Source of the DNA: a virus
Lineage: Duplodnaviria; Heunggongvirae; Uroviricota; Caudoviricetes
DNA: 64,000 bases
Virus record (IMG/VR): IMGVR_UViG_3300037418_003103
Reading direction: 5' to 3' (one strand)
Position 1 is the stretch's first letter. Each line of letters begins with the position of its first letter. The position numbers and the translations under genes were made by a program. Below, one piece after another: positions 1 to 64,000 of this stretch. Under the pieces are notes generated by a model. The model was not told the DNA's origin and ran no database searches. It worked only from the letters and a program-made list of their open reading frames with translations.

Positions 1-12
1 TTTTTTACAAAT

Positions 13-237
13 TTACTGAAAATTATTAATAAAACAATTTTTTTGCTTTATTTGTTGCATTAACATGTAATAAACATCAGTATCGCTAAACAACACATTA
101 AGAAGATTAACATACTTGGTGGCCGTATCCAACTGATCTAATGTTTTGCATGAATCAATTACTAATTCAGCCTTAAGCCATGCTTCTAATAGATATAGAA
201 ACCTAAGAGTAGTGCATTTTTTAACCTTATGTTTCAT
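13..237 (-). CDS. hypothetical protein
   Basis: 74-aa ORF co-oriented with neighbours. Confidence 0.6.
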   Translation of the reverse strand: MKHKVKKCTTLRFLYLLEAWLKAELVIDSCKTLDQLDTATKYVNLLNVLFSDTDVYYMLMQQIKQKNCFINNFQ

Positions 238-282
238 CTTAAGTGTTTTTATATTGGTCTCTAGCGTATTCTTTACTAATGC

Positions 283-852
283 TTAATTATTTATATTATA
301 ATGCTTTTCAGTCCCATCAGCCTTAGAATAAACAATTTCATCTGATTTAATATCAAGTTTAATATCCTCTTCATTCATAAGCTTAATATATTTATCTGCT
401 TTGCCTTTCTTAACATATGCAACTGTCATGTGTGGATGATAGCTATGTTCATTGGTATGTGGTAATTCAGACAGTTTTTTATTAGCTGATTTCAATCCAT
501 CACCATGCATATCAAATTTAAGAACGTCGCACTCAGGAGACTCAAATTTAGAAATATTACCAATTGATACGCCGAATGAAGAAAAAGTATCAATTACTAC
601 TTCAACTTCTTTGTCAGGCACATCAGAATGAATGCCATAAAGTAATGTAATATGAGGCGTCTTTTCAAGAGCATATTTGTTCTCTTCTTTCCCATTCTCA
701 CCCATGTACAAATCATCTCTATCTATAAGATCTAACACAGATTTCCATTCCTTTCTTGGGATTTCAACGTATAGCATCACACAGCCATATTCATAGGATA
801 CTCCCTTTTCTTCTAATAATATTCTAAGTTTTCTTCTTAATTCTATATTCAT
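283..852 (-). CDS. 2H phosphoesterase, T4 57B/Acb1-like
   Basis: Two HxT motifs (PHITL, PHMTV) and GCVMLY; start moved to ATG 852 just downstream of ATATTTAT motif at 857-864. Confidence 0.75.
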   Translation of the reverse strand: MNIELRRKLRILLEEKGVSYEYGCVMLYVEIPRKEWKSVLDLIDRDDLYMGENGKEENKYALEKTPHITLLYGIHSDVPDKEVEVVIDTFSSFGVSIGNISKFESPECDVLKFDMHGDGLKSANKKLSELPHTNEHSYHPHMTVAYVKKGKADKYIKLMNEEDIKLDIKSDEIVYSKADGTEKHYNINN

Positions 853-865
853 ATCAATAAATATA

Positions 866-1738
866 TTAAATAATCCATTTAGCAAGCATAGAGTCTTGCT
901 GGAATATCAAGTCATTATCGGTCACATCTTGATTCAAAATAATATTCTTTAAATGCATAAAGTAACGGTTTCCTGGGACATTAATCATCTTTCTTTTTAT
1001 TACTTCGCCTGTATCAAATGACATAATATTTTTTACTCTAATTGTTTCATTAAATGATTTTATATTATTTATTGAAAATAATTTAATAGTATACTGAAAG
1101 GGTATTGCCAACGAGTTGAAATCGTTGTAATAACTCGATGGAATTTTATTGAACTCTAATATAATCTCATCAGCTTTTTTACCAACAATATGCGGGACTA
1201 AGTAAACTGGCATAGACTCCAATATTATTTGCATCATTTCTTTTTGGATAATACTTAGTCTTTTAGGATTGGTATTGCCAAACACCAATTGTCTATATGA
1301 CTTGGATTCAGCTAAAAAATCATCCAAATTAATCTCACTCTTAACAAAAACATTCCACTCAGGTAGGATTCCTGTTAGGCAAAATGCGTGTTTGAACGCC
1401 TGCCAATTAGCAGCCTTTAAATCAAGAGATACATAATAATTATTCTCTTTAAAATTATTAAAATTTAATTCTGAATAAGTATTTTTATATCTATTCATAT
1501 CAATACTATTCAAATCCATTCCAAGTATTTTAAATTTTTCAATGATAGCATCCATTGATTTCATTTTATATTTTCCTATGTCTTCAACTTCATCCTCTAA
1601 CGCCTTAAGTCTATTTACTGGTTCCATGGTACATATGCCTGCATTTATAAGAGTATTTATGTAATAAACGGCGCTCTCAAGATACGGAATTTTAAATTCT
1701 GGATAGGATTTAGTTAACTCTTTATAATTCATAACCAA
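866..1738 (-). CDS. hypothetical protein, weak polymerase palm-like motifs
   Basis: 290-aa ORF; YVSLDLKAANW and KADEIILEF. Confidence 0.6.
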   Translation of the reverse strand: MVMNYKELTKSYPEFKIPYLESAVYYINTLINAGICTMEPVNRLKALEDEVEDIGKYKMKSMDAIIEKFKILGMDLNSIDMNRYKNTYSELNFNNFKENNYYVSLDLKAANWQAFKHAFCLTGILPEWNVFVKSEINLDDFLAESKSYRQLVFGNTNPKRLSIIQKEMMQIILESMPVYLVPHIVGKKADEIILEFNKIPSSYYNDFNSLAIPFQYTIKLFSINNIKSFNETIRVKNIMSFDTGEVIKRKMINVPGNRYFMHLKNIILNQDVTDNDLIFQQDSMLAKWII

Positions 1739-1749
1739 CTTTTTAAATA

Positions 1750-1757
1750 CAAATATA
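1750..1757 (-). promoter_or_regulatory. Bacteroidota-type -7 promoter box TATATTTG
   Basis: Matches TAnnTTTG; same box on minus strand at 3576-3583, 5872-5879, 7087-7094, 9818-9825, 11480-11487, 17488-17495, 43966-43973, each shortly upstream of a gene. Confidence 0.7.
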
Positions 1758-1798
1758 TTAAAAATTGCTTAAAAAACCAACTCTATTCAAAAATTTAA

Positions 1799-1806
1799 AT
1801 ATTTAT
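1799..1806 (+). promoter_or_regulatory. putative phage late promoter ATATTTAT
   Basis: Recurs within about 25 nt upstream of starts: 857-864(-), 7879-7886(-), 9374-9381(-), 10893-10900(-), 14532-14539(-), 18190-18197(-), 20227-20234(+), 29052-29059(-), 31850-31857(-), 35001-35008(-), 41126-41133(+), 50836-50843(-). Confidence 0.65.
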
Positions 1807-1811
1807 GTAAG

Positions 1812-2567
1812 ATGAAACTAATCAAACTATATGAGTCTCTTTTGAATGAAGCCGCAGTAACTTCGTGCGTTGCTAAATTTGGCTATGAATTATTTGGACA
1901 AGAATTAGGTGGGAGAGAAAAGGATACTCCAACTGAGACAAATTATATTGATTTGATCAACAAATTCACAAGGGTCGAGTTCGGTAGGAAAATAAATCCT
2001 GGATTTGTAACGGCTATTGATAACCTTAAAAGATGCACTTCAGAATACCCAGATGTTCTTATACCAGAAAAAGAAAAAGTTTATAGAGGCATAATGATAC
2101 CGTTAAGGTATTTTATAAATACAAAATCTCAAATTCTTATAGATAAACCCATTAGCTATATATACAAAGCATCTAACATGGTTCAAAGCTGGTCTACCAG
2201 TAAAGAATCAGCAAGTTTGTTTGGCTTTGCTGATAGCATTTTTGAATTATACAATGAGTATATAGAAAACGGGTACAATAAATCCAAGTCAGCGACTTAT
2301 CAATTTTTTGAGGACATTAAAACTAAACACTCAGATATTAAAATTCCTTTTATACTCCAATACTCTACCAATAAATCAGAATTTCTATTTAAATCAAAAT
2401 TTCTGAGTATATTATCTTTTCAGGTGGCTGAGAACGAAGTCCTTAGGGTGGATAATAAGCCAATCGAAACGCTAGCCTATTTTAATTCAAATACAGAAGA
2501 CTTTGATTATTTACCATTAGAGGCAACTCAAATGCTCAGTGATTTCTCTAATTATATTACGATGTAG
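1812..2567 (+). CDS. putative ADP-ribosyltransferase (R-S-E clade)
   Basis: VYRG, QSWSTS, ENEVL in canonical order; N-terminal LYESLLNE. Confidence 0.55.
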   Translation: MKLIKLYESLLNEAAVTSCVAKFGYELFGQELGGREKDTPTETNYIDLINKFTRVEFGRKINPGFVTAIDNLKRCTSEYPDVLIPEKEKVYRGIMIPLRYFINTKSQILIDKPISYIYKASNMVQSWSTSKESASLFGFADSIFELYNEYIENGYNKSKSATYQFFEDIKTKHSDIKIPFILQYSTNKSEFLFKSKFLSILSFQVAENEVLRVDNKPIETLAYFNSNTEDFDYLPLEATQMLSDFSNYITM

Positions 2568-2615
2568 ACTTTACTTATTTAGTTTTTTTCATATTTTAAT
2601 TCAAAGAATTAAAAT

Positions 2616-3038
2616 ATGAAAAAAGTATTTTTAGGTGGTACAACCAATAATTCAAATTGGAGAGACGAATTAATAGATAAACTTAGAATTGAGTTCTTCA
2701 ATCCAGTTGTTAAGGACTGGAATGAAAAAGCACAAAGAGAAGAAATTAAACAAAGAGAAGAATGTGATTTTGTTCTTTATGTAATTACTCCTAAGATGGA
2801 AGGAGTATACAGCATTGCAGAAACCATAGAAGACGCTATTAAACGGCCTAAAAAAACAATATTTGCTTATTTATTAGAAGATGATAAAAAGGAATTTTCC
2901 AAGCATCAGGTTAAATCACTTGATATGGTCGGCTCTATGGTTAAGGAAAACGGTGCAAAATGGTTTAAATCATTAGACGAGATCGCTGATTACCTTAATT
3001 TCCAGGGCTTAAATACTTATAAAACTTCCAAGGATTAA
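2616..3038 (+). CDS. nucleoside 2-deoxyribosyltransferase-like protein
   Basis: KVFLGGT..NWR, FFNP, GVYSIAE. Confidence 0.7.
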   Translation: MKKVFLGGTTNNSNWRDELIDKLRIEFFNPVVKDWNEKAQREEIKQREECDFVLYVITPKMEGVYSIAETIEDAIKRPKKTIFAYLLEDDKKEFSKHQVKSLDMVGSMVKENGAKWFKSLDEIADYLNFQGLNTYKTSKD

Positions 3039-3556
3039 TATAGATCTTCCGAAAATAATTCCTTACTGGAATAGTTTAACTTGCCTCCGTTGGCTACAAA
3101 TATCATGGCAGCTTCCGTTCTGTCGACGAATCTGTTTTTATTGGTTAGGAAGCCCTGCACGTATTCTCCCGCTTCCGTAGTAACGCTTCTCTTGCCAGTC
3201 AGGGCAATGAACTGATGGATGGCATCACCATGCCTGTAACCGCATAACACGACGCCTCTATCCACGTTTTTCACCTGTATCTTTGCTGATGGTTGATCCT
3301 TGTACCAGACAGCGCTACAGATTATCCTCTCAATAGTTGTTGGCTCTTTATCTGAGTCTGATTTATTTTTCTCTATAATATTATTATTCTTTACAAGAAG
3401 ACTTAACGCTTTGGTTTCTACTATAAGTTCATTTACCTTACTGAGTTCATCCTTTTTAAGGAGTCTTGATCTGCTCAATCTATGAAAGCAGCCTAACCTT
3501 GAATTTATTGATGCGTAAAGGCTTCTTCTGTAATCGTAATATGTTTTTTTAATCAC
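3035..3556 (-). CDS. phage hypothetical protein
   Basis: 173-aa ORF; ICSAVWY, G.RH, QGFLTNKNRFVDR. Confidence 0.7.
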   Translation of the reverse strand: MIKKTYYDYRRSLYASINSRLGCFHRLSRSRLLKKDELSKVNELIVETKALSLLVKNNNIIEKNKSDSDKEPTTIERIICSAVWYKDQPSAKIQVKNVDRGVVLCGYRHGDAIHQFIALTGKRSVTTEAGEYVQGFLTNKNRFVDRTEAAMIFVANGGKLNYSSKELFSEDLY

Positions 3557-3603
3557 AATGTTTTAATTATAACAACAAAAATAAGATTAATTAATTAAAA
3601 ACA

Positions 3604-3631
3604 AAAAAAAATCCCCGTTTTTGGGGATTTT
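3604..3631 (-). terminator. intrinsic terminator
   Basis: AAAATCCCC/GGGGATTTT hairpin followed by T run, downstream of 3653..4732. Confidence 0.65.
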
Positions 3632-3652
3632 AATTCTAAAATTAAATAAATA

Positions 3653-4732
3653 CTATACCAGTTCTTTGCTCTTAGCTTTACTGCGAGATTTTAATTTTCT
3701 GGTTTTTGGCTGAGGTTCTTTGTTTTTTTCCGATTCTTGTTTAATATCTTCTTTTGAAGAAGACAATTCAGTCCTGGCCCTCAATTTAATTTCAGGTTTT
3801 GCTTTGGACTGCGATTTTTGTTCAGTCTTCTTTTTACTATCAGATTCTACTTCCTGAGTTTTAACTTCATCCGTTTCAATAGCCGTCTCAGATTCATTAG
3901 AATCGTCAAGCATATATTCGTTATTCTTACTCTGTTTATCTAATTTAAGTTTTTGCTTACGCACACCATAATTATATAATTTAAGCAATTCTTCAATTTG
4001 AAGTTGCTGACGCGGCTGCCTGTGAACTATCCCGCTCGCTTCTTTCAATTTGTTTAACATTTTTTCAGGAGAATAGCCATTAAGGCTCGCTACTCTGATA
4101 TATGCCTTAAAGAAAATGGTTGTATCAGCAAAATCGTAAAACTCTCTAAATACCTGAAAATTGCTAAGCAACTCATTAATCTTCTCATCACTCATTTTGA
4201 ACTTAAATTTACCTGCTTTGGTTAAATCGGTAACCGTCTGATTTTTATCTACACTTCCTTTGCCTAGAGCTAAGAGATTTGTTGTATGAAGGCCATATTT
4301 TTCGCTGTACTCAACCAATTTAACATATGATTCCACACCTCTTTTATAGTAGTGAATAATATAATCAAGTGTTGACCAATTCTTAGATGCTTGGTTGATA
4401 TCAGCAGCATCGTTGATCATAACCTCATTTGAAATTATGAAGTAAATTGGTAATCCAAGTTCCATGCAAACAAGAAATCTGTGCTGACCATCAATAATCA
4501 CCAGCCTGTTATCTACAAGTATTGGATTGTACTGTGTTAAATCATTTTTTTTAATACTTTCACTTAACTTCTTAGAAAGTGAAGGAACACGATTGAATTC
4601 CGAAAGAGTAAATCTATCATAATCCTCACTCACGTATATCTTTGTTTTTGATACAGTAAGTGTTTTAGGATCAACAATCGTTAATTCGTGGTTTTGATTA
4701 GCCACTTCATTTTTTTCAATTACATTTTCCAT
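3653..4732 (-). CDS. ParB/Srx N-terminal domain protein with charged tail
   Basis: PILVD..IIDGQHR. Confidence 0.7.
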   Translation of the reverse strand: MENVIEKNEVANQNHELTIVDPKTLTVSKTKIYVSEDYDRFTLSEFNRVPSLSKKLSESIKKNDLTQYNPILVDNRLVIIDGQHRFLVCMELGLPIYFIISNEVMINDAADINQASKNWSTLDYIIHYYKRGVESYVKLVEYSEKYGLHTTNLLALGKGSVDKNQTVTDLTKAGKFKFKMSDEKINELLSNFQVFREFYDFADTTIFFKAYIRVASLNGYSPEKMLNKLKEASGIVHRQPRQQLQIEELLKLYNYGVRKQKLKLDKQSKNNEYMLDDSNESETAIETDEVKTQEVESDSKKKTEQKSQSKAKPEIKLRARTELSSSKEDIKQESEKNKEPQPKTRKLKSRSKAKSKELV

Positions 4733-4781
4733 TTTTTAAATTTTATGTTATTAAATTGTTTGGAAAACGTATTATCAAACG

Positions 4782-5846
4782 CTATGCCAAATTTAAACTT
4801 TCTTTTTCTTCTCTTAAAAAATACTCAAGAGCAACGGCTGAAATTTTCTTATTTAACTCCTTTAATTCAAAGCCAGAATCCTTTATGGTTTCGAGTTCTT
4901 CTTTAATAATATCGTTTATTACCAGTTTAATATATTCACCAATATGACGTCTATGAATAGCTCCTCCATTTAGAAGATGACAGGCTTTTGTAAGCATTTG
5001 GTCAAGTCTCCATGTGGGGGTTATTTTGTCAACTACTTCACTAATTTTATTATTTCTATCAATGTCAATAGGAGAGGCAACAGGCTTATCTTTTGGCTTG
5101 CCTGCATGTTTATCTCCCTTAGCTTTAAAACGGTAAATTTGGCCGTTTAAATGGCCAATACCAACAATTCCTTCGCCTATACCAGAAAATCCAAATGCCT
5201 TTCCTACTGGACATTCAGTTTCAACTTCTTTAACTATCTGATCAATAAGCTGTTGGGAACTTGCTGGGTCATTAAAGTCTATGTCCAGAGTATAGGTTTT
5301 ATAATCATTTATATTATATATCCTGTTACCAGGTGCCCTTAGGTTTGAGGAATCAACCCAATAAGCAACAGAATCAACCCCGTCCTTTGGATGTGGAGTG
5401 ATCTTTACTCCTATTATAAACATAGATTTATCTAAGTTGTTAATTGCCACGCCCTTTTGGATTCCTTTTCCCACCCACTCAGCGTATATTGTTATTGTAT
5501 TAGTTGATAAGTCCAAAGAATTCCTGCTTTTAATTTGATTAAATAACACTTCTAAAGCCGATTTATTTCTTTCGCAAAAAAGAGCCGATCCAGCGTTGTC
5601 ATTACCAATACTGATTATGCTTTCTTTTGATTGAACCCACATGCCTACCAGGTCGTTCATACAGACGCCTAAATTAGTTCCATGTAATTTTACAGTAAAA
5701 TCGAACCTGATAGTAGGTTTAGGGAGTGATTCATCATATGTTGGATCTCCATTTTCATCTAAACCTGTAAATTCTGAATATCTTTTTACAGCATATACGG
5801 TATTAATATACTGTCCGATATCTGGGAAGCTAATTTGTTTTTTCAT
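4782..5846 (-). CDS. ATP-dependent RNA ligase, Rnl2-like
   Basis: Motif I KLHGTN, YAEW, GEGIV, RFKAK. Confidence 0.8.
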   Translation of the reverse strand: MKKQISFPDIGQYINTVYAVKRYSEFTGLDENGDPTYDESLPKPTIRFDFTVKLHGTNLGVCMNDLVGMWVQSKESIISIGNDNAGSALFCERNKSALEVLFNQIKSRNSLDLSTNTITIYAEWVGKGIQKGVAINNLDKSMFIIGVKITPHPKDGVDSVAYWVDSSNLRAPGNRIYNINDYKTYTLDIDFNDPASSQQLIDQIVKEVETECPVGKAFGFSGIGEGIVGIGHLNGQIYRFKAKGDKHAGKPKDKPVASPIDIDRNNKISEVVDKITPTWRLDQMLTKACHLLNGGAIHRRHIGEYIKLVINDIIKEELETIKDSGFELKELNKKISAVALEYFLREEKESLNLA

Positions 5847-5899
5847 ATTTTAATTTTAAAATATGAAAAAACAAATATAAGTAAAGTCTAAAGCTTGCT

Positions 5900-6523
5900 T
5901 TATTTTACGTTTCGAAAAGAAGTCTTCAGATCAAAACCAGCTGAAAGTATTTTCTCTTTATTGGTTTGATTATTAGGAATATCCTTTGTTCTGGACAGCC
6001 AATTTGATAACTGAATCCATAAGTCTTCTGCTGGCAAGACCCTTTGAAAGCCGTAATCAGCGAGTATCGGAAATTTAGAAAACTCCTGATGGTGTTCGAA
6101 ATAATGGTAGTCGCGGTGTTTGTAAGTTAGGCCTAACTCGCCACCTAAAACGTTGATCAATATAGGATAATTCAACTTATCGTTAACCACTGAGTTAACT
6201 CTTTTTTTTAAGACCTGTGTTAAGGATTGATTCGAAAGTTTAAGGTCAACAGTATAATAATCCTTCTCGTCACCGCCTCTGATCCAGTATCTTCTTTTTT
6301 TGCTCTTAAGAGCAATTTTTTCAATATCAGACTCCCAATAATACTGACCATTCAGACATACTCCTTCATATTCATATCCGCAAATATAAATATTAACCAG
6401 ACCATTTGGCGGGAATTTAGGTGTCCTATAGAACTCAGTCCTATCAAGGATTAACTTTTCATCAATTCCATATATTCCCTGCAGATAATCGTAATAATCC
6501 TTAAATTTGCTAATTATTTTCAT
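5900..6523 (-). CDS. hypothetical protein
   Basis: 207-aa ORF; MKIISKFKDYYD ... GFDLKTSFR. Confidence 0.75.
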   Translation of the reverse strand: MKIISKFKDYYDYLQGIYGIDEKLILDRTEFYRTPKFPPNGLVNIYICGYEYEGVCLNGQYYWESDIEKIALKSKKRRYWIRGGDEKDYYTVDLKLSNQSLTQVLKKRVNSVVNDKLNYPILINVLGGELGLTYKHRDYHYFEHHQEFSKFPILADYGFQRVLPAEDLWIQLSNWLSRTKDIPNNQTNKEKILSAGFDLKTSFRNVK

Positions 6524-7071
6524 GTTAACTGGGTAGTTTTCTCTACACGATTTGAATCAAGTATCTCTGATGCTTTTATCATTAATTCATCAAGATACTG
6601 CCACATTTCCGTTTCTGGACCAATGTGCCTGAGTGCTGTTGTAAAATCTATATGTTCTTTAACATACATTCTAAGCTTATCAATATTTTTCATCCTGGTC
6701 GCATGAGATATATTTGCAATTCTATCAGCAAGCTTGATAACCAATGCTTTAGGATATAAATTTATTTTCTGATATACCCTTTCTTTCTTCTCTTTTCTTG
6801 TTCTAGCATCGCTTGGGTCAGTAACAGCTAGAACCATTTCAGCTACGTTAAGGCCAAATAAATTTTTTATTTTACTGTAAGTTAATGCGGCATCCTCGAT
6901 GCTATCATGCAGTGCACCCGCAGAAATATAGTCACCAGCATACCCAAATTGTTGAATAACGTCCACAACATCCTGCAGATGTTTCTCGTATGGAAATATA
7001 TCGTACATTTGGTTCTTGTGTGCTGAAAAAGCAACCATTTTAGCCTCTTCGTTTGCCTTTGAATAAAACAT
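6520..7071 (-). CDS. HD-domain (p)ppGpp hydrolase-like protein (small alarmone hydrolase/Mesh1-like)
   Basis: AH..Q, PY..H, LHDSIED, KLADRIAN. Confidence 0.75.
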   Translation of the reverse strand: MFYSKANEEAKMVAFSAHKNQMYDIFPYEKHLQDVVDVIQQFGYAGDYISAGALHDSIEDAALTYSKIKNLFGLNVAEMVLAVTDPSDARTRKEKKERVYQKINLYPKALVIKLADRIANISHATRMKNIDKLRMYVKEHIDFTTALRHIGPETEMWQYLDELMIKASEILDSNRVEKTTQLT

Positions 7072-7139
7072 AAAAAGTATTTATTGCAAAATTACAAAAA
7101 ATATAATTAAAAACCAATTTTAAATTAAAATTATTGCTT

Positions 7140-7862
7140 TTATAAATTAACATACTCTGTTCCAGGTATAAAGTCCTTGGCATTATGCTTCTTTAAAAGA
7201 TCTCTCCAACCGTAGCCAAATGTTTTTTGGAAATGTGGAAGATCTAAAAAAGTTTTCCAACTGCCCCCCCATTCCCATCCATATTTTTTGAATAATGATA
7301 CAACTTCCATCCAGTCAGAAATGCCGTCGTTATCCCAATCCTTCCTTGAATCCCAGCTTGCTTCTCTTCCATCAATAACAAAGGCAAAATCGATAGCGAC
7401 GCCAAAATTATGAAGGCTCTGGCCCTGCTGAGCATTGGTAACTACATTTCCCATGGGTTTACGTGAACTACGTCCATCAGGATTAACTACGCTTCTACCC
7501 AAGTTGTATAGATCTTGTTGTTCTTTAAATGTTCTTAGTGTAAAAGTGTATCGACAAGCCGCTCTACCAGTTAGTGCTTTGGTTGTTTCATAAAGGATTT
7601 GTGTGGCTTCCGCCCGTAACTTGGGGTGAAGTAGCTTTATTCTTTGAAGAGAAATATTATCTAGTTCTACCTTTGGAGCTTCTATCTGAACCTCAAATAA
7701 CGCATTGATTGTATTTTGGCCGATAATACCATCTACTGTGAGATGCTTATCTGCTTGAAACTTTTTAATGGCATTACTTGTATTGGTTCCAGGAATTCCG
7801 TCAACAATCAGTGGTCCGTATCCCTTTTTATTTAATTGTGCCTGTACTAATTTTAAATCCAT
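7140..7862 (-). CDS. endolysin: peptidoglycan-binding domain + M15 L-Ala-D-Glu peptidase
   Basis: VDGI.G..T repeats; SLHNFGVAID; D.PHFQ. Confidence 0.85.
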   Translation of the reverse strand: MDLKLVQAQLNKKGYGPLIVDGIPGTNTSNAIKKFQADKHLTVDGIIGQNTINALFEVQIEAPKVELDNISLQRIKLLHPKLRAEATQILYETTKALTGRAACRYTFTLRTFKEQQDLYNLGRSVVNPDGRSSRKPMGNVVTNAQQGQSLHNFGVAIDFAFVIDGREASWDSRKDWDNDGISDWMEVVSLFKKYGWEWGGSWKTFLDLPHFQKTFGYGWRDLLKKHNAKDFIPGTEYVNL

Positions 7863-7907
7863 AATTATTTATTTAATAATAAATATTTATAGATTAGAAA
7901 ATCAACC

Positions 7908-8288
7908 TTATTCCTGAGTATTATCACTCGGATCTGGCTGAGGATTCTCCATTTGTCCATAGTTTACCTCACTCTGAGTAATATCTGGTATGCTTGCTTT
8001 AGATTTAGCTCTTTCAATCATTACCTGACCCATGTTATCAATAGAAATAAATCCTAGTCCAGATAAGATAATATAGAAATCGTATTCCAGTACTCCTTTT
8101 AATAATTCCATTAAATCAGGTTCAACTCGCCCCTTTGGAAGATAGAAAATAACATAGAATGCGAAAAATAGAATTGCAAAAGAAGCTATTATAAAGTGTA
8201 ATGAGATAATAAGTGTGACTAACCGTTTACTACTAAAAGTATCAGTTGAAGAAAGAATTCTACCCCAAAAAATTTTAATTGATCTCAT
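7908..8288 (-). CDS. putative holin
   Basis: Two hydrophobic segments, SSKR motif, adjacent to endolysin. Confidence 0.55.
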   Translation of the reverse strand: MRSIKIFWGRILSSTDTFSSKRLVTLIISLHFIIASFAILFFAFYVIFYLPKGRVEPDLMELLKGVLEYDFYIILSGLGFISIDNMGQVMIERAKSKASIPDITQSEVNYGQMENPQPDPSDNTQE

Positions 8289-8299
8289 ACAAAATAATT

Positions 8300-8968
8300 T
8301 TAACTATAATAATCTTTCCATGTTGACTGAGTTAATCCATAGTCTACTACGACGATAACATCTTCTCCGTCTCTATTTACCAGGCCATAAGAACTAATAT
8401 GACCAAAGTCTCCAACACCACAATCAGCATCAAGAGAATAACTTAATAAGTGCTCAGCAAATTGGCTCTCGTTAAGTATTTCTAAAACGCTATCATCTAT
8501 TCTAAAAATATTTTTTCTTCCGTTATTTTGTTCGACCCTATTTCTTAAAAACATCCCCAGTTCGTCAACACTAAAGTTCAATAGCTTCTTAAAATCACTT
8601 GGTTTTACTCGTCGAGCTAGTTCCATTTCCAACCAATAATCCTTTTGATGATAGTTGAATATTCTTGCTAGTATTGGCTGATAGTATCCATCGTCCTTCC
8701 ATGCTGCCTCATTAGCATTCTGTTGAACTCCTTTCTCATTCCAGGCAAGCTTAAGAACCTTTTCATCATCAATCTTATAAACAATTCTTCCTGAGCCTGA
8801 ACTGATCCTGATTAGATTCTCAGTGCAATACTTCTTTCTATCCGCAAAAGAGTGAAGCGTTTTAAATTTCTCTACGTCCCATGAAGTGGGATACTCTTCA
8901 TCAATTACAGTCTCTATAAGAGTCTTGTTTAATTCTTCGTTTAGTCTCTTTTGTAAAAATTTCTTCAT
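8300..8968 (-). CDS. protein kinase-like fold protein
   Basis: GSGRIVY, VLKLA, N.NE, VVVDYG. Confidence 0.5.
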   Translation of the reverse strand: MKKFLQKRLNEELNKTLIETVIDEEYPTSWDVEKFKTLHSFADRKKYCTENLIRISSGSGRIVYKIDDEKVLKLAWNEKGVQQNANEAAWKDDGYYQPILARIFNYHQKDYWLEMELARRVKPSDFKKLLNFSVDELGMFLRNRVEQNNGRKNIFRIDDSVLEILNESQFAEHLLSYSLDADCGVGDFGHISSYGLVNRDGEDVIVVVDYGLTQSTWKDYYS

Positions 8969-9363
8969 TATTTAACAAAGGACTTCGTTCCAATGATTTT
9001 CATATCATCTGAATTCCTGTCAATAAATATGTAGGAATATGAAACAAGATCGAACTCATTTAAGTGATTGATAACTTCTTCTGCAGTAAAACAACTACAT
9101 GAATAAATATCAAATTGTATCATAGCTGGATTATCTTTTTCCCAGCAATGGAGTGAGGCATGGCTTGTTGCCAAGGTGACTGTACCTGTTACGCCTTCGT
9201 TACCAGGTTCATCTACGTAAACACTTGTTGGACCAGCAATCACTTTCATCCGTACCTTTTCTACAAGTCTGGTGAACCAGTTATTAAGTTCATCAGTCTT
9301 AAGTGGCGGCTTATTACAGTACGCTTTAACAATGAGATGCAAGTGATTTGGAATGAATGGCAT
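8968..9363 (-). CDS. speD: S-adenosylmethionine decarboxylase-like proenzyme
   Basis: G.TG...LATSHASLHCW, FDIYSC. Confidence 0.75.
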   Translation of the reverse strand: MPFIPNHLHLIVKAYCNKPPLKTDELNNWFTRLVEKVRMKVIAGPTSVYVDEPGNEGVTGTVTLATSHASLHCWEKDNPAMIQFDIYSCSCFTAEEVINHLNEFDLVSYSYIFIDRNSDDMKIIGTKSFVK

Positions 9364-9422
9364 TTTTTATAATATAAATATAAGATTTATAATATAAAAA
9401 TAAAAAACCAGAATTAATGTGG

Positions 9423-9791
9423 CTAAAAAACTTCTGAAACTTCTACTCTTATGAGTCCCTGTTTTAGACTGAATCCTATCTTATGAGCGGCTGCAAGTGA
9501 TAGATCAACTATTCTCCCCATTCGGGACATTCTGTGAGCCATTCTATCATTAATCTTTACAATAACACTCTTACCAGTCTTTAAGTTCTTAACCAATACC
9601 CTCGCGCCTAGTTTAAAGTTATTGCTGGCTGCAGTTAATTTCTTATGACTAAATACATCTCCTGATGTTGTTGGTGAGCCTTCCAGACTCCTAGCATAGA
9701 TACTTGCTATTCCATGCTTAACATGATGTGATTTATTTAAGCCTAAATTTGTATTCAGCAATATAAAAAATACTAATGGAAATTTAATCAT
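9423..9791 (-). CDS. rlpA: RlpA-family lytic transglycosylase
   Basis: GIASIY, LTAAS, VKINDR, IVDLS; signal peptide. Confidence 0.85.
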   Translation of the reverse strand: MIKFPLVFFILLNTNLGLNKSHHVKHGIASIYARSLEGSPTTSGDVFSHKKLTAASNNFKLGARVLVKNLKTGKSVIVKINDRMAHRMSRMGRIVDLSLAAAHKIGFSLKQGLIRVEVSEVF

Positions 9792-9857
9792 AACTTTTTA
9801 ATTTAAGTTTATTTTTGCAAATATAAATTTAAAAAGTTAATAATCCAAATTTATCAA

Positions 9858-10214
9858 TCACAAATATCTAATACATAAATAGTTGATTGTTATATGAAGG
9901 ATATTATCAACAATAATTAAAAGCCAGAATGATAAGAAGGGAGGTGCTGATTCAGGGAATCCAGTCGATGTAAAACACCAATTTTTATACTGACAAACAT
10001 ACTTTGCAAGTCTGAATTTATCAATCAAAAAATGTGTTGAGAAGATCACTGCAAGAGCCATGGGCGACGCTATGAAAACAAACGGAATCGCATATAGAAC
10101 GCAATGGACCAGGCAAGCAAGCCATCCTTCCTTAGTAAAGATAACCTTCTTATTGGCCATCCAATTGTTTTGGGTTATATAATCACCCCAGGCATGAAAA
10201 AGTAGTTGTAACAT
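9858..10214 (-). CDS. DUF3307-like membrane protein
   Basis: H..GDY..Q..WMA..K, H..Y, THFLID, DN..H. Confidence 0.7.
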   Translation of the reverse strand: MLQLLFHAWGDYITQNNWMANKKVIFTKEGWLACLVHCVLYAIPFVFIASPMALAVIFSTHFLIDKFRLAKYVCQYKNWCFTSTGFPESAPPFLSFWLLIIVDNILHITINYLCIRYL

Positions 10215-10253
10215 GCCGTTAATATAACCTTACAAAATAAAAAGTAAACTTTG

Positions 10254-10871
10254 TTACCTTAAATAGACATCACCTAGGACCCTTATTTCACCAAGATAAG
10301 TATCAACGCCAGGCAGTATCGGTGTGTTTGATGCGATTCTATTCTTGTCTATTTCTATGACACCTATATCCTTATTCTTAATATTTTCTTCATGAAATAT
10401 AACTAATCCATGGAAAGCCCTGTCATTAAATTTTGATGAGTTTCTGCTAAGTCTGAGCGCCATTAATGCAGCGTAGTCTGGACGTTTATAAACATCAATA
10501 GTTCTCATGTACTCGGTTAAAACAAAATCTCTACGTTCAGAGTCTTGTATTGTGTTTAAAACACTTATAACCTCATTTTCAGTATTTGATCCATTTATTC
10601 TATTCAATAAATTTAATTCATCATAGATAGCCTCAGCTATTTTCCTGTTTGTTACAAAGGATACACCCATAGATTCAGTACCGCCTAAACCACCTGAGTC
10701 CAACCCTGATTTGGCCAGTAAAACACCACTACTAATAACTTTATGATAATTGGTTGTAACATGATATAAAATTAGAGGTAGGGTTTCTATATTAATCTCG
10801 CTTCTACCATGTACAGATTGTTCGCTTAATAAGTTGCGTAGAGACATGGCCAGAGCTTTTTTAATATCCAT
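10254..10871 (-). CDS. hypothetical protein, possible ART-like fold
   Basis: LYHVT, GVSFV, C-terminal EIRV. Confidence 0.5.
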   Translation of the reverse strand: MDIKKALAMSLRNLLSEQSVHGRSEINIETLPLILYHVTTNYHKVISSGVLLAKSGLDSGGLGGTESMGVSFVTNRKIAEAIYDELNLLNRINGSNTENEVISVLNTIQDSERRDFVLTEYMRTIDVYKRPDYAALMALRLSRNSSKFNDRAFHGLVIFHEENIKNKDIGVIEIDKNRIASNTPILPGVDTYLGEIRVLGDVYLR

Positions 10872-10906
10872 ATAAAAGGAGTTTTCTTAATTATAAATAT
10901 CTAAAA

Positions 10907-11470
10907 TTACACTTTGGCCAGGGAGTGATTACTTATTAAGTAATGACTACCAAATAGAAGTGCAGAAAATACAAGTGTTGATATAAGACTCCATGGATAG
11001 AATGGAAGTCCATCAGCATAACACATCATAAGACCACCCAGTGTTTTTGGTCTACCAAGACCTGCCAGCGGTGAAGTGCTAAGCCAAACTAAGAAGTTAG
11101 AAATAATAAAATAAGTGGTGGGAGCTGCGATAGAGGCAAAAAGTATTCTCTTTACATTAATACCTTTAATAAAGAAGCCAAATACGCACATTGCAGCAAA
11201 TAATAGATAATTGGTTGCTTGGCCCTCATAAAATCCTGGTGTACTACCAATTCCGTTTATAAAAAGCAACTGATACAAGGTATCAGAAATAAACATTGAA
11301 AGAAGTGGTAGGATAAAGGAAAATTTTTTATCTTCTACAATATAACCAGCAAAAATAGCAATCGCTATTTGTGGAGCAAAGCCAAAAGGCCTAGATGGAA
11401 TTATCCTGTATAGTGAGGCAACAAGTATGAGAAGAAGTAGGTTATATACTACTGATTTAGTTGTGTTCAT
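10907..11470 (-). CDS. multi-pass membrane protein, DUF6580/ECF S-component-like
   Basis: R.IP..P..FAP, LPLLSMFISD, FIISNF.VW, CY..GLPF. Confidence 0.6.
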   Translation of the reverse strand: MNTTKSVVYNLLLLILVASLYRIIPSRPFGFAPQIAIAIFAGYIVEDKKFSFILPLLSMFISDTLYQLLFINGIGSTPGFYEGQATNYLLFAAMCVFGFFIKGINVKRILFASIAAPTTYFIISNFLVWLSTSPLAGLGRPKTLGGLMMCYADGLPFYPWSLISTLVFSALLFGSHYLISNHSLAKV

Positions 11471-11553
11471 AATTTAAGACAAATTTACTATAAATCTCTA
11501 GATAGTCAAGTTGATTAAAATATTATTTCTTATCTCAAAAACAATATCGAAAG

Positions 11554-11590
11554 TGGTGTGAGGTGGTCTCGAACCACCGACGACTGGATT
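11554..11590 (-). pseudogene. 3' half of an interrupted tRNA (Phe-like)
   Basis: AA TCCAG TCGTC GGTGG TTCGAGA CCACC TCACACC A: intact T arm and acceptor 3' strand. Confidence 0.75.
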
Positions 11591-12195
11591 TATTTCCTTG
11601 CCTGTTTAGAACAAAAAGTGTCAGTTTGACTATGACAATTAGGGCATAGTATTCTTAAATTACTTACTCTATTATCTGCCCTATCACCATTTATATGGTC
11701 TAATTGTAATACTAACGGTTTACCGTTCCAATTCGGTTCCTGTTGGCATTCATAACACTTATTTTCTAAAAATCCTTCCTCTAGGGCTCTTTTCTTAACT
11801 GTTTTAGTATTATTAGTTTTTGACGGAAAACTAAAAATATCATCTAATGTTAACCTCTTTTGGAAACCATTCTTGGTGCTACTAATACCAAAATCAAATT
11901 TAAGTTCACTCAAATTGATCTCGTATAAGCTAGCATATTTTTCAAGAGTCTGAAAATTACCTGATCTTATTTTAAGACCTAATTTCCTAAGTACCTCACT
12001 CTTTGAGTGACTGTTTTTAACAGCAATAACCAATAGTTGCTTCGTCCAATTAACAGTTTTTTTATACCCAATAGTTTTCAGCTCAAACTTCTTCAAGTAA
12101 TAGCGAACTGTTGAGGGCGATACGCCGAATTCTTTAGCTATTTCTCTTATTGATAGCTTTAGAGATACTAACTTAATTAATTTTTCTTTGTCCAC
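11590..12195 (-). CDS. HNH homing endonuclease with N-terminal HTH, inserted in a tRNA anticodon loop
   Basis: C..C, LQLDHINGD..DN..SNLRILCPNCH. Confidence 0.9.
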   Translation of the reverse strand: MDKEKLIKLVSLKLSIREIAKEFGVSPSTVRYYLKKFELKTIGYKKTVNWTKQLLVIAVKNSHSKSEVLRKLGLKIRSGNFQTLEKYASLYEINLSELKFDFGISSTKNGFQKRLTLDDIFSFPSKTNNTKTVKKRALEEGFLENKCYECQQEPNWNGKPLVLQLDHINGDRADNRVSNLRILCPNCHSQTDTFCSKQARK

Positions 12196-12255
12196 CTATA
12201 TAAATAGGCGGACACGCCATAATTATAACAAATTCCTATAAAGTATTAGAAAATA

Positions 12256-12288
12256 AATCCTTTACTATACCAACTGAGTTATCTATTC
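12256..12288 (-). pseudogene. degenerate 5' half of the interrupted tRNA
   Basis: GAATAGA TA ACTC AGTTGGTA TAGT A AAGGA TT; D-loop intact, acceptor strand no longer complementary. Confidence 0.55.
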
Positions 12289-12507
12289 TTTTTGGTTATC
12301 ATCTTCTTTATACTTAGTGTTTAAATAATGTAGATAGCCAATTTCTTCAGAAGTTAATTCACCAATAAAAAAACTATCTTTAAATTTTTCAGTATTAAAT
12401 ACGTGATATCTCACATTTTTATTCGAAAAGTATTCAACTTCAACAAGTTTGCCTAATTCAATTAATTCGTCTATAAAATATTCATACTGTTCTAAAGCTG
12501 TCATCAT
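12283..12507 (-). CDS. hypothetical protein
   Basis: Start moved to ATG 12507 because the longer ORF overlaps tRNA-Cys. Confidence 0.6.
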   Translation of the reverse strand: MMTALEQYEYFIDELIELGKLVEVEYFSNKNVRYHVFNTEKFKDSFFIGELTSEEIGYLHYLNTKYKEDDNQKE

Positions 12508-12525
12508 AATTTTAATTTTTATTTG

Positions 12526-12596
12526 AATTACATGAGAGATTCGAACTCCCGTGGTGTGGGTTGCAACCACACGCCTAACCACTCGGCCAATGTAAT
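12526..12596 (-). tRNA. tRNA-Cys(GCA)
   Basis: Full cloverleaf ATTACAT/ATGTAAT, U73. Confidence 0.9.
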
Positions 12597-12597
12597 A

Positions 12598-12807
12598 TTA
12601 AGCTTCTTTTATCATTCCAAGGATTTCTCTTGGAGATACAAGAGTACACTTCTCTTGTATCTCCTTTATTCTTCTCTTGGGAATATCGTAGTGATTCTTG
12701 TGAAACCAGCATTTTTTAATCCCAAGCAACTCACCCATTAAATGCAGGTTCTCTATTGAATACGGTATGCATATCAGATGTCTCTGTTTATCACAGAAGT
12801 ACTTCAT
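12598..12807 (-). CDS. DUF4031-like small protein
   Basis: WFH..HYDI; ATGA overlap with upstream stop. Confidence 0.55.
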   Translation of the reverse strand: MKYFCDKQRHLICIPYSIENLHLMGELLGIKKCWFHKNHYDIPKRRIKEIQEKCTLVSPREILGMIKEA

Positions 12808-13013
12808 TTCCATTGCTTCTTTCTGTTGTACTTCCATGTTCTATACTCCCCGTATTTCCATTTTAGAATCTCTTTATTTTTTCTTCTACCTCTTGAACGA
12901 TGGTATATAATACCTTCATCCCAGTAGGGTTCAGACATCCTATCATTGGTTACAATCTTGTATTCTTTCCTACAAGTTGTCTTTTGGCTCACTGAGCCTT
13001 TAAATGGTTTCAT
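12804..13013 (-). CDS. small basic protein, WKxNRKxQWK family (copy 1)
   Basis: C-terminal TWKYNRKKQWK. Confidence 0.7.
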   Translation of the reverse strand: MKPFKGSVSQKTTCRKEYKIVTNDRMSEPYWDEGIIYHRSRGRRKNKEILKWKYGEYRTWKYNRKKQWK

Positions 13014-13030
13014 CAATTAGATTTTTATAT

Positions 13031-13054
13031 CTAATGTTCTGTTACTCTTTTCAT
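13031..13054 (-). promoter_or_regulatory. uORF MKRVTEH* (TAG) with stop in hairpin 13016-13035
   Basis: ATG AAA AGA GTA ACA GAA CAT TAG; 7-bp stem, 6-nt loop; 17 nt to next ATG. Confidence 0.65.
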
Positions 13055-13100
13055 ATTATTTTTTTTTAACCAACAGTATTTAGTTGGCCAATTTTTAATT

Positions 13101-13451
13101 TTATACTATTCCAAATATTAGTAATTTTGCGGGCATTGCAGCAAAATAATCTGCATCATCCATTTTTGATACTGGCACTTCAAATCTTACTATTTCTGCA
13201 TTTATTTCTCCACAATTGATTAAAGTTTGATAATAGGCTACCCCTTTTCTTATCATTGTCAAAGTAGCTTGTGGGTTTTGCTTATAAAGAATTTTCTTTA
13301 TTTCATTTTTTTTGTCAATCTCTTTTTGAATCTTCCAATCATCGAAACCTGGAGGTGGTGGTACAAATCCGCGCATGTTATTTTTAATTTGTTTTTTACT
13401 TTTTTCAGACTGTTCCTCTGTTAAATTAGGAACTAATTCATTTGCTTCCAT
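13101..13451 (-). CDS. hypothetical protein
   Basis: 116-aa ORF. Confidence 0.65.
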   Translation of the reverse strand: MEANELVPNLTEEQSEKSKKQIKNNMRGFVPPPPGFDDWKIQKEIDKKNEIKKILYKQNPQATLTMIRKGVAYYQTLINCGEINAEIVRFEVPVSKMDDADYFAAMPAKLLIFGIV

Positions 13452-13621
13452 TGTGTTTTTCTATTTAATTTCCAATTGATTTTGTGCCTATTATATCTGC
13501 GATATCTATTACAGCCTCTATGAGGTCTACATCTATCACAACCTAATCTATTTCTCAACCAAATTATTCTAAAGGTTCTTGAATCTGTTACTTTTTCTAT
13601 TTCTTTTGTTTTGTATGACAT
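13433..13621 (-). CDS. small basic protein, WKxNRKxQWK family (copy 2, with CxxCxxHxxC)
   Basis: CDRCRPHRGCN; NWKLNRKTQWK. Confidence 0.7.
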   Translation of the reverse strand: MSYKTKEIEKVTDSRTFRIIWLRNRLGCDRCRPHRGCNRYRRYNRHKINWKLNRKTQWKQMN

Positions 13622-13638
13622 TCTGAATTGTTTTTAAT

Positions 13639-13665
13639 TCAGAAGAAGTCGTATTGTTTTTTCAT
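13639..13665 (-). promoter_or_regulatory. uORF MKKQYDFF* (TGA) with stop in hairpin 13621-13644
   Basis: Perfect 9-bp stem TTCTGAATT/AATTCAGAA, 6-nt loop; 17 nt to next ATG. Confidence 0.65.
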
Positions 13666-13684
13666 TTAATTTATATTTTACTTG

Positions 13685-13755
13685 TAGCACCACTAAGATT
13701 CGAACTTAGTCGTCGAAAATCAAAATTTCGCATGCTGCCGTTACATCATGGTGCA
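13685..13755 (-). tRNA. tRNA-Gln(TTG)
   Basis: Cloverleaf with U1-U72 mismatch; loop TT TTG AT. Confidence 0.9.
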
Positions 13756-14239
13756 ATTTTACTCCAAATTCTATTTTCCAGGTCCTTATAAAAGGGTTCA
13801 GGGATCTTTATTCCTCTTGACTCAAAATCCTCTACAATTTCCTGCTTCCTAAAAGTACCTTCAACTACACCATCACTCCAAAGGTTGACATGCAACCCCC
13901 AACTCTTCTTAGCTGTTATTACAGCCCTGGTTATGTTCGGATGGCGGGTAATAACCTCAAATATATCATTACTCTTAAATTCTCCATTATCAAATCTCTT
14001 AAAGGCTTCCTTTCCTGAGAATGAACCAGTTCCTTGTTTGAATCTGTAGTCCAGATTCAGATCACATCCACAAAAGATAAGTAACCCACTTCTATATGAC
14101 TTCAGAAAGAATGAGAACATTTCATTAAAGTTTTCTGAATACTTTCTTATCTTTCTATCTTTTCTTGAACCAATCAGTTTTTTTCTTTCTTCTCTATCCT
14201 GATTGGTTACATTGCGTCCAGCCGTTTCATAATGCTCAT
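13746..14239 (-). CDS. hypothetical protein, probably frameshifted near its start
   Basis: Frame of 13746..14120 stays open to ~14244; nearest ATG (14239) is 1 nt out of frame. Confidence 0.5.
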
Positions 14240-14253
14240 AATTTTAATTTGTC

Positions 14254-14514
14254 TTAGGGTATTATTCCAAGTGATTTTAATTCTTTTTCAATACCTCTTC
14301 CCTCCTTATTGGAGGCGGTACAAAAGCACTGTACCGCCTCAGCTACTGCGACCTCTACATCATCGTCATAAGCCGCAATTGTATTCAGTTTGAACAATGG
14401 TATGTCAACGTCCAAGTAACCCATTCTTTGAGTTGTAATTACTGGCGTTAGGACACTATAGCTCCTTCCAGGAAGATCCATTGTTATATTCATTACTTTA
14501 TTATCATTCTCCAT
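14254..14514 (-). CDS. hypothetical protein, HicB N-terminal-like
   Basis: IP...T.A.D..VE.AV.EAV pattern. Confidence 0.45.
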   Translation of the reverse strand: MENDNKVMNITMDLPGRSYSVLTPVITTQRMGYLDVDIPLFKLNTIAAYDDDVEVAVAEAVQCFCTASNKEGRGIEKELKSLGIIP

Positions 14515-14532
14515 ATTAATAATGTTTCATAA

Positions 14533-14774
14533 TAAATATTAGCAAACGGTGGCAGAGGATAGGCGTGCACTAACGCCTCGTTTTACGTCAAACTTTGCCT
14601 TGCTCAGGCTTGTGGATTCGAACCACAGTCTCCACCGCATATATAGGTGGCATCCTAACCGCTAGACCAAACCTGAATTTAAGATCTGACTAAAGCTTAG
14701 ACGCACACGTGGCTATGGTGGCTCTCCTTCGGCTGATTCAGCAAATTTTTGCTGACACCGTTTATTAATATTTA
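14533..14774 (-). ncRNA. putative ~240-nt structured RNA enclosing a tRNA-like domain
   Basis: 23-nt terminal arms 14752-14774 and 14533-14555 pair at 21/23 positions; internal helices. Confidence 0.6.
14603..14676 (-). tRNA. Glu/Asp-type tRNA body with 9-nt anticodon loop TATATATGC
   Basis: All four stems intact; anticodon not assignable. Confidence 0.7.
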
Positions 14775-14781
14775 AAGAACT

Positions 14782-14858
14782 TGGCGGTTTGGACGGGACT
14801 CGAACCCGTGACCTCCGCCGTGACAGGGCGGCATTCTAACCAACTGAACTACCAAACC
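14782..14858 (-). tRNA. tRNA-Asp(GTC)
   Basis: Canonical cloverleaf, G73, encoded CCA. Confidence 0.95.
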
Positions 14859-14903
14859 TTTTAATCGTTTTTAAAACACGCAGAACGATTCAAAACTGAC
14901 CTG

Positions 14904-14976
14904 AGTTCCCTGCTGGACTTGAACCAGCGACCAATCCCTATTACAGGACTGCTCTAACCAACTGAGCTAAGGGAGC
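14904..14976 (-). tRNA. atypical/pseudo tRNA with abnormal anticodon arm
   Basis: D and T arms canonical; GTCCT GTAATA GGGAT gives a 6-nt (or 8-nt) loop; C2-A71 mismatch. Confidence 0.6.
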
Positions 14977-14982
14977 GTTTTG

Positions 14983-15055
14983 TAGCACGAACGGGAATCG
15001 AACCCGTGACTTCTCCGTGAAAGGGAGACGTCTTAAACCCCTTGACCATCGCGCC
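14983..15055 (-). tRNA. tRNA-Glu(TTC)
   Basis: Canonical cloverleaf. Confidence 0.95.
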
Positions 15056-15067
15056 ATTAATATTTAG

Positions 15068-15141
15068 TAGTCCATGAAGGACTCGAACCCTCAACCTCCT
15101 GATCCGTTATCAGGTGCTCTATCCAGTTGAGCTAATGAACC
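15068..15141 (-). tRNA. tRNA-Arg(ACG) with A33
   Basis: CCTGA TA ACG GA TCAGG; A20 in D loop. Confidence 0.85.
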
Positions 15142-15152
15142 GTTTTTTTTTG

Positions 15153-15224
15153 AGCAGAATATTGGATTCGAACCACACATCCTGATTACAAATCAGGCGC
15201 TCTACCAGCTAAGCTATATTCTGC
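15153..15224 (-). tRNA. tRNA-Thr(TGT), 8/4 fold
   Basis: 8-bp acceptor GCAGAATA/TATTCTGC; T stem G.A + 3 bp; U73. Confidence 0.8.
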
Positions 15225-15231
15225 ATTTGTC

Positions 15232-15249
15232 GGAGACGTGGGGCTCGAA
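15232..15249. repeat. 18-bp direct repeat of 16022-16039 (tRNA-like 3' end)
   Basis: ggagacgtggggctcgaa at both sites, flanking the endonuclease gene. Confidence 0.9.
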
Positions 15250-15284
15250 ACATACTTTTCTTTAATTATTTGGTATTTATTAAT

Positions 15285-15959
15285 ATGAAGCCAAAATACA
15301 CTAATAAAGAATTTGAAGAAGCAACTTCAACCACAGAATTACCTTGCGAATGTTACCAATGTTCAAATACATTTCTTAAAATTAAAAAACATATAACTTT
15401 TGAACTTAAACACAATGTCGGTGAGTGTAAATTTTGCTCACAACAGTGTTTATCTAATTTTAAAAATAAGAAAATTAGTGTTAATTGTTCAAATTGTTCA
15501 AAGACCTTTAAAAAAAACAAACATAGAATGAAATTATCATTAAATCATTTCTGTTCACGCTCATGCTCCGCAACCTATAATAACATTCATAAAACTTACG
15601 GCACTAGAAGGTCAAAATTGGAATGTTGGTTAGAGCAACAACTCACCGCATTATACCCTACCATCCATTTTGATTTCAACAAGAAAACTATTATCAAGTC
15701 TGAGCTAGATATTTACATACCATCATTATCATTAGCATTTGAATTAAACGGTATCTTTCATTACGAACCCATATTCGGCATTAAAAAACTTAACCAAACA
15801 CAGAACAACGATATTTCCAAAAGTAAAGCTTGCTTTGACGCAAAAGTTGACCTTTGTATTATAGATGTTTCATCTCAAAATTATTTCAAAGAACCTTCCA
15901 GTATCAAATTTTTAGATATCATCCGAAAAATTATTGATGACCGCTTGTTAACATCTTAG
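15285..15959 (+). CDS. Zn-finger + PD-(D/E)XK (Vsr/DUF559-like) putative homing endonuclease
   Basis: CxxC and FCS..C repeats; RSKLE, ELDIYIP, AFELNGIFHY. Confidence 0.8.
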   Translation: MKPKYTNKEFEEATSTTELPCECYQCSNTFLKIKKHITFELKHNVGECKFCSQQCLSNFKNKKISVNCSNCSKTFKKNKHRMKLSLNHFCSRSCSATYNNIHKTYGTRRSKLECWLEQQLTALYPTIHFDFNKKTIIKSELDIYIPSLSLAFELNGIFHYEPIFGIKKLNQTQNNDISKSKACFDAKVDLCIIDVSSQNYFKEPSSIKFLDIIRKIIDDRLLTS

Positions 15960-16019
15960 CCGCTATAAAAATAACGTTACCAGCAAACACCTCTTGGCGG
16001 TGGGTTAACTTAGTTTGCC
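15947..16019 (-). ncRNA. HDV-like (theta) self-cleaving ribozyme
   Basis: P1 GGCAAAC/GTTTGCT (G.U at site), P2 GTTAAC/GTTAAC, P3 ACC/GGT, L3 GCCAAGA, P1.1 CC/GG, P4 CGTTAT/ATAGCG, J4/2 GCTAA. Confidence 0.75.
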
Positions 16020-16094
16020 TAGGAGACGTGGGGCTCGAACCCACCTGACCTGATACCCTTCCGACACGGTATAAGCGTGAGGGGATAGACTCCA
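16020..16094 (-). tRNA. D-armless tRNA-like RNA with Ile(TAT) anticodon loop
   Basis: CACG CT TAT AC CGTG; T arm GTGGG TTCGAGC CCCAC; acceptor GGAGTC/GTCTCC; A73. Confidence 0.6.
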
Positions 16095-16105
16095 ATTTTT
16101 AATAG

Positions 16106-16178
16106 AGCGAAGTGTCAGATTCGAACTGCATCCCCTGGTTGGAAGCCAAGTACTTTAAGCCATTAAGCTACACCTCGC
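16106..16178 (-). tRNA. tRNA-Gly(TCC), 8/4 fold
   Basis: 8-bp acceptor GCGAGGTG/CACTTCGC; T stem G.A + 3 bp; U73. Confidence 0.8.
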
Positions 16179-16184
16179 AATTTG

Positions 16185-16258
16185 TGGTCCCTGCTGGATT
16201 CGAACCAGCGGCCCTTGGTTTGTAATACCAATGCTCTAACCAACTGAGCTAAAGGACT
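16185..16258 (-). tRNA. tRNA-Val(TAC)
   Basis: Cloverleaf; A1-C72 mismatch; A32. Confidence 0.9.
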
Positions 16259-16259
16259 A

Positions 16260-16298
16260 TGGAGCCGAGAGGCAGCATCCCTGCCTGTTCAACTCGGC
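16260..16298 (-). ncRNA. CCA-ended tRNA minihelix-like RNA
   Basis: GCCGAG TTGAAC AGGCAG GGATG CTGCCT CTCGGC T CCA. Confidence 0.5.
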
Positions 16299-16315
16299 AT
16301 ATACTCTTTATAATT

Positions 16316-16519
16316 TTATTCAAAATAATCTGTCGCAATAACCAACTCATCTAATTTCTTTTTACTAACCTTCTTTGCTATTATCTTAAGATCATACTCT
16401 TCCCACCTAATTTGTGCTTTACGAATTGCTTCCTCTTCTGATTCGGCAAGAGTATAACAATACATTGGTGTTTTTGCTCCTTTCATTATAGGTATAAATA
16501 CAAAATATAATTCATTCAT
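16316..16519 (-). CDS. hypothetical protein
   Basis: 67-aa ORF, AESEEEA motif. Confidence 0.65.
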   Translation of the reverse strand: MNELYFVFIPIMKGAKTPMYCYTLAESEEEAIRKAQIRWEEYDLKIIAKKVSKKKLDELVIATDYFE

Positions 16520-16534
16520 TTGTTAATTTTTTTG

Positions 16535-16608
16535 TGGAGTAGGCGAGCATCAAACTCGCTACCTCCTGCATGCAAAGCAGGTGCTCTATCCAACTGAGCT
16601 TCTACCCC
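16535..16608 (-). tRNA. tRNA-Ala(TGC)
   Basis: G3.U70, A73. Confidence 0.92.
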
Positions 16609-16626
16609 ATTTAATTCTTTTCTTTG

Positions 16627-16699
16627 TAGCCTTGAATGGATTCGAACCATTATCCTCGGCTTAGAAGGTCGATGCTCTGGTCCATTGAGCTACAAAGCT
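16627..16699 (-). tRNA. tRNA-Arg(TCT)
   Basis: Cloverleaf, one A.C mismatch in anticodon stem. Confidence 0.9.
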
Positions 16700-16737
16700 A
16701 TTGTTGCACGAAAATAGTGTATTTAGCTAAATATACT

Positions 16738-17010
16738 TTATTTAAAGTATATTTTATAATTTTTAATTGGGTTGTCGGTTAATTTGTTAGTACTTTCCAA
16801 ATACCATCCAATATCATACGTTTCGCTATCTATATTACTAATTTCTATTTTCATACCATCCTTTTTCAATTTTTCAATAGTTTCTGCTGAAACAAAACAC
16901 TCAAATAATGTTACATAGTTTAACTTATTTTCTGGGTTATAGGTGGTATTATGTATTAATGTTATAATATCTTCATACGTTTTTTCATGAAACTTTCCCA
17001 ATTCTGTCAT
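16738..17010 (-). CDS. hypothetical protein
   Basis: 90-aa ORF between tRNAs. Confidence 0.65.
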   Translation of the reverse strand: MTELGKFHEKTYEDIITLIHNTTYNPENKLNYVTLFECFVSAETIEKLKKDGMKIEISNIDSETYDIGWYLESTNKLTDNPIKNYKIYFK

Positions 17011-17027
17011 AATTTTTAATTTTTTAG

Positions 17028-17100
17028 CGCGCAGTCAAGGAATCGAACCTTGTCCATGCTAGGTTTTGGAGACCTGCCGCATACCATTATGCTACCACGC
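17028..17100 (-). tRNA. tRNA-Trp(CCA)
   Basis: CT CCA AA loop, G73; bulged anticodon stem. Confidence 0.85.
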
Positions 17101-17103
17101 ATT

Positions 17104-17292
17104 TTATTTTTCGTATTCAAACAACTTAACAAAAATCAGAACCCTCCCTCTTTCTCTTTCAAATCTAAGCTCCGCTTTATCATCAACATCTTTCGCCTTC
17201 TTTAAGTACTTATCGTATATCTGATCAAAGTCCTTATTAAAATCCTTTTCTTTCTCACTCCCTAACTTCCTGTAACGCTCTGTGTTTTCCAT
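17104..17292 (-). CDS. hypothetical protein
   Basis: 62-aa ORF, first gene after the attenuator. Confidence 0.6.
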   Translation of the reverse strand: MENTERYRKLGSEKEKDFNKDFDQIYDKYLKKAKDVDDKAELRFERERGRVLIFVKLFEYEK

Positions 17293-17296
17293 ATTA

Positions 17297-17325
17297 ATAA
17301 AAAACCCCCGATTTTGTCGGGGGCT
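17297..17325 (-). terminator. intrinsic terminator/attenuator ahead of the tRNA array
   Basis: AGCCCCCGA CAAAA TCGGGGGTT TTTT. Confidence 0.85.
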
Positions 17326-17346
17326 ATCTAAGTTACTTTTATATTT

Positions 17347-17445
17347 TTAAAAATATTCAGTATCATACATAACACACCCCAATTCAATGTCTTCGCATTG
17401 TGCCCAATTAAATCGTATCCCTGTTTCTATGACTACTTGTCTCAT
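17347..17445 (-). CDS. putative leader peptide MRQVVIETGIRFNWAQCEDIELGCVMYDTEYF
   Basis: 32-codon ORF between promoter and terminator; codons match array anticodons. Confidence 0.75.
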   Translation of the reverse strand: MRQVVIETGIRFNWAQCEDIELGCVMYDTEYF

Positions 17446-17475
17446 TATTATTATGTTTTAACTTTCTTTGTCATT

Positions 17476-17519
17476 ATAAATATAATGCAAATATACTAAA
17501 AGTAATTATTACAACCAAC
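17476..17519 (-). promoter_or_regulatory. promoter(s) of the tRNA array
   Basis: GTTG(17516-17519)-N20-TATATTTG(17488-17495), plus ATATTTAT at 17476-17483. Confidence 0.7.
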
Positions 17520-17533
17520 TTTTTTATTTTTTT

Positions 17534-18172
17534 TTAAACATCAAGCTGTGAAGTGATGCTTATACTAAAAAGATAGGTATTATTTGTTTCATTAAATCCA
17601 TCTAAATAAGCGTTGATATGGGAAACATATCCGCCTGGATTACCTTCAACTCCATGACTATTGTAATTTAATTCTTTCGCAAACTCTTTAGGATTACCAG
17701 AAATACTACTAGGTATCTGAAGTTTAAATTCCATTGTTGATCCTTCCTCTGACTCAGAAACCTTAAGAGTATTCTTTAAGATATATTTACCATAAGGCTC
17801 TATGGAATGATAAGCATCATCCAAATATTGAGCTGATCGTTTTTCTGAAATGTAAGGAGGTAACTCTGCATCGTCCCATCCAAGCTCAAATGAAGCAACC
17901 TTTATTGCTTCTTGTCTTAACCTCTCAGCACCTTCTTTATCTCCTAGATTAAATTGGGCCTTTCCTTTATCGTACAACTCAATAGCTTTCCTTTCGGCTT
18001 CTTTATTTGAACCATGATCACCATCGGTTGGATCTGTTTCGCTATAAAGACTAGTTTCTAATATATCATCAGGTCTCTTAATTTTATTAAAATTATCTTT
18101 AAAAGATTCTATGATAGCCTTCTGTTTTTGCCTCAATATTAGTTTCTTTTCCTTATTTGTAAGTATTTTCAT
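17534..18172 (-). CDS. hypothetical late protein
   Basis: 212-aa ORF behind ATATTTAT. Confidence 0.7.
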   Translation of the reverse strand: MKILTNKEKKLILRQKQKAIIESFKDNFNKIKRPDDILETSLYSETDPTDGDHGSNKEAERKAIELYDKGKAQFNLGDKEGAERLRQEAIKVASFELGWDDAELPPYISEKRSAQYLDDAYHSIEPYGKYILKNTLKVSESEEGSTMEFKLQIPSSISGNPKEFAKELNYNSHGVEGNPGGYVSHINAYLDGFNETNNTYLFSISITSQLDV

Positions 18173-18233
18173 TTAGAGGTTGTTTTATTATAAATATAAG
18201 CATAAATATAAATGTTAACTTATACAACACTCA

Positions 18234-18407
18234 TTAAATGTCAAGTTTTAGTTGTTTAAATTTAGATTTCTTTTGTTTTTTATTCTCAGCATTAACTATC
18301 TCAGTATACTTAATGCATAATTTGTATATTGCATCATACAGGTCTGTTTTGATTTCTGTATCCCTTAATTCATGCTTTGCAAGTGCTGTAAAATCTTCTG
18401 GTTTCAT
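18234..18407 (-). CDS. hypothetical protein (57 aa, below ORF-track cutoff)
   Basis: MKPEDFTALAKHELRD...; fills gap 5 nt after the methylase stop. Confidence 0.6.
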   Translation of the reverse strand: MKPEDFTALAKHELRDTEIKTDLYDAIYKLCIKYTEIVNAENKKQKKSKFKQLKLDI

Positions 18408-18412
18408 ATACT

Positions 18413-19183
18413 TTATTTTAATTCCTTTGTAAATGGCTCAAGTCCTATTAATTTTCTATTTTCTTCAACTCTGTTAAGACCAACTTCAAAAGAATGCGGA
18501 TCATTCTCCATGCAAATCCAGCCTCTCTTTAAATTATCACAAGCCACTGCGATGGTAAATGAACCAGCGCAATTATCCAAGACAACCTCCCCTTCATTTG
18601 TGTACGTTTTTATAATATATTCACATAACTTAACTGGTTTTTGTGTGGAGTGAAGATTTAATTTTTGTCTATCAGACGGAAATTGAAGGACACTAATTGG
18701 ATATCGTTCAGTTGAATCATAAGTTGTGTAATTACCGTATTCACCATAAATTTCCCCTTGTGGCGTATTCCTCTTATGGTGAGCCGTTGAAACCTTTCTC
18801 TTATGACCATGTGTTTTGATGTAATTATATGTTGGTAAATGCTTATAGAAAACAAGAATGTTCTCATGTGCCTTCATTGGCGCCTTTTTGGCATTTAAAT
18901 GGCCAGTGGGTCGTGTTTTTTGCCAAATCCATTCATACCTAAGCATCTCTAGATTACTGGCTCCAAGAACCTTGTCAAACGGCGTTTGAGCAAAGAGACA
19001 AATAGCCCCATCATCCTTAATTACACGTTTATATTGCTTCCATAATTTTTCTAAGTCTATTATTGAATCCCATTTGCAATGTGTTGTTCCATATGGCAAA
19101 TCAGCGAATATTAAATCAACGCTCTTGTCAGGTATTTTATTCATCTCAATTAAGCAATCTCCGAAATAAGCCTTGTTAATCAT
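18413..19183 (-). CDS. DNA N6-adenine/N4-cytosine methyltransferase (beta class)
   Basis: DLPY, H.TQKP, VLDNCAGS. Confidence 0.9.
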   Translation of the reverse strand: MINKAYFGDCLIEMNKIPDKSVDLIFADLPYGTTHCKWDSIIDLEKLWKQYKRVIKDDGAICLFAQTPFDKVLGASNLEMLRYEWIWQKTRPTGHLNAKKAPMKAHENILVFYKHLPTYNYIKTHGHKRKVSTAHHKRNTPQGEIYGEYGNYTTYDSTERYPISVLQFPSDRQKLNLHSTQKPVKLCEYIIKTYTNEGEVVLDNCAGSFTIAVACDNLKRGWICMENDPHSFEVGLNRVEENRKLIGLEPFTKELK

Positions 19184-19186
19184 TAA

Positions 19187-20032
19187 TTATTTACTTGTTT
19201 TGTCGTTTAAATTTAGATATCTAATAGCAGGCGGTATCGGTGGAGCAGGTGCTTGGGTACCTTGTATTGAAGTCTTTACATTGCTTTTTATGTCTCCTTC
19301 TTTTAATGGCTCAGATTTATTAGGGCATAGATCTTCACCAAAGAAAGATGAAAACATGTTGCTAGCTTTATCTACCCAGTCAGTAATTTTTGTTATAAAA
19401 ATTGGTGACGAAAGATCACGATGACGTCTACTCAATTCAATATCCACCATAGTTTCTAAATTTATAAGATTTGATGAGTTAAGTATAACACTATCAGCCA
19501 CAATTGAGTCCTGTTCGGTTTCTGATAAGTGATTCCCCTGGTATGGATTATCAGGCCTACGTATCTCCCAAATTTCACCTCCAAGTTCTTTAACAGCATC
19601 AGATTCATGACGAAACCTAATATCAGATAGTAGTAGTTTCATGTCAGGAGTTAACTTTATTTGTTTCTCATACCATAATTTAAAACGCTGAACCCAAATC
19701 TTTCGTCCAAAAGGAAATTCACCCTCTTTTAAATGATTCTGTATATCAAATTGAAACAGGTCAGTTCCAACAATTTCCATTGCTCTCCTAGGAGACAATC
19801 CCCACCTAGGATCAACTGTTTCTTTCTGTTCCTGGGTTCCCCATAGTTGTTCCCTACTGAAGTCAAATATATGTACCATTGCTTCCTTCATTGGATCTCC
19901 GAAGGCATACTCTTGGTAACCATATTTACTAATAAGGTATTTAGCCGTGGTAGATTTACCAGAAAATTTTCGTCCTTTGATGCCTATTATTTTCATTCTA
20001 TTTAATTTTTTCATTGGGTATTTTATCAACAA
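19187..20032 (-). CDS. deoxynucleoside monophosphate kinase
   Basis: G.K.SGKST P-loop, PR..ME..GTD, SDIRF..E, H.SE; true start probably ~19996. Confidence 0.85.
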   Translation of the reverse strand: MLIKYPMKKLNRMKIIGIKGRKFSGKSTTAKYLISKYGYQEYAFGDPMKEAMVHIFDFSREQLWGTQEQKETVDPRWGLSPRRAMEIVGTDLFQFDIQNHLKEGEFPFGRKIWVQRFKLWYEKQIKLTPDMKLLLSDIRFRHESDAVKELGGEIWEIRRPDNPYQGNHLSETEQDSIVADSVILNSSNLINLETMVDIELSRRHRDLSSPIFITKITDWVDKASNMFSSFFGEDLCPNKSEPLKEGDIKSNVKTSIQGTQAPAPPIPPAIRYLNLNDKTSK

Positions 20033-20189
20033 CTATACACACTCCAAAAGGTTTTTGGCATGTATGAATAACTTCAACCACTCTATAATATACATTATTT
20101 AAATACAGACACTCTCCCTGTCTTGGAAGTACCTTTAAATTCACTTCCTTAAGCTCTTCCCACTCTTTATTTATAATTCTAATTTTCAC
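19998..20189 (-). CDS. hypothetical protein
   Basis: LPR.GE motif, 63 aa. Confidence 0.6.
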   Translation of the reverse strand: MKIRIINKEWEELKEVNLKVLPRQGECLYLNNVYYRVVEVIHTCQKPFGVCIVVDKIPNEKIK

Positions 20190-20235
20190 TTTAATTTAAA
20201 ATCCTATCCATTATATTTATTATAAAATATTTATC

Positions 20236-20310
20236 ATGATAAAAGACGAAAGACAATACGGATGCGGTTGTAAGAAACCTAAGCCGCCAGTAACAGTTAA
20301 AAAACCTTAA
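20236..20310 (+). CDS. 24-aa peptide MIKDERQYGCGCKKPKPPVTVKKP
   Basis: Immediately after ATATTTAT and followed by a terminator. Confidence 0.55.
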   Translation: MIKDERQYGCGCKKPKPPVTVKKP

Positions 20311-20350
20311 AAATGACCCCTTTATAGTTTAGTATAAAGGGGCTCATTTT
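20310..20350. terminator. bidirectional terminator
   Basis: aaaatga-cccctttata / tataaagggg-c-tcatttt hairpin between convergent genes. Confidence 0.7.
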
Positions 20351-20442
20351 CTCATAAGCACGAAACGGTAGTTTTGGTAAGGCACCCAAGTTTTGGTTTA
20401 ATTTTTCATAGGCTTTGGTTAATCATAGGTATTGGATAGCCT

Positions 20443-21156
20443 TTAGGATATTTGATTAATTTTTATGTCTTTTTTTGATTTTATTATTCCGTCTATTATT
20501 CCGTATTTTAGGCTCTCTTCAGCATTAAGCCATAAATCTCTATCTGCGTCTTTTTTAACTTGTTTAGAAGTTTTACCAGTATATGAGCCTAATAAGTCAA
20601 ATAATACATCATTAAACTTTTCTGCTTCATTAATAGATATTCTCATATCAGCAATAGTGCCCTCAGCGCCTGATGAAACTTGATGGAGCATAACCCTACT
20701 AAATCTAAGAGAGTATCGCTTACCTTTGGTCCCTGAGCCTAAAAGGACACTTCCCATGCTCGCAGCCATTCCAGTATTTATAGTTATTATATCTGATGAT
20801 ACATAATCCATTACGTCTACAATACTAAGGCCATTTGTAACACTTCCACCAGGGCTATCCACATGCATTATAATATCTTTCTTTTCTACGTTGTCAAGAA
20901 ACATCAGCTGTGCCTGAACAACAGTACTCATCTGTGAGTTAACTGGTCCAGAAACCCAAAGTATCCTATCCATTAGCATCCTTGAGAAGATATCCATTTG
21001 AGTTACCCTCAGCTCTCTTTCTTCAAGAATATATGGCGTAAGAGACGCGTCAGAACCATACAACTTATTTTGTATGACAGCCCAATTGTCAAATTGCTGT
21101 TGATGTATTCCTAAATGATTGGTGGCGTAATTTTTAAACTCTTTTGCGTAATTCAT
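20443..21156 (-). CDS. clpP: ATP-dependent Clp protease proteolytic subunit
   Basis: DIFSR, SPGGSV, AASMGS, MLHQ, DRD. Confidence 0.95.
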   Translation of the reverse strand: MNYAKEFKNYATNHLGIHQQQFDNWAVIQNKLYGSDASLTPYILEERELRVTQMDIFSRMLMDRILWVSGPVNSQMSTVVQAQLMFLDNVEKKDIIMHVDSPGGSVTNGLSIVDVMDYVSSDIITINTGMAASMGSVLLGSGTKGKRYSLRFSRVMLHQVSSGAEGTIADMRISINEAEKFNDVLFDLLGSYTGKTSKQVKKDADRDLWLNAEESLKYGIIDGIIKSKKDIKINQIS

Positions 21157-21167
21157 TAAATTTTTAA

Positions 21168-21584
21168 TTAAGCAGCTTCTTCTTCTAATTTTTCCTGAAA
21201 TAATGTTTTAATACTCTCATTTAGTACTTCGTATTTATCATATCCGTATTTTCTAAGTAATAGTGAATAAGTTTTAACGTCTGGTGTAGTAATAACCATC
21301 TTTCCTTTTTCTGTATCAAAATGGATGCGTGCAAGTAATTCTTCTACTACCATTTTTTTCTGTTCTAATTCTAATTTTTCAAATATGCTTCCATTAATAA
21401 CTACAATTACATCCACATTTGTCATATGCTTAAGAATTTCATTAGCTTTGGTCACTTTGCCAATTTCTTTAAGTTCGCTATTATCTAATAGCTTAACATT
21501 AATATGGTTATCCAGACCAGTAGCATCTAATAAGCCATCAAATAATTCTTGTACGTCATCGTACACTTCTTCAAATTTATTCAT
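21168..21584 (-). CDS. hypothetical protein, phage metallopeptidase-like without HExxH
   Basis: 138 aa; EQK..VVEELL..I, PDV. Confidence 0.55.
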   Translation of the reverse strand: MNKFEEVYDDVQELFDGLLDATGLDNHINVKLLDNSELKEIGKVTKANEILKHMTNVDVIVVINGSIFEKLELEQKKMVVEELLARIHFDTEKGKMVITTPDVKTYSLLLRKYGYDKYEVLNESIKTLFQEKLEEEAA

Positions 21585-21657
21585 TTTATTTATCGTTTAA
21601 TTTAAATAAAAATACTAATAGAATCATTTAATCACAACTTTTTTAATGAATAAATTT

Positions 21658-22644
21658 TTAATTAATATCACTTAAATTCTTTAGATTTTCAATTAGCTTC
21701 TTTTCTTCTTTTGTAATTGATGAGGGTATTTCTATATCAAGTGTAACAATCATATCACCTCTAACGTCTGAATTAATAAATTTCATACCTTTATTCTTAA
21801 CCCTAAGATTGTCTCCAACCCTACTAAATTCAGGTATGGTTATTTTTATAAGGGTTCCTTCAATTGTTGGAATCTCCACCTTATCACCTAGAACTAATTG
21901 CGGATAAGTTAATTTTAATTTATAATTCAAATCATTAGCATTTCTTACAAACTTATCATGTGGCAGCACATTTATATGAATAATTAAAGATCCTTCAATA
22001 CCACTCTTGATTCCGTTCCCCTTGCCTTGTATAGAAGTAGACATGCCAGTATAAACACCAGCAGGAAACATCACTTCAATGGAATCTTCCGATAAAATAA
22101 TACCCTTCCCATTGCATGCAGTACAAATAATTTCAGGTACATTACCACTCCCTGAGCATGCGTGACAAACGTGATAATTTTGCATAGAACCAAACGGTGT
22201 ATTGGTCGTCTGTATTACACTACCTGTGCCATGACAATTTGTGCAAGTTTTTAAATTAGAACCACCATTTGAATTACACTCCGTGCAATTTTTATATCTT
22301 CTATAAGTGTATGTTTTTTTTGTAGGATTAAAAACCTGTTCAAGAGTCAAGTCAATTTTTATAGCCAGATCACTGCCAGTTCTAATCTGTTGTTGTCTAA
22401 ACATACTAGCAAATTCTTCAAATGCGTTAAAATTATCTCCATTGTGACCATGCCTATCATATTTTGAACGCTTTTCTGGGTTTGACAATACCTCATTAGC
22501 CTCATTAATTTCTTTGAATGTATTTTCATCCCCACCCATATCTGGATGATATTTTTTACTCAATCTCCTGTAGGCTTTTTTAATTTCTTCCTGAGAGGCT
22601 GTTTTATCTACCTCCAGTATCTCGTAATAATCTCTTTTATCCAT
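21658..22644 (-). CDS. dnaJ: DnaJ chaperone
   Basis: HPD J domain, four CxxCxGxG repeats, C-terminal domain. Confidence 0.95.
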   Translation of the reverse strand: MDKRDYYEILEVDKTASQEEIKKAYRRLSKKYHPDMGGDENTFKEINEANEVLSNPEKRSKYDRHGHNGDNFNAFEEFASMFRQQQIRTGSDLAIKIDLTLEQVFNPTKKTYTYRRYKNCTECNSNGGSNLKTCTNCHGTGSVIQTTNTPFGSMQNYHVCHACSGSGNVPEIICTACNGKGIILSEDSIEVMFPAGVYTGMSTSIQGKGNGIKSGIEGSLIIHINVLPHDKFVRNANDLNYKLKLTYPQLVLGDKVEIPTIEGTLIKITIPEFSRVGDNLRVKNKGMKFINSDVRGDMIVTLDIEIPSSITKEEKKLIENLKNLSDIN

Positions 22645-22696
22645 TTACTCTATTTATTATCAAACAAACATACTTATATTTTTTAAAAAAAACAAC

Positions 22697-23356
22697 ATGG
22701 TTTATAGGGTCATTTTATTAAGGAACGGAGAATACAAGTCCACCTTGTACCGTTGTTTGACTAGAGAAAATGCTTTTATCAATTTTAATAAGATTAAAGA
22801 AAATAATAAAGATGTACTCTTTCCAAAAAAATTTATTAATTGCGGTGCTATAAAGCCAGTAAAATATGAAATAGCTGTTAGCAAAATAACAGAAGACACA
22901 GATAGCTTCAGAGTTCTTAGAAATGATGCAGGTAAAATATATGTCGAAAAACCTATTGGTGATTGGACCATTCTGCATTCAGATGAATACCTAATTGAAG
23001 AAGGATTTAATATGTTAGGTTATCAATCCAGAAAAAATAAACCAACCATTAAAGAAGTAATTAAAAAGATAAGCTCTGGCGCTTATAAAAAAAATATGGT
23101 AAAACAGGTAATTGTTGTGCATAACAAGTTAGTAATTCATAACGAAGAACAATTTGATATGGTTATCTGTAAATGTATTGAAGACGCACAAAGGCTTCAT
23201 CACACTCTAGCTAGAATAGCTAAAAAACAAAAAATAAAAAGTATTCTATTTATGGGTACGGCCTCCCAAGCAAGTATCAGCAAAATGTATCAAATTATAC
23301 ATGAAAATACTGGTTGGGCCATGACAAGAATTAGAAGAAGGACTACTAGGCCTTAA
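22697..23356 (+). CDS. hypothetical protein
   Basis: 219-aa ORF. Confidence 0.7.
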   Translation: MVYRVILLRNGEYKSTLYRCLTRENAFINFNKIKENNKDVLFPKKFINCGAIKPVKYEIAVSKITEDTDSFRVLRNDAGKIYVEKPIGDWTILHSDEYLIEEGFNMLGYQSRKNKPTIKEVIKKISSGAYKKNMVKQVIVVHNKLVIHNEEQFDMVICKCIEDAQRLHHTLARIAKKQKIKSILFMGTASQASISKMYQIIHENTGWAMTRIRRRTTRP

Positions 23357-24601
23357 GCAAAAAGTGACTCTAATTTATGCTGAAGAGTTCTTAACTCCAT
23401 CTCATATTTAGCTAACTCTTGTTGCTTATCTAAAGGCATTTCGCCAAAATACTGAGACTTTAATTTATTTATTTTATAGTGTATTGCATCACCCTGTCTG
23501 ACACAAGAATCGTAAATCTCTGCCTTCTCTTCATTAGTTAAGTTGTTACTCATTTTATTTTAGCTTTTAAATTACCACCAATATCAAATTGTTTACTTAT
23601 GTCTTGAATCAAGTTGTTTATTCTTTCCATTTCTACTTCAGAAACCAGGATGGGGTTTATACACTCCACTCTCTCTTCTGTGTCCGTCGCTAAGAAAAAC
23701 GCCATCATGTTAGCATTCTTACTCTCAATAAGTGTATTAACCGACTTACTGATCTGTTCAATGAGCGAAATATTTGCAAATGTTTCTCTAAACATGTAGA
23801 AAATAACTATTAGAGGATATTCCTTTTTCATATAGATCCTTTAAATTCATTGAATGTTATTTCTGTTACGAAAGGATTTGTATCGAACGTAGCATTATTA
23901 TCATAATTGAACGATTGTTTGTTGAACAAACTAATAACCCTTTCATTCTTTGCATCGATACCTAACTCCAGATGGCAATCAATAATTGTATCTCCATTCA
24001 TCAGATAAATAATAAACTCTGGAACCAATCTATCTTTATGAATACTGCTTTTATATTGGTCGATTTCTTTAACTACAATTCTCATTTGATTAACATTTAA
24101 ATAAAACTACTAATTTATATTTAAAAGTAAACTGATACCCAACTTTGTGCGTTAATTATTATTTTTAATAAATTTAAATGTTATCCCCTCTATTTCAAGT
24201 TCATAGTCCATCTCTTGACCGATATCAGTACTTGTATCAAACGATTCAGTTCTATAATATAACTCTTCTCTAAGTTGCTTATGATTTAAGGGGTCTAAAT
24301 TATAAACTATAGACATGCCTACTTTATTAATCTTGTCGTTATTTATTATTTCTGAAACAGTTTCTATTAGTTGATCAAAATTCATTATTTAAAATTTAGT
24401 AAAAAATTTAATTAATCCTTCCGTCAATTTTTTTAGAAACGGTTTTTTAATAATAGTTATTTTGTTATAATTATTTTTTAAATCTTCTCCAAGGCCATTT
24501 TTCAACTCACTAATAAAATTTTTTTTAGCGTTATCAGTTCTATCGAAAGCTTTTTTATTCTCAGATATAGTGTATATTAACTCTTTTTCTAAAATGTCCA
24601 T
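23353..24601 (-). CDS. cluster of five small hypothetical proteins (23353-23553, 23550-23831, 23828-24085, 24152-24385, 24389-24601)
   Basis: Tightly packed ORFs with ATGA overlaps. Confidence 0.65.
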
Positions 24602-24670
24602 TTTTTTTTATTTAAAAATACTAAAAATTATTTACAATAGTAAGATCATCAATTATTTTTTAATAAAAAC

Positions 24671-24985
24671 ATGAAAATATTATTATTTATTTTTCTAGCT
24701 TATGGTATAACAAACATACTTGTTTTTGGAAGTATATTCGATAATTGGAGGAATTTCTGGCAAAAAATTAATCCTGGCTTTTTTGGTAAACTATTTAGTT
24801 GCCCTCTTTGTCTCTCAACATGGGTTGGAGCTATCCTATCCTTCATTCTAAACAAATATGGCTATTCAACGCCGTTTCAAAGCTATGGCATCACGCATCT
24901 TCCACTAATTGTATTCTTTGATGCATGTTTTAGTTCGGGAACGGTATGGCTTATACACACGCTACAGGAACATTTTGAATCTTAA
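24671..24985 (+). CDS. DUF1360-like membrane protein
   Basis: KLFSCPLCLSTWVG. Confidence 0.6.
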   Translation: MKILLFIFLAYGITNILVFGSIFDNWRNFWQKINPGFFGKLFSCPLCLSTWVGAILSFILNKYGYSTPFQSYGITHLPLIVFFDACFSSGTVWLIHTLQEHFES

Positions 24986-25599
24986 TAGTCATCTATGCAT
25001 ATGGAACAGGCTTCACCTTCCTTGCAAGAGCAAGATTTGTTATTTTCCTGCGTTGGAAAATCATTAAGGACGGGAGCAGTTAATTTAATTACCTCCTCTT
25101 TCTTTCTTTTTTGTAGTTGCATTTTCCTAAATTCATCAGCGCGTTTCTCTTCTTCATAAGCTTCCATATCTTCTTCTGTTGGTATCGGCAAACTATCTAT
25201 CAGAGATATTTCCTGGATAGGTGATAAGTTACTGGTCACATCAGCCCTATCTATAACAAAATTAAGATGCTGCAGACTATCCAATGAATGCTGCATAAAG
25301 AATTGCTTTAATTCTTCTATTTTAGATTTAAGAAGATCGTTTTTAGCCTCCATCTCCAAGTTTACCTTAATAATGGATGCAACATAATTAAGTATATCAT
25401 CAATACTAAGAGTTGTATCCTCAGTAAAAATCATACTATAATTAGGTTCATCTTTTCCTTTCATTCTCTTAATTCCTACAACCTCTGGAACACTCCAAGT
25501 TTCTTTAATGATCGCGTCAACGACAGGGAGTCCTTCAATATATCTTATTCCAATAACATAAGGCCTTAGAGGCTCAAGAGTTTTTTCAATACTTATCAT
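24982..25599 (-). CDS. hypothetical protein with C-terminal Cys cluster
   Basis: CSC....CSIC. Confidence 0.7.
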   Translation of the reverse strand: MISIEKTLEPLRPYVIGIRYIEGLPVVDAIIKETWSVPEVVGIKRMKGKDEPNYSMIFTEDTTLSIDDILNYVASIIKVNLEMEAKNDLLKSKIEELKQFFMQHSLDSLQHLNFVIDRADVTSNLSPIQEISLIDSLPIPTEEDMEAYEEEKRADEFRKMQLQKRKKEEVIKLTAPVLNDFPTQENNKSCSCKEGEACSICIDDY

Positions 25600-25603
25600 T
25601 TAT

Positions 25604-25801
25604 TTAAATTTTGATTCCAGTTAAAATTGAAGTAATAATATAGGAAATTGACAATCCAAGTAATAATAATTGCTGTTTAGAAAGTAAGTATTTAGTGCTT
25701 CTCACATACGCTTGAATAAAATAATATAGACTTCTTAATGTATGAATGCTAGATAATATCAACAATATTACAAGCACTTTATTAACTATGGTTAAAATCA
25801 T
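25604..25801 (-). CDS. small membrane protein
   Basis: Two hydrophobic helices. Confidence 0.65.
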   Translation of the reverse strand: MILTIVNKVLVILLILSSIHTLRSLYYFIQAYVRSTKYLLSKQQLLLLGLSISYIITSILTGIKI

Positions 25802-25971
25802 TTTTTCTTATCTTTAAGTAATTTAATTCTTAGTCCTTGAATTATTTTTTTAAGCGTTAAAATATTTTTTCTTGCCCTTAAGCCAGCGGCCTCATTATGC
25901 TTTTCATAAAATTTGGTTACATCCGTTTGAATTGAGGACGTAAGCCTCGTTAATTCTGTTAATTCTTCCAT
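25798..25971 (-). CDS. histone H1-like (Hc1) protein, 57 aa
   Basis: D..KFYEK.NEAAGLRARK motif; ATGA coupling to next gene. Confidence 0.75.
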   Translation of the reverse strand: MEELTELTRLTSSIQTDVTKFYEKHNEAAGLRARKNILTLKKIIQGLRIKLLKDKKK

Positions 25972-25972
25972 A

Positions 25973-26170
25973 TTATTTTTCAGATACGAATGTTTTAAAA
26001 TTATGCAACATTGATTCAGACATTACTACTTCTCTTATAGTCTTTTTAATTTCTTCCATTTTTTCATTAAAAGGTAAGCTTGATCCCATTACCTGGATTA
26101 ACCTTTCTTGATTCTTTAGCACATCTAGAGAGAGTTCACTTATTATTATATTGACCATATTTTCATTCAT
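25973..26170 (-). CDS. hypothetical protein
   Basis: 65-aa ORF. Confidence 0.6.
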   Translation of the reverse strand: MNENMVNIIISELSLDVLKNQERLIQVMGSSLPFNEKMEEIKKTIREVVMSESMLHNFKTFVSEK

Positions 26171-26222
26171 ATAATGAATATAAGCTAAAATAGGATAAAA
26201 ATAAAGACTATGTAAAATTATT

Positions 26223-26687
26223 TTATTTTGACGCGGACATTAATCCATATACTTCAATCAAAGTATCAACATCAGATTTTGTTTTTGGTTCATCAAAGTC
26301 AAAAATAAACATCCACAACTTCAAAAGATTCGTATAAGTATTATTATTTTCAATTTTGTTTGGAAGTGGGTAATAAACTTCATGCATAAATTCTAAAAAA
26401 TAAGAGTATAATTTTTCACTATTAATAGTGAAACCCTCTTCTTTAAAATTACTTACATTCTTATCCCAACACCATTTAAAGTGATTTATTTGTTCCGTTG
26501 CTGATGTTACGTCGTCACCCATATATGTATCAAATATTATTAATATTAATGATTGTATAAAATCGCTGTACAGCTCGCATTTCTCTCGCGTTATATTATT
26601 AGCATCATAAAGCAATTGCATGCTCTCACTAGTTAATTTTTTATTTATATATGTCAAAAATAATAAAGTTTTATTTCCTTCTTCCAT
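26223..26687 (-). CDS. hypothetical protein
   Basis: 154 aa; TYMGDD, HF.WCW. Confidence 0.7.
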   Translation of the reverse strand: MEEGNKTLLFLTYINKKLTSESMQLLYDANNITREKCELYSDFIQSLILIIFDTYMGDDVTSATEQINHFKWCWDKNVSNFKEEGFTINSEKLYSYFLEFMHEVYYPLPNKIENNNTYTNLLKLWMFIFDFDEPKTKSDVDTLIEVYGLMSASK

Positions 26688-26785
26688 TATTTTGTTTAAC
26701 TAAAATTTAATTAAAAATATTTTTAAATAAAGTCTAGTTCATAAGAACGGCCACCACTCTTTTATATTTATTGGCGTTCTTTTTA

Positions 26786-26932
26786 TTATATTAGAGTATT
26801 TGTTATCCTATAAGCTATACCAAAATGTGAAGTGCTTAATTTGTCGTGATTTGATTTACAGTTATTGTAGAGACTTGATGAATCAGCATACAAATGCTCT
26901 GCAATTGTTTTGAATTGTATAAGCGTTATCAT
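26786..26932 (-). CDS. possible 48-aa protein
   Basis: ORF MITLIQFK... downstream of a TATTTAT motif. Confidence 0.4.
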   Translation of the reverse strand: MITLIQFKTIAEHLYADSSSLYNNCKSNHDKLSTSHFGIAYRITNTLI

Positions 26933-26968
26933 TTGGTAAGTTTATAATAATAAATAGTTATATAATTA

Positions 26969-26997
26969 AAAAAGCCCAACAAAATGTTGGACTTTTT
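26969..26997 (-). terminator. intrinsic terminator
   Basis: AAAAGTCCAACA TTT TGTTGGGCTTTTT. Confidence 0.75.
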
Positions 26998-27019
26998 AAT
27001 TATATAAATAAGATTTTTA

Positions 27020-29035
27020 TTATTTCTTAGTAATTGCTCTTGTTTTTGCAAGTGCCGCACCTGGATCAGTTTTAAGCAAGCTATTAAACTGAGGCAAAAT
27101 AGCAAAAGGCTTCTTTGTAACAGGATCAAGGACTACGAAATTATCTGTTCCGAATTTACTCTTATAGACCTTATATTGTACCTCTTGTGGTGCTGACGGC
27201 GCATCAGGTATAGGATATGGGTCTTCGTCTTCATCGTCATTTGCATCATTTGATGTTGAGGTGATAGGTTGGTCATCCAATGCATTTACATCTGGCTCAG
27301 CGTCATCATCGAAATCAGTTGAGGTGTCATCAGCCTTGTAATAGCTATCTGTTTCTACATCATTATCCACATCGTTGTCAACATCATTATCCACATCGTT
27401 GTCGAAGTCTTCATTCATGCTAACATGCTTTTTAGCTTCAGATGCTTGTGTGATGCCAGCTTCTTCCCAATTTCCACTTTTCGGAGATGATGCGGTACCA
27501 TCCTTGGTTTGCAATTTCTTACCCGCTACCGCGCCGACTTCCTTTGAAGCAAAACCAACTGAATCATCTGAGTTTTTAACAACAGGCGCTTTTGGCGCTG
27601 TACCATTCTTGGTCTGTAATTTTTTACCTGCTACTGAACCAACTTCTGGAGCCAACCCAGGTTTTGTTTTTTCCCATTCTTGTGTTGAACTAGGCTTTTG
27701 ACCATCGATATTACCTGATGGTAATTTAGACTTTTTACCTGATGTGTTTCCAATTTCAGGAGCCTGATTAATGCCTGTTTTATCCCATTGAGCCGTTTTA
27801 GCTGGTTTAACGCTTTCAATATCTTCGGATTCAGTAATTTCTTCTTCTACATCATCCGTTTCATCTTCATCTTCTGTTAATAATTTCTTAGATTTACTCC
27901 AAATGTCTGAAAATATTTTATTTTCATCTATTCTATTAGAACCTTTAACAGATCCAAGAGTGTCTTCAGACTTATAATTAAATAAATCTTTCATACGCTG
28001 CATATCTTCATTTACAAGATTTTTATCTGATGCTATAAGAACAATCGCTCTACCCTCATTTACACTACCTTCCCATCTAATTTTATAGCTTTCATTACCG
28101 TCAGTCATTTCGAAAACTTTCTTATCAGTTTTATATGACTCTGGAATCAATTTTAATGCGTTTCCAACGCCATTAAAGTCTTTTTTAAATTTCAGTCTTT
28201 TCATTGTATCTTTTATTGATTTTTTATTATTTGTTTTATTTTCAGCAATGTTTATAGGTTCTTCTTTAGCTACACCTCTACCCCATGATGATGTGTCATC
28301 AGGATTAATACCTTGTTTCTCTAATGATTTTCTTGTTACTATTTTGATTTGACTCATTGGAATACCTAAATCCATGTCCTTTAAGTCCATCTTAGAATAA
28401 TATTTAATTTCATCATTATCAACACCAGCATAATCCCAGCCAGTTAAAATCTTACCAGTTTGTTTATCAATAGCAAAGTGTGTATTGATTGGGTCCTTTT
28501 CCCTCCTACCTTCATTAACTTTATTTTTTCCAAGAGGCATAATTTTATCTCCTAACTCAAAAGTTGGAACAAAGGCTTTTTTTCTTTTTTTCTTAGACGA
28601 TTCAACTCTCTTATTTAATTTCTTACCAAAATCGTCATCAGATGCACCCCATGTAGACTCAGTGTTTCCTCCCTGAGCGTTACCCAACTTTGAATCTCCT
28701 TCTATTGATTTCTTAAATCTATCAGTAAATTCTTTTCCTGCTTCACCATCATACTCAAGCATTTCCATGCCATTTAATGTTTCCATCTCAGAATGATAAT
28801 CCTCATCCTTCTTGTCTACGTAATTAAATTTATTGGTTGCCATTTTTGCCTTATCCTTATCTTCTTTTTTAAGGTCTTTGTCATAGGCTTCCATATCCTT
28901 CGCAGTAGCTTTATTAGCAGCTTTATTAATCTTACCATCTTCTTTATGAATCTTAGAAGTAACGCTAACACCAGGTGTTGCCGCCTCATTTAAGAATCTT
29001 GTAGCTAAATGTTTTTTGATTATGCTTTTATCCAT
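27020..29035 (-). CDS. large low-complexity late protein (putative internal head/scaffold)
   Basis: 671 aa; many xxE sites, acidic tract, internal repeats. Confidence 0.7.
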   Translation of the reverse strand: MDKSIIKKHLATRFLNEAATPGVSVTSKIHKEDGKINKAANKATAKDMEAYDKDLKKEDKDKAKMATNKFNYVDKKDEDYHSEMETLNGMEMLEYDGEAGKEFTDRFKKSIEGDSKLGNAQGGNTESTWGASDDDFGKKLNKRVESSKKKRKKAFVPTFELGDKIMPLGKNKVNEGRREKDPINTHFAIDKQTGKILTGWDYAGVDNDEIKYYSKMDLKDMDLGIPMSQIKIVTRKSLEKQGINPDDTSSWGRGVAKEEPINIAENKTNNKKSIKDTMKRLKFKKDFNGVGNALKLIPESYKTDKKVFEMTDGNESYKIRWEGSVNEGRAIVLIASDKNLVNEDMQRMKDLFNYKSEDTLGSVKGSNRIDENKIFSDIWSKSKKLLTEDEDETDDVEEEITESEDIESVKPAKTAQWDKTGINQAPEIGNTSGKKSKLPSGNIDGQKPSSTQEWEKTKPGLAPEVGSVAGKKLQTKNGTAPKAPVVKNSDDSVGFASKEVGAVAGKKLQTKDGTASSPKSGNWEEAGITQASEAKKHVSMNEDFDNDVDNDVDNDVDNDVETDSYYKADDTSTDFDDDAEPDVNALDDQPITSTSNDANDDEDEDPYPIPDAPSAPQEVQYKVYKSKFGTDNFVVLDPVTKKPFAILPQFNSLLKTDPGAALAKTRAITKK
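27357..27404. repeat. 4 x 12-bp coding tandem repeat (DNDV)
   Basis: acatcattatcc and acatcgttgtcr alternate. Confidence 0.85.
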
Positions 29036-29080
29036 TTTATTGTATATGTAAATAAATATCTAACTTTTTATTAAAATCAG

Positions 29081-31588
29081 TTATTCTTTAGAAATAACCG
29101 AGCCTGAACCTTTTTTAGTTTTAACAACCCCATCTACAGCTCCGCCGCTACACTTTCCATTCTGTGCCTCTTTATTGTTATTCAATTTTGTGCAATTATC
29201 TATTTCAACAAAGCTTCCTTTAGGATACTGAGTCTTAACCTGGGCTTGTGTTTTTCTAATCTTTTTAAACTTGCCTTCTCTTCCAATTCCTGGAAGTGCA
29301 TTTGCATCGTATGGTCCGCTTGAGCCACCATTAGCGGCTGAACCAGCAACAGGACCTTCTTTAAGTATGCTGCCTAATTCATCTTCGGGATAGAGGCTTT
29401 TTTTAATTACGCTAGTACTAGACATTGGTGCAGTAAACGGTCCACTTGAACCACCTGTTGACGCACCACCTGCAACAGTAGTTTCGTTCACACCTCCAAA
29501 ATACTCGGATAAAATTCGAACAATTTCCTTTGACTTATCATAAAGATTGATCAGCTCATTCTTTAAAGCCTCATCAATTTTTACAATTGGATCTCCTTCA
29601 TTAAATGATTTTATACCCTCTCCAACAGGAAGAAATTCGATCCTATCATTAATGTAATTCTGCAATACAAAACCGTCTATTTTAAAATCAGAATAAATGT
29701 CATCACTATGCTCATATCTATTTGCATAATCCTCAAAATCAGCATGAGATAAATCAGCATAATCAAACACGTATAACTGATTTGATTTATCCTTGACTAA
29801 AGCTATATCACCATTAAACACTATAACTTTAAAAACTATATTTTTTGGTATCTTAGCAGCTATTTCTGGATACTCTTGTGCATTCCATGGTGATGACTGA
29901 TCATTTTCTGTCCCAGGCGGATAATTGCTTTCATATTCTTCTATTTCTTGCTTTGGATGGCTCATTAAAACTTGTCCGTTCGGATCTTTAAATCTATTGC
30001 CACTCTTAGGTTCCTGCATGAATTTAACGACGCTATCTTCAACCGCCTTAACGGCCTCTTCTGGTTTTTTAAAAAATTTGCCTTTTAACTTGGTGGCCAA
30101 TTTATAAGCTCCTGCAGGAAGTGCAATGAGTAATCCCATGCCTGTCAAAAATTGTGATAAATCGCCCCATGTAATACCATTTCTTCTCCAGAAACTATCC
30201 AGTCCAGCCTGTGAAGGATTGTTATATATATCATGTATCAATTTCAAAACTGCCTGATGTAATTCAGGGCTAAATATATCCTCATTCAATTTAGACTTTA
30301 CTGATTCTTTAATAGGCATGATAAGCCTATTGTACTGTTCTACAGTGATTCTATATTTTTTATTAAGCTTCATTTCCTTCAGTAATTTTGCTTGATGTTC
30401 ATTTATTTTTATCTTTCTCATAGCGCCTTTTTTATTTTTTGCATTATTTCCTTTAGACTCTCTTACCTTAGTCAAAGCATAATCCTTATCTACATTATCG
30501 CTCCCGCCTAGTTTAGCAATATTCCGCATTTTATTGCCACTAATTATTATATTTTCGTGAATTGATTCTTGGCTGTTATTTTTAGATGAACTAATTTGTT
30601 TTATTTGACTTGAATCGAACACAATGAATTCTTTTTCATTGTTGCCCATATCTGAAATGATACCATCATATCCTTCGTTGCTAAGTATTTTATGTGCTTC
30701 ATCTGAATTAAGGCCGTCTCTTAAGTCATATAGCTCCCCAAGGCCAATCTCATCATTAATAAATTCTAAAGCGTCTTCATCCTTCATCGTTTGGCCAAAT
30801 AATATCTGAACTATAACGCCAGCTTGCTCTTTCTTAGTAAAAATAGATCTAAGTCTTAGATCAATAGGTTTTCTCATTAAGATATATGCCGCAATAACAC
30901 GACCGCCAAATTGATCAGTATTTTCTTTTTTATCTGAAAAGAAAATACCATGGATAGTATTATCATATCCTGTATTACTACCTTTTTTATTTAAATCAAA
31001 ATCATTGAATTCAGCATTTGTTGCGTGATAAACTATAATCGGATTTCCTTTACTATCTACTATTTTATTTCCGTCTGCTGCAGTGAATCCTTTAACGACG
31101 CTTTTTGTCTGCTCACCATGCATGGATTCTGATTTAATCGATTGGCTATTCTTACTCACTAACTTAACTTGTGATGGTTCAAAAATAACAGTCTGAAATG
31201 CAGGATATTTAGCCATTACTGAGTCAAAACCTTGTTCTTTCAAAAATTTAATGTCCTCAGCATTAATATGCTCTACTTCGATTTTTTTACCAGTATATGG
31301 ATTGGTTACATCGCTTACATATGTTCTATTGTCTATTATAAATGGCTTTCTAATATCAAGATATGCTTGGTACTTATTCTTACCATATTGCATCTGTGGA
31401 GGCGCTTCATGAAAATATATACCGCGATTAGTTAGTGAATGCTTTCTTGTGTATCCTTCACTATCTTGTCCTTTCATCTCTGAAAAATCTCCATCGGATG
31501 AATGATAAAAAATCTTTGGCCTTCCATCAAGTTTCAACATAGGTCTAAACCCATTATGTTCTATCTCTTTAAGCTGCTTTTGTACCAT
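29081..31588 (-). CDS. large protein with two ART-PolyVal-like ADP-ribosyltransferase domains
   Basis: Twice YH(S/A)..., GI(Y/F)F, Y(L/I)...KP, G(F/Y)D(S/G), (I/V)F..SQ(V/I)K. Confidence 0.65.
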   Translation of the reverse strand: MVQKQLKEIEHNGFRPMLKLDGRPKIFYHSSDGDFSEMKGQDSEGYTRKHSLTNRGIYFHEAPPQMQYGKNKYQAYLDIRKPFIIDNRTYVSDVTNPYTGKKIEVEHINAEDIKFLKEQGFDSVMAKYPAFQTVIFEPSQVKLVSKNSQSIKSESMHGEQTKSVVKGFTAADGNKIVDSKGNPIIVYHATNAEFNDFDLNKKGSNTGYDNTIHGIFFSDKKENTDQFGGRVIAAYILMRKPIDLRLRSIFTKKEQAGVIVQILFGQTMKDEDALEFINDEIGLGELYDLRDGLNSDEAHKILSNEGYDGIISDMGNNEKEFIVFDSSQIKQISSSKNNSQESIHENIIISGNKMRNIAKLGGSDNVDKDYALTKVRESKGNNAKNKKGAMRKIKINEHQAKLLKEMKLNKKYRITVEQYNRLIMPIKESVKSKLNEDIFSPELHQAVLKLIHDIYNNPSQAGLDSFWRRNGITWGDLSQFLTGMGLLIALPAGAYKLATKLKGKFFKKPEEAVKAVEDSVVKFMQEPKSGNRFKDPNGQVLMSHPKQEIEEYESNYPPGTENDQSSPWNAQEYPEIAAKIPKNIVFKVIVFNGDIALVKDKSNQLYVFDYADLSHADFEDYANRYEHSDDIYSDFKIDGFVLQNYINDRIEFLPVGEGIKSFNEGDPIVKIDEALKNELINLYDKSKEIVRILSEYFGGVNETTVAGGASTGGSSGPFTAPMSSTSVIKKSLYPEDELGSILKEGPVAGSAANGGSSGPYDANALPGIGREGKFKKIRKTQAQVKTQYPKGSFVEIDNCTKLNNNKEAQNGKCSGGAVDGVVKTKKGSGSVISKE

Positions 31589-31592
31589 AGAA

Positions 31593-31829
31593 CTAACTGC
31601 TTTTGTTTTTTAACCCATTACGCCACGTGTTTCTGTTAGTCCATAAACTTTTAAATAATTGAGTGATTACATTTTTACTGATCTCAACAACCTTGTCTTC
31701 AAACTCAGGATCATCCTTAATTCTATCCTTAACAATCCTGTTTATCTTCTCTTTAAATTCGGTTGCATTGATGTAATTTTTTATCTCCTTGTCCACATCA
31801 GCCTTGGTTATTTCTTCGTTTATTTTCAC
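31593..31829 (-). CDS. hypothetical late protein
   Basis: 78-aa ORF, GTG start. Confidence 0.65.
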   Translation of the reverse strand: MKINEEITKADVDKEIKNYINATEFKEKINRIVKDRIKDDPEFEDKVVEISKNVITQLFKSLWTNRNTWRNGLKNKSS

Positions 31830-31986
31830 TGTAGTAATTTAAGTTTATTATAAATATTATATCTTTAAGTAAACTTAATTTTTATGTATAAATAATTTTA
31901 CCCACCTCTGGTTTTAAACAGGGTGTTAATAATCATTTGGCTCAATGATTAATACATTTTTATTTTCGATGGTGATTACCATAAAA

Positions 31987-32442
31987 TTATTTTAGTATTA
32001 TTGCAGCTATAGGGACAATGATTGCTCCAGCGAAGCCAAGCACCTTTAAAAACTTCTGCTTGTGTATTTCCTTCGTCTGGGTTTTAATTGTATTATTAAG
32101 TAGGCCCACCTCGGTATTCTTATTGTCAATAACAGATAAAAGAATCTTTTTCTGACTCTCCTGGTTAACACTCTTAGCAGTAAGATCATTGATTTGGGTC
32201 TTCTGTTGGGTTACGAGGTCAATATAATTTTTCTCATTTATTTCATATTTGACGATGAGGCTATCGTCTATTCTTTTATTCAGCAGATCGGTAAGCACTT
32301 CTCTGGCATCCTCTATATTCATAAGGAGTAGGGTATCATCTGACGGACTTACCATTATCATGGTCTGATTCTTGTAAATACTTTGTGAATTCCCTTGAAA
32401 CGCTATCAGCACTAAGAGAAAAAATATAAGAATGTGTTTCAT
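31987..32442 (-). CDS. secreted coiled-coil protein with C-terminal TM (spanin-like)
   Basis: Signal peptide MKHILIFFLLVLIAFQGNSQ; overlaps upstream gene. Confidence 0.5.
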   Translation of the reverse strand: MKHILIFFLLVLIAFQGNSQSIYKNQTMIMVSPSDDTLLLMNIEDAREVLTDLLNKRIDDSLIVKYEINEKNYIDLVTQQKTQINDLTAKSVNQESQKKILLSVIDNKNTEVGLLNNTIKTQTKEIHKQKFLKVLGFAGAIIVPIAAIILK

Positions 32443-32740
32443 TTTTTTTGTTTTTAAGTTTATTAATTTCATCTTTAGCCAATTCTATCTCAACTTCTTT
32501 TAAATAAATAATCTTGGCCGTAGCGCTTAAGGTATTAGTTAGACTATCGTTTACACCAGAAAGACTATCGTACTGATTTTTCAACCTTACATTGTCTTTA
32601 TGAAGAACAGTAATTTCATCTTTGTGCTTATCAACAGGTTTTACCTTTTTAAAGACAATAAAAAAAACAAGAATACCTGCAAGGACAATTATAATGTTTG
32701 TTTTAAGGTCAAAATAATGCGTTATTTTATTTATGTTCAT
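32336..32740 (-). CDS. N-terminal TM coiled-coil protein (i-spanin-like)
   Basis: TM + coiled coil; Rz/Rz1-like overlap. Confidence 0.5.
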   Translation of the reverse strand: MNINKITHYFDLKTNIIIVLAGILVFFIVFKKVKPVDKHKDEITVLHKDNVRLKNQYDSLSGVNDSLTNTLSATAKIIYLKEVEIELAKDEINKLKNKKNETHSYIFSLSADSVSREFTKYLQESDHDNGKSVR

Positions 32741-32743
32741 AAT

Positions 32744-33169
32744 TTAATTGTTTCCTTTAAAATCAGTAACTAATTTTTGAGCCCATTCTCTTACCCAATT
32801 TTCATAATATCCGCTCAATTTCCTAAACGTCTCTATAAGCTCAGCATCCAAGTATATTCTAATACCCATTTGATTATCATCGGTAATAGAGATACTCAAT
32901 TTCATCGCCTTTAAAGACATAAAGAAATTGACACCAGAATCCAACTTACCATTAAATTGAACCTCCCTATCTTTTGGATAAATCTTAAATTTAGTGATTT
33001 GAACGCGAGGGTCAACCGTATCCATTATTTTTTTTACTTCTTCTCTATATACAGAATCATTTGGTGAAGGTGATATTTCGTCACTTGATTCAGACAAAAC
33101 AAGACGTGATTCTCGCATAACATTCATCATTTTTTTAGTCATGTCATGCTCGTTAATTAAATCATTCAT
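32744..33169 (-). CDS. hypothetical protein
   Basis: 141-aa ORF. Confidence 0.7.
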   Translation of the reverse strand: MNDLINEHDMTKKMMNVMRESRLVLSESSDEISPSPNDSVYREEVKKIMDTVDPRVQITKFKIYPKDREVQFNGKLDSGVNFFMSLKAMKLSISITDDNQMGIRIYLDAELIETFRKLSGYYENWVREWAQKLVTDFKGNN

Positions 33170-33792
33170 ATTTTATTATTTGTGCTTTCAATCTTATCTT
33201 TAAAGTAATCAAAGTCCCATGCTGGACTAACATCTGTGTATGCCAAACTATAATTACTTTTATATAGAATACCGTAAGTGGAACTAAAATTATCTATTTT
33301 TGTATTATAGCTAATAACTTGTTTCTCAATGTTAAAGTCACTACAAAGTTGTTTACACAACTCAACACAAACATCTTTTTGCTTGATCGTGTATGGCACC
33401 CAGTAAGTATGACCTCTCCATCTCTTTAATACTATATTCTGTTTTCTATTATAAATATTACCAAACCAGGTATAAAAATTTTTTTTATCTTCATCCTGTG
33501 TCAAATAACCTTCATTTTCAAGTAAAATAAGTATTATCTGCTTATCAACGTCATAATTACCCATCATATTTGATGAAAATTCAGGCTGGAAGTGCTGGAA
33601 AATATTTCCTTTAAGATCAATAGTATATGCGGCAGTTTTTTTATAATTACCGTTATACCTCTTAATCCACCCTATATAATGCTTCATATCAGTATTACAG
33701 GTGTTTCCAATTACTATTTGATTCTTCTTATTACTGATTGGTATAAAATTATTTATAGGTAATTTGAAAGTTGAATTATCTATTAACATCAC
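33166..33792 (-). CDS. N-acetylmuramoyl-L-alanine amidase-like protein, degenerate active site
   Basis: QIVIGNT, AAYTIDLKG.I.Q, LENEG, YT..Q, TDVSP. Confidence 0.65.
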   Translation of the reverse strand: MMLIDNSTFKLPINNFIPISNKKNQIVIGNTCNTDMKHYIGWIKRYNGNYKKTAAYTIDLKGNIFQHFQPEFSSNMMGNYDVDKQIILILLENEGYLTQDEDKKNFYTWFGNIYNRKQNIVLKRWRGHTYWVPYTIKQKDVCVELCKQLCSDFNIEKQVISYNTKIDNFSSTYGILYKSNYSLAYTDVSPAWDFDYFKDKIESTNNKI

Positions 33793-34996
33793 TTTTTAAT
33801 CTTTCAATTGCGTTGTTATGCTTAGAATGAGGGGTTGGAATTGGTATGGAAAATCCTCTATTAGCTTTTTTCTCTTTTATACTTTCAAGGTCTATTCTAC
33901 CATTAGGAACTACAGGTTCATATGGAATATACTTAGTTAATTGTTCACCTGGTTCATCGATAGGTTCATCATTATTTACAATAATTTTATCATCTGATTC
34001 AAATTTGGAATCTTCAACCAATTCTGGTTTAAGCTCATTAAGGACTGGCTCCTGATCATACTTGTAATCAGGTTCATTTAAAATATTCGTGTCTACTTCC
34101 TGTGGAGTAACTTCAAGTAAGGTGTTGTCTTGAGGTTCATTTTCTTTAACTGGCGCAGGCGTCTCTGTATTTGTCTTCTCATATCTTGGCAAGGAATTCT
34201 TTTCTTCACTGTCTATTTGCATTATTTTATTAGTGGCTACAACCAAAGCAACAGCTAATGGATCAAAAACAAATATTAGTAACAGTATAAATATATTAAC
34301 AATCTTATCCATTGGATATCCAGTCAACGCTGATAAATACTTCAAAGGTCCAATATCGCTGGCTACTTCACTTCCTGATTGAGAAGTAATCATTTCTGTT
34401 TTATATTTATTCACTGAATCAGATAGAGAACTATTAATGATATTTAACTTATCAATATCATCATTTAATTTGGTTATTTCTGCAGATGCGCTGGATATAT
34501 CATTACGAATACTTCTTTTATTATAATTTTGTGTAGCCTCTGTAAGCCTATTTTCCTGCGTAAGCCTAACGGTGTTTAACAATTCTATGCGTTTATTTTT
34601 AGATGCAATAATGACTTGATTATCCTTTATTCTTGCATCAAATGAATTTGATTTATTTTTTAAGATATTAACCCTACCGTCGAGTATCTCCATCTTATTA
34701 GATGTTTGTTGATAAGCGTTGGATAGAAAACCATAAATTCCTGCCGATGTTATGCAAACCAAAACAATAACACATATCGCCATGTAAGTTTTTAGGCTTT
34801 TACTAACTTTATTCCAGTAACGTTGTAAAAAACTAACAGCTATAATCTTACTAAATTCCAAACAAGAGGCCATTAATATTACAGCTATGCTTGCGCCAGC
34901 AAATAGATGTGATAAGCCGAAAACTGAGTAATAAGCTGCACAACTTGCAATTAAAAAAGCCGATAATCCTGTTAAAAAACTAAATCTAAATTTCAT
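33776..34996 (-). CDS. membrane-anchored coiled-coil protein
   Basis: N-terminal TMs, coiled coil, IGPLKY, FVFDPLA. Confidence 0.75.
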   Translation of the reverse strand: MKFRFSFLTGLSAFLIASCAAYYSVFGLSHLFAGASIAVILMASCLEFSKIIAVSFLQRYWNKVSKSLKTYMAICVIVLVCITSAGIYGFLSNAYQQTSNKMEILDGRVNILKNKSNSFDARIKDNQVIIASKNKRIELLNTVRLTQENRLTEATQNYNKRSIRNDISSASAEITKLNDDIDKLNIINSSLSDSVNKYKTEMITSQSGSEVASDIGPLKYLSALTGYPMDKIVNIFILLLIFVFDPLAVALVVATNKIMQIDSEEKNSLPRYEKTNTETPAPVKENEPQDNTLLEVTPQEVDTNILNEPDYKYDQEPVLNELKPELVEDSKFESDDKIIVNNDEPIDEPGEQLTKYIPYEPVVPNGRIDLESIKEKKANRGFSIPIPTPHSKHNNAIERLKSDVNR

Positions 34997-35025
34997 ATAG
35001 ATAAATATCAAATTTAACTAAAATA

Positions 35026-35847
35026 TCAATGATTTAAAAGATTGAACAAGCCTTCACTTTCATTCTTAAGTTTTCTTATTGCTTTTTCTTTTATCTGCCT
35101 AACTCTCTCCTTTGTTAATTGATACCGTTCACCTATTTGTTCTAGAGTCATTACATCAGAATCATTTAATCCATAGTATAATTCTATTATTTCTTTGCTT
35201 CTTTCATCAAGAGTTAGGAGGGTCTTTTCTAGCTCTCTTTTAATATTAAAAACTCTATCGCTATCTTCTGGCTCTTCATCTTCTGAATATGAATCTATAA
35301 AGATTTCTTCTGGATCAACATTATTATTAAACGGTACATTTTTTTGATATTGATTAAACATAGCCTGATGCTGAGAATTTATTGCTAATTCTCCGTAAAC
35401 AGGAGACCTTTGGTTCGCTGATTCAAAACGTTCTACTTCTTTTCTTGTTTCAGCCAATTTTTGAATAACGTTTACTGGCAGCCTAACCAATCTTGCATTA
35501 TCATTTAGGGATTGCATAATTGATTGTCTGATCCACCATACGGCATAAGAAATAAATTTAACCCCTTTAGTTGGATCAAATTTAGACGCTGCTTTAACAA
35601 GGCCATAATTGCCCTCACTTATTAAATCACTTAAATCAATACCGTGACCTTGATATTCTTTCGCAATAGAAACAACAAATTTTAAATTAGATTTTATTAG
35701 GGTATCAATAGCTTTTTTATCACCATTCTTTATTCTATCAGATAATTTTAATTCTTCTTCTTGTGATATTATCGTAGTTTTTCTTACGTCTTTGAAATAC
35801 TGTAGAACGCAATCATCTACAATAAATTTATTTGTTTTTTTACTCAT
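35026..35847 (-). CDS. sigma-70 family (RpoD/SigA-like) RNA polymerase sigma factor
   Basis: NLKFVVSIAK.Y, DLISEGN.GL, KFISYAVWWIRQ, TLEQIG..LTKERVRQI. Confidence 0.95.
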   Translation of the reverse strand: MSKKTNKFIVDDCVLQYFKDVRKTTIISQEEELKLSDRIKNGDKKAIDTLIKSNLKFVVSIAKEYQGHGIDLSDLISEGNYGLVKAASKFDPTKGVKFISYAVWWIRQSIMQSLNDNARLVRLPVNVIQKLAETRKEVERFESANQRSPVYGELAINSQHQAMFNQYQKNVPFNNNVDPEEIFIDSYSEDEEPEDSDRVFNIKRELEKTLLTLDERSKEIIELYYGLNDSDVMTLEQIGERYQLTKERVRQIKEKAIRKLKNESEGLFNLLNH

Positions 35848-35887
35848 TACATTTTATCATATACTCTTGTTATGCTGTTGACATCAA

Positions 35888-36400
35888 TCATTTAATATTT
35901 GTCAAATAATTAAGAAGCGTTTTATCGTAATCTGTCATATTATTTACTCCTGCATCTAAAATTTTATTAATGATCATCTCACGTTTATCCTTACTTAAAT
36001 TATTAATATTGTATTTGTCTGTATCAAATTCAATAAATTCTTCATATAACTCTGGCCTACTACTGGTCTTAACTAATTTAATAAAAGCATCAGATCTATC
36101 ATCTAATTTGTCATTGGTCATAACATTTAAAAAACTAAAAAGAGTTTCAGTTATATTTTTATCGTTAAAATTGTAGGTACAGGTTGTTTCGTTTAACTCA
36201 AATAAAAGAATATTTCTATTGCCAGATTTAAAATAGTCCCTTAATTCATTGAGGGTGAATAGAGATGTGAAGGTTACAACAAGAACATTATTTTCTTCAA
36301 GTATAAGTAGGTTAGGTTTAGTGTCTGAAACAGACTCAATTTCCAACAATGCTCCATCAATATTTCTCAATACCACTATGCAGTAGTTTCTAAACTTCAT
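35888..36400 (-). CDS. hypothetical protein
   Basis: 170-aa ORF. Confidence 0.7.
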   Translation of the reverse strand: MKFRNYCIVVLRNIDGALLEIESVSDTKPNLLILEENNVLVVTFTSLFTLNELRDYFKSGNRNILLFELNETTCTYNFNDKNITETLFSFLNVMTNDKLDDRSDAFIKLVKTSSRPELYEEFIEFDTDKYNINNLSKDKREMIINKILDAGVNNMTDYDKTLLNYLTNIK

Positions 36401-36446
36401 GTTGTTTATTTACACTAAAAATACTCTTTTATGCTTAAATAAACAA

Positions 36447-38789
36447 CTATTTAAGGAGCAATTTTGTTATGTTTTTCTCCTTCTGAAGAGTGACAATATT
36501 ATCAGCCCAATCTCTAACCATATCATTGTGCGTAATTAAAAAAACAATATCATACATATCACTTATTTTATCAAATAGAGGCTTCAGATTAGGAAGATTA
36601 TCATTAGCAACCTTTCCCAATACTTCATCAAAAGAAATAAAGTTAGGCATAGGAAGAGTTGATAGCTTGCCTAGAACAGATCTTAAGGCTAAACTTGATG
36701 CTGTTTTCTCGAAACCGCTACCTGATTTAAGATTCTTGATTACTCCGTCTTTAACCATTAGAAATTGTACGTCATTCTTATCGTCAATAAAGACCTCTAG
36801 TTCGAACTCGCAAACTTCATCCAATAGTCTTTGAACTTCTGAATTAATTATCGGTAGAATTGACCTCAGGACTAATTTACTGATACCTTTTTTACCTATC
36901 ATATCAATGTAAATCTTAAATATCTTGCTAACGCTCTCTTCTCGTTCAATTTGGATGATCAGAGCCTCCTTGGTGGCAACACTTTCCCCATTAATAATTA
37001 CATCATTCTTCAGTCTTTCAATATTGCTTATCAGCGTATCTTTTGAATGCTCAGATACAACCAAATTGGTTTTAACCAGCGAAACTTCAATTTCAATATT
37101 TTTATTTCTTTCTATTGAGGCCAAACTGTCATTATATTTTTTTAAGTCCAATTTCTTACTCCCAATCTCATTTCTAAGAGAGTCTATTTCCACTCCTAAC
37201 CTGTCTCTATCTAATTCCTTTCTATTCTTTTCGTCTATTTTCTTTTTAATAAGCTCCAGGTCCTCTAACTCTTTTTTGATTTCTGAGATATTATATTGTG
37301 TTTTTGTTAGAGTTTCTGTTAGAGAAAGAATAGTATTTTGATGGGTCTTAATATGCCCTGAATTATCTACATCATCTAATTTTCGCATGCATGCCTGGCA
37401 AATACCTCCATCCTCCAAGTCCTTTATTTGTTTTTCTAACCGCCTAATATCAGACTCTAACACTGCTTTCTCTGAGGTATTTTTTGTTAGAGATTTTGTT
37501 AGTTCAACATATCTAAATTCATCAAAATTAATTTCACCAATTCTAGCTAGATCTATATTTAATTGAGAGATCCTTTCTTTTATCCCAGTACCCTTATCAG
37601 TAATACTTTTAATTTCCTGTTCTAATTTAGATGGATTTAGTGCATTAATTTTAACATCAATACGATCCTTGCTGTTGATGAGAGCTTCTATCTGGTTATT
37701 GAATCCGACAATCTCATTCTTGGTATCATCCAATTTAATCCTAGCGTTTTTTAATAACTCTTCACACATTAAGATTTTTTCTTTATGCTCACCAATCTCT
37801 ATTCCAAGAGTAACGACGTCAAACTCGTTTGATTTCTTCTTCTTCTCAAAATCATTAAACATTTTACGAACAATGGCTTCCTTCTTTTCAATCACTTCAA
37901 GGCCTATAAGCCTAGTTAAGACTTTTCCACTCTCTGTAGTTGTAAGTCCAATCAAATTGTCTAGATTGCTTTCAGTAGCCAAGACAAGCATTTCAAAGTC
38001 CTCCTGACTACCAATGGCTTCACCAATTCTTTTGGTTGTTCTACCAGCCTCTTCATCATTCAACATAGATTCTTTTCCATCAGCCATTATCCTATAATAA
38101 TTAACCTTGTTAGACACCGTCCATCCGCCAGTTTTTTTAGCTTTTCTGGTTAATTTTCGTTCAATAATAACTTCTTCGTAATCTTCCATTTCTAGTAGGC
38201 CCCTAACAACCACCTCATCCTTTCCACTGAATTGATTAAAAATCTCCTCATTCTTAGACGTCTTGGTTGTATTACCGTAATACAGGAACAAGGGGGCATC
38301 AATAGTAAATGAAGTCTTACCGCCAGTATTAGTTGGGATGGAATTAACAACTGTTAAACCCTTTAACTTATTGTAAGAAATAAAATTGTTTTCACCAAAA
38401 CAGAGAAAGTTATTAAGCGTTAACCACTTTAGAGAATACTTTTTATGCGTCTCAACGTTCACAATATTCAGCTCTTTATTTATCTTGTCGTCAAGCTTAA
38501 GTATTCTGTCAAAATCAACAATCACACCTTCTCTTTTTATCCATTCCTTCATAAGACTTATCTGGTAATTGCTATCCATGATATTATCAATACCACTGCC
38601 GTTAATTTCAACAAGATCACCGTTTTCATTAACTCTAACAGGCGTATAATTAACCTTAACGTTAGATTTACTAACGCCATACTTGGCTGCTACTTGATTG
38701 CGAAGTTTGATCTTAGCTTCCTTAGAATAATTCTCAGGCCTGTCTGACCACTCAACTTTAATTCTTGATTCTGGTGTTAGTTGTTTCAT
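36447..38789 (-). CDS. sbcC: SbcC/Rad50 (gp46-like) ATPase
   Basis: Walker A NTGGKTS, CQAC zinc hook, SGFE signature, FDEVLG, ITH. Confidence 0.92.
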   Translation of the reverse strand: MKQLTPESRIKVEWSDRPENYSKEAKIKLRNQVAAKYGVSKSNVKVNYTPVRVNENGDLVEINGSGIDNIMDSNYQISLMKEWIKREGVIVDFDRILKLDDKINKELNIVNVETHKKYSLKWLTLNNFLCFGENNFISYNKLKGLTVVNSIPTNTGGKTSFTIDAPLFLYYGNTTKTSKNEEIFNQFSGKDEVVVRGLLEMEDYEEVIIERKLTRKAKKTGGWTVSNKVNYYRIMADGKESMLNDEEAGRTTKRIGEAIGSQEDFEMLVLATESNLDNLIGLTTTESGKVLTRLIGLEVIEKKEAIVRKMFNDFEKKKKSNEFDVVTLGIEIGEHKEKILMCEELLKNARIKLDDTKNEIVGFNNQIEALINSKDRIDVKINALNPSKLEQEIKSITDKGTGIKERISQLNIDLARIGEINFDEFRYVELTKSLTKNTSEKAVLESDIRRLEKQIKDLEDGGICQACMRKLDDVDNSGHIKTHQNTILSLTETLTKTQYNISEIKKELEDLELIKKKIDEKNRKELDRDRLGVEIDSLRNEIGSKKLDLKKYNDSLASIERNKNIEIEVSLVKTNLVVSEHSKDTLISNIERLKNDVIINGESVATKEALIIQIEREESVSKIFKIYIDMIGKKGISKLVLRSILPIINSEVQRLLDEVCEFELEVFIDDKNDVQFLMVKDGVIKNLKSGSGFEKTASSLALRSVLGKLSTLPMPNFISFDEVLGKVANDNLPNLKPLFDKISDMYDIVFLITHNDMVRDWADNIVTLQKEKNITKLLLK

Positions 38790-38798
38790 TAATATTTT

Positions 38799-39053
38799 TT
38801 AATCTTCGTTGTATATGTCTTTATTTTTATTTGTATTGCTTTCTAGTATATTTGTTCGTTTCTCTGGTGGTACATAAGGTATAATTCTAGGCTTTGGCTC
38901 TTCTATTAGTCTTGAAACAAGGGGCGAAGCGCCATATTTGCTAAGATTAAAACCAGTCACTATTAGTTGCAGGATGTAATCGTCTACATCACTTATTTCA
39001 TTAAGTTTGCAAAAATTAATGATTTCGTTATGTAGTACATTAGGAATTTCCAT
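38799..39053 (-). CDS. hypothetical protein
   Basis: 84-aa ORF. Confidence 0.65.
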   Translation of the reverse strand: MEIPNVLHNEIINFCKLNEISDVDDYILQLIVTGFNLSKYGASPLVSRLIEEPKPRIIPYVPPEKRTNILESNTNKNKDIYNED

Positions 39054-39195
39054 ATTTCATCATTGTATAAATTAAAAGTAAAACAAGAGATATCCACAGC
39101 CAAAGAGGTATAGTTAATCTATATTTTTTCTCATTATACTCTATTTTAAAGACCTCAACCTCTTTTGATAACTTATTAAATATTTTATTAATCAT
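39040..39195 (-). CDS. small membrane protein (51 aa)
   Basis: ATGA-coupled ORF MINKIFNK...PLWLWISLVLLLIY. Confidence 0.5.
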   Translation of the reverse strand: MINKIFNKLSKEVEVFKIEYNEKKYRLTIPLWLWISLVLLLIYTMMKYGNS

Positions 39196-39416
39196 GAGCC
39201 ATTTGTAATTATTTCTGTATTATTACTTATATCATCTAAAGATGAAATTTTCATATTATAAAATAGGTATGGATTTTCCACATTATATTCGATAAAGGAT
39301 AATTTTTCTACATCCCATAATAAGAATCCATGTCCAGTAACTCTCTCACCAAAATTCTGTTGCAGAAGACTTGAACTCATCATAATCGGTATTGTCTTTT
39401 TTATTTTAATTCTCAT
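39192..39416 (-). CDS. sbcD: SbcD/Mre11 C-terminal fragment
   Basis: SSLLQQNFGE..HGFLLWD nuclease motifs. Confidence 0.85.
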   Translation of the reverse strand: MRIKIKKTIPIMMSSSLLQQNFGERVTGHGFLLWDVEKLSFIEYNVENPYLFYNMKISSLDDISNNTEIITNGS

Positions 39417-40323
39417 ATTTTTTTATTGTATTTGCTAACAAAAATTTAAAATTTTTCTTATTTATATCAGTCTCCCAAAATCTCTCCAGTCTGTAACCTT
39501 TTTCTAATGCTAGTTTACTTTTAATCTTATCGTTCTCAATGTTCATCAATTGAGTCTCGGTTAAAATATTTAAATCATTATATTTTATTGGGTTACCATG
39601 CCAATAATCACCGTCGGCTTCAATTAATAAGTTAAAATCCTTTAAATAAAAATCATATGATTTAAACTTATTATTGTCGTAATAAATCTCAAACTGAGTC
39701 TCGAATTTAATTCTATTCTCAATCAAAATATTACTAATTTTAACCTCAATACTTGTTCCTTTCTTTTTTTTACCAGCCTTTCTCATCATATCAAACGCTG
39801 TTTGTCCATATTTTACTAAACAAGTGTTATCAGCAACTTCCCTATATTTTTTTAATTCTAAAACACACCCAACGCCATACTTATCTAAGTTAGTTTTAAT
39901 TCGTTTCTGACATGATTTGTGATCACTACCCACCCAAAAACCATTTTCATTAAAAAATTTTTGTTGTCCATTATTAACTTTTTTTCTGTGTTCTTCAGTC
40001 GCCCATATTTTTTTCATTACCTGAGACATTGATTTTCGCCACTCGTCACTGTGCTCAACATTAAAAAGTGGGTTACCGTCCCTTAAATAAAGTTCTTTTT
40101 GATGCGCATCTTTACAAGATCTTGAGCAATATTTCCTACCATTTTCTATTTTGTAAGGCAAAGTCTCAAATTCTGTTTTACAGAATAAACATTTTATTTT
40201 AACTCTTTCAATTTTTATTTTTTTATAACCAATATGTTGGCACTTAACAGAACAATATACTTTATTTTTAGTTTCTTTACCACAATTTTTGCATATATTC
40301 ATTTCTTTAAAATTTTGCTGCAT
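39406..40323 (-). CDS. Vsr-like (EDxHD-type) homing endonuclease splitting sbcD
   Basis: CxxC/YCS..C repeats, TSIE, YDFY, IEADGDYWH, RFWE. Confidence 0.85.
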   Translation of the reverse strand: MQQNFKEMNICKNCGKETKNKVYCSVKCQHIGYKKIKIERVKIKCLFCKTEFETLPYKIENGRKYCSRSCKDAHQKELYLRDGNPLFNVEHSDEWRKSMSQVMKKIWATEEHRKKVNNGQQKFFNENGFWVGSDHKSCQKRIKTNLDKYGVGCVLELKKYREVADNTCLVKYGQTAFDMMRKAGKKKKGTSIEVKISNILIENRIKFETQFEIYYDNNKFKSYDFYLKDFNLLIEADGDYWHGNPIKYNDLNILTETQLMNIENDKIKSKLALEKGYRLERFWETDINKKNFKFLLANTIKKYEN

Positions 40324-40365
40324 AATTATTTATAAATAAATATAACGGCAAAACTAAAAGGAAGA

Positions 40366-41046
40366 CTAATTGTCTATTTCCCAACCCATTTTTAGATATT
40401 TTTCTAAATCCTCTTCAAAAATTTCCATCTTCTGAATGTGATTAAACCCACCCATAATATGAATATCGCCACACATTACCATATCGCAACCTTCAAAAAT
40501 ATTAGTTTCATCACCGTGTTCTATCTCGAAGCCTAAATCTGTTCTAAGACCAATTAATGGACCATGGAATAATCCAATATATGTTTTATCATCTCCAAAT
40601 TCAAGTCTGGCCGATTCAATATCTGGACGTTTGTTATCCTCAAATACAGAATATACACACCAAACGATATTATCATCCAAATAACACTTACTATCTTTAA
40701 AATAATTTATATTCGCTTTATCCATTAATTTAACCACAGGTGTGATAGAATCAAGTCTGTCATTATTAGTTAACACAGCATCATGATTACCAGCAATTAC
40801 GATTACTGGCGCTATTTCCTCAAGCTTTGTAAAAAGCCAAGCTATCATAAGCGTTAATTCATTAGAAACAGTTAGTTTCTGATGAACAACATCTCCTGCA
40901 ATTACGATCCTTACTTCATCTCGATTATAATCTTTTAAAACATTTTTTAAGTCGGAAAATAGAGTTGTAAACACCTGTTTGTACTCCTCATGTCTTTGAA
41001 GGGTGCGAAGATGAATATCAGCAATATGAACGCAGTATTTAATCAT
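40366..41046 (-). CDS. sbcD: SbcD/Mre11 (gp47-like) N-terminal fragment
   Basis: ADIH, GD, GNHD, FHG, GDIH metallophosphoesterase motifs. Confidence 0.92.
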   Translation of the reverse strand: MIKYCVHIADIHLRTLQRHEEYKQVFTTLFSDLKNVLKDYNRDEVRIVIAGDVVHQKLTVSNELTLMIAWLFTKLEEIAPVIVIAGNHDAVLTNNDRLDSITPVVKLMDKANINYFKDSKCYLDDNIVWCVYSVFEDNKRPDIESARLEFGDDKTYIGLFHGPLIGLRTDLGFEIEHGDETNIFEGCDMVMCGDIHIMGGFNHIQKMEIFEEDLEKYLKMGWEIDN

Positions 41047-41154
41047 TTTTAAATAAAAATACTATTTAATGCTATACTATGCAACTATATAATAACTTTT
41101 TTTATAGCCTTTACCATTTCAACAGATATTTATATTATCAGAATACACTCGATT

Positions 41155-41736
41155 ATGAAAATTTGGGACCTGGTTAAAGAAGATTTTGAGCCAACAAACA
41201 TGAAAGAAGATTGGAAAAAGAACGTAATTGCTGGGGCCATGGCAGCTTCAAGTATGCTTGGAGGTAAGGCTCAGAGTTTTAAACAACCAGAACCAACATC
41301 AATTAGTACCATACAATCTAAAGGACTTGATACCAATACGCTATCAGAATGGAATAACTATATTTATTGGTTAAAAAGTAAGGGTCTTTCTGGAAGCAAA
41401 AAAATGAATCATGTTGCTTTTAGCAAACAAACACTTGCTGAGTATAATAAAGAGCATCCAGAATCCAATTTAACATATAGTTTAGTCAGTCCAATTCAAG
41501 CACAAATAAAAAAATATAGGCAATCAGTAATTAATTATGCTAAAAACGGTAATCCAATAAAATTTACCTCCTCAATTAAGCCTGATTTTTCTAATTTCAT
41601 GTCGTGGGCTTTAGGAACAAGTGAAGATGGTATTAATGGTGAATACACATCCCAATTTATTTTTCCAAAAAAATATTTAACTGACTTAAATACTAACTAC
41701 ACAGCTGATTTAGGTTATGCTGTCGCACCTGAATAA
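41155..41736 (+). CDS. hypothetical late protein
   Basis: 193-aa ORF behind ATATTTAT. Confidence 0.7.
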   Translation: MKIWDLVKEDFEPTNMKEDWKKNVIAGAMAASSMLGGKAQSFKQPEPTSISTIQSKGLDTNTLSEWNNYIYWLKSKGLSGSKKMNHVAFSKQTLAEYNKEHPESNLTYSLVSPIQAQIKKYRQSVINYAKNGNPIKFTSSIKPDFSNFMSWALGTSEDGINGEYTSQFIFPKKYLTDLNTNYTADLGYAVAPE

Positions 41737-42021
41737 TCAAGTATATTTAATTGAGTCGAATTCTTCATTCTCCTCGGCAGTGCATATTTCTGATGCATGC
41801 TCCTGGGTTAAAACATTAATTAAGGCCGAAAGCGCATTATCACTAAAAGTTCCAAGGTTTTTCATTAATGAATCAGGATCATCAGCATGCCGTTTCCAAG
41901 CAAGAGCTCCCACGTCAATAGATCTGTTGTAATCAAAGATAAAAAAACTTCTTTTTTCACAACTGCCATAGAATTCTCCACAATCACATTTGTATGTTAC
42001 TTTATATCTAGTACTACCCAT
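41737..42021 (-). CDS. hypothetical protein
   Basis: 94-aa ORF. Confidence 0.6.
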   Translation of the reverse strand: MGSTRYKVTYKCDCGEFYGSCEKRSFFIFDYNRSIDVGALAWKRHADDPDSLMKNLGTFSDNALSALINVLTQEHASEICTAEENEEFDSIKYT

Positions 42022-42030
42022 AATTTTATT

Positions 42031-42789
42031 TTAAGCTGCTAAAGTATTATATTTATGCATATCAAGTAACTGAGTTGCCTCTTTTTTCAAATACATAATA
42101 GGTATCTTAGTAAAACTTTCTTTTTCTTTCTCCCAATAACCTATCCAAATATGCCTACACTTCTTACCAGTTTCAAGTTCATACATCTTAGCATAAACAC
42201 TCAACTGAATGGTGTATATTGACCACTGGCACGCCTGAAGATGGTCAAAAGGGCGAAGAAGCGTCTGATATCCAAATTCGTTATAAAAATTAAAGGCCCT
42301 ATTAGTTTTCCAATCGCCGATATCGAAGAAATCCTGGTTAATGTCAATAACCAAATCACTCATACCTGCCAATTTGTGTTCCTCAGAAAACATAATTCGT
42401 TCAGGTTGTAGTTTGATGCCTTCATCAACATTTAGATTATTATATCCATCTATTACCTTTTGTTCAAATTCATCTTTTGGAAAGTACCATTTGTTTGCTT
42501 TCAAGTATCGCTCTACTATGTCATGAACCTTTGTTCCATATTCATTGGCTGTATCATTCAAGTACTGCCAGTATTCAAGTATTTGAGCTTTGCTCATTCC
42601 TATATAACGCTCCTGCTTCACATCATCTCTCTGTCTAACAATAGCTTCGGCTACAGCCTCCTCATCAAATTCTGGTTCAATACTTCCTATTACTTTAGTT
42701 ACTGAGGTGTACTTCACGCCAGTCTTACGATGTATATACACGTGTTCTATAGGTTCAAGAACCACGTCAGATTCTCTTTCTTTACTCAT
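42031..42789 (-). CDS. PD-(D/E)XK exonuclease
   Basis: SVT, GT.VH, AG.SD, DWKT, Y..QLS.Y. Confidence 0.85.
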   Translation of the reverse strand: MSKERESDVVLEPIEHVYIHRKTGVKYTSVTKVIGSIEPEFDEEAVAEAIVRQRDDVKQERYIGMSKAQILEYWQYLNDTANEYGTKVHDIVERYLKANKWYFPKDEFEQKVIDGYNNLNVDEGIKLQPERIMFSEEHKLAGMSDLVIDINQDFFDIGDWKTNRAFNFYNEFGYQTLLRPFDHLQACQWSIYTIQLSVYAKMYELETGKKCRHIWIGYWEKEKESFTKIPIMYLKKEATQLLDMHKYNTLAA

Positions 42790-42967
42790 TTTCCTTTAAA
42801 AAATATTTAGTTACCAATATGCCTAAAACTAAGATTCCTATACAAATAAGTGCTTTATAAAAGGCAATAAAATTCCATTTGTCCCCAAAGACTAAATAAA
42901 CAAGTATCGTTATTGATACCGACCACAAAAGTAATTCTTCTAAAAAGCTCTCTATTACTTTAAACAT
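42782..42967 (-). CDS. small membrane protein
   Basis: Two TM helices. Confidence 0.6.
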   Translation of the reverse strand: MFKVIESFLEELLLWSVSITILVYLVFGDKWNFIAFYKALICIGILVLGILVTKYFLKENE

Positions 42968-43005
42968 TTTTTAATAATATTACTACATTTATTATGTAAA
43001 AACAA

Positions 43006-43959
43006 CTATATTAAATATAATTCAGCGTCAGTTGGTTTTCTGGATGTTTTAAGTAGATTAACTATTCCATTGTGGCCAAAATGCTGAAAGACTAGACTTG
43101 GGTCCCATTCAGTGTTTGACGGGCATATTTTAATTTTATTGCGAAGCCTTCCTACATTTAATTTTTTATACAGTATAAGAATATCAGCCATTGCGTCTCC
43201 ATCCAGTAAGATAACCACATAGGATTGAGCCTTTTCCATAAGAGCTTCTAAAAGAACGTCTGAAATGTACTTTCCCAACAGTGGAATTGAGTTGGGTGTA
43301 ACAATGTGATCAGCTGGACCTTCAACCAGGTAAATGGTAGAGTCCCATCTTACTCTATATTCGTTAAATATAATTAGTTCTTTATCTGCTTCCACATTTA
43401 AATACTTCATCTTGGTATATTCATGTGAAAACCATCTTCCAGTAAAGTAATTTAGTAATCCATCAGTATTATAAGATGGAAAAATAATCCTATTAAAATA
43501 CTTGCCTGTCGGTGCATACCCTATTTTATAATAATCTATTTGTTCATCGGTGATTCCTCTCTTTCTAAGATAATTTATAGCAGCATCATACTTAAAATAA
43601 AACTTATTAGCGGCGGATAAAGCTATATATTCTGCAGGTAGTTCGACAACTGCCTGTCTTACAGAAACAGACTTAAATTCAGTAGGACAGAGAAGTTTAT
43701 AATCTCTAATGTCCTTCTCACTGGCGTATAATTTTAAAAGTTTAAACACATGACCAGACATATTATTAGTATCCTTACAAACCCAACATTTGAATACGCC
43801 CTTTTCATAATTTATTTCTAAATTACCAGATCCATCGCCATTAGGCTTGTTCTTATCAATAGCACATGCAGGACAATCAAATGATATTTGCCCTTTATCT
43901 TCATTGTGCTTTCTGATTTCTCCAAAAATATTTTCAAGAATAGTAACTAATAGACGCAT
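43006..43959 (-). CDS. DNA primase (Zn finger + TOPRIM)
   Basis: CPAC..CWVC, YL.KRG, RIIFP, KYLN, LVEG..D, LDGD. Confidence 0.88.
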   Translation of the reverse strand: MRLLVTILENIFGEIRKHNEDKGQISFDCPACAIDKNKPNGDGSGNLEINYEKGVFKCWVCKDTNNMSGHVFKLLKLYASEKDIRDYKLLCPTEFKSVSVRQAVVELPAEYIALSAANKFYFKYDAAINYLRKRGITDEQIDYYKIGYAPTGKYFNRIIFPSYNTDGLLNYFTGRWFSHEYTKMKYLNVEADKELIIFNEYRVRWDSTIYLVEGPADHIVTPNSIPLLGKYISDVLLEALMEKAQSYVVILLDGDAMADILILYKKLNVGRLRNKIKICPSNTEWDPSLVFQHFGHNGIVNLLKTSRKPTDAELYLI

Positions 43960-43996
43960 TAGTCACAAAAATACAAAAAAAATAATTAATTTCAAA

Positions 43997-44641
43997 CTAC
44001 TTCTTCCAACAATCTATTTTATTCATAAATCCGATACCTGCAACATAAGCATCACTCATATCAAATGATTTTTTATTTATTTTAAAAGTTTTATCATAAA
44101 TCCATTCAATTTGAGGTTCCAGTTCTGAAACTTTCTCCCATAAGATTAATTTTTTATCAATTTTGAAAGGATAACCACCAAAAAGGACTGGCGATCCATT
44201 AGCTATTTGTTTTTCAGTTAAGGCTGTTCCGTCTTTTTTAAATTTTCTAACTTCCATTAACTCAGGAAAAGCATATTTTCTCGCATCATAAGAAGAAATA
44301 AAATCAGGTACAATATTTAACTTGTCATAAACTAATTTAGAAATCATTCCGTTAAATCTAAGAAGAGTTGCTATTGTATAAACATTGTTTGATTGTAGAA
44401 GAGGTTCCTCTATTATTACTCGTTTTATACCAATATTTGTGTATTTAACTAAAAATTCTTCGTCAAAAATCTCAACTTTCTTAAATAGCTCCTCCATTTT
44501 GTTTTCCAATTTAGGCTTAACAACAGGGCTTACATGAACCAGAAGCTTTAACTTACCGCTAGTTCCCATATCTTCAAATAAGGCAATACCAATGGTACTA
44601 GTTGAAACGTCTAGAGCGAGAATATAATTATCTTTAGTCAT
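43997..44641 (-). CDS. RuvC-like Holliday junction resolvase
   Basis: LALDVSTS..G, IIEE, D.SDA. Confidence 0.75.
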   Translation of the reverse strand: MTKDNYILALDVSTSTIGIALFEDMGTSGKLKLLVHVSPVVKPKLENKMEELFKKVEIFDEEFLVKYTNIGIKRVIIEEPLLQSNNVYTIATLLRFNGMISKLVYDKLNIVPDFISSYDARKYAFPELMEVRKFKKDGTALTEKQIANGSPVLFGGYPFKIDKKLILWEKVSELEPQIEWIYDKTFKINKKSFDMSDAYVAGIGFMNKIDCWKK

Positions 44642-44685
44642 TTTTAATTAAAAAATACTATATCTATAAAAAAACTAAATAGTTT

Positions 44686-45888
44686 TTAAAAATTAATTGT
44701 AATATTTAAGGCCAAGTATTCATTTACATTCCTCTCTACCTGCCTGTCAGTTTTGGCAATTGCAATCATATCCATATCTGCATCGTATAATGCGACTTCA
44801 CTTATTCTTGGAATATCGGATGGCTTATATGTTGTATTAGTTGAACCCCCAAATTCGCCTCTTTTGGCCAAACAAGTAAAGCTTTGAGTTATAACTGTTG
44901 ATAGAGTTGTAGCGCTGACTGATGTCTGAGCGTCATGAATCCCTATAAAAAAATTGTTTGTTATTGTTGGATGAGTGATCACAATAAATCCCATATCTAA
45001 GTAAGCTACTCCAACACAAATATCCGCTACTTTTCCCTGGCTTTCATCACTTGTTAAGTTAAACAGCTCCTTATTATTAACAGAAAACGGTTTATGACTT
45101 CCAAAGCCTGTGGACCAACTCAAGGTAGAATCGTTATTAGGCTTCTGAATCTGATCAGAAAATAAAAAAGCAATATTATTTCCTATTTCGTTCGCACTAC
45201 TCATTGTTTCAGAATACTTTGCATCTTCAGTATATGCATCAGTACCTTTATTCATAAATGTGCTGTAAATGTTGAAAATGCCTGTAGAAGTGTTCAGGTG
45301 TAATTGAATAGATTTTCCATCAATCATTTCTCCACAACTTGCATCGTCAAAACCTATTACAATAATATTGTTAGATGCTATACCACTTAAAGCTGTATCT
45401 AAAAATCCGTTCGCATTAATCTTTATTGATGTGTATCTTTCAACTTCAGAAGAGGTTATAGGTAGTCCAAATGAATGAAATAAATTTACATTTTCATCCA
45501 GGTTTGTATTTAATTTATTTACTAATTTTTGACTTAATTTAGTGCTATCAAGAACCACACTATTGACTTGTTTTAATTCACTTATAATAGTCGAAGAGTT
45601 ATCTTCAACAGGCTTCACGAGTAAGCCTGAGCTCCCCAAAATTAAATTACTTCTCAATTTGACGTTAGGCGCAACGCTATTGCTTACGGTTGATTTAACT
45701 CCTAGAGCTCCTCCATTACTAGGAACATTACCTGTGCCTAAATCAAGGATCGTGTTGTAATTAGCATCAGAATCTCCAAGTCCAAAAGAAGTAACTAAAG
45801 AACTTGTATTTGCTATTAATTTAGCTCTTCCCACTGGGGTGAACTTTGCTGTAAGTGTGAGCGTTTCGCCGCTTGTTATAAATCCCAT
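44686..45888 (-). CDS. virion structural (baseplate/tail collar-like) protein
   Basis: T..GR..., F.LGDS, C-terminal ISEV.LYD...AIAK. Confidence 0.65.
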   Translation of the reverse strand: MGFITSGETLTLTAKFTPVGRAKLIANTSSLVTSFGLGDSDANYNTILDLGTGNVPSNGGALGVKSTVSNSVAPNVKLRSNLILGSSGLLVKPVEDNSSTIISELKQVNSVVLDSTKLSQKLVNKLNTNLDENVNLFHSFGLPITSSEVERYTSIKINANGFLDTALSGIASNNIIVIGFDDASCGEMIDGKSIQLHLNTSTGIFNIYSTFMNKGTDAYTEDAKYSETMSSANEIGNNIAFLFSDQIQKPNNDSTLSWSTGFGSHKPFSVNNKELFNLTSDESQGKVADICVGVAYLDMGFIVITHPTITNNFFIGIHDAQTSVSATTLSTVITQSFTCLAKRGEFGGSTNTTYKPSDIPRISEVALYDADMDMIAIAKTDRQVERNVNEYLALNITINF

Positions 45889-45893
45889 TTTAT

Positions 45894-48029
45894 TTAAAAA
45901 TCTATTGAAGGCTCTATCATTATTACTGCACCACTCACTAATTCTATCGGTGCGTTAAGTTTTCCTATTATTACTAAATTCTTATCAGTGTCATATATGC
46001 CAACTTCTGATATGTATAAATTAGGAGCGTTTTGCATACTGCTGTTACGAGTTGGATTACTTGTTGTGTTATACTGAGAAGCACTTATTCTTAGATCAAA
46101 TATAGTCTTATAAATAGTAGCTCCAATATAAGTATCTATATTACCATAAAAGAACCTCTCATCTCCAAACTGTAAAACATCAACACCTGTTGTATTTGCT
46201 GCAAGTGAAAGTGACTGAGTTATATCAAAAATATTAGAGGTAGAGTCAATTTGTTTGGTAAGGATAAATCCAATAGCACTTGATACCTGAGTCTCCAATT
46301 TTATTGGGTCTATGGTTTGTCCAGCAAGTGTTGTAATCGCTGTACTTGTAAAATCAGAAACTTTCCAAGCGCCAGGATCTGGCCTTAAAGTATTATTATC
46401 AACTATTTGATAAATCAATTTAAAATTTTTAGCACTAAAGCCAGATCCATCATAGGTTCCTTTCTCGGTTTTCCTCATATAAGATAATAAATCAATATCA
46501 TTAATTTTAAAAGAAACGTCTTTAGTTGAGTTTGAGTTATTATCAATTTTTATGTATGTTTGACAAGGTAGAGTTGTTCCTACGCCGTCGCCAGTATTAT
46601 CTAGTAAGTAAGTTAAATACATTGTTTTATTAGACGGCAAAACTCCATTGGTTGAGCCGCTTGTCGGAGGTACCAGAGAAGCGCTTAATTCAGGAAGTGT
46701 CCAATTTCTATTTGACTTGTAGGATAAAGAAGCAACAATTTCGTCGTTATGAAATACGATTAATTTAAGTTGCGGATACACTCTTCCTACCACCTTTGGC
46801 GTGGCATCATTAATAAGCGTTTCATCCTCTAATAAATCAATATATTGTATATCACTATTCCCGATTAATTTTGTACTTCCGCTAGCAACGAAATTCATTC
46901 CCATGTTCACACCAGCTTCGGTATCAAAATTTCTTCTATGATACATTATTGTAGGAATGCTCACTGTAACCGTTTTGTTTTTAGTAGTATCTATATACAG
47001 GAATTCTCCATAAAAATTAGAAATAGTATTATTTGTATAGTGAATTATTGATAAAGATTTTGGAAAAGGATCAACATAACTATTACCATTGCTACCACAG
47101 TTAATAATCATATCATTTATTTCATCTTGATTTTCGTATTCTAAATAAGGACTTATGGTCCCCAAGTAATCATATGAGCCAAACTTCGTAAAATCTTCGT
47201 ATAATTTTGTTGTTGTTAAACCTGTAATTCCTGCTAAATTTTCAGACCAAACATTGTTCATGTTCCATATAGGAACATCATTACATGATACACTTGATGA
47301 AGAATCAAAAGAAAGTGTTCCCGTATCCCAATAAGCTACGGGTGTAGATAAGCCAAAAGCGTCGGCAATTTCACCACCTTGGTAAATGTACACTATAGAA
47401 TTATTAACAACATCATTTGTATATCTAGGTAAATTTCTATCTAACGTAACACTTGTAGAATTTGTTGACTGAATTTTAAACCACAAATAAGGTAACGGTA
47501 TTTCATTATTGGTTACATCTAAAGCCGTAGTATCAGATGCATCATTAAGCAACTTCAATAAAAGAAAATCTCCTGCATTTCTTTGAATTGTAGAGGATAG
47601 CGTAAGTATTTTTGTTCCATTTATGTTAGCATTTGATACGCTGCCCACGCTCTTAACATAAGGCGTGCCAGTAAGGCTTAAAAAATCCGTGGCTGTATTT
47701 GCTGAAAAAAAGCCACGAGTATCTGCCTTATTATTAACTGTTGCCTTGACTACATTTATGTTTGAAGATAGAATAGTATTAAGTGGTTGGCCATTGTTAC
47801 TCGTCAAGAAATATTTTATTGAGGGTTGCTGATCCAAAGGCCTTAATATTTTTGAATCCATGGGAACGCCATCGCTCAAACCAATTAATGCTTGCCTTTC
47901 GTAATTTACTTCTGAGTCGCCTAAACTCCAGTAAGCAAAGTCCAATTGGCCTTTGGAAATCTTTTCTCGTCCAATTTCAGTTAATTTAACTGAAACAAAT
48001 GCGGAGTTGGTTTTGATAATATAGCTCAA
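45894..48029 (-). CDS. virion structural protein, paralog of 44686..45888
   Basis: KLTEIGR, LGDSE, ISEVGIYD...IGK; TTG start. Confidence 0.65.
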   Translation of the reverse strand: MSYIIKTNSAFVSVKLTEIGREKISKGQLDFAYWSLGDSEVNYERQALIGLSDGVPMDSKILRPLDQQPSIKYFLTSNNGQPLNTILSSNINVVKATVNNKADTRGFFSANTATDFLSLTGTPYVKSVGSVSNANINGTKILTLSSTIQRNAGDFLLLKLLNDASDTTALDVTNNEIPLPYLWFKIQSTNSTSVTLDRNLPRYTNDVVNNSIVYIYQGGEIADAFGLSTPVAYWDTGTLSFDSSSSVSCNDVPIWNMNNVWSENLAGITGLTTTKLYEDFTKFGSYDYLGTISPYLEYENQDEINDMIINCGSNGNSYVDPFPKSLSIIHYTNNTISNFYGEFLYIDTTKNKTVTVSIPTIMYHRRNFDTEAGVNMGMNFVASGSTKLIGNSDIQYIDLLEDETLINDATPKVVGRVYPQLKLIVFHNDEIVASLSYKSNRNWTLPELSASLVPPTSGSTNGVLPSNKTMYLTYLLDNTGDGVGTTLPCQTYIKIDNNSNSTKDVSFKINDIDLLSYMRKTEKGTYDGSGFSAKNFKLIYQIVDNNTLRPDPGAWKVSDFTSTAITTLAGQTIDPIKLETQVSSAIGFILTKQIDSTSNIFDITQSLSLAANTTGVDVLQFGDERFFYGNIDTYIGATIYKTIFDLRISASQYNTTSNPTRNSSMQNAPNLYISEVGIYDTDKNLVIIGKLNAPIELVSGAVIMIEPSIDF

Positions 48030-48041
48030 GTTTATAAATTT

Positions 48042-48228
48042 TTAAGATAACGTGCATTCCTGCACAATTTTGTTATTTAATTTGTTTATTTCCTGCTTCG
48101 CAGTACCCCTTTTCTTCCTCTCAGAAGATGAACTAGGTACTCCACAGGCTTCACTTCCCTCGGACTTCGAGGTAGGGCTGTAATTAGCCAGATTTATTGC
48201 TGCGTTCAAGTGTTGTTGTAAATTCATA
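48042..48228 (-). mobile_element. TnpB (IS200/605/IS607) 3'-end remnant
   Basis: NAAINL....T....GSEACG.....KQE C-terminal signature. Confidence 0.7.
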
Positions 48229-48266
48229 TTTATTATATTAATAAATAGTTTAAAAGTCAATAGTTG

Positions 48267-50591
48267 TTAATATGCATTTATTGAATTGGTTGTTATTTTA
48301 ACTGGAACCGATTCTGAGTATGAAATTGTACTTATTATATTATTAGTTACTGTCTTATAATTTTTTTGATTCTTTATTCTATAATAAAGTGTATTTCCTC
48401 CATTTCCAGTTATTTTTAAAATGCCATGGTACACAGATACGCCTATCTCATAAGAAACTACCGATGTATAAATAAAAGACTCAAAATTAATATCCTGGCT
48501 CAACTCAATAGTAAAATTTCCATTTACATCAGTGGGCGCAAAATCTACTCCCCAAGCAATTACATTATTAGTGTTGTTAATACCATTAATAACTTCTGCC
48601 GCTGGAAAATAAAAAATATTAATAACGTCTCCAATCATAAGTGAACCATTTAATATTATTCTTCTTGTATCAGAAATTGATTGATAGAAATCAATACCAC
48701 TTGTTAAAGTGACAGCATTTATTGTTACAATAATAGCATATCCTGCAACTGGTGTAAGGCTACAATAAATTTCATACATGCCAGTTGTTGTATTATAAAA
48801 ATAATTACTGCTACCCTGCGTTCCTGTTGATCCACTAGGGATTACCGATACTATATGAATAGAATCTGATTTGATGCCAACCTCACCATATTTATTGTAA
48901 ATTACACTAACTACATCATTAGATGTCACGTCGCCGCTTAACGATATTGTATTATCCGCATAAGTGTAATCCAAATTATTAGAAAGGATCACTCCATTTA
49001 ATGTTAACAAGAAATCACCCTGAAAGTCAAAATTTATTGGTAGAACACTGATTGGCGCTGCGCTATCAACAGGTATTACTTCTTGTACAAGAGATGAAGT
49101 TGAGGTGGGTGTAGAAGCAGTGGTGCCTCCTGAGTTAACATTACTACTTGCAATGAAAAAAGGTGTTTGTGCTTTATTTACTGCAATAAAATAATAATCA
49201 GTACTTGGATCATAAAGCTGATAAGTACCAGTTACCTTATAATCTGAGGTTTTTACGGTCTTTCCTAATCTATTTAGAAAGTCTGTACATGCATTGAATT
49301 CATAATAGCCTTTAATTACATATTCACCATCTAGACTCAATCCGCTTATTGGAATGTTATCGTACAAGACATTACTTGACTGAAAATCAGCATAAGATAT
49401 TGGAGCACTTTGAAACACAGGGGGTGTGACAAACACCCCTATATCTGAATTAAACTTATAAACGCCATAATTAAATGTGACAGGAGTACCAGTAAATGAG
49501 GTAGTATTTCCCGTAAAATTAAATGATACAGGTATCGTGCTTGATGGAGAGGCTATAAAAACGCCCGAAGGCATTTCTGCAGGAATTATCTGAGTAGTTG
49601 TTCCAGAGCATGTTGTGTATTCAAATCTTACGCACTTATATCCATCATCACAATTAGACAACAAATACGGGTCTGGACAACTATAACCAATAGTTGTTCC
49701 TATATCATAATAACCGCCTATCTTATCACGCGTAGAGAATATTACATTTGCTTGTGTTGAACCAGAATCTGTTGCACCTGTTAAAACTGCAAAACTACTA
49801 GGGTGATAAATCTCAGCGCCAAAAGCAGATACATCACCATCATTCATGCCTTCCATATGGATGATATTTGCGCCAGAATCAAGATAAATAGGAAACACGC
49901 TCCAAATATTAAAATTACACGTTAAATCAACTAAAGTACCTGTATTAAATACCTCAATGTTATTTAAACTGAATTTACAATAATTGTCAGCAGCTAATCC
50001 AACATAATATATACCTGGTTCGTCAATGTTGACGCACGAAGTAAACCCAACCCATTGTCCAGTATATGCGGCTATACCAACAGAATTTAACCGACCACTA
50101 CTTAAATCTCCATTTTGATACGCCCAGAATGAATTTGCACTTTGCGTAATAGCAGTTATAATTTGACCATTCTGGTCTTTAATTTTTCCATAATTAGCAC
50201 CTTGATCTACAAAACTTAGAGGTAAGGACGTATGTTCTAAATCTACCTGAGGGAAAAAATATGCTGCAAGACTATATCCGTCACTGGTATTACCTGCCGT
50301 AATTACACTTCCTTGCTGTCCATTATATATAGCAGTTGTTGTTGTTTTTTTAACGCATGTAACCCCATCAATATCAAGAGTATAATCTGACGGACAGGAG
50401 CAAGAACCCTCTATCTCTGTGGGAAAATCAGTAACATTTCCACTCAAACTGCCTATTTTAGTTGCACCACTAATATCAAAGGTTGGCGTATTAAAGACAC
50501 ATAGATCTGAACTCATACTAACATTAGGCATTGCCTTGTTTCTAGGCCCTGTGTATTTATTCTGTATATATATTCTTTCTTGATACCTCAT
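48267..50591 (-). CDS. tail/structural protein with Cys-flanked beta-sandwich domain
   Basis: 774 aa; shares a domain with 50855..56704. Confidence 0.7.
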   Translation of the reverse strand: MRYQERIYIQNKYTGPRNKAMPNVSMSSDLCVFNTPTFDISGATKIGSLSGNVTDFPTEIEGSCSCPSDYTLDIDGVTCVKKTTTTAIYNGQQGSVITAGNTSDGYSLAAYFFPQVDLEHTSLPLSFVDQGANYGKIKDQNGQIITAITQSANSFWAYQNGDLSSGRLNSVGIAAYTGQWVGFTSCVNIDEPGIYYVGLAADNYCKFSLNNIEVFNTGTLVDLTCNFNIWSVFPIYLDSGANIIHMEGMNDGDVSAFGAEIYHPSSFAVLTGATDSGSTQANVIFSTRDKIGGYYDIGTTIGYSCPDPYLLSNCDDGYKCVRFEYTTCSGTTTQIIPAEMPSGVFIASPSSTIPVSFNFTGNTTSFTGTPVTFNYGVYKFNSDIGVFVTPPVFQSAPISYADFQSSNVLYDNIPISGLSLDGEYVIKGYYEFNACTDFLNRLGKTVKTSDYKVTGTYQLYDPSTDYYFIAVNKAQTPFFIASSNVNSGGTTASTPTSTSSLVQEVIPVDSAAPISVLPINFDFQGDFLLTLNGVILSNNLDYTYADNTISLSGDVTSNDVVSVIYNKYGEVGIKSDSIHIVSVIPSGSTGTQGSSNYFYNTTTGMYEIYCSLTPVAGYAIIVTINAVTLTSGIDFYQSISDTRRIILNGSLMIGDVINIFYFPAAEVINGINNTNNVIAWGVDFAPTDVNGNFTIELSQDINFESFIYTSVVSYEIGVSVYHGILKITGNGGNTLYYRIKNQKNYKTVTNNIISTISYSESVPVKITTNSINAY

Positions 50592-50830
50592 TAATATGAT
50601 ATTTCTATTGAGACAACTTTATAATTATTGTTTTTTATGCCCATTTCAGGTGATGCATCCAAATATTCAACGCTTTCAGCTCTAGTAAAATTCTGTAATA
50701 AACCAGTAAAAGAAGTAAAATTTATATAATCTTCTCCCTGGATATCAGATATAATAACAATGCTGCTAGCTAACTCAGCTCTGATATTATTAATTAATTT
50801 ACCTTCTATGTTTTTTAATATTTGTAGCAT
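50591..50830 (-). CDS. hypothetical protein
   Basis: 79-aa ORF. Confidence 0.6.
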   Translation of the reverse strand: MLQILKNIEGKLINNIRAELASSIVIISDIQGEDYINFTSFTGLLQNFTRAESVEYLDASPEMGIKNNNYKVVSIEISY

Positions 50831-50854
50831 TATTAATAAATATCTATTTTAAAT

Positions 50855-53800
50855 TTAAACATTGGATATAAATTTACTGTTAGATTCAGTGATTACTCTT
50901 CCAATAAATTCAGATCCAATATTAAGTTGCTTAATATATACTTTTTTATATGTTCCTATATTAAAATTAGGTATAAGAGAAGCACTTACATCGCCCATGA
51001 TAATAGATGTAGTTATATCAATATCTTCGTTTCCATTACAAGGACTTAGTACACTACCATCTCCATAATTGTCATCGCCAAATTCAAGCGTATATCTCTT
51101 ATACTGAAATTTTTGCATATCAAAAATAGTATTTGTAAAAATCTTTGTTGCACCCCAAATAGTTGTGGACGGAATTACCTGTTCAATTAAATCATTCCAA
51201 TAGTTGCCTATTAATTTAGTAAAGGCATCCATGCTTGAATAATTAAACTTAGAACTTACTTTATTACAATATTCTTCACTATTCAAATATCTATCATATA
51301 CTGACCTTAGCGTCGGATATGAACTTATAGTTTGTCTGGATTTAGCATCGATTAATTCGCCAACAAATTGTTTTTGAAAATCATCAATTACGCTCAATTC
51401 ATTTATTGGTTCGGTTACAAGAGAAGAAATATTAAAATGATTATCGCCACAACTAAATCCGTTATCATTATCACCACAAACCACGTTCACAATATTAAGT
51501 GTTGTCACGCCAGTTTCTGTTGTTACGCCACTTATCACTTTATCTGTGTATGTTTGCACAACAGTATAAATTGTAGTTTCTCCTGTTACTGTAACTTGAT
51601 CAGTAACTACTGTTTCTCCAGTTATTGTAGTCTCAGTCTGCTGTGCAGTAATACCTGTTACAATAATAGACCTGCAAATAATTCCTCCGTCCTCAGTACA
51701 ACTAACAGGTGAGTATGATGTTGGACAAGAATAGCCTACTGTGGTACCAACGTCAAAATACTTTCCTCTTTTACTTAATGTTGAAAATATAACTCCAGCA
51801 TCAACAGTATTAGTTGCAGCAGTTAATGCCGCTAAATTAGTTGGATGATAAATTTCTGCAGCAAAGGCACTCGGATTTCCATTAGTCGGTCCGCTTTCAT
51901 TTCTACCAAGCATTTTTATAATATTAGCGCCAGAATCAAGATGAATCGGAAACACTGTCCATATATTAAAATTACTAGTTGAAGCGGTCAGGATACCTGT
52001 ATCAAAAATTAAAACTTCATTAATTGTAACCTGGCAAAAGTTATCAGCACCAATGCCCACATAATAAGTTCCAGACTCTGGTATATTTACACACTCTGAA
52101 AATCCCACCCATTCATCCTGATACGCTAAGATTCCAGCTGAATTCAAACGTCCATTAATTGTATTATCAGTTCCCCAGAAAGAGCTAGAAAGTTGAAAAT
52201 CGTTAGATAATATGCCACCGCTTTGATCTATAAGTTTACCATAATTGTCATCATTACCGTAGTGAAAAGGCAATACACTAGAATTTAAATCTATTTGTGG
52301 AAAGAAATACGTCGCAATTGAATAATTGGTGCTTGTGTCTCCTATAACAATTTTAGATCCACTACCATTGAACGTAGCCGTTGTTTCTAATATTTTCTTA
52401 CAAGCATCGTTTGCAGGCGTAGCCGAATATCCTGATGGACAAGAATAAGTTATTGTTGTTGCAGTGCTAGATGTTATTTCTATAGATGTTGTTATATCTG
52501 TATTAGCTGTAATAACAACCTGTGGTATTTGTGTTTGTGTCAACACGGGTATCGTGCTTGTTGTAACATAAGTTCTTCCTGTTATAACAGGAAAAGAAAC
52601 TTCCTCAAATTTTGTATTGCAATTACAGCAATATTCTGTAGTGCCAGTGGTATATGTAATACCTGTAACAACCGCTGTTCCAACCACTATACTATTTCCA
52701 GTAACCACAACATCGCTATATACTACTGTTGTTCCTGTTAATATAGTATCAACACTTTGTTCTGTAACATCAGCTATATCTATATGAATACACTCATAGC
52801 CAGACGAACTACAAGTAGATAATTTATAAAGCACAGGACTTGTAGGACATGAGTAACCGACAGTCTCGCCCACATCAAACCTAAGTCCAATTTTATCTTT
52901 AGTACTAAAGATAACACCAGTCTGTTCAATGGTAGTTGCTGCAGTTAGTGCTGCAAAACTAGTTGGTTTATAAATTTCAGCGCCGAAAGATCCTGTATTT
53001 GTAGAGGTACGGGTACCTAAGTTCTGGCCCTTCATTTCTATAATGTTAGTTCCTGAATTAAGATAAATAGGAAAAACATTCCACGCTTGAAAACTATTCA
53101 TCCAAGGATAAACATTTCCTGTATCGAAAATCATTACTCCATTCAAACTAAATTGGCAGAAATTGTCAGCACCAATACCCACATAATATACTCCAGGTGT
53201 ATCTATATTTAAACAATGAGTAAAACCCGCCCACTCATTATCTGTTGGAAGGATACCCACCTCATTTAATCTTCCTGAATCAGTTCCATGAGATCCCCAA
53301 AAGCTATTGTTTGACACGTTTGTAGGACTATATACAACACCGTTATTACCAACCAAATTTTGCGTATCTCCAGTATAATGAAGAGATAGATCAGATGTCA
53401 AATCTGTGTTTATTTGTGGGAAAAACCATGCACCATATATTCCAAAATGAGTTGGGTTCTTATCTCCAGCAACAATTATTGGTCCATACGAATTAAATGT
53501 GGCTTGTATTGTCAATATTTGCTCACATTTGTCCTTATTTGGCGTTAAACTATATCCTGTTGGACAGGTGAATTCAATACTTGATACAGTCTTAGAAGTA
53601 ACTTCGGTCACGCCGCTTGTAACAGTTGTTGACGTGACAACAGTAGTAGATGTTAGAATAGTATCACGAGTAACAGCAGTATAAACACTCATACTGCTAC
53701 AAATATTGCTCTCAAGATTAATAGTGTTTCCTGTTAGTATACAAGGGTTATCTGAGATGTATGACCAAACATCAGATTCAATTGCTTTAGCTATACTAAT

Positions 53801-56704
53801 GTCAATATCTACCTCTTTAGAATTTATTACTTGTCTATCATCAGTGACTGTATAGTTTGTAATTCGTGTCGGCGTTGTACCATCAGTTTTTAAAATTTTA
53901 AAATTTCTAGTAGTAGTATCGGTGCTCCACGACTTTTTATTATCTCTTACTCTTTCTAGTTCAAAGCCAATCGGTTTGGTTACAAAAATATCGTTTCGTT
54001 TAGTTGTAATAACATTTTGATTAATCTTGATGTTATCAATCAGAATACTCAAATCAACACACGAGTTATTAATGATAAAACTAAGTTTTATCTTTTTATT
54101 CTTTAATGAATTTATAATATTTGGATCGGTAATTTTAGTATAGAAGCGCAGCCAATTTGAATTGACGGCATTTGTGGAGAGTGACTCTTTAAATAACTCT
54201 TCATTACTGTCACCAGTCAAACCGAACTGATTAAACAAATCAGAAACTATTTTATTCCTAACGTTCTGACAAAAATTTACATTGTTATTATTTTCGAAAA
54301 GACTAATAGGTACAAAATTATCATCTGATATGTATATACCTGTTAAATCTTCTGCCTCACTTAGGTATGAGTATAGATTTCCTTCACCAATCGCTGGAAA
54401 AATATTCTGCTCTAAAACACTTGAATATGTGGTTCCATCGATTCTTTCCAGGTTCAATGAAACATCTAACGATTCAAGCGCCTTGGTTATAGAACCGCAT
54501 GCAGAGGAGTCAACTGAGCTACAGTTAATCCTAAATAAATAATTGAATTCAACCTCAATTTCATTAACGGTATTATCATCAATAATAAAGCTACTTCCGT
54601 CATAACCCTTGGAATTAACGTATATTTTAAAGTTTGTAATAGAGTTACCGCTGCAAGATTCAACGTTATTAAATGCTATGCTCAGTATATTATTACTATT
54701 TCCAGTTTCGCATCCGCAATCGTTATAATACGGGTTCGGTTTAGGGTTTGCAATTATATTTGCATGAAGATTGATACAATCTGAAATATCATTATTAGAA
54801 AGCGTTTTAGCCTCCACGAAAGTCGCGCCAGTGTATCCGTCAATAGTTCCATTAAAGTAATTTGTAAACAGATTTTTAGTCTTTGTTGTCAGTGTCTCCG
54901 AAGAAATGGTTACCGCTGAGAAGTTAGGTATTAGGTTCCTAAATTGATCCATGTACTTGCCGCCGCCATCGTATGGCCCTACATGCGGGTTATTACCATC
55001 CAAGATATCAATATCTGAATTCATACCACCTGTCTCTCTGTACCATAAACCATTGTTTTGAAAGTACATATCGGGTGTGTTAGGCAATGGATTAGGAAAA
55101 CCGTCTGAATCTACGGGATATAAGTCTAAGTCTGAACTTACATTATTTAATATAAGCGCTTTCTCTAGGATATTTGTGTCTATCTGATTCTTAGCCAAAT
55201 AAACATACTCATTAAAGTTGATAAGGCCCTGAGGTGTTCCTATGAACCTAAATAAAAATTCAATTACTTTACGAGTGCTTTTTGATTTCCAAATCCAAGG
55301 TGTGTTTAGTATCAGCCTTCTCCATAATTCTGTGTCAGCTTCAACGGCAGTTAAACCCACGGTATGGCCAGAATATGATGCTGGTTTTCTTGTCACATAA
55401 TTTTTTAATAGATCGTTTTCTAATACTGAGGACACCAAGTCCCATCCAAGAATACGAGCAAGGCTCTTAACATATATATCAGGAGTATTATCCTTCTTAT
55501 CATATGTTACAGTATTTGCAAACTCAATGCCTGTAATAAACTTATTAATATCATCAAATTCTCTACCGTACACGTTCAGGATCTTGTTCATTTTGCCGCC
55601 AGAGGTATCCTCACTGAGAGAATCTAAGAAAACTGGCATTGTATCAAAAGATGAAATTGACTCAGTAACTAAGAACCTGGTCATTAAGTTGGATGATATT
55701 TCATCTGAACTTATTGCAATGTCCAAAAGATTATTTGCATAATCTTCATATCTTGTTGTGTCAAAATCTATATTATAACCATCACTTACTGGCCAAGTCA
55801 GGGTTCGTTGTGTTAGTAAAACAGAACCTAGATCCGTCTTAACTGAATAATTAAATGTAGCCGTAAATTTAGGTATAATTTTCCTATTTAATAAATTAAG
55901 CTGAAAGTCATCCAACTTATTAAAAAATAATTCTTCTTCTATTTTTTTTGGCTTTATATGGAAATCAATATATCCGTTCACACCTATAAACGGATTTCCA
56001 TTTATTTGGATCAGCAAATAGCCATTTATATCGGTAGCGCCCGTAAGCCCTATAATATCAAATTCAGTATTATTTACTAAAATACTATAATTAGAATAAC
56101 TCACAACCAAATTTCTTAGGTCATTGGTCGCATTATAGGTATTTAAAATGCTACCATTTTTTAAAAAATTGATTCCGAACTTATTATTTATTACCTGAGC
56201 ATCAACTCTAAATGTTGCTACGTTTGTCAGTGAATCATATATGTAATTTTGATATGTAAGGCCACTAACAGGCGCCAAATTAATGATTGAGTTAACGTTC
56301 GGATTTACATACAGCGAAGCTGGCCAATTAGTTATAATTCCCTCTAATGAAATTCTTAAATATTCACTTAATGACCCAAATAATGCAAATCTATTAACAT
56401 TTGTCGAATCCAAGTTTAATGATACATTAGCGTTATTTGAGAGAAGGCTGATAGTTTTTTCAACCGTCAAATCAAGATCACTCAATGTAACGAAATTAGA
56501 AAATTTCTTAGTGTTAAATAATTTACTTAATCTATCATCAAAATTAGTGGTGATAGCGAAATTTCCTGATGTAAATATGGGTGATCCTCCGTCTGTGGTT
56601 TGTTGTAAACCAACTAAATCAGGAGTAAAATTACGATACTCAATATTTGACCCAAAGAATTTCTTTTGCGCATATCCAACAACCTTGATTCTATCGTTCG
56701 CCAT
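50855..56704 (-). CDS. large baseplate/tail protein (1949 aa)
   Basis: Baseplate-wedge-like WKSK.TR..IEFL region, two repeated domains, Thr-rich linkers. Confidence 0.75.
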   Translation of the reverse strand: MANDRIKVVGYAQKKFFGSNIEYRNFTPDLVGLQQTTDGGSPIFTSGNFAITTNFDDRLSKLFNTKKFSNFVTLSDLDLTVEKTISLLSNNANVSLNLDSTNVNRFALFGSLSEYLRISLEGIITNWPASLYVNPNVNSIINLAPVSGLTYQNYIYDSLTNVATFRVDAQVINNKFGINFLKNGSILNTYNATNDLRNLVVSYSNYSILVNNTEFDIIGLTGATDINGYLLIQINGNPFIGVNGYIDFHIKPKKIEEELFFNKLDDFQLNLLNRKIIPKFTATFNYSVKTDLGSVLLTQRTLTWPVSDGYNIDFDTTRYEDYANNLLDIAISSDEISSNLMTRFLVTESISSFDTMPVFLDSLSEDTSGGKMNKILNVYGREFDDINKFITGIEFANTVTYDKKDNTPDIYVKSLARILGWDLVSSVLENDLLKNYVTRKPASYSGHTVGLTAVEADTELWRRLILNTPWIWKSKSTRKVIEFLFRFIGTPQGLINFNEYVYLAKNQIDTNILEKALILNNVSSDLDLYPVDSDGFPNPLPNTPDMYFQNNGLWYRETGGMNSDIDILDGNNPHVGPYDGGGKYMDQFRNLIPNFSAVTISSETLTTKTKNLFTNYFNGTIDGYTGATFVEAKTLSNNDISDCINLHANIIANPKPNPYYNDCGCETGNSNNILSIAFNNVESCSGNSITNFKIYVNSKGYDGSSFIIDDNTVNEIEVEFNYLFRINCSSVDSSACGSITKALESLDVSLNLERIDGTTYSSVLEQNIFPAIGEGNLYSYLSEAEDLTGIYISDDNFVPISLFENNNNVNFCQNVRNKIVSDLFNQFGLTGDSNEELFKESLSTNAVNSNWLRFYTKITDPNIINSLKNKKIKLSFIINNSCVDLSILIDNIKINQNVITTKRNDIFVTKPIGFELERVRDNKKSWSTDTTTRNFKILKTDGTTPTRITNYTVTDDRQVINSKEVDIDISIAKAIESDVWSYISDNPCILTGNTINLESNICSSMSVYTAVTRDTILTSTTVVTSTTVTSGVTEVTSKTVSSIEFTCPTGYSLTPNKDKCEQILTIQATFNSYGPIIVAGDKNPTHFGIYGAWFFPQINTDLTSDLSLHYTGDTQNLVGNNGVVYSPTNVSNNSFWGSHGTDSGRLNEVGILPTDNEWAGFTHCLNIDTPGVYYVGIGADNFCQFSLNGVMIFDTGNVYPWMNSFQAWNVFPIYLNSGTNIIEMKGQNLGTRTSTNTGSFGAEIYKPTSFAALTAATTIEQTGVIFSTKDKIGLRFDVGETVGYSCPTSPVLYKLSTCSSSGYECIHIDIADVTEQSVDTILTGTTVVYSDVVVTGNSIVVGTAVVTGITYTTGTTEYCCNCNTKFEEVSFPVITGRTYVTTSTIPVLTQTQIPQVVITANTDITTSIEITSSTATTITYSCPSGYSATPANDACKKILETTATFNGSGSKIVIGDTSTNYSIATYFFPQIDLNSSVLPFHYGNDDNYGKLIDQSGGILSNDFQLSSSFWGTDNTINGRLNSAGILAYQDEWVGFSECVNIPESGTYYVGIGADNFCQVTINEVLIFDTGILTASTSNFNIWTVFPIHLDSGANIIKMLGRNESGPTNGNPSAFAAEIYHPTNLAALTAATNTVDAGVIFSTLSKRGKYFDVGTTVGYSCPTSYSPVSCTEDGGIICRSIIVTGITAQQTETTITGETVVTDQVTVTGETTIYTVVQTYTDKVISGVTTETGVTTLNIVNVVCGDNDNGFSCGDNHFNISSLVTEPINELSVIDDFQKQFVGELIDAKSRQTISSYPTLRSVYDRYLNSEEYCNKVSSKFNYSSMDAFTKLIGNYWNDLIEQVIPSTTIWGATKIFTNTIFDMQKFQYKRYTLEFGDDNYGDGSVLSPCNGNEDIDITTSIIMGDVSASLIPNFNIGTYKKVYIKQLNIGSEFIGRVITESNSKFISNV

Positions 56705-57627
56705 TATACAGTAGTAATTGTTTTAAATTCTTTACCAAAGTCTACATTATCTTTTTCCTCCTTAATTTCAAATAAAGGAACTCCAGTAAACTTATCTTTA
56801 ATTTCATATAAATCATATTGTTTATATATTTCATTTGCAAAATTATAAACAGTATACACACCGTCTTCAAGTGATTTAGTCTGATTACCATAAAGGCTAT
56901 AAGCAAGCGTCTCAATGTCGTGCTGAACCATTTCTACTTCCACAACGGTTGGGTTAAAGAATGTATTGGTTATGATCACTTCCTGATTAGGCTGTCCTAT
57001 GTACGGTTGAGCGTTAGGTGTTATACTAGACGCCGAACTAGGAGAAACTGTACAAAATACAAGGCTTGAATTATCGTTTAATCTATATCTGATTGCTTTT
57101 TGATTTGTGTTGGTTAAGTTCTGGTTAACAGGCTCTGCTCTGTTGTTAGACGTAATAATTCTAAAGAAGTTATTCACTTTTGCATCTGTCACATTTGAAT
57201 TGGTACTCAGGTACTCTATTCTATACCCTACTAAGCCATTGTTATCAAACCTGCTTGTAAAATTAGCGGGTAGCGTGCTGGTATCAAAGAGGATTCCCTT
57301 AGTATCAGGAAGTGCTGATAAAACGCCTGTATCAATTATTTTTGTTCTGATTTCGACTGGTTTAATAATAATTGTATAAAAGCCTTTCACACCAAATACG
57401 GAAGCAGGCAATTTAAGCGTATATAAGCCACTAAATGATTCAAAGCCACTAATACCTGACTGGACCTTATTAGGGTTGTCCATGCGCACCAAAACCTCAT
57501 TAGAATCCAATTTAATCAGACTCTGGTTTCCAACCTGATCACGAGATGGCGTAAAATGATAAAATATCTCAACATCATCTGGTGAAACATCTGCACCTCT
57601 AGTTATACCGTAAATTCCTTGGCTCAT
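56704..57627 (-). CDS. virion structural protein
   Basis: 307 aa, in structural operon. Confidence 0.65.
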   Translation of the reverse strand: MSQGIYGITRGADVSPDDVEIFYHFTPSRDQVGNQSLIKLDSNEVLVRMDNPNKVQSGISGFESFSGLYTLKLPASVFGVKGFYTIIIKPVEIRTKIIDTGVLSALPDTKGILFDTSTLPANFTSRFDNNGLVGYRIEYLSTNSNVTDAKVNNFFRIITSNNRAEPVNQNLTNTNQKAIRYRLNDNSSLVFCTVSPSSASSITPNAQPYIGQPNQEVIITNTFFNPTVVEVEMVQHDIETLAYSLYGNQTKSLEDGVYTVYNFANEIYKQYDLYEIKDKFTGVPLFEIKEEKDNVDFGKEFKTITTV

Positions 57628-57718
57628 TATATTTTATTTTAAAAGTCTAATTTAACTCATGTTATTGAATAACAAACTTGGCCGCTCTTTTTTAACTCAT
57701 AAGATTTATTCATGACAC

Positions 57719-58441
57719 TTATATTTTATTTATGTTGTAGAGTCCGTTTCCATACTTCACGAGTTCGTCAAGAGTTCTTATTTCACCAAGCATTAAATGT
57801 TTGTCAAGTACACTCGTTACCCCTCTATCAATAAATACATCACTTTTAACTTCTGGCGGGGAAATTATACCAAAAAGATACTCCTCTTTGGTAAGAGCCG
57901 AGTAAGAAGTGTTCGTACTATTCCATCCCTCACCCTGGTAGTCGATGGACGTTACAGGAATAGATGAATTATCTAATGTCAGTCTGTTTTCATTTAAGTA
58001 ATCTGTATACAATATTCCTGTAGTCTGTCCAGTTGTTCCTATATAAGGATCATTCTGATTTGTTCCAATAGTATAAACGTTTTTATCATTGCTTAATTCT
58101 GTTACTCTATCTACTCCATTAATTATACTACCCTGATGATTAATGTAAACTTCGCTGTTGGTGTTAAATCCAATGATGAAAGGCTGAGTTGACTTATACG
58201 TCCTTAGATCCTCAATCAATGACTCAGTATAGCCTGTTACTCTTACACCGTCGCTAAAATAATCAGAAGCAAGTTTAGAAGTTTGATCAACAGGAATATC
58301 AGTAAAGAGTCCTGCATCATCTATATTTTGTGTTAAAAACACGTTTAAATAAAACGTAGATGCTGTTAAAGTCCCATACTTAGGCCCATTACTCCTATCA
58401 ATGCTATCTTCTAATAATATTTTTCTTTTTATAGTATACAT
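57719..58441 (-). CDS. virion structural protein
   Basis: 240 aa, in structural operon. Confidence 0.65.
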   Translation of the reverse strand: MYTIKRKILLEDSIDRSNGPKYGTLTASTFYLNVFLTQNIDDAGLFTDIPVDQTSKLASDYFSDGVRVTGYTESLIEDLRTYKSTQPFIIGFNTNSEVYINHQGSIINGVDRVTELSNDKNVYTIGTNQNDPYIGTTGQTTGILYTDYLNENRLTLDNSSIPVTSIDYQGEGWNSTNTSYSALTKEEYLFGIISPPEVKSDVFIDRGVTSVLDKHLMLGEIRTLDELVKYGNGLYNINKI

Positions 58442-59286
58442 TATAATACTTGAATTGGATACAAATTAATTTCAACACTAGAATCATTTAGCGCTTCCGT
58501 GTACTTAACATTTGATGAATATTTATCATCTATTTGGTAATAAAACCCTGTCTGATCCCTATATAATATATATCTAGTGTATAATTTATTTACTAAAATA
58601 TCTATCGGAAAAGCCTGTCCCTCGGTCATTAAATTAAACGCTTTGCCTGTTTTAGCATTATTAAAACTAGCCCTCATGTAAAGATATTTAGGGTATCCAA
58701 TTTTAAAATCACTCTTATAATCATAAATGCTATATCCTTCAGCCACACCTTCTGGATTAGTTACTGGATTACTGAGTACAAATCTAACAGGTATTTGTGA
58801 CGCTGGCTTAGTGCGTCCTGGAATGCCATCCGTTGATTTGATTGGGTAGATGTCATCTGCTGTTAGCATTGTATAGATGGTAAGTGAGGTGACTAAATTT
58901 TGATTTAGAGCTATATCAGAATCAAAAAATTGACACGACAAATAGGTCTTAGTAAAATAATTTTTTTTAAATCTGATATCTGAATCAATAAATCCTATGT
59001 CAGAATAATGAGTTAATGGCAACGCATTCTTATCATTATCAATTGTGTTTAACACATATTTTATATAGGAAACTCCATTATTTAAAAGTGTTTTAGGTGT
59101 AAACCTAACTCTTTCATAATCAATTATGGGATTTATCGCTTTTTGTGTCTCTGTTTCAACAAACACATTTTCTATTAAGTCAGAATTGTCAACTAATTGA
59201 TGCTCCACGGTTATCGGAACATTTATAGTTGTCGCCGAACTACTTAAAAACGTATTTAAATTAATAGCAAATCTGTTAACAATCAT
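58441..59286 (-). CDS. virion structural protein
   Basis: 281 aa, in structural operon. Confidence 0.65.
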   Translation of the reverse strand: MIVNRFAINLNTFLSSSATTINVPITVEHQLVDNSDLIENVFVETETQKAINPIIDYERVRFTPKTLLNNGVSYIKYVLNTIDNDKNALPLTHYSDIGFIDSDIRFKKNYFTKTYLSCQFFDSDIALNQNLVTSLTIYTMLTADDIYPIKSTDGIPGRTKPASQIPVRFVLSNPVTNPEGVAEGYSIYDYKSDFKIGYPKYLYMRASFNNAKTGKAFNLMTEGQAFPIDILVNKLYTRYILYRDQTGFYYQIDDKYSSNVKYTEALNDSSVEINLYPIQVL

Positions 59287-60925
59287 TACTTGACAGGTTT
59301 ATTTTAAAATTATCACTAAGTGTGTTCCCAATAGGATCGCCAGGGAATTTTGAAAAAAATAAACCCCAATTATCAAATGGATCTTGTCTTCTAATATGAA
59401 TCGTATAATTTTTATAAATATAATGACAACCGTTTAAAAATGGATAGTTAACATCATCTGTCTGGCCGTCATTCACTCCAATATCAAGTAAATCTCTCCA
59501 TAAAAATCTTCCATCGCCTAAATCAGTCTTATAAAATGGCATTCCTACAGTATTTTTATCACCCTGTTCTATATAAGAAGAAAAATTTCTAATCTTTATT
59601 AAATCGTGTGCATTGTAATAATAACCTTCATGCCTTGGGCCAGGAATAATAGCATTTCCACTAGTTTCTCTATCAAGAGTATTAAATCTATGTTGAACGC
59701 GAGCCAGAACAATTTCTTTTAGTTCATAGGTATTGTACTCCACAACATCACCATAGAATTCATTTGAATCAATATCAATGTCTTCTTCTAAAGGAATATG
59801 CGAGTTAAACGGAAATGATTCTCCATTGTGAATCCTTTGAATGATTGGAACTCTTTTTAAGTAACTAAGATTACTTGCTAAATTTGATATAAAAGGAGCT
59901 TCTATACCAGAAGAAACTCGGCTAAACATTCCATTTCCATTTGTTTTAATCTTAGTCAAAAATAATTCACTAAGAGGTCTTCCAAGGTTATCCACTAAAT
60001 TACTTATATCAATATCTTCATTAAACGAAAACTGAGAAACAGTATCAGTATATATATTTTCACTAAAAGCAAGAGCGCTTATTTCATAATCATCATTCTC
60101 AATTACATTAGTACTTCTAGTTTTTATTTTTTTGAATTTTCTAAAATAATACTCTGAAGGGTTCCCATTAACTATTCTTGTTGCCCTAGTATCGCTGTTA
60201 ATAGTTACTTTCGATGCATCAGCCTGTATACAAAAATAATATTCTGCTAAATCTCCGTTATCCAGGCCAAGTCTGATCACTTCGTAATCTCCCTCATCAA
60301 CCACACCTTTTAATCTTACTATATTTCCAACTGATAAATTATGAATAACTGGCGTAGCCAATGCTATTACTTCTTTACCACCAAAATTAACTATTTTTTT
60401 ATCTACTATAATTAATCCATCCTTTACCAGGTAATGATCCTTATCACTCTCTGAGGGATACGTGATGGTCAGGTTCCAATTCATAGCGTCTATGATATTA
60501 TTTCTCGTGAGATAAAAATATTCTCTTCTTGGCTCCATATCTATAAAATTACAAATACTAGCCCCTTTGACAGGATTAAGAAAACCAAACCATCCATCAA
60601 TTTCTTTTAAATTATTCTTTATTGAATCATCTAAGGTTACAATTGAATCATTTTTAAATAAGTCATTATTTAGATATTCCCAAGAATTAACTCCATTGAT
60701 GTTAAAGAGAGCATTGGAAGCAATTGGGTTGATACTGCCAAACAATCTATAAAAAGTACTGGCTTGCCTCTCTTTGTTAAATTGTTCACCAATGTCAATA
60801 ACTTTATTTATTTCATTTGTTGGAAGAATCTTATTTGATTGGACCAAGCCTAAATTAATGAATGAATCAGAATTTACAGATTCTTTTGATTTATCTTCAC
60901 CAAGTATTTGTTGTATTCTATCCAA
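59276..60925 (-). CDS. virion structural protein
   Basis: 549 aa; TTG start. Confidence 0.65.
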   Translation of the reverse strand: MDRIQQILGEDKSKESVNSDSFINLGLVQSNKILPTNEINKVIDIGEQFNKERQASTFYRLFGSINPIASNALFNINGVNSWEYLNNDLFKNDSIVTLDDSIKNNLKEIDGWFGFLNPVKGASICNFIDMEPRREYFYLTRNNIIDAMNWNLTITYPSESDKDHYLVKDGLIIVDKKIVNFGGKEVIALATPVIHNLSVGNIVRLKGVVDEGDYEVIRLGLDNGDLAEYYFCIQADASKVTINSDTRATRIVNGNPSEYYFRKFKKIKTRSTNVIENDDYEISALAFSENIYTDTVSQFSFNEDIDISNLVDNLGRPLSELFLTKIKTNGNGMFSRVSSGIEAPFISNLASNLSYLKRVPIIQRIHNGESFPFNSHIPLEEDIDIDSNEFYGDVVEYNTYELKEIVLARVQHRFNTLDRETSGNAIIPGPRHEGYYYNAHDLIKIRNFSSYIEQGDKNTVGMPFYKTDLGDGRFLWRDLLDIGVNDGQTDDVNYPFLNGCHYIYKNYTIHIRRQDPFDNWGLFFSKFPGDPIGNTLSDNFKINLSSNDC

Positions 60926-60940
60926 GTTTATAAATTTTTA

Positions 60941-63900
60941 TTAACCAGTCACTGCTTCTGATTCACAACCAGTGCTATCAGTAATACTTGCTGTTAATGT
61001 TTTATTATGATCTACAATAATTCCTGTACCTGTGTATGGCGGAATACCATATCCGCTCCTTGCACTTACTGTATGTGTATATATGCCTGTTGGTAAACGT
61101 TTTGTGCTAATTACTGCTATAGGTTTAGAATTAGTTTTCACTGTCACAGTCTTAACTAAGGTCTGCATTCCAGAATCAGTAATGATTATTGTATATATGC
61201 CTGCCGATAAAGAATAATCTGAGGAGACATCAATTTCATTACCATCAAAATCGGTTGATTTGACTGTATAAGGCTTAGTTCCACCACTAATAGAAACATC
61301 AATATGACCATTTCCATCTTCGCCACATTTAGAGTCAGTAACAATTACATTACAAAATAATTTATCAGGCGCTTTAACATCAACAGTTGTAGTGTAGTTT
61401 TGAACTGGATTAGTTGAGTCTGTAAAAACAAATGTATTTATTCCAAACGGTACTTCATTTAATATATCGCCTTGTTTAATGCTCATAACTTTTGAAGTAT
61501 TATCTGGCTTCGTGTAAGTAAGGGTGTATGGTGCCTTGCCGCCAACAATTGCATATATTAAAATCTGACCATCGTTTGACGTCTGAGTCGTAGCGTTTTT
61601 ATTGATCTGTAGATAACAAGCTAACGCACCTGGAAGGCCTACTGTTACTGTTTTTTCCTGAGAATTACCTTTCAGGTCTGAAACAACTATTTTATACTCA
61701 CCATTCCTTAATCCGCTAATCATTCCGCTGCTTCCTACGGTTGGTCCGCTTGTATAATTTATTCCGCTCCACGTATAAGTATAAGGTTCAGTTCCGCCAA
61801 TAAAATTGAACGTTATGCTTCCATCGCTAGCATTTTCTGCTGTAACTGGTGTAAAACTACTCTCTATTATAAAATCATCTGAAACAGTTTTTGTACACTT
61901 GGTAAAGAATCTACTATTCATTTTATCCAATGCAGTTTTTCCTGGGTGTAGTCCGAAATAAAAAAAGAATGAGCCGCCAAGAGGTTGTTGATATGTTCCA
62001 CTGGCTGCGGGATAATAACTCCTAAATTTATCATAGGCTATGCCATTTACTTGCTTGAATCTACTATCAGAAACATTAAATGATGTTCCAAAGACTGGAG
62101 TGTTTATATCGCCAGTAAAACCAATATTATTTCCGTTAAGATTCAATCCATAAAACAAAAGTCCACCAGAGGGGTCATTCACTATCGGTGTGATCAGGCC
62201 TCCGCTTCCACCAGTAACAGGTATAAATCCATCTGTTAAAGAAAATACTGAAGTACCACTAATATTTAACCCATAAAACATGTTTCTTACGAATTTATTG
62301 GTACTATTTATGACATCAACAGGATCTGTTACATCATAAATGTCATTCAAACCAACAGTACAGTCAGCACCTGGCAAATCATTTCCTATTTCACATATTT
62401 TTCTAATATTACTACAATTACCCTCATCCAAACGAACACCACTACAATCTATTGTAAAAAAAACGCCATTTCCTGATGTTCTATTAGTAACGTTCGTCAT
62501 TCCACATACTACCGATCCATCATCCTCTGATTCAGTAATTACAGGAGGAAGTTTAAAACTAGTGGGTAATAAATATTGCTGTATTTTTGGCATTCCTTGC
62601 CAATCACAATCAAAGATAGAACCCAGGCTAATAATATCTGTGGCAAATAATCTAAATTTTCCATTATGCACAATGGGGCTATAATAAAGTACTTCATTAT
62701 AATCGCTTATAAATCCGTCCGAAAGGCTAACAGTATTATATGTCTTTTGATGGGAATCGTCAGACGGGTCAACACCGTTTCCTGTGCATGAATCAAGTAA
62801 TAACTTGCTATTACAATTGTTCTTATCAATAGAATCAGGAAAATCAGTGCAATCATACTCACAAAATTTTTCACTTCCTTTTCTTTTTTTCTTATATTTT
62901 AAGCTATAAGCATATAAACTTCCGTTAATCCAATCATTATAAAAATCAAGTTCAAAAACATCCAAATCTTCAGCTAAAACTGCTGATAAGCAATCAACAA
63001 AAACATCTGTTTTAACGCCATTACATTTCTTTGCGCCAACAATATAATCTATTTTTGGATCGGATGGACAAGTTAAGGGTATTGGTTCCACACTGCCAAA
63101 AATACGATTGCCTAGTATTTTTATATTATGAATAAAACATAATATCCCATTTAATACTGAAACAAACGTCGCAATTATAGAAACTAATATACATATAACT
63201 GAAAATATAGGACTGACATTAGTATCCATCCTATTATATGGAAATGGATTTTTTTCACCTGAGCACTTGGCCAAATCTTTCATGCCCAACGTATTCCTGT
63301 TGTCAACGCCGCCAGAGTTTTGAATTCTTGGTATGAAGCTCTTGATAGAATAAATCTTATTCCAATATAGATCAACAAAACTTGAATCCTTGGTTGTTTT
63401 ATCAAATGAAAAATCTCTATCCTCAAATTTTTCTGGATTATGAGGTATTAAAAATTTAGCACGGGTTCTTAATCGTCCAACGTCTCCTTTTTCATCCAAG
63501 CCAACTCTAAATCTGACGCGAGTTCTTGTTGGTACGCCCTTACTCTTATCGTCGGTTAAAATAAGATTGCCAAACTCATCTGTAACCATATAATCTAGAT
63601 TCATTGGGACCTGGTATGCCCATACTCCGTCGTCATCAATAACACGTCCGCCTTCCACATTATACTCCTCTATTCCTCCGTCATCAGTTTTTCTAATCAT
63701 TTCAACACTGCCAGCGCCAGTATTTGTTTCACAAATATTGCCCATTTTTTTTCTTGGGCGACAATTTTTATTAACACTATTTTTTTCGCTGTCTCCAAAA
63801 ATACTTCCCATGAAAATAGCTGCAGGTTTAATATCATAGTTAATGTCCACATCTACTCTAGATATACCAATTTCGAAATTATCTGTATCTCCCCAGAATG

Positions 63901-64000
63901 GAAGAACGTTTACACCTGTATTGATACTCTTAACTTGCGGAAGACTATCAAGATTTGTACTGGATTTAAATTTAGTAGATGTATCAAATAATTTATCTGA
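60941..64000 (-). CDS. large structural protein with C-terminal SprB-like repeats (5' end outside window)
   Basis: Frame open to window edge; GGT.PYT repeats with DG.I and YxxxxxD. Confidence 0.7.
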   Translation of the reverse strand, partial: SDKLFDTSTKFKSSTNLDSLPQVKSINTGVNVLPFWGDTDNFEIGISRVDVDINYDIKPAAIFMGSIFGDSEKNSVNKNCRPRKKMGNICETNTGAGSVEMIRKTDDGGIEEYNVEGGRVIDDDGVWAYQVPMNLDYMVTDEFGNLILTDDKSKGVPTRTRVRFRVGLDEKGDVGRLRTRAKFLIPHNPEKFEDRDFSFDKTTKDSSFVDLYWNKIYSIKSFIPRIQNSGGVDNRNTLGMKDLAKCSGEKNPFPYNRMDTNVSPIFSVICILVSIIATFVSVLNGILCFIHNIKILGNRIFGSVEPIPLTCPSDPKIDYIVGAKKCNGVKTDVFVDCLSAVLAEDLDVFELDFYNDWINGSLYAYSLKYKKKRKGSEKFCEYDCTDFPDSIDKNNCNSKLLLDSCTGNGVDPSDDSHQKTYNTVSLSDGFISDYNEVLYYSPIVHNGKFRLFATDIISLGSIFDCDWQGMPKIQQYLLPTSFKLPPVITESEDDGSVVCGMTNVTNRTSGNGVFFTIDCSGVRLDEGNCSNIRKICEIGNDLPGADCTVGLNDIYDVTDPVDVINSTNKFVRNMFYGLNISGTSVFSLTDGFIPVTGGSGGLITPIVNDPSGGLLFYGLNLNGNNIGFTGDINTPVFGTSFNVSDSRFKQVNGIAYDKFRSYYPAASGTYQQPLGGSFFFYFGLHPGKTALDKMNSRFFTKCTKTVSDDFIIESSFTPVTAENASDGSITFNFIGGTEPYTYTWSGINYTSGPTVGSSGMISGLRNGEYKIVVSDLKGNSQEKTVTVGLPGALACYLQINKNATTQTSNDGQILIYAIVGGKAPYTLTYTKPDNTSKVMSIKQGDILNEVPFGINTFVFTDSTNPVQNYTTTVDVKAPDKLFCNVIVTDSKCGEDGNGHIDVSISGGTKPYTVKSTDFDGNEIDVSSDYSLSAGIYTIIITDSGMQTLVKTVTVKTNSKPIAVISTKRLPTGIYTHTVSARSGYGIPPYTGTGIIVDHNKTLTASITDSTGCESEAVTG

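Follow-up and report, generated by a model that had tools for sequence, protein, structure and literature searches.

Which signal tells a phage to transcribe its own tRNA genes? To our knowledge, the regulation of phage tRNA genes is essentially unknown. The window, which is the whole 64-kb stretch of phage DNA that we analysed, carries a tRNA array on its minus strand, and a sequence-only reading had proposed that a leader-peptide attenuator precedes this array and names, codon by codon, the tRNAs encoded behind it. The proposal held up in our analysis: the layout, the permutations of leaders against arrays, the frame specificity of the match and a covarying antiterminator all speak for it, and we consider it likely that a ribosome-mediated leader-peptide transcription attenuator gates the phage tRNA operon. 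The phage probably makes the array tRNAs only when ribosomes read the leader codons slowly.

The locus and its source

The phage is AT-rich (33% GC over the 64-kb window), with nearly every gene on the minus strand. An identical copy of the window was found within a 345-kb contig, and the source samples were rhizosphere/soil metagenomes. The contigs L001 and L002, like the sequencing runs matched to the window, showed no differences from it and offered no variation to compare. No close cultured relative was present in INPHARED, either by DNA comparison or by tblastn of the neighbour gene, an SbcC-like protein, a class C unit and orf62. Likewise, searches of IMG/VR with the 212-aa neighbour, orf62 and the exact leader string gave no match.

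Read downwards from 17520 on the minus strand, the stop codon of the 212-aa gene is followed by the promoter, the leader ORF, the terminator, orf62, tRNA-Trp and the rest of the array. The minus-strand promoter, the 32-codon ORF and the terminator agreed in sequence and coordinates with what had been described before. The array indeed lies behind the terminator, but the conserved 62-aa ORF between them had been missed. The features are as follows.

17512-17518, minus strand: TTG element near -33; the promoter as a whole is TTG, 18-20 nt and TATATTTG, a TTG-N18-20-TAnnTTTG match at 17518-17488 of the Bacteroidota sigma-A type
17488-17495, minus strand: -7 box, TATATTTG
17474-17487, minus strand: near-repeat of the -7 box, CA-N-TATATTTATAA, directly after the box and conserved in relatives
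17347-17445, minus strand: leader ORF, 32 codons plus TAA, also called by gene callers in the identical contigs
17389-17442, minus strand: putative regulatory codons 2-19, including all ten amino acids of the canonical tRNAs
17369-17382, minus strand: predicted 5' strand of the antiterminator (codons 22-26), pairing with 17327-17317, which includes the terminator 5' arm
17297-17330, minus strand: intrinsic terminator, stem 17325-17317 / 17311-17303, loop CAAAA, T-run to 17297
17104-17292, minus strand: orf62, a conserved 62-aa ORF with homologues in relatives, the first gene past the terminator
12525-17100, minus strand: tRNA array, Trp-CCA, Arg-TCT, Ala-TGC, Val-TAC, Gly-TCC, Thr-TGT, Arg-ACG, Glu-TTC, Asp-GTC, Gln-TTG, Cys-GCA

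Promoter and translation start

The Bacteroidota sigma-A consensus consists of TAnnTTTG at -7 and TTG near -33 (PMC7366714, PMC9723704). Because the -7 box of Flavobacterium spans -12 to -5 (PMC9723704), transcription of the cassette would start near 17483, about 5 nt downstream of the box. The promoter was conserved in L003, L004 and the class C relatives. The full TTG...TAnnTTTG motif occurred 17 times in the window against 4.9 expected, 14 of them on the coding strand and often directly 5' of genes; the bare TAnnTTTG box was not enriched (100 versus 97 expected in the window). A sigma-70 promoter scan yielded 28 sites versus 27 expected, its consensus being ill-suited to a Bacteroidota-type host. 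No second full TTG...TAnnTTTG promoter was found inside the tRNA array; bare TAnnTTTG boxes are present there, and internal promoters within the array are possible. The 23-nt composite of -7 box and near-repeat (TATATTTAT; 17474-17496, minus strand) occurs once in the window, and box plus near-repeat were also seen 5' of ordinary long genes in other phage contigs. The near-repeat may act as a second promoter element peculiar to the phage, or it may belong to an initial transcribed region that is conserved.

The leader ORF begins about 38 nt past the predicted transcription start and is predicted to be translated. Its start lacks a Shine-Dalgarno sequence and has A at -3, -6 and -11 to -14, and an A-rich start context is a rule in Bacteroidota (PMC7366714). 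The Shine-Dalgarno core was likewise absent from all long ORFs of the window (0/43). Given the Bacteroidota-type promoter, the missing Shine-Dalgarno cores and the A-rich leader start context, the host is most likely a member of the Bacteroidota. For one genus of this phylum, Flavobacterium, there are published hints of leader-peptide attenuation (PMC9723704).

Leader codons and array anticodons

The array comprises 11 canonical tRNAs for ten amino acids, together with non-canonical tRNA-like genes, small ORFs and an HNH gene; ARAGORN found 13 tRNA genes and the Rfam tRNA model 12. Eleven of the 18 codons at positions 2-19 of the leader are exact Watson-Crick partners of the 11 canonical anticodons, compared with a baseline of 19% in long ORFs (binomial 1e-4). 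The ORF is picked out by its position, and with an 18-codon window that was chosen post hoc, its match was the extreme of the whole sequence: codons 2-19 name nine distinct anticodons, and among the 45,549 open stretches of 18 codons across all six frames of the 64 kb, no other reached nine. Furthermore, when the phage's own proteins were divided into 16,772 such windows, none had all ten array amino acids within its 18 residues; a random model gave 1e-4. The leader therefore outdid random 18-codon windows as the single best stretch in 64 kb, and the claim that it enumerates the array was borne out.

Most array tRNAs are represented by just one or two leader codons. The leader codons without a canonical tRNA in the array are ATA (twice), TTT, AAT, ATT, TTG, ATG and TAT, and some finer points of the earlier codon list fared less well. 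The C-ending codons TGC and GAC are used in the leader, as had been pointed out, but they are weak evidence, since TGC makes up 33% of the Cys codons and GAC 22% of the Asp codons in the phage genes anyway. The supposed Ile-TAT-like partner of ATA is not a canonical tRNA, although a CU-UAU-AC loop can be read in a tRNA-like element at 16020-16094 (minus strand), which has an acceptor stem and a T arm and is without a normal D arm. Both ARAGORN and the Rfam tRNA model missed this element. The fit of TTT to a Phe-like tRNA was not upheld: the gene at 14903-14976 (minus strand) is nearest to Val-GAC tRNAs of related phages, and its Phe identity is unsupported. This tRNA scored 46.9 bits with the Rfam model and has a 6-nt anticodon loop without an assignable anticodon.

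Other elements of the array were also unusual. An HDV-like ribozyme match (RF02682, 38.9 bits with a gathering score of 44, E 1e-4) at 15947-16019 on the minus strand directly follows the tRNA-like element at 16020-16094. ARAGORN called a tRNA with anticodon 'ata' and a 9-nt anticodon loop at 14602-14676 (minus strand), where no Rfam tRNA match was obtained at E <= 0.1; by sequence, its closest counterparts were Asp and Gln tRNAs. HNH/homing-endonuclease-like genes lie inside the array on the opposite strand (15270-15959, plus strand) and at the array end (11590-12195, minus strand), and related arrays also hold such genes between their tRNAs.

At the promoter-proximal side, tRNA-Trp starts four bases past orf62, and the array ends at tRNA-Cys (12525). 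Homologues of orf62 were found at this place in L003, in L004 and at 17 metagenome loci. The orf62-type protein has 56-62 aa with the motif RY-K/R-KLG and lies between the terminator and tRNA-Trp in its cassette class. It matched no Pfam or PHROG family, and its Atlas model was of low confidence. No anti-defence gene was identified adjoining the cassette.

Terminator and antiterminator

The terminator stem has 9 bp with 6 GC pairs (-17.3 kcal/mol, z -4.2), and it was the sole minus-strand terminator-like site in 12000-19000. An antiterminator pairing with its 5' arm had been proposed, and this pairing is exactly the minimum free energy (MFE) structure of the nascent transcript before the 3' arm is made (-17.6 kcal/mol, z -3.7). 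The leader stop codon lies at the apex of this hairpin. Equivalent hairpins were present in L004 (-21.1 kcal/mol) and L003 (-17.1 kcal/mol), with changed sequences. Across the cassette family described below, the terminator 5' arm was at least 60% paired with ORF codons ~19-28 in the nascent MFE structure in 29/31 units (mean z -2.9). In addition, when ORFs and terminators were permuted among 10 terminator types, the own pairing was the stronger, and only 8 of 200,000 permutations reached the observed sum. The duplex score of the antiterminator in the window by itself was no better than that of codon-shuffled controls (z 0.1), so that support for the window antiterminator comes from the whole-hairpin fold and from the family.

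Folding of both states, as had been suggested earlier, gave the antiterminator for the nascent transcript and the terminator for the full transcript at equilibrium. With the modelled ribosome positions masked, the terminator stayed at every position, and we rejected equilibrium folding with a masked ribosome as a test of the switch: the terminator never flipped, and the switch would be kinetic. Because equilibrium folds always keep the terminator, the putative switching would have to be kinetic, as in classical attenuators. The window folds also contained a hairpin between codons 11-14 and 19-22 and left the G-run unsequestered. A clear anti-antiterminator (1:2) hairpin could not be established, so read-through may be the default for a transcript that is not translated.

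A family of leader cassettes before phage tRNA arrays

The closest comparison was provided by the metagenome contig L004, which is syntenic over 10 kb: its promoter and terminator are those of the window, its ORF has 30 codons, its orf62 is 71% identical, and Trp, Arg and Ala tRNAs follow. L003, a more distant metagenome contig, has a 35-codon ORF and an altered terminator. The nucleotide sequence of the 3' part of the ORF is conserved in L004, where a 1-nt indel puts it in another frame than in the window. Such nucleotide conservation across a frame shift would be the look expected of an RNA element inside the ORF.

We collected a family with one 19-nt promoter core (box plus near-repeat), which gave 74 IMG/VR loci. 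In about half of them, tRNA arrays followed 160-450 nt downstream, nearly all by way of a 26-35-codon ORF and a terminator. There were 33 distinct ORFs, and the full layout of promoter, ORF, terminator and tRNAs was found in 31 distinct units from viral and metagenome contigs. The expected recurrence of a leader ORF and a terminator before tRNA arrays in related phages is thereby confirmed. The terminator was present in 31/31 units, and the frame was open with an ATG in all of them despite low sequence identity.

Four leader classes recurred. A core such as ILVLCLCVLVL precedes Cys, Val and Leu tRNAs; TYQPKQKPQGG precedes Pro, Gln, Tyr, Thr, Gly and Lys tRNAs; NSINWRRNS precedes Trp, Ser, His, Ile, Met, Asn and Arg tRNAs; and FEFNFDAAEAD precedes Asp, Phe, Glu and Ala tRNAs. 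Beside these classes, mixed arrays are preceded by mixed leaders, and nearly all tRNA species of the related phages sit behind such leaders.

The window cassette belongs near the third of these classes. Homologues of orf62 were found at 19 metagenome loci, 16 of which have a leader of the Trp/Ser/His/Ile/Met/Asn/Arg type and a terminator upstream, followed by an array of the same type wherever the contig includes it; at the other three (3/19), the available sequence contained no such leader. The window shares with this class the promoter, orf62 and the Trp-first order, and differs in its tRNA set. Compared with the Trp/Ser/His class, Ser and His are gone from the window leader, along with nearly all Asn, and Gln, Val, Glu, Thr, Gly, Ala, Cys and Asp have been added. 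The window cassette is homologous to the Trp/Ser/His class and is retuned to its own tRNA set. Around the Trp codon, Ile, Phe and Asn persist and look as if they were left over from the ancestral core.

Several further features were noted in the relatives. In many related units (L015, L056, L060, L066, L068 and L075), a small conserved 5' UTR hairpin of the GGGG-AAA-CCC type lies just 5' of the leader; it is absent in the window. Among the related arrays L026, L035, L037, L005 and L006 there are tRNAs with a CTA anticodon (amber-suppressor type, labelled Pyl by ARAGORN), as well as Cys, Val and Asp tRNAs whose unusual length of 85-90 nt may be due to inserts. At L047:1106, L057 (minus strand) 854 and L064:4155, copies of the promoter precede a CAT-anticodon tRNA without a leader ORF of at least 12 codons. 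If this tRNA is an initiator, the missing leader would be sensible, as an elongating ribosome cannot sense the initiator.

Leader content follows array content

With six class representatives, the true pairing of leaders and arrays was the best of all 720 permutations. The match was 0.57 in the ORF frame, compared with 0.27 and 0.21 in the other two frames, and the ORF frame was strictly best in 18/19 units, with one tie. Matched residues peaked at codons 8-17 (84-95%) and fell to 20-30% at codons 22-25. Leader codons for Leu, Gln, Gly and Arg sample several isoacceptors of the arrays. The covariation of leader content with anticodon content, which the sequence-only reading had made a test of its proposal, was hence found in the permutations, in the frame and in the position along the ORF.

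Promoter cores without tRNAs served as a control; ordinary long genes followed them, and no short ORF with a terminator was found there. Among 120 core-bearing loci in bacterial and archaeal genomes, only one had the layout, and it looks like a phage contig mis-binned into an archaeal MAG. No bacterial tRNA operon with the layout was found among the core matches, which fell mostly in Bacteroidota, with chance matches in AT-rich genomes.

Proposed mechanism

The locus combines four features of an attenuator: a short ORF near the promoter, regulatory codons that match the products, an intrinsic terminator and a suitably placed alternative antiterminator. In the proposed mechanism, the host sigma-A RNA polymerase would start near 17483, and a ribosome would translate the 32-codon leader, whose codons 2-19 sample the codons read by the downstream tRNAs. 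When decoding is fast, the ribosome would proceed through codons 22-32 to the stop codon and cover the 5' half of the antiterminator (17382-17317). With the antiterminator blocked, the terminator arms would pair and transcription would stop at about 17297. When decoding is slow at any sampled codon, the cognate tRNA being scarce, uncharged or cleaved, the ribosome would lag behind. A ribosome lagging in codons 2 to ~17 would allow the antiterminator to form during transcription, and the polymerase would enter orf62 and the tRNA genes. As the phage tRNAs accumulate, decoding would become faster and the operon would shut off, giving a negative feedback on tRNA supply.

We infer the direction of the switch and its physiological trigger from this arrangement. 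Because the leader tests codons that are read by the tRNAs of its own operon, such a circuit would act as a negative feedback on decoding capacity. The slow-decoding signal could come from a codon-usage mismatch with the host, host shut-off, amino-acid limitation or anticodon nucleases. As there are one or two codons per tRNA, a graded response, in which the dwell times over many codons add up, is at least as likely as an OR gate. For the same reason, shortage of a single tRNA may give only weak read-through.

Alternative explanations

The short ORF could also be an independent small-protein gene, served by a promoter and terminator of its own, that resembles the tRNA set by coincidence, with the tRNAs transcribed in some other way. 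That gene callers call the ORF, that class A leaders resemble hydrophobic membrane peptides and that internal -7 boxes exist within the array would suit such a gene. Its composition, however, follows the tRNA cargo (1/720 permutations), with the effect limited to the ORF frame and to codons 8-17; its 3' part is conserved in nucleotides across the frame shift between the window and L004; and the short ORF and terminator are absent where the same promoter drives other genes. We regard a small-protein gene as highly improbable. An element acting solely as RNA, in which the open frame would be incidental, does somewhat better but is still improbable; it could be an insulator, a processed small RNA or a terminator that leaks constitutively. 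In its favour, the terminator is very stable and dominates the equilibrium folds, and translation of the leader is a prediction from sequence. On the other hand, an ATG frame of 26-35 codons is kept in 31 distinct units at low identity, the signal in the amino acids is specific to one frame, the context of the start codon agrees with the rules for Bacteroidota, and the position of the stop codon at the antiterminator apex makes sense only if a ribosome reads it.

A different question is what the attenuator was selected for. Depletion of host tRNAs has been connected with phage tRNA arrays, and the same attenuator might serve counter-defence by sensing the tRNA loss caused by anticodon nucleases and inducing replacement tRNAs. 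The mechanism cannot tell a missing tRNA from a slow one and would respond to nuclease attack, and the leader-array match is compatible with this role. Nothing in the sequence indicates a defence trigger, however, and no anti-defence gene was identified beside the cassette. Moreover, the presence of nearly all tRNA species behind leaders suits a general control of supply, whereas nucleases hit few specific tRNAs. Selection for counter-defence is thus a possibility that we hold to be rather doubtful. We are similarly tentative, and inclined to disbelief, about the fuller version in which stalling through nuclease cleavage of any of ~10 tRNA species induces the replacements and the ATA, TTT and AAT leader codons report the non-canonical tRNA-like genes. 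An attenuator that responds to slow decoding in general remains our preferred reading.

Significance

A leader attenuator before tRNA arrays would be the first known case in which tRNA transcription is set by the decoding speed of the matching codons, and tRNA supply would thereby be under direct feedback. Such control would account for the amino-acid blocks into which related phages sort their tRNAs, for the tying of expression to need (codon-usage mismatch, host shut-off or nuclease attack) and for the way in which cargo and sensor co-evolve. The leader could also serve as an annotation tool that predicts the tRNAs of its operon, including non-canonical ones. If the fuller counter-defence version is true, leaders would more broadly be a readable 'table of contents' predicting the decoding identity of odd phage tRNAs. 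The cassette is compact (~220 nt) and modular, and is suited to reporters.

Comparison with known systems

A full-text literature search turned up no report, for phages or for bacteria, of tRNA genes under leader attenuation, in agreement with the earlier statement that none was known for phages. No Rfam leader family matched in 12000-17700. T-box riboswitches share with the cassette a choice between terminator and antiterminator that reports the state of a specific tRNA. They are typical of Firmicutes and need neither a ribosome nor an ORF, since the RNA itself binds the uncharged tRNA by means of its specifier codon and T-box sequence. A T-box riboswitch was rejected as a candidate, with no Rfam T-box match at E <= 0.1 in 12000-17700.

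The enterobacterial leader-peptide attenuators include the multivalent ilvGMEDA and ilvBN (Leu, Val, Ile) and thr (Thr, Ile) leaders as well as trpL, hisL, leuL and pheL. They share with the phage cassette a short ORF close to the promoter, regulatory codons that stand for several amino acids, a terminator with an overlapping antiterminator and a decision made by ribosome position. However, they regulate biosynthetic enzymes, whereas the phage cassette would regulate tRNAs. Enterobacterial leaders use runs of regulatory codons, whereas the phage leaders sample as many as ten amino acids or more, most of them with one or two codons. Unlike in the enterobacterial attenuators, the phage ORF includes the 5' strand of the antiterminator and has its stop codon at the hairpin apex, and the cassette resides in a Bacteroidota-type setting devoid of Shine-Dalgarno sequences.

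The pheST operon of E. coli, in which an attenuator with the pheM leader controls phenylalanyl-tRNA synthetase, comes close in purpose. Both systems place a translation gene under leader-peptide control and loop the decoding of codons back to the supply of the decoding machinery. The pheST attenuator is bacterial, senses one amino acid and controls a synthetase, whereas the phage cassette would control the tRNA genes themselves.
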